Source: Promethearchaeota archaeon (GTDB lineage: Archaea; Asgardarchaeota; Odinarchaeia; Odinarchaeales; JBHLKK01). Taken from it: a stretch of DNA of 15,300 bases. This document shows positions 1 to 15,300 of this stretch, piece after piece (the first letter of the stretch is position 1; the number at the start of each line of letters is the position of its first letter). Below the pieces are notes generated by a model. The model was given only the letters and a program-made list of their open reading frames with translations. It was not told the origin of the DNA and searched no databases. The stretch covers positions 23,365-38,664 of the forward strand of contig JBHLPL010000005.1 of NCBI GenBank assembly GCA_048939465.1, in the 5' to 3' direction. The position numbers were made by a program, and so were the translations under genes.

Positions 1-1044
1 AATAATAATGCTGGCCTTCTCGAGCAGTTGCTCTATCAACATTCCATCGCCATGGTTTGTGATATCTACCAGTATGGTATGAGACTCAGTAAAACCTTTT
101 GATTCTCCAAGAACGTTAAATCCTCGTTCATGTAGCGATTGAGACAAAGCTTTGGCATTCTTGATAATCTGCGTTGTATAAGTATTCCCGTATTCAAGCA
201 TCTCTGCGAGTACCACTGCCAAGCCTGCAACATTGTGTAAGTGGTGGTTACTCAGCATTCCGGGAAAAGAAGCTTTCTTGATATATTCTGCATACTTATT
301 CCAAGAAAGAACCAAACCGTGTTGAGGGCCAGGCAATGTTTTGTGCGTGCTCAAAGACACGGAATCGGCACCCTCCCGTAGGGGATCTTGGAACTTGTTG
401 CAGCCAATCAATCCTGCTACATGAGCCGCATCATAGTTGATGAAGGATCCGAATTCATCGGCAATAGGACGGAGCTCCTTCACGGGATGGGGAAATGGGA
501 AAACACTTCCCCCAAACTGGAATAATGTAATATGTTTACCTTTTTTCTCAAGTCTCCTTACTTTCTTAATCGTTTCATCAACGTCGATATTGAGTTCTTC
601 TTCGTTATAAGGAAAATACTGAACCTTTAAGCCGTGCACCTTTCCGGCTGTTCCCCAAAGCTTACTTTTGGCCGAACTTATGTGACCGCCGGTAGGAATG
701 GAAAGCGCCATCATGCGATTACCCGGTTTCGTGAAGGCTGTGTAGATTACGAGATTAGCCACAACGCCGGAAATTGGACGAACGTCAGCAAATTCAGCTT
801 TGAACAGTCTCTTTGCCAGATCCATAGCAATCATTTCTACTTCATCGATGTAGATTGTGCCAGCATATACTCTTTCGCCAGGCCATCCTTCAGCATATCT
901 GTCTCCAAAATCAGTTACTATGGCTTCTCTAACAGCAGGAGAGGCAACATTTTCGCTTGCAATTAGGTTTATTGAACTTTTCATCCATTCATGATGCTTT
1001 CGAAGGAGCGAAAAAATCGTGTCATAGATTTCTTTCGAGCTCAA
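1..1044 (-). CDS. glyA: Serine hydroxymethyltransferase, 3' end runs off the window
   Basis: Not in the ORF track because there is no stop in the window. Manual translation gives LSSKEIYDTIFSLLRKHHEWMKSSINLIASEN...DRYAEGWPGERVYAG...GGHIS...YDAAHVAGLI...STHKTLPGPQHG (PLP-lysine motif)...SNHHLH. Probable TTG start at 1044 with GGAGG upstream. Confidence 0.96.
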   Translation of the reverse strand, partial: MSSKEIYDTIFSLLRKHHEWMKSSINLIASENVASPAVREAIVTDFGDRYAEGWPGERVYAGTIYIDEVEMIAMDLAKRLFKAEFADVRPISGVVANLVIYTAFTKPGNRMMALSIPTGGHISSAKSKLWGTAGKVHGLKVQYFPYNEEELNIDVDETIKKVRRLEKKGKHITLFQFGGSVFPFPHPVKELRPIADEFGSFINYDAAHVAGLIGCNKFQDPLREGADSVSLSTHKTLPGPQHGLVLSWNKYAEYIKKASFPGMLSNHHLHNVAGLAVVLAEMLEYGNTYTTQIIKNAKALSQSLHERGFNVLGESKGFTESHTILVDITNHGDGMLIEQLLEKASIII

Positions 1045-1265
1045 TAATTCTTCCTCCACATCGTGTTGATGGACATTTTCTTATTCTTGAATTTAAAAGC
1101 ATTTGCCAAGTCTCGTAGAGTTCCGTCTATCTTCCCTAAGAAGACTTCATCTGATATGAGGGAAATGAATTGCGGTAGATTTAAATATTCTCTCAAATAC
1201 TCAAGATTGAGCTCTGTGAATTCGGGCAAAGAAAAAACCCTTTCTAACAAGAGACCAAGCTCCAT
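1041..1265 (-). CDS. Possible small hypothetical protein (74 aa); may instead be the glyA/secG intergenic promoter region
   Basis: Its TGA overlaps the glyA TTG (TTGA coupling). No recognisable motif, and its ATG lies only about 24 nt from the divergent secG start. Confidence 0.3.
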   Translation of the reverse strand: MELGLLLERVFSLPEFTELNLEYLREYLNLPQFISLISDEVFLGKIDGTLRDLANAFKFKNKKMSINTMWRKNY

Positions 1266-1288
1266 GTTTTGTGGGAGGTAATAGGACT

Positions 1289-1474
1289 ATGTCCAAGAGA
1301 AGGCGTGAAGAGGGTACAGTTCCGATTGCTGGTGCAGGGTTAATTAGATTCTTCCAAGAGGAGTCACGAGGAGTAAAAATAGGCCCCACAGCAGTCATAA
1401 TACTTTCAATAATGTTGATGGTTGGGGTGGCATTTGCAACACTCCGCAGTGCAGGAATAATCCCCTTCCCGTAA
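1289..1474 (+). CDS. secG: Preprotein translocase subunit Sec61beta (archaeal SecG)
   Basis: MSKRRREEGTVPIAGAGLIRFFQEESRGVKIGPTAVIILS: typical AGLIRFFxEE..G.KI.P motif plus a single C-terminal TM helix. GGGAGGT SD upstream of ATG 1289 (the track start 1271 is probably too long). Confidence 0.92.
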   Translation: MSKRRREEGTVPIAGAGLIRFFQEESRGVKIGPTAVIILSIMLMVGVAFATLRSAGIIPFP

Positions 1475-1480
1475 GAATCT

Positions 1481-2539
1481 TCATTTAACGAATGTACTTA
1501 GTTTGGTCTGCTTTGTACTTCTCTTGAAGAAGTAATCATAATCATTTGGGCTATCAGTGATGGGCATCGCGTCTATGCCCAATTTCCTTTTGATATGTCT
1601 GGCAAATTGCTTCGTATAGCCGTAAACTGTGTAGACTTCTGAAGGTGAACTCTCAGAAATGTAATCCAGAAGTTGACCAAAGTCAGCATGACTGCTTAGC
1701 ACAAACGCTTCGTTCAACTCTCTCGTCTTGAAACGAGTTCCCCATCCGGTCACAGCTGCAGAGGATATTTCCCTGTCCTTTAGAGATGGAAGTGTTCTTA
1801 GAGAAGGTACTATACATACACACTCACCGCCCAGAAGAATTTCTTTTCCCTCCTCATCTGAAAAACTCTTGTAATTGAGTCTAATTCCACTTTCTGCGTA
1901 TACATCACTTATTTCCTTGATTACGGGATGAACCACAACAGGAATGCTCGTATATTCGTTCATAATTTTGATTACTTCTTGTCCTTTTCCTAGAGGATAA
2001 ACACAAAAAACAGGCATCTTTTGTTTGCAGACTCTCTTGGCGCTCCATTCTGCCATTTCTAAGTAAACATCCTCACGAGGGGGAAAAGTGTACATAGGAG
2101 AGCCGTACGTTGATTCAATAATCAGAATATCGCTATCCAATATTTCAGCCCTAGAAAGCGTAAGAGATTCCACAACGTTTATGTCAGAAGTGAAAACCAG
2201 AGTCTCTTCTCCATCGTCTATTTTGACTTGAGCAGAACCAAGCACATGTCCAGCGTCGTGGAATGATATCTTGAGATTACCGAAAGATACATCCTTACCA
2301 TACTTGACTACATCACTGTTGAAAATCCTTTTCTTGGTTCTCGTCTGAAATATCTTCATAGTCTCTGAAGTAGCAAGCTTCCTTGAGGGGTTTAGGAATC
2401 CGTGAACGTGATCAAAGTGAGCATGTGAGACAGTTATGAGATCCGCATCTATTTTGGAGTTGCGTGGATCTAAAGCTATTCGGTGTCTCCCTAAATCAAG
2501 ACACGTACCGCCGCTCCAGATTGGACGAAGCAGATTCAA
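1481..2539 (-). CDS. Metallo-beta-lactamase / beta-CASP family nuclease
   Basis: SHAHFDH (HxHxDH), DAGHVLGSA, FTSD, IESTYG and SSHAD motifs. TTG start with AGGGGA SD. Confidence 0.9.
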   Translation of the reverse strand: MNLLRPIWSGGTCLDLGRHRIALDPRNSKIDADLITVSHAHFDHVHGFLNPSRKLATSETMKIFQTRTKKRIFNSDVVKYGKDVSFGNLKISFHDAGHVLGSAQVKIDDGEETLVFTSDINVVESLTLSRAEILDSDILIIESTYGSPMYTFPPREDVYLEMAEWSAKRVCKQKMPVFCVYPLGKGQEVIKIMNEYTSIPVVVHPVIKEISDVYAESGIRLNYKSFSDEEGKEILLGGECVCIVPSLRTLPSLKDREISSAAVTGWGTRFKTRELNEAFVLSSHADFGQLLDYISESSPSEVYTVYGYTKQFARHIKRKLGIDAMPITDSPNDYDYFFKRSTKQTKLSTFVK

Positions 2540-2582
2540 TTCCCCCTAAGTTATCATCGTTGGAACATCATTCCTATTATTA

Positions 2583-3155
2583 CTAACTTATATTCAGTCC
2601 TTCTTTTAATTTTCCCAGTTCACTCTCGGATAGCTTCTCGACAGTTACACGAGAGGAATCTTCGGCGACTATTGCGCTGTTTCCGAGGGGGTCCTCAACT
2701 ATTAAAGTGAAGGCACGTTTGCCCTCTATGGCCTCATCAATAATATTGGCAACTCTAGTGGCGCGTTCCTTTTTGGAAGGTTCCTCAGAAAATCGTTTCG
2801 CCATCTCTACTGCATCTTTAAACCTATAAAGAATGCCTTCTATGTTTGATATAAAGGCCTGTGCGACTGTTCCTGGTTCCATTGATATGCCAAATTCGGG
2901 TATTCTTATTGCGCCAGTGTTACTGCGAATAACCTTGATGGTGAGGTCATCAACTCCGCCTACTTTAACCGAGTGCCTGCTGGGTTCTCTTGCATCTAAG
3001 ATTAAGATGTTGTTCTGTTTGAAAAGGCAACTTGGGCACCTTACAGTTGTTATCAAAACCGAGCCAAAATGAGGTATGCTAACCTGCTCAGTGAGATACA
3101 CCAAATCCTTTTGCTTGCATACAGGACATAACATCCTGCCAGAGAATTCAGCCAT
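2583..3155 (-). CDS. zpr1: ZPR1 zinc-finger domain protein
   Basis: CPVC...IPHFG...CPSC zinc finger, then KVIRS..G.I.IPEFG..MEPG...FISNIEGIL and LIVEDPLGNSAI. Confidence 0.93.
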   Translation of the reverse strand: MAEFSGRMLCPVCKQKDLVYLTEQVSIPHFGSVLITTVRCPSCLFKQNNILILDAREPSRHSVKVGGVDDLTIKVIRSNTGAIRIPEFGISMEPGTVAQAFISNIEGILYRFKDAVEMAKRFSEEPSKKERATRVANIIDEAIEGKRAFTLIVEDPLGNSAIVAEDSSRVTVEKLSESELGKLKEGLNIS

Positions 3156-3195
3156 TGAGATCCCTCGAGTTAGTTAAACCAAAATCAGTGCCAAG

Positions 3196-4791
3196 CTAAC
3201 CATCTAGCTTGACCCGCTTCTTTTTCACAGGCTCAACCAAACCAGTAATACCTATGAATACTGGTCCTCGAATATCAATCTTGTTGTTTTTTGACATTAT
3301 GTAGCGTCGTATCGATTTATCTACGTCTATGTTGATATCTGAAGGTTGCTTGGATATCCTTATCCTGATTTTAACCTCTCCTTCGCCTTTTTCGATCAGA
3401 TCCTCCAACCCTTTTGCTGCAACCGCCGCAATCGAATCCAGATATCGAATTCCAGTGTCGAAGCCCCTCTCTGAAATCTCCCTATCAGGAATAATCCCGA
3501 TAATACTCCCATTAAGTACCCATAATTGGTTTAAAGCAGCGGGTCCAAGGAGTTTTACCCCTGGATCAGTTTCCCAGACCGTTACCCGAACGTTTTTTTC
3601 CTTGACTTCACCCTTCCAGGCGATGAATTCTGCCGGGGTCGGCATATCCTTGTTTTCTTCAGCCACTCTGACAATGCTTTTCATAATTTCTTTTCCAATT
3701 TTTGATACAGGTTTGTCCTTTATTTTCACGCCTTTCGCGATTTCTTCGTCTGAGTACTCAACCTCTTTGTAGAAATAGGGGTACACAAGCCTTCTGATAT
3801 CCTCTTCTCCCGTTTGGATCATTACGCAACGCTCCACACCAAATCCAGCGTTCAGAACAGGGTATTCTATGCCAAACTTTGCAAGAGAAATCGGGCTATA
3901 AAATCCTCCATCTCCTAATTCAATCCAATCTTTCGCTGTGGGGTGACGTACAAAAATCTCGAATTCTGTGCCAGGAGCATAGTACTTCGAAGTTGTTTTC
4001 TTCATTTCAAATCTTACAGTTTTAAACCCTAGTCTGTTAAGAACCATTTCAGCTATTTGCATACCATCCGTCAAAGAAAGCTCATCTGCAAGAACTACAT
4101 AGGAGACCGTATAAGAGGAGTAAAGGTGTGTTTGATCGAGTCTTTGCTCTCTACGGAATTTTTCCCCGACTGTGAAGAGTTGAATAGGAAGCAGAGATTT
4201 ATGTTTAACCTCAGCGAGAACGGGAAACCACAATGCGGTCATGTGAGACCTTAGCGTTTGATCAGTAGGTTTAGGCCTTAACTTTTTGAATTCTACAAAA
4301 ACCGAGTCGATCATGTTAGCGGCTTGTTCTTCGCTTATTCCAAGTCTTAACACCAATATTTCTATCAGATCATCAGCGTTTATTTCTCCGGTTTTATATT
4401 CTCTCAGTACACTCTTCAATTCTTCTGTTTTGTCAAAATCAGGAATGATTCTTCGGATTTCTTCCATTTTCCTTTTACCAAGACCTATGTCGGCGCGAGG
4501 AAGGGTCGCCAGATAAAAGACCCGATCAAGTATTACTGCCGCCTCAGGTCCGTATTCCTTGTAAACCTCTTCCTCTCTGACAATTGTCGGCAAAATCACT
4601 TCTTCAAAACCTAACCCAGTAAGTACTTTCCTGGCCTCTTGGATGAAATCTAATACCGGATGTGTCTTACCGCCCTTCCTTAATTTAAAATCCCCTTTCT
4701 TGCCTTCTAATATCTTAGCGGTTTCTATCCATGCCTTTTCATAATCCTCTTCAGCTTTTCTGAGGATTTCATGAATATTAAATTTGGTCAT
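3196..4791 (-). CDS. sepS: O-phosphoseryl-tRNA(Cys) synthetase (SepRS)
   Basis: N-terminal AWIET, GKTHPV, LGFEEV, KEYGPEAAVILDRVFYLATLPRADIGL, TLRSHMTA, FRREQRLD.THL, SKYYAPGTEFE, GFGVER and LLGPAALN are all characteristic of SepRS. Confidence 0.95.
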   Translation of the reverse strand: MTKFNIHEILRKAEEDYEKAWIETAKILEGKKGDFKLRKGGKTHPVLDFIQEARKVLTGLGFEEVILPTIVREEEVYKEYGPEAAVILDRVFYLATLPRADIGLGKRKMEEIRRIIPDFDKTEELKSVLREYKTGEINADDLIEILVLRLGISEEQAANMIDSVFVEFKKLRPKPTDQTLRSHMTALWFPVLAEVKHKSLLPIQLFTVGEKFRREQRLDQTHLYSSYTVSYVVLADELSLTDGMQIAEMVLNRLGFKTVRFEMKKTTSKYYAPGTEFEIFVRHPTAKDWIELGDGGFYSPISLAKFGIEYPVLNAGFGVERCVMIQTGEEDIRRLVYPYFYKEVEYSDEEIAKGVKIKDKPVSKIGKEIMKSIVRVAEENKDMPTPAEFIAWKGEVKEKNVRVTVWETDPGVKLLGPAALNQLWVLNGSIIGIIPDREISERGFDTGIRYLDSIAAVAAKGLEDLIEKGEGEVKIRIRISKQPSDINIDVDKSIRRYIMSKNNKIDIRGPVFIGITGLVEPVKKKRVKLDG

Positions 4792-4854
4792 CCTACTGTT
4801 CCTCTTTGTGGTCCGAATCAGTTACTGACAGAAATGGATCACAAACGTGTTAAT

Positions 4855-5499
4855 TCATCTTTCCTTACCATATTTCATCATTTCTTGTGATAGTTTCTTC
4901 ATTTCCTTGATTAGTTTTTCACGTTGAATTGCATTCATAACGTCTCCTCGAGTTTTTTCGAGCAGGGCTCTAGCAATATCGCATTTGCGTCTCAGTCCAG
5001 GAACTAACGATTTAGGATACTCGATTGAAGACAATACCGCATATATCTCCTCCATGAGATCCAAAGCGTGTTCAGCATTTTTGACATTTTCTTTGCGAAT
5101 TGCATTTAAGCTGTGCCTACGCAGCTCGCCAACCAAATCGCCAATACCTAATAGATAACTCCGATATGGTACCTCTAGTTCTTCAGGCGATAGGAAGACA
5201 TCGCCTTTTAGCAGGGAAACTAATATTCTTGCCTCGGTATATTCTTGATAAGCGGTCATCATTAGATTTGAATAGTGGAGCTTAGGATACTTCATAAGAG
5301 CTTCACGAATTTCATTCAATATTTTCTTTGCATTAGAGTTCTTTTCGGTGGCTTCTTCGAATTCAAATCTGTGAGCGGCACTGACTGCTTCCCCGGATAA
5401 ACGTATTGATTTCCTTATGCCTTCTAGAGCTTCTGTTTTTATCTTATCCTCCTCTTCCAAGATCGTTCTTATCCTTTCTGTGATTTCATTCAAATTCAA
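4855..5499 (-). CDS. Translin family protein (archaeal Trax/C3PO-like)
   Basis: All-helical 214 aa protein with REEAL-like KTEAL, AYQEYTEA, YLLGIGDLVGELRR and LRRKCDIAR..LEKT motifs. TTG start with GAGGTG SD. Confidence 0.9.
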   Translation of the reverse strand: MNLNEITERIRTILEEEDKIKTEALEGIRKSIRLSGEAVSAAHRFEFEEATEKNSNAKKILNEIREALMKYPKLHYSNLMMTAYQEYTEARILVSLLKGDVFLSPEELEVPYRSYLLGIGDLVGELRRHSLNAIRKENVKNAEHALDLMEEIYAVLSSIEYPKSLVPGLRRKCDIARALLEKTRGDVMNAIQREKLIKEMKKLSQEMMKYGKER

Positions 5500-5515
5500 A
5501 ATAATCCACCTCTTC

Positions 5516-6502
5516 CTAGGCTACTTTTATAGATTCCTTCAACCGGCTCAGGAGAACTACTCTACTTTCAATACTCTCGTTAATGATTTCATAACTAGAT
5601 TCTTCGCAGATTCTTTCTGCGAAGTTCTTTACTGTATCATGTCTTGGCATGTTCTTTGAGATCATCCTAAGCTGCGCCCCACCGATAAACATCGCCGCCT
5701 TGACTTCAACATATGTGCAGTTGGACATATCTATGAGTCTAGCGTATCCTTTGGGATCAATCATGTTATATCCCTCCACCATTGTTAATCTTAGCACGGT
5801 CGGACAGCTGAAAGCAGGAAGCAATTCGATTGTTTCAATTAGTCTCTCCCAACCATCTCGAAGAAGTGATCTACATACTCTTTTATGAGTGGCTCTATTC
5901 GGCGCACTCACTGATACATAAAGTTGTGTTGGTTCTGATAGATTTCCTAACCGTTTTGGCAGGATGCCATTTGTTACTACAAAGGCCGTAAAACCCCTCC
6001 TTCTAATAATCTCAACCATTTCACTTAAGCGAGAGTATAGTAGCGGTTCTCCAGACAGACTTATTGCAAAGTGCCGAGGTTCCATTGCCTCATTCCATTT
6101 CTCCCAACTCACTCGTGCGTGAGAGAGTGGTTTATAACCTGTGAGGATTCGTCTTTGCTCGAGAATGCATTCATCGATTATTGTTTCGGGATCATCGGCC
6201 TTTCCGTGCATTAATGCCATCTGATTCCAATTAAGCTTGTAATCTCCTGGCATTATGCGCCAACAATAGATACATTGGTTAGTGCACCAGATAACACTGG
6301 GGGTACACTGGACGCATCTATGGCTTTCTATGCCATAGAACTTATGTTTATAGCAATACTCGCCTTTAACCAAGCTATTATGAAGCCATCTGCACTTCTT
6401 GATAGCACTATGTTGACCCACCAAGTGGTACTTTTGTCGTCTCAAAATTGTCTTAACATCATCTGGTACCACAACTTCACGAGATTTGCTTATTTCCAAC
6501 AT
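5516..6502 (-). CDS. taw1: 4-demethylwyosine synthase (radical SAM, TYW1/Taw1)
   Basis: QKYHLVGQHSAIKKCRW, CYKHKFYGIESHRC, CTNQCIYCWR (CxxxCxxC), HFAISLSGEP and YVEVK. Start ATG 6502 preferred over the track's 6544. Confidence 0.95.
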   Translation of the reverse strand: MLEISKSREVVVPDDVKTILRRQKYHLVGQHSAIKKCRWLHNSLVKGEYCYKHKFYGIESHRCVQCTPSVIWCTNQCIYCWRIMPGDYKLNWNQMALMHGKADDPETIIDECILEQRRILTGYKPLSHARVSWEKWNEAMEPRHFAISLSGEPLLYSRLSEMVEIIRRRGFTAFVVTNGILPKRLGNLSEPTQLYVSVSAPNRATHKRVCRSLLRDGWERLIETIELLPAFSCPTVLRLTMVEGYNMIDPKGYARLIDMSNCTYVEVKAAMFIGGAQLRMISKNMPRHDTVKNFAERICEESSYEIINESIESRVVLLSRLKESIKVA

Positions 6503-6628
6503 AGGAGAGACCTTCTTAGAGACATTGCAGATATCGAAAATCAAACAGAATTCAAGTAATGAAGTCGTTTGTTAGGGATTTCGTGTATTAACTGACCCGA
6601 TTCTCTGAGGCCCAAATCTCCTCAACGC

Positions 6629-6977
6629 TCAATCCTTGTGCGATTCCTGAGAAAGATCGCCCGACTCTTCAGAAGACTCTGAAGTGGTCGGAGCAGTTTG
6701 CGACTCTGCTTCAGTACTTGCCTGATAGTTGTCTACGATTGAGAGACGGATCAAAAATGAATCCTGCCAAATCCCCGTAGACATCTACCGCTTCTGATAA
6801 GCGATGAATGGCCAATTTTCTCTCAACACCGCAATTACTGCAACGAATATCAGCTACCCCTTGAACCCTAAACAACTCCACACGAACTGCCTGTTTTCCA
6901 CAAGCAGGACATGTAAAGATTGAGGGGATAGTGGGTTTAGGTCTAGTCACGATTTTCTTCCTTCGTCTGCGCCCCAT
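6629..6977 (-). CDS. elf1: Transcription elongation factor Elf1, spliced: join(complement 6770..6977, 6629..6738), 105 aa
   Basis: MGRRRRKK...FTCPACG...CSNCG zinc ribbon, GGAGG SD. After removing 6739..6769 the protein reads SEAVDVYGDFVDNYQASTEAESQTAPTTSESSEESGDLSQESHKD*. Unspliced, it shifts frame after YGD and stops at 6711 (88 aa). Elf1 identity is certain; the spliced model is an inference. Confidence 0.88.
6739..6769 (-). other. 31-nt BHB intron in elf1 mRNA
   Basis: Minus strand: GUCUACG-GGGA-UU^U-GGC-A-GGAU-UCAUUUUUG-AUCC-GUC-UCUC-AA^U-CGUAGAC. This gives a 7-bp exon helix, a 4-bp central helix GGGA/UCUC, two 3-nt bulges and an intron helix. Cutting after bulge nt 2 restores the frame and the conserved residues. 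Confidence 0.85.
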
Positions 6978-7039
6978 ACATAGTCCTCCATGAATGGTTC
7001 TTTATTTGAAATACTAATCTTCCCTGACCGAGGGTTATA

Positions 7040-9097
7040 TTATTGAGAGCTCTTTATCCTTCTAATTAATCTTTTCGCTTCCCTTTTGGGAGACGGTTTT
7101 TGAATTGCAGTAACGTTGAATTCGAGCTCTTGTGTGAATTCGTTATGAACAACTCTTCCCGATAGGATAAGTGTTTCTCCAGTGAGATCTTGAAGCTTTT
7201 GCCAAAGATCTTCATTTTGTTCCTCCTCTAATTTGAGGGCCTCTTCTGCATCAATCCCGACCAATTGTTCTGCGACTTCTCCCATGAAATTAGCCCGGAT
7301 AGTGCTACTACCATCATCTAATGTTGTGCTTGCAACCATTCGAGGAAGAGTCTTCTCCACAGGACCACATTTCGGACATTCAATTCCTTCCGATGTCATC
7401 GACGCCTTCTTAAAGCAATTTGGACAAGCATTGTACACGAGGTTCTTTCTATAAATCTGAACAATAGTAGCCATCACCTTAGAAACGTCCCGTTCTGAGA
7501 GTTCCGCTATTTTCTTCCGTGGTAATTCGGCTTTTATCCCTTTAGAAACCTCAATTTTTGGAATCTTAAGACCCTTGGGGTTTATTTCAACTTCAGCCAA
7601 TCTGCCTAAATGAAGTTCTATTCTTTCACCTAAACCAACTCGGGTGTACGCGTTCTTTATAAGAAGTACGTCATCCTTTTTGGCAGGAGTGATCTTCTTG
7701 GTGAGCGTGTCCCATGCAACAACGCGTATGCTACCTGTCTCGTCTGCTATTGTGAGACTGAGTAATTGACCAGTGCTCCCGTCACCTCGATTGAAATCCC
7801 GCATATCTGAAACGTCTATTACTCTTCCTTTAGTAGCAACACTACTAAGATCTGGTTTCAACTCATCAATGGGCGTGATTTCCAACTCCTTTGGCAGGAT
7901 TGAGGGCTCATCCTTAGGATTAATTTTAATTCCGCCTTGTCGGCCAACGTTAAGTGTTAGTCCAAAGGGTCCTGAACGAGCGTATCCCCTTTCAACTAAA
8001 ATTGTGTCTCCCGAGTTTATATCATCTGCAGAATCAGCATGATCACCCCATAAAACCATACTGATGGCAGCCGAATCGTCTTGTATGATGATTGTCGCCA
8101 TCCTTCCCTCGGTTCCATCTCTCCTAGTAAAATCTCTGATTTCGCCTATCGATAGTACTCTTGCAAGTACACTCACATCAAACATACCAGGAGTTAGTTG
8201 AGAAATCTTGACTCTGCCACCAGCCTCAACCCTTGGCAGTTCTACATCAAGTTCTGGATTGATTGAGATCTGGGTATTAATCCCTGCATGCAGTTCTGCT
8301 TCCCCCCCTCTCCCCTCTCTAGTATACCCTCTTTCGATTTCCAGGATGTCACCAGCTTGTACCTCGGAAACAACATCAGCTTTGTCGTTCCAAAAGACAG
8401 CCCTGATTGTTCCAGTCTTATCAGCAATAATAAGGCTCAACACTTTTCCTTCGGTTCCATCTTTTCTTTGAAACGTTGAGGATGAAAAAACGCGTTTCAC
8501 CACTCCTACTAGGTTGATATCAAACATATCAGGCCCTAATTCAGCGATATTGACTCTTTTCACGGAAACCTCAGGATATTCTTCGGAAGACACGTCCTTG
8601 GCATACGATACGTCACTATATCGACCAAGATTTAGTTCTAGTTGTTCACCTAATCCCTCTCGCGTATAACCTTTCAATATTTTAATTATTTGACCCTTAC
8701 GTATTTTACCGTCAATGATCTTTTCAGCATGCTTATCCCAAAAAACTACCCTGATTTTTCCACTATTATCTGCCAATATTATGTTTGTGACGATGCCTTT
8801 TTGCCCGTCGCTTCTGGTGAATTCTCGAACTGGATGGATCTCCAAAACCCTTCCGGTTATAGAAACGTTATTCATACCTGTAACGAGGTCTGCAATCCTT
8901 AGTTTGCCTTCTTCGTAAGCCACACCTTCAAAGACATCGACGCCTAGTTCTTTAGCAATAATACAAGCCGCTCCCTCATCAGTTATTAATCCTCCAAGTT
9001 CATCTTTCTTCTTGCTAACGCGGTCTAATACCTTCTTTCTAGTGAGTTTGCTTCTCCTGACAATTTTGCCCACTATTTCTTCCAGCGTTAAATTCAA
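7040..9097 (-). CDS. rpa: Replication protein A, large multi-OB-fold subunit with zinc finger
   Basis: N-terminal GGLITDEGAACIIAKELGV, four repeated OB modules (F.R.DG..G.V..I.LAD.SG.IRVVFW), and a C-terminal OB with CPNC...CPKC and LDDGS. Probable TTG start at 9097 after GGGGAAGG. Confidence 0.92.
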   Translation of the reverse strand: MNLTLEEIVGKIVRRSKLTRKKVLDRVSKKKDELGGLITDEGAACIIAKELGVDVFEGVAYEEGKLRIADLVTGMNNVSITGRVLEIHPVREFTRSDGQKGIVTNIILADNSGKIRVVFWDKHAEKIIDGKIRKGQIIKILKGYTREGLGEQLELNLGRYSDVSYAKDVSSEEYPEVSVKRVNIAELGPDMFDINLVGVVKRVFSSSTFQRKDGTEGKVLSLIIADKTGTIRAVFWNDKADVVSEVQAGDILEIERGYTREGRGGEAELHAGINTQISINPELDVELPRVEAGGRVKISQLTPGMFDVSVLARVLSIGEIRDFTRRDGTEGRMATIIIQDDSAAISMVLWGDHADSADDINSGDTILVERGYARSGPFGLTLNVGRQGGIKINPKDEPSILPKELEITPIDELKPDLSSVATKGRVIDVSDMRDFNRGDGSTGQLLSLTIADETGSIRVVAWDTLTKKITPAKKDDVLLIKNAYTRVGLGERIELHLGRLAEVEINPKGLKIPKIEVSKGIKAELPRKKIAELSERDVSKVMATIVQIYRKNLVYNACPNCFKKASMTSEGIECPKCGPVEKTLPRMVASTTLDDGSSTIRANFMGEVAEQLVGIDAEEALKLEEEQNEDLWQKLQDLTGETLILSGRVVHNEFTQELEFNVTAIQKPSPKREAKRLIRRIKSSQ

Positions 9098-9178
9098 GAT
9101 CCTTCCCCAATCTCTCTTCGAGTTTTGACCATATAAACGTCTCACTAACAGTATGACAGACGGAGTGAGAAAGCCTGT

Positions 9179-9604
9179 TTAGATATCTAATACGTATTGC
9201 AGTGTGATCTTCTCATGTTCTTGTCCTATCTCCATCTGGGCATATGTCGGCGCTTTGACCTCGGTTTTCTGGACGTGACGCTGAGGATCAAACTTCTCGC
9301 CCCATGCTTCACAATCAAGTGAACACCTAGGTACTTCTTTTATCCTGACCTTGAATTCAGTAAAGGCAATTCGCTCAGCATCAAAGATATAAATTAACTC
9401 ATCCAAGTAGTCATATAGGAGCGACTGCAAATCCTCCGCTTCGAGCTTGAATGTGTATTTTATCTTAGACTTTAGTTCAGAGATGTCGGTCATTATCTCA
9501 AAAAGCGCTCTTCCCGCTTGTTCGAACGCCTCATCGATTGTCCTTCCCCACGCCCGGATTAAGATATCTGCCGTATGTTCCAAGAAGGTGAAACCGTTGC
9601 CCAT
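9179..9604 (-). CDS. Archease (cofactor of the RtcB tRNA-splicing ligase)
   Basis: FTFLEHTADILIRAWG, LLYDYLDEL, AWGEKFD..RH...EVKAPTY and terminal VLDI. Start ATG 9604 preferred. Confidence 0.93.
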   Translation of the reverse strand: MGNGFTFLEHTADILIRAWGRTIDEAFEQAGRALFEIMTDISELKSKIKYTFKLEAEDLQSLLYDYLDELIYIFDAERIAFTEFKVRIKEVPRCSLDCEAWGEKFDPQRHVQKTEVKAPTYAQMEIGQEHEKITLQYVLDI

Positions 9605-9638
9605 AGTTGTATACCGTCCCACAATCATTTTTGCCTTG

Positions 9639-9962
9639 TCATTCAACCCTGCTCCCGAGAGAAACTATCCGATCAGGGACAATTAGAGAGACATTATCCC
9701 CGTCCACAGCAGCCAGCAACATGCCATTGCTGATCAGTCCGAAGATTCTGGCAGGTTTAAGATTTGTCAGAACCACTATATGTTTTCCTATAAGTTCCTC
9801 AGATTCATAATAGCCTGCTAATCCAGCAACTAGTTGTGTAGGCTTTTCTTTGCCCACATCGACCTCCATGCGTATCAGATTTTTTGAACCTTTGACGCGT
9901 TCAGCATTCAAGATTTTACCAGTCCGAATATCCATCTTCTTGAATTCATTTATTGTTATAAT
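9639..9962 (-). CDS. tRNA-binding OB-fold protein (Trbp111/CsaA/MetRS C-terminal-like); 5' end uncertain
   Basis: ITINEFKKMDIRTGKILNAERV..S.NL....VDVG, QLVAGLA.YY..EEL.GK, VLTNLKPARIFGLISNGMLLAA. Family-like sequence extends 9 codons upstream of the first ATG (9935). Confidence 0.85.
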   Translation of the reverse strand: MITINEFKKMDIRTGKILNAERVKGSKNLIRMEVDVGKEKPTQLVAGLAGYYESEELIGKHIVVLTNLKPARIFGLISNGMLLAAVDGDNVSLIVPDRIVSLGSRVE

Positions 9963-10226
9963 GATGATTCCCTCCTTTTGCAGCCAGTCAGTATTACTTC
10001 AACAAATTTCCTGACTCTGCATAGTCAGTACTCCTTTATAGAGACAAGAAAGATGAATAAAAAAGTATTCTCTGCTATACTCCATTGAATATAAAATTAC
10101 GGTTAAACATTAGAGTCTATCAGGGTTAGGCCCAGAGTATGAGTAGAGATTATTGACCATCCATTGAAACAGAATTAGAGAACTGTGCTCCCCAACATGA
10201 AAAGAAGCTGTTCCTAGACGTGAATC

Positions 10227-10625
10227 CTAACTACCAATGGGTGTCAGGTCTTTTATCAATTCCTTTATTATTTTCGCCGCGTCCTTCATCTCAAATAGAA
10301 TTATCCCAAGCTTTGAACCTGACGGTGCTAAAGCCACAAGGACTGAGGGGCCGCACTCACTCATTACGGCAAAACCATCTTTGCCGTTTACAATCACCTG
10401 ATCTATGTCTCCTCGTTCTAAAACAGAGCCCACTCTGCTACCCAAACCTAACATCATTCCTGCCATCGCAGAAATGCCAAACTCGTCAATATCCTTAGGT
10501 AAGGCACTCGCCATTACCAATCCATCTCGCGACACAAGAGCGCTTGCATCAATATCGCTTCTTTTTTCTAAATCCTCTAGTACACGTTCTAGTTTCTTTC
10601 TCAAAGGCACGACCTTTTCAGGCAT
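10227..10625 (-). CDS. Roadblock/LC7 domain protein (MglB-like)
   Basis: ASALVSRDGLVMASALP...ISAM...L.RG.IDQVIVNGKDG...LGIILFEMKDAA. Start overlaps the GTPase stop (ATGCCTGA). Confidence 0.9.
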   Translation of the reverse strand: MPEKVVPLRKKLERVLEDLEKRSDIDASALVSRDGLVMASALPKDIDEFGISAMAGMMLGLGSRVGSVLERGDIDQVIVNGKDGFAVMSECGPSVLVALAPSGSKLGIILFEMKDAAKIIKELIKDLTPIGS

Positions 10626-11274
10626 TCCACAACTCCCCCACAGGCCGATTGAGCAACTTCTTTCGTCTTATGATCTTCAACAATTCAATTAGTGCTCTAT
10701 CCACTCCCTCCCTATTTATGGCCGATACCTCGTGGATTTCTACCTCACTTATCCTCAATATTCGCCTTATTTCTTCTGCTCTCAATGCTTGCGGTACGTC
10801 TTGCTTGTTTGCTACAATAACGGTGGGAACACTTCTCCCCAATGCTACGTTTACTTCTTCTAGGAGAGCTAACGTATAGCCTACCTGACCTGGTCTCGTG
10901 CTGTCGACTACAAAAAGAACTCCATCACTCCCTCGAGATATTGCGGACCTTACATCCTTAAACCACATTTGACCGGGACTACCAAAGAGAAAAACGTTCC
11001 ACGCTTCCCAGCCATAAACATACGGACCGGGAGTTCGACTTTTGAACGATCTGATATCATACAGTCTGTCTTTCTTGCCATGGAGCCATACCAGTTTTCC
11101 TAGATCAAAACCCACTGTGGTCGAATACTCTCCCCACTCTTCACTATATCCCTCGCGCTCCATACTACATGCATTAGGATCAAGCGAGTGAATTATTGTA
11201 GTTTTTCCAGCTTGAAAGGGACCTACGACGAAAATCTTTATTTGGCGTTCGCGTATCAATTCTAGGGTATCCAT
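10618..11274 (-). CDS. Small GTPase, MglA-like
   Basis: G1 GPFQAGKTT, G2 STTVGFD, G3-like GSPGQ, VLFVVDST, G4 NKQD, G5 SA. Start ATG 11274 preferred over the track's GTG 11439. Confidence 0.9.
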   Translation of the reverse strand: MDTLELIRERQIKIFVVGPFQAGKTTIIHSLDPNACSMEREGYSEEWGEYSTTVGFDLGKLVWLHGKKDRLYDIRSFKSRTPGPYVYGWEAWNVFLFGSPGQMWFKDVRSAISRGSDGVLFVVDSTRPGQVGYTLALLEEVNVALGRSVPTVIVANKQDVPQALRAEEIRRILRISEVEIHEVSAINREGVDRALIELLKIIRRKKLLNRPVGELWNA

Positions 11275-11773
11275 ATCAGATTCACATCCTTCTGCAAATG
11301 AACACACCTTCTTCGAAGGTAGGACGAATTTCGGGTTCTTGATTAGTGCGGGATTTCTGTCGATGATAAGCTCTCGGCAGCCCGAAAGCCGATCCAGTAC
11401 CCTTCGACGAGCAGAATCGGGCTTAGCTCTTTCAGACACGGTGTTGAGCAGTTCTGCCGGAGAGGACGGGTTGGTATGCGCATCCCAAGGTTATTGTAGC
11501 CCGGATAGGTAGCTCCGTTCTCGGAACTGAATCCAGTTTAGACTTGTTTTGCTACCACCATTACAAGCCTTCGACCTCACTCACCGGCTCCTGGCTTTCC
11601 GGCGATTCTTTCTCAAGATATTGTTCTCTCGTTTGCTTTTATTCTCCACCTTTCACAAATCCATCAGAATTCAGCAACTCTGTGTTCAGCAAATTCCGAA
11701 CAGCGAGTTTGAAATCCTTTTAAATGTTCGCAGCAATCTACTATTGTTCCAAACAGTCGAGGAGGTCTCAGTC

Positions 11774-12148
11774 ATTAAATCGAGTCCTGAAACAGTAATA
11801 GACCTTGACGATGAGGTAATTCATCACGATATCCTGGTCATAGGAGGCGGTTTGGCCGGCCCGGGATATGCCTTGGAGTCGTCTAAGTACGCGGATACAG
11901 CAGTGGCAACAAAAGTTCATCACCTGCGATCCCACTCAGTGGCAGCCCAAGGAGGCGTGAACGCAGCTCTTTCCGCGAATGACAGTTGGGAAAAACATGC
12001 ATTTGACACAATCAAGGGGGGCGACTACCTATGCGATCGGAATGCAGTAAGGATTCTAACCGAGCTTGCACCAAGTCTTGCCATCACTCTCATGAGGCAA
12101 AGATCAAGCGAAAATAGGGGAGATGAGAAGATTGAGAAAAAGGGTTGA
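11774..12148 (+). pseudogene. sdhA: Truncated N-terminal fragment of a succinate dehydrogenase/fumarate reductase flavoprotein subunit
   Basis: HDILVIGGGLAG (FAD-binding), RSHSVAAQGGVNAAL (covalent-FAD His motif) and DSWEKHAFDTIKGGDYLCD. Similarity ends at about ELAPS (about 12075); the family is normally more than 500 aa. No in-frame ATG at the domain start. Confidence 0.85.
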
Positions 12149-13514
12149 AAAAGATTCATTGGGCGAAAGAGAAGTTCCCTATGATGTCTATTATGGTATC
12201 CAGACTTTAAGAGCCTTAGAGAATTTTCCAGTTACAGGCTATAGACCTCACCCCAATTTCATAAAGGCCTACGTAATGATAAAGAAGGCCGCCGCCCTAG
12301 CCAATATTAAGCTAGAGGTACTGAAAAAGGACATAGGGGAAGCAATCCTGAAGGCGTGCGATGAGATACTCTCGGAAAACCTCATCGATCAATTTGTTGT
12401 GGATGTTTTCCAAGCAGGAGCCGGGACTTCTTTCAATATGAATGTAAATGAGGTAATTGCCAATCGGGCCTTAGAAATACTGGGCCGAGAAAAAGGTAGA
12501 TACGATATAATAAGCCCGAATGACCACGTAAATAGAAGTCAGTCAACGAATGATACTTTTCCTACGGCCTCTCATGTGGCGATCCTGATTTCCTTAGATA
12601 AGCTTGCGTCAGCTCTAGTTCATCTTCAAGATACATTCGAGTCAAAAGCCGAAGAGTTTAAATCAGTTCTAAAATCTGGAAGGACCCACCTTCAAGACGC
12701 GGTGCCCCTAACCTTGGGTCAAGAATTCAAAGCATATGCAACGGCAATCAAAAGGCAGATTTCACACATAAATGAACGGAAAAAAGATATTGAAGAAATA
12801 GCTTTGGGCGGGACTGCTGTGGGTGTTGGTACAAATGCGCCAAAAGGATACCAAGATGAGGTCGTCCAGAGACTAGTAGAAATCTCCAATTTGAGTGTCA
12901 AAAAACCCTTGGATCTAAGAGAAGCTCTTCAGAGTCACGCCAAAATGGCTGCATTTTCCAGCTCTCTTAGGGAACTTTCACTTGAATTGATAAGGATTGC
13001 AAACGATTTAAGGCTTTTAGACTCCGGACCGGCTTCAGGAATCAATGAAATAAAGCTCCCTGCCGTTCAGCCAGGCTCCTCCATAATGCCCGGAAAGGTC
13101 AACCCAGTCATGGCTGAGTGCTTGAATATGATATGTTTCCAAATCGTTGGAAATGATTTGGCCGTAAGTATGGCTGTGCAAGCAGGCCAAATAGATCTGA
13201 ATGTGATGACGCCTGTTATTATCCACAATATCCTGCAATCTATGACTATGCTTTCAAATTATCTTCCTGTTTTTGCCGACAAATGTATTAAAGGAATTAA
13301 AGTCAACATAGAAGGAACCACAGAAACACTGCACAAGAATGCAGCCATCGCCACACTCTTGACGCCCTACATTGGCTACCTAGAAGCGGCCAAAATTGTC
13401 AAAGAATCATTAATAACTGGAAAGGCCATCGTGGAGTTGGTCCAAGAAAAAGGATTGCTTTCGCCGGACAAAATAAAAAAGATATTTGATTTTAGAAAAT
13501 ATCTCGAAGATTAA
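12123..13514 (+). CDS. aspA: Aspartate ammonia-lyase (fumarase class II/aspartase superfamily)
   Basis: R.EKDSLGE.EVP...YYGIQT.RA.ENF, QAGAGTSFNMNVNEVIANRALE, SQSTNDTFPTA, KSGRTHLQDA and the signature GSSIMPGKVNPVMAE. The PVMAE context favours AspA over FumC, but class II fumarase is not excluded. Confidence 0.8.
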   Translation: MRRLRKRVEKDSLGEREVPYDVYYGIQTLRALENFPVTGYRPHPNFIKAYVMIKKAAALANIKLEVLKKDIGEAILKACDEILSENLIDQFVVDVFQAGAGTSFNMNVNEVIANRALEILGREKGRYDIISPNDHVNRSQSTNDTFPTASHVAILISLDKLASALVHLQDTFESKAEEFKSVLKSGRTHLQDAVPLTLGQEFKAYATAIKRQISHINERKKDIEEIALGGTAVGVGTNAPKGYQDEVVQRLVEISNLSVKKPLDLREALQSHAKMAAFSSSLRELSLELIRIANDLRLLDSGPASGINEIKLPAVQPGSSIMPGKVNPVMAECLNMICFQIVGNDLAVSMAVQAGQIDLNVMTPVIIHNILQSMTMLSNYLPVFADKCIKGIKVNIEGTTETLHKNAAIATLLTPYIGYLEAAKIVKESLITGKAIVELVQEKGLLSPDKIKKIFDFRKYLED

Positions 13515-13610
13515 CACAGTCGACGTATTACCAAGAGGAAAAATAGTGTAGTTGGCGAACCCCCCCATCTTATTTTGATTGGAGCCCCGGGAGGGATTCG
13601 AACCCTCGAC

Positions 13611-13641
13611 GTCTGCTTCTAGGTCATTTTGGCTTTTGAAT
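13611..13641 (-). other. tRNA intron 2, non-canonical position 45/46 in the variable loop (31 nt)
   Basis: Central helix CUGU/GCAG, bulges UG^A and AC^G, intron helix UUC/GAA, weak outer helix (relaxed BHB). Removal gives the standard variable loop UGGUC. Confidence 0.85.
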
Positions 13642-13649
13642 CAACAGCT

Positions 13650-13677
13650 CTCTTGAGCTAAAGGTCATGTTTAGCCT
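13650..13677 (-). other. tRNA intron 1, canonical position 37/38 (28 nt)
   Basis: Exon helix GCAGC/GCUGU, central helix CUCG/CAAG (one C.A mismatch), bulges UA^A and AG^A, intron helix GGCUAAA/UUUAGCU. Confidence 0.9.
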
Positions 13678-13741
13678 TACGAGGCTGCCGCTCCACCGGG
13701 CTGAGCTACCGGGGCTTCTATCTCTTCTAAAATAATATGTT

Positions 13742-13758
13742 AAGACTTAAAGGTTTTG
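13742..13758. promoter_or_regulatory. Candidate shared TATA element between divergent tRNA-Thr and thiL
   Basis: The minus strand reads AAAACC-TTTAAG about 30 nt upstream of the tRNA 5' end. The same bases read CTTAAAGG on the plus strand upstream of thiL. Confidence 0.4.
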
Positions 13759-13800
13759 TATAGCATCTTAGAATTACCCATCAAAAAAAGGTGTATTGAA

Positions 13801-14811
13801 TTGAGCAATGATCCAAGACAGATTGGCGAGGTCGGAGAAAGGAAACTCATTGATATGATCATGTCTGTTCTGAAGCCTTCATCCTCAAACTTGCTTCCCC
13901 ATCCAGACGATGCAGCGGCGGTAAGAATGGGGAAAATCGTTGTCGTTCTTAAGACGGATACTTTTGTCGGAAGTACGGACATGCCGCCCCAGATGACATT
14001 ATCACAAGCGGGCTGGAAATCAGTAATAATGAATGTTAGCGATCTGGCAGCAAAAGGTGTAAAACCGAAATATTTCCTTACATCGTTATGTGTTCCAAGC
14101 ACTTCTACGGTTAATGACGTTCTAGAGATCGCCAAGGGAATCAATGCGGCAACATCAGCCTACAACATTGAGGTTCTAGGTGGAGATACTAACGAATCGA
14201 GAGATATTGTTATAACTGGTACACTCGTTGGCGAGGCAGAGGAAGATGAACTTATGTCTCGTAGAGGGGTTAAACCTGACGATCTCTTAGCAGTGACTGG
14301 AGCCTTCGGTTATACAGGAGCTGGGCTATCCGCTTTGTTAAAAGGATTTGATATCCCCCAAAAGATCAGGAACCCCATTTTGAGTGCTGTTCTAAAACCA
14401 AGAGCACGTCTAGCTGAAGGTTTAGCATTAGCGCGTTCTCACTCAGTTTCGTCATGCATAGATTCATCGGATGGGTTGCTCGCAAGTCTAAGTGAATTGA
14501 TGAAAGTCAATGAAGTAGGATTCCTAATTGAGGATTTGCCTGCAGGAAACGAAGTTGTTGAATTTGCAGAGATTTTCAAGGAGAATCTGGAGGATCTTGT
14601 ACTCTCCGCAGGGGAGGAATACGAGCTTGTCTTTACGTTTCCTCCATCAAGTTTGAGTAGAGTGAAGGGGGCTGTCAGTAGTGCTGGCGGGGTATTTCGG
14701 GTAATCGGCAAAGCAATTGAAGAAAAAAGAATTTTCTTGAGAAGAAACGGAAACATAACAGAAATGCAGCCAAAGGGATATGAGCATTTTAAGTCATCTA
14801 GACATCAATAG
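13801..14811 (+). CDS. thiL: Thiamine-monophosphate kinase
   Basis: GERKLID, DDAA, KTDTFV..TD.P, NVSDLAAKG, VLGGDTN, DSSDGL and AGEEYELVFT. Probable TTG start at 13801 after AAGGTG. Confidence 0.94.
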   Translation: MSNDPRQIGEVGERKLIDMIMSVLKPSSSNLLPHPDDAAAVRMGKIVVVLKTDTFVGSTDMPPQMTLSQAGWKSVIMNVSDLAAKGVKPKYFLTSLCVPSTSTVNDVLEIAKGINAATSAYNIEVLGGDTNESRDIVITGTLVGEAEEDELMSRRGVKPDDLLAVTGAFGYTGAGLSALLKGFDIPQKIRNPILSAVLKPRARLAEGLALARSHSVSSCIDSSDGLLASLSELMKVNEVGFLIEDLPAGNEVVEFAEIFKENLEDLVLSAGEEYELVFTFPPSSLSRVKGAVSSAGGVFRVIGKAIEEKRIFLRRNGNITEMQPKGYEHFKSSRHQ

Positions 14812-14851
14812 CTTCAATATAATACGTCAAAAATGGTTCAATGAGATGAAA

Positions 14852-15170
14852 ATGTTTTATAAGAAAAAACTTGTCAAGAAAAACTGGAGGATAGCAAGGG
14901 TCTTCCAAAGACAGCGAAACTGAAACCCAAATTTCCTTGTTATCGGGCACTAAAAAAGATGGGTCCTGAACTGGGGGATAGTATTGTCCTAACACGCCCA
15001 CTGAAGGCGGACGCGATTATGAAGAAGGTGCTCAAAGGTAGGCTCATCACTTTGAAAAGGAAGGACACACAATCGTTAACAAGGGCAGGAGACTATTTAT
15101 TAAGGACTTAGAAAAAACTAGTCAAAGTGTGGCTCGCGAGCTAGTTGCTGAAAAGGCTGGTCTTTCCTGA
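14852..15170 (+). pseudogene. Disrupted MGMT-family / alkyltransferase-like small protein
   Basis: Three frame pieces: MFYKKK / QEKLEDSKGLPK...MKKVLKGRLITL / EKEGHTIVNKGRRLFIKDLEK. From memory these match the N- and C-termini of a family reading KKTWREKL.DSKGLPK...VPKGKLIT...LE.EGH.V..KG; the middle is missing. One frameshift lies in the A-tract near 14864-14869 and one at the deletion junction near 15055. Confidence 0.65.
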
Positions 15171-15300
15171 TGGGAAGGCACTAAAGCGCTAAGATTTTTT
15201 CTCTGCAGGATATTGATGAAGGGGTGGAAAATCGTCAGGAAACTGTGAAAAGGTCATGAAAAGCAGATGTAGAATCATTCTGTAATGCGCGCGTGCAGTC

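What the first reader, a model, noticed from the sequence alone, without database searches (positions are those of the whole stretch)
6731..6783. Bulge-helix-bulge intron inside the protein-coding gene elf1
Seen in sequence: on the minus strand GUCUACG/CGUAGAC (7 bp) flanks a 4-bp helix GGGA/UCUC with two 3-nt bulges (UUU, AAU) and an inner intron stem. This is the hBHBh' geometry cut by the archaeal tRNA splicing endonuclease. Cleavage after the second bulge nucleotide removes 31 nt (6739..6769) and joins GAU U|UC GUA GAC, giving VDVYGD-F-VDNY, which matches the conserved Elf1 helix (VDVYxx[FW][IV]D). The unspliced frame gives the non-homologous LAGFIFDPSLNRRQLSGKY. Established: BHB introns are common in archaeal tRNA/rRNA, but the well-validated mRNA case is cbf5 in Crenarchaeota; I do not recall one reported in elf1. 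Inference: expression of this transcription elongation factor depends on the EndA/RtcB tRNA-splicing machinery, and automated annotation would miss it.
Basis: partly seen in the sequence, partly recalled or inferred. Interest (0 to 1): 0.95.

Follow-up and report, generated by a model that had tools for sequence, protein, structure and literature searches.

The report
tRNA-type mini-intron in archaeal elf1 gene
A 31-base insert that breaks the gene for transcription elongation factor Elf1 in a Hodarchaeota (Asgard) archaeon has the exact RNA shape cut by the tRNA-splicing enzyme. Removing it restores the conserved end of the protein, so it is very probably a real mRNA intron, a kind published for only one other archaeal protein gene (cbf5).

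Summary
On the minus strand, 6782..6731 forms a strict hBHBh' motif:
- a 7-bp outer helix;
- a 4-bp central helix;
- two 3-nt bulges on opposite strands;
- an inner hairpin.

Cutting after the second base of each bulge removes 31 nt (6769..6739). This joins the Elf1 zinc ribbon to ...VDVYGD-F-VDNYQ... plus an acidic tail.

A profile of 50 uninterrupted homologues scores the spliced protein 12 bits higher than the unspliced one and aligns it to the profile's end.

Seven distinct alleles from the same genus, taken from several independent assemblies, all carry a 31-nt insert at this site. The motif core never varies, changes in the helices keep the pairs, the hairpin loop varies, and the spliced frame runs to a stop at a fixed position (TGA, once TAA). 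Same-order relatives and the other Asgard genomes examined read VD(A/V)YGEFVD without a break.

The genome encodes two EndA paralogues, two RtcB and archease. It also has interrupted pyrG, gatA and ahcY genes, and most detected tRNA genes carry introns.

No RNA data exist, so splicing itself is inferred. No paper found reports an elf1 intron. This scan had earlier noted a different elf1 intron, in the first zinc knuckle, in other Asgard genomes.

Verdict: a real intron and a new member of a known kind.

The parts
6770..6977 (-). elf1 exon 1: basic N-terminal tail, CxxC...CxxC zinc ribbon, up to ...VDVYGD plus the first base of the Phe codon
   Evidence: Pfam PF05129 Zn_ribbon_Elf1, E 3.4e-18, profile positions 1-72 of 79. 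Aligns to human ELOF1 residues 1-74 of 83.
6739..6769 (-). 31-nt BHB intron in phase 1, inside the Phe codon (U|UC)
   Evidence: The boundaries follow the rule of cleavage after the second bulge base. A 31-nt insert sits at this site in 7 alleles with no indels. It is absent from same-order and other Asgard homologues. DNA contigs from 4 runs cover it with no gap or joint.
6629..6738 (-). elf1 exon 2: (F)VDNYQ helix end and acidic Ser/Glu-rich tail; stop TGA at 6631-6629
   Evidence: This frame is open in all 9 distinct sequences up to a stop at a fixed position (TGA, TAA in L065), while the unspliced-frame stops vary. It adds 12 bits to the homologue-profile score.
6776..6782 (-). outer helix h, 5' strand (exonic, GUCUACG)
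   Evidence: Pairs with 6737-6731. Of 7 pairs, 5 never vary and 2 change to G-U wobble; 100% of cells are paired.
6772..6775 (-). central 4-bp helix H, 5' strand (exonic, GGGA; GAGA in the other alleles)
   Evidence: Pairs with UCUC at 6744-6741; 100% of cells are paired.
6769..6771 (-). 5' bulge UUU; cleavage between 6770 and 6769
   Evidence: Invariant in 7 alleles.
6745..6768 (-). inner helix h' and hairpin loop of the intron
   Evidence: The stem is kept, with one C-G to G-C double change and U-A to U-G changes. The loop is the most variable stretch.
6741..6744 (-). central helix H, 3' strand (intronic, UCUC)
   Evidence: Invariant in all alleles although it is intronic, while 11 of 31 intron sites vary.
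6738..6740 (-). 3' bulge AAU; cleavage between 6739 and 6738
   Evidence: Invariant in 7 alleles.
6731..6737 (-). outer helix h, 3' strand (exonic, CGUAGAC)
   Evidence: The one change, A to G in G001, gives U-G and is synonymous in the spliced frame but not in the unspliced frame.

Best explanation
The elf1 gene of this Hodarchaeota (Asgard) archaeon is interrupted, 36 codons before its true stop, by a 31-nt archaeal bulge-helix-bulge intron.

In the pre-mRNA, the exon sequences coding for V-Y-G and V-D pair with each other to form the outer helix. The exonic G(G/A)GA pairs with the intronic UCUC to form the central 4-bp helix. Two 3-nt bulges flank this helix on opposite strands.

The host splicing endonuclease (two EndA paralogues, probably a heterotetramer) cuts after the second base of each bulge. 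RtcB, helped by archease, then joins the exons and probably circularises the intron.

The mature mRNA encodes a 105-aa Elf1 with the conserved C-terminal helix (VDVYGDFVDNY) and an acidic tail. Unspliced mRNA would give an 88-aa protein that lacks both.

Shown here: the motif, its conservation, the restored protein, the conserved downstream frame and the presence of the enzymes. Inferred: cleavage and ligation in vivo.

The intron was gained within this genus-level lineage, after it split from its same-order relatives.
For: - **Geometry:** strict hBHBh' with tRNA-type handedness. RNAalifold predicts it independently on 7 alleles, and so does the single-sequence minimum-energy fold in 6 of 7 alleles.
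- **Exact excision restores the family consensus:** spliced 117.1 bits against unspliced 105.1 on a profile of 50 uninterrupted homologues, with the alignment reaching profile position 81 of 83 instead of 71. Pfam Elf1 and human ELOF1 alignments of the unspliced ORF stop at the intron.
- **Alleles:** seven distinct alleles from NCBI MAGs, ENA and Logan assemblies keep a 31-nt insert. The bulges and the intronic UCUCAA never vary, every change in h and H gives a wobble pair, one pair in the inner stem shows a C-G to G-C double change, and the loop is variable. In the unspliced frame the middle residues are unconstrained: FIF, SDL, YDS, SDF, SES.
- **Downstream frame:** the spliced frame is open in all alleles to a stop at a fixed position, with one TGA to TAA change. 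Unspliced-frame stops differ, giving 88 or 92 aa.
- **Relatives:** four same-order genomes and all other listed Asgard homologues have VD(A/V)YG(E/D)F(V/I)D without interruption.
- **Machinery:** two EndA genes, each with N-terminal and catalytic domains; two RtcB; archease in this window.
- **Context:** pyrG on the same contig has a 31-nt insert whose removal restores GGVMSGIGKGATAASIG. gatA lies in three collinear pieces with gaps of about 26 and 32 nt. ahcY is fragmented. Of 25 tRNA genes detected, 19 carry introns, and a two-intron tRNA lies in the window.
- **Chance:** a BHB at a pre-specified site and length has probability about 6e-6 to 4e-7.
Against: - No RNA evidence of any kind.
- Covariation is not statistically distinguishable from shuffles (426 of 500 shuffles reach the observed score), because the alleles are close and most pairs never vary. 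The exonic helix strands are also constrained by coding.
- BHB-like geometry as such is not enriched in the genome over a mirror-image control (2661 against 2637). A crude genome-wide 'frame rescue' count was likewise not enriched.
- In this allele the minimum-energy fold opens the central helix into a 6x6 internal loop.
- Both reading frames are open across the 31 nt, so stop codons do not force the intron reading.
Confidence: 0.86

Rival explanations
1. Splicing is partial or regulated. Both an 88-aa Elf1 without the helix and tail (unspliced) and the 105-aa full form (spliced) are made, as with HAC1/XBP1 in eukaryotes. This is a refinement of the main explanation, not an exclusive rival.
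For: The unspliced frame has no stop inside the intron and ends after only 9-13 further codons in every allele, so a stable truncated zinc-ribbon protein is conceivable. The known Haloferax 5'UTR BHB intron affects expression (PMC7714728).
Against: The residues encoded by the intron in the unspliced frame are unconstrained, and the unspliced stop moves between alleles. This argues against selection on that product. No RNA or protein data exist.
Confidence: 0.12
2. The 31 nt are a fixed insertion that truncated Elf1. The 88- or 92-aa ORF is the real product, the BHB-like fold is a coincidence or has another role (for example a stabilising hairpin), and the downstream frame is dead sequence.
For: Gene callers and public records annotate exactly this ORF. 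Pfam still recognises it. BHB-like shapes are frequent by chance in this genome.
Against: The downstream +1 frame stays open for 36 codons in all 9 sequences, with no indels, a conserved STSE(S/P)SE motif and a stop at a fixed position that changes TGA to TAA. The junction reproduces the family consensus residue for residue. The intronic UCUCAA never varies while neighbouring intron sites do. The site and length coincide with a strict BHB at a probability of about 1e-6.
Confidence: 0.06
3. The ribosome reaches the downstream frame by a programmed +1 frameshift or by translational bypass of the hairpin, without RNA splicing.
For: Both frames are open across the insert in all alleles. A stable hairpin is present.
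Against: A frameshift product would carry about 10 extra, unconserved residues inside a helix that has no insertion in any of the uninterrupted Asgard homologues examined. No conserved slippery or take-off/landing sequence is seen in the alignment. This rival does not explain the exact two-bulge geometry, the invariant bulges or the 4-bp helix, all of which the BHB reading predicts.
Confidence: 0.03

Closest known systems
BHB intron in the cbf5 pre-mRNA of Crenarchaeota (Watanabe et al. 2002; Yokobori et al. 2009, PMC2738675)
   Same: A short intron inside a protein-coding sequence, folded as a bulge-helix-bulge, expected to be cut by the tRNA splicing endonuclease and joined by the tRNA ligase. 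Patchy, lineage-specific presence that points to gain and loss.
   Different: A different gene (elf1, not cbf5), a different phylum (Asgard/Hodarchaeota, not Thermoproteota), and no homology between the introns. cbf5 in this genome is uninterrupted. The cbf5 intron has RT-PCR and in vitro support; this one has none.
BHB intron in the 5' UTR of HVO_1309 mRNA, Haloferax volcanii (PMC7714728)
   Same: An mRNA substrate of EndA outside tRNA and rRNA.
   Different: That one lies in the untranslated leader and does not restore a reading frame. It has been shown experimentally.
Archaeal tRNA BHB introns, very frequent in Asgard archaea (PMC11291895; bioRxiv 10.64898/2026.10.13.758758)
   Same: The same motif, the same handedness, the same cleavage rule and a similar size. 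The same genome has intron-rich tRNA genes.
   Different: The host RNA here is an mRNA, and the exonic strands of the motif are codons of a conserved protein helix. Neither paper mentions introns in protein genes.
30-nt BHB insert in the first zinc knuckle of elf1 in other Asgard genomes
   Same: The same gene family, the same kind of mini-intron, the same phylum.
   Different: A different site (FTCP|.CGEKS in the first CxxC, with in-frame stops), a different length and a different lineage. I saw it in G023 and G033, family f9. This indicates an independent gain.
IRE1/RtcB splicing of HAC1/XBP1 mRNA in eukaryotes
   Same: Protein-enzyme splicing of an mRNA without a spliceosome, ligation by the tRNA ligase, a short intron whose removal shifts the frame and changes the C-terminus of a transcription factor. 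XBP1: 26 nt (from my own knowledge).
   Different: The endonuclease is IRE1, not EndA/TSEN. The motif there is a pair of stem-loops, not a BHB, and the splicing is stress-regulated.

Membership tests
Archaeal bulge-helix-bulge (BHB) intron, EndA substrate | Two 3-nt bulges on opposite strands, each 3' of its strand of a 4-bp central helix | tested here: met
   GGGA/UCUC with UUU and AAU. Predicted by RNAalifold and by the minimum-energy fold in 6 of 7 alleles.
Archaeal bulge-helix-bulge (BHB) intron, EndA substrate | Flanking helices h (exon-exon) and h' (intron) for the strict hBHBh' form | tested here: met
   h is 7-8 bp and 100% paired in 7 alleles. h' is 3+5 bp and 87.5% paired.
Archaeal bulge-helix-bulge (BHB) intron, EndA substrate | Cleavage after the second bulge base on both sides yields a functional mature RNA | tested here: met
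   The in-silico product restores the Elf1 consensus: +12 bits, profile covered to 81 of 83.
Archaeal bulge-helix-bulge (BHB) intron, EndA substrate | Base-pair covariation that supports the helices | tested here: inconclusive
   94.7% of cells are paired against 38-50% when partners are slid. There is one double change and all single changes give wobble pairs, but the shuffles reach the observed score in 426 of 500 cases.
Archaeal bulge-helix-bulge (BHB) intron, EndA substrate | The host encodes the splicing endonuclease and a 3'-phosphate RNA ligase | tested here: met
   Two EndA paralogues, two RtcB, archease at window 9179-9646.
Archaeal bulge-helix-bulge (BHB) intron, EndA substrate | Excision observed in RNA: spliced junction, circular intron, or in vitro cleavage | not testable with these tools
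   No RNA run could be listed.
Elf1/ELOF1 transcription elongation factor (Pfam PF05129) | Basic N-terminal tail plus a four-cysteine zinc ribbon | tested here: met
   PF05129, E 3.4e-18. Matches PDB ELOF1/Elf1 chains in Pol II elongation complexes.
Elf1/ELOF1 transcription elongation factor (Pfam PF05129) | C-terminal helix VDVY..(F/W)(I/V)D that completes the domain | tested here: met
   Met only in the spliced reading. The unspliced ORF covers Pfam positions 1-72 of 79.
cbf5-type crenarchaeal mRNA intron (the same intron by descent) | Located in cbf5 at the conserved crenarchaeal site | tested here: not met
   cbf5 of this genome is one open frame of 345 aa covering profile positions 5-322. 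The elf1 intron is an independent case.
Programmed ribosomal frameshift or bypass site | A conserved slippery or take-off sequence at the shift point, and a product with no foreign insert | tested here: not met
   No conserved slippery motif in the 7-allele alignment. The product would carry about 10 unconserved residues in a helix that has no insertion in any uninterrupted homologue examined.

The most novel reading that the evidence does not exclude
The elf1 intron is one visible instance of routine, genome-wide splicing of protein-coding mRNAs by the tRNA-splicing machinery in this Hodarchaeota genus. Essential genes such as pyrG, gatA and ahcY are interrupted too. If so, 'genes in pieces' that depend on enzymatic RNA splicing already exist for many protein genes in the archaeal group closest to eukaryotes. 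Introns are also gained repeatedly in the same small gene (two independent elf1 sites in Asgard).
Probability: 0.55. Interest if true: 0.85.

Novelty: new member of a known kind. Interest (0 to 1): 0.66.

Why it matters
Published knowledge counts one coding-sequence BHB intron in archaea (cbf5 of Crenarchaeota) and one in a 5'UTR (PMC7714728, PMC2738675). A textbook-quality BHB intron in elf1, in the Asgard lineage nearest to eukaryotes, has several consequences.
- It shows that the tRNA-splicing enzymes probably also mature mRNAs there.
- It makes a core transcription factor depend on RNA splicing.
- It shows that standard gene calling mis-annotates such genes. Public records give an 88- or 92-aa protein with a wrong C-terminus, and in some contigs the neighbouring TYW1 gene is extended over exon 2.
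- Together with the interrupted pyrG, gatA and ahcY in the same genome, it gives a concrete, testable entry point to ask how common protein-gene introns are in Asgard archaea, and how they arise.

Tried and rejected
- **RNA evidence:** no RNA holder was listed for the gene. All four runs laid are DNA contigs and show no joint.
- **Metagenome-contig scan:** it gave only distant relatives of 54% identity or less, none with the insert. Close alleles came from the protein-cluster route instead.
- **Genome-wide BHB scan:** I used 4-bp outer, 4-bp central and 3-bp inner helices with a mirror-image control. There was no excess of the true handedness (2661 against 2637). There was no excess of 'ORF rescue' either: 39 against 45 at 50 codons. 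The test is too crude. It misses relaxed motifs such as the pyrG one and has a high background, so it says nothing about how many mRNA introns exist.
- **Covariation statistics:** not significant with 7 close alleles.
- **Mobile-element idea:** the 53-nt motif and the intron have no other copy in the genome, so the intron is not a repeated element at sequence level.
- **Homology to the cbf5 intron:** rejected, because cbf5 is uninterrupted here.
- **ARAGORN on the window:** it found no tRNA, although Rfam finds one with two introns.
- **Structure prediction of the spliced protein:** not attempted. The spliced sequence is not a letter-for-letter translation of the window, and I did not type it into a tool.

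Full report
**1. What is in the sequence**

The minus strand of window 6977..6711 holds an 88-aa ORF. Pfam recognises it as Elf1 (PF05129, E 3.4e-18), but only over profile positions 1-72 of 79. Its alignment to human ELOF1 stops at residue 70 of the query and residue 74 of 83 in ELOF1. A second ORF in the +1 frame (6784..6629) overlaps its end.

- outer helix GUCUACG (6782-6776) with CGUAGAC (6737-6731);
- central helix GGGA (6775-6772) with UCUC (6744-6741);
- bulge UUU (6771-6769);
- bulge AAU (6740-6738);
- inner hairpin 6768-6745.

Each bulge lies 3' of its strand of the 4-bp helix, which is the handedness of tRNA BHB motifs. Cutting after the second base of each bulge removes 6769..6739 (31 nt). 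This joins GAU U|UC GUA GAC and gives a 105-aa protein...VDVYGDFVDNYQASTEAES...HKD*.

**2. Is it more than chance?**

The fold is stable: -23.6 kcal/mol, z = -4.1. A BHB-like shape alone, however, is not rare. A scanner with 4+4+3 bp helices found 2661 such shapes in the 1.96-Mb genome, against 2637 of a mirror-image control that EndA would not cut.

What is improbable is the coincidence. The protein alignment fixes independently where an insertion must begin and end and how long it is. A BHB at a given site and length has probability about 6e-6, or about 4e-7 for an outer helix of 7 bp or more.

**3. Comparative evidence**

The organism belongs to a genus labelled Candidatus Hodarchaeota / Promethearchaeota (Asgard) in public records.

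I collected seven distinct alleles of the region. They come from the window, from two further species-level genomes of the genus, and from ENA and Logan assemblies of several samples. Their features:
- All have a 31-nt insert at this site, without indels.
- The bulges, the first three intron bases and the intronic UCUCAA are invariant.
- 11 of 31 intron sites vary, mostly in the hairpin loop.
- All three changes in the outer and central helices give wobble pairs. They are synonymous in the spliced frame, and one is non-synonymous in the unspliced frame.
- The inner stem shows one C-G to G-C double change.
- RNAalifold returns the hBHBh' structure as the consensus. Single-sequence minimum-energy folds contain the BHB core in 6 of 7 alleles.

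Formal covariation is not significant with so few, close sequences.

At protein level, the residues the intron would encode in the unspliced frame are unconstrained (FIF, SDL, YDS, SDF, SES), and the unspliced stop moves (88 or 92 aa). The spliced frame is open in every sequence up to a stop at a fixed position, which changes from TGA to TAA in one allele. It encodes a conserved FVD(N/H)YQA...STSE(S/P)SE... tail.

Homologues from the four same-order genomes read VDAYGEFVDAF without interruption. So do those from other Asgard, Nitrososphaeria and Bathyarchaeia genomes (VDVYGEF(V/I)D).

In a search of 400 genomes of the phylum, the matches of the three genomes of this genus broke off at profile position 70-75 of 89. 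Most other listed matches reached 77-88. Only the best 150 matches were listed.

A profile built from 50 uninterrupted homologues scores the spliced protein 117.1 bits (profile 1-81 of 83) and the unspliced one 105.1 bits (1-71).

**4. Machinery and genomic context**

The genome (91% complete) has:
- two EndA genes, each with N-terminal and catalytic domains;
- two RtcB genes;
- an archease gene in this very window, at 9179-9646.

Splicing is clearly in heavy use:
- ARAGORN finds only 25 tRNA genes, 19 of them with an intron.
- Rfam finds a 133-nt tRNA gene with two inserts in the window, which ARAGORN misses.

Following notes of other first-stage readers on this genome, I made three checks.
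- pyrG, 5.5 kb before the window, carries a 31-nt insert. Its removal restores GGVMSGIGKGATAASIG, with a relaxed BHB.
- gatA lies in three collinear pieces separated by about 26 and 32 nt.
- ahcY is fragmented.

Essential genes interrupted in this way argue that the inserts are removed from the RNA. cbf5, the classical case, is uninterrupted here.

**5. Mechanism**

Most likely (0.86), EndA cuts the pre-mRNA at the two bulges. RtcB with archease then ligates the exons, giving full-length Elf1, and the intron is released, probably as a circle.

The motif, its conservation, the restored protein and the enzymes are shown. Cleavage and ligation are inferred.

Rivals:
- Partial or regulated splicing that gives two isoforms (a refinement, 0.12).
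- A fixed truncating insertion with a chance fold (0.06). This is contradicted by the conserved downstream frame and stop.
- A +1 frameshift or bypass (0.03). This is contradicted by the absence of any insertion in homologues and by the unexplained two-bulge geometry.

An assembly artefact is excluded. Independent assemblies carry the insert, and contigs from four runs (X1 and X2 look like one data set filed twice) cover it without a joint.

**6. Comparison with what is known**

The library search found only the cbf5 coding-sequence intron of Crenarchaeota and a 5'UTR intron in Haloferax as mRNA BHB introns (PMC2738675; PMC7714728, which states this explicitly). Papers on Asgard archaea report very intron-rich tRNA genes but no protein-gene introns. 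No paper combines Elf1 with BHB.

This scan had already noted a different elf1 mini-intron in other Asgard genomes: 30 nt, in the first zinc knuckle. I saw that insert, with in-frame stops, in G023 and G033. elf1 has therefore been invaded at least twice, at different sites.

The present intron meets every sequence-level criterion of a strict BHB intron. It is not related to the cbf5 intron.

**7. Verdict**

It is a new member (new gene, new site, new lineage) of the known kind 'BHB intron in an archaeal protein-coding gene'.

It matters mainly as part of what looks like widespread mRNA splicing in a close archaeal relative of eukaryotes. That wider claim still needs RNA data and a proper census.

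Noticed in passing
window 13583-13715 (-): A tRNA gene of 133 nt for a 71-position model (Rfam RF00005, 44 bits). It has an insert of about 30 nt in the anticodon loop and one of about 32 nt before the T-arm. ARAGORN does not find it.
   Followed up: partly
window 9179-9646 (-) and 9639-9935 (-): An archease gene (the RtcB cofactor; PF01951, E 3.7e-46) next to a tRNA-binding-domain protein (PF01588), two genes upstream of the intron-bearing elf1. The neighbourhood is rich in tRNA-related genes: PheRS alpha 3196-4791, TYW1/Taw1 5516-6544.
   Followed up: partly
G000 contig C116:17805-17835 (-), 5.5 kb before the window: pyrG (CTP synthase) is interrupted by a 31-nt insert. Removing it restores the conserved N-terminal GGVMSGI|GKGATAASIG. 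The motif is relaxed: 4-bp outer helix, GGGC/GCCU central helix, AUA and AAA bulges, almost no inner helix.
   Followed up: partly
G000 contig C77:43519-44908 (-); C118:315-951 (-): gatA (amidase) matches its profile in three collinear pieces (1-105, 104-153, 155-445) separated by about 26 and 32 nt. ahcY is fragmented, with stops between the pieces. Both fit further mini-introns noted by other readers.
   Followed up: partly
L072 (G023:C17, about 3150-3200) and L073 (G033:C4, about 58610-58660): In two genomes of another Asgard family, elf1 carries a 30-nt insert with in-frame stops between FTCP and (D/E)CGEKS of the first zinc knuckle. This is a second, independent elf1 intron site. In the 400-genome search, best E-values of about 1e-13 in many genomes of that family, against about 1e-26 in others, suggest it is polymorphic there.
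   Followed up: partly
G000 contig C31:2961-5708 (-): One of the two RtcB genes is a 973-aa open frame in which profile positions 1-57 and 45-426 lie about 1.4 kb apart. This probably reflects an intein or another large in-frame insertion.
   Followed up: no
window 11549-12148 (+): A 199-aa ORF that matches only positions 1-97 of the 414-position FAD_binding_2 profile. It then ends, overlapping the start of a fumarase/aspartase-type lyase gene (12123-13514). It may be a truncated or interrupted flavoprotein gene.
   Followed up: no
L062, L069-L071 (close alleles), position 882 onward: Gene callers start the downstream TYW1 gene 15 nt after the unspliced elf1 stop (393 aa instead of 328-342 aa). 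This runs over elf1 exon 2 in another frame, an annotation error that follows from missing the intron.
   Followed up: no
window 10227-11439 (-), 2583-3155 (-), 4855-5499 (-): Eukaryote-like genes typical of Asgard archaea: a small Arf/Ras-type GTPase next to a Roadblock/LC7 protein, a ZPR1 zinc-finger protein and a translin-family protein.
   Followed up: no
whole genome G000: ARAGORN finds only 25 tRNA genes in a 91%-complete genome, 19 of them with an intron. Many tRNA genes are therefore probably too interrupted to be detected.
   Followed up: partly
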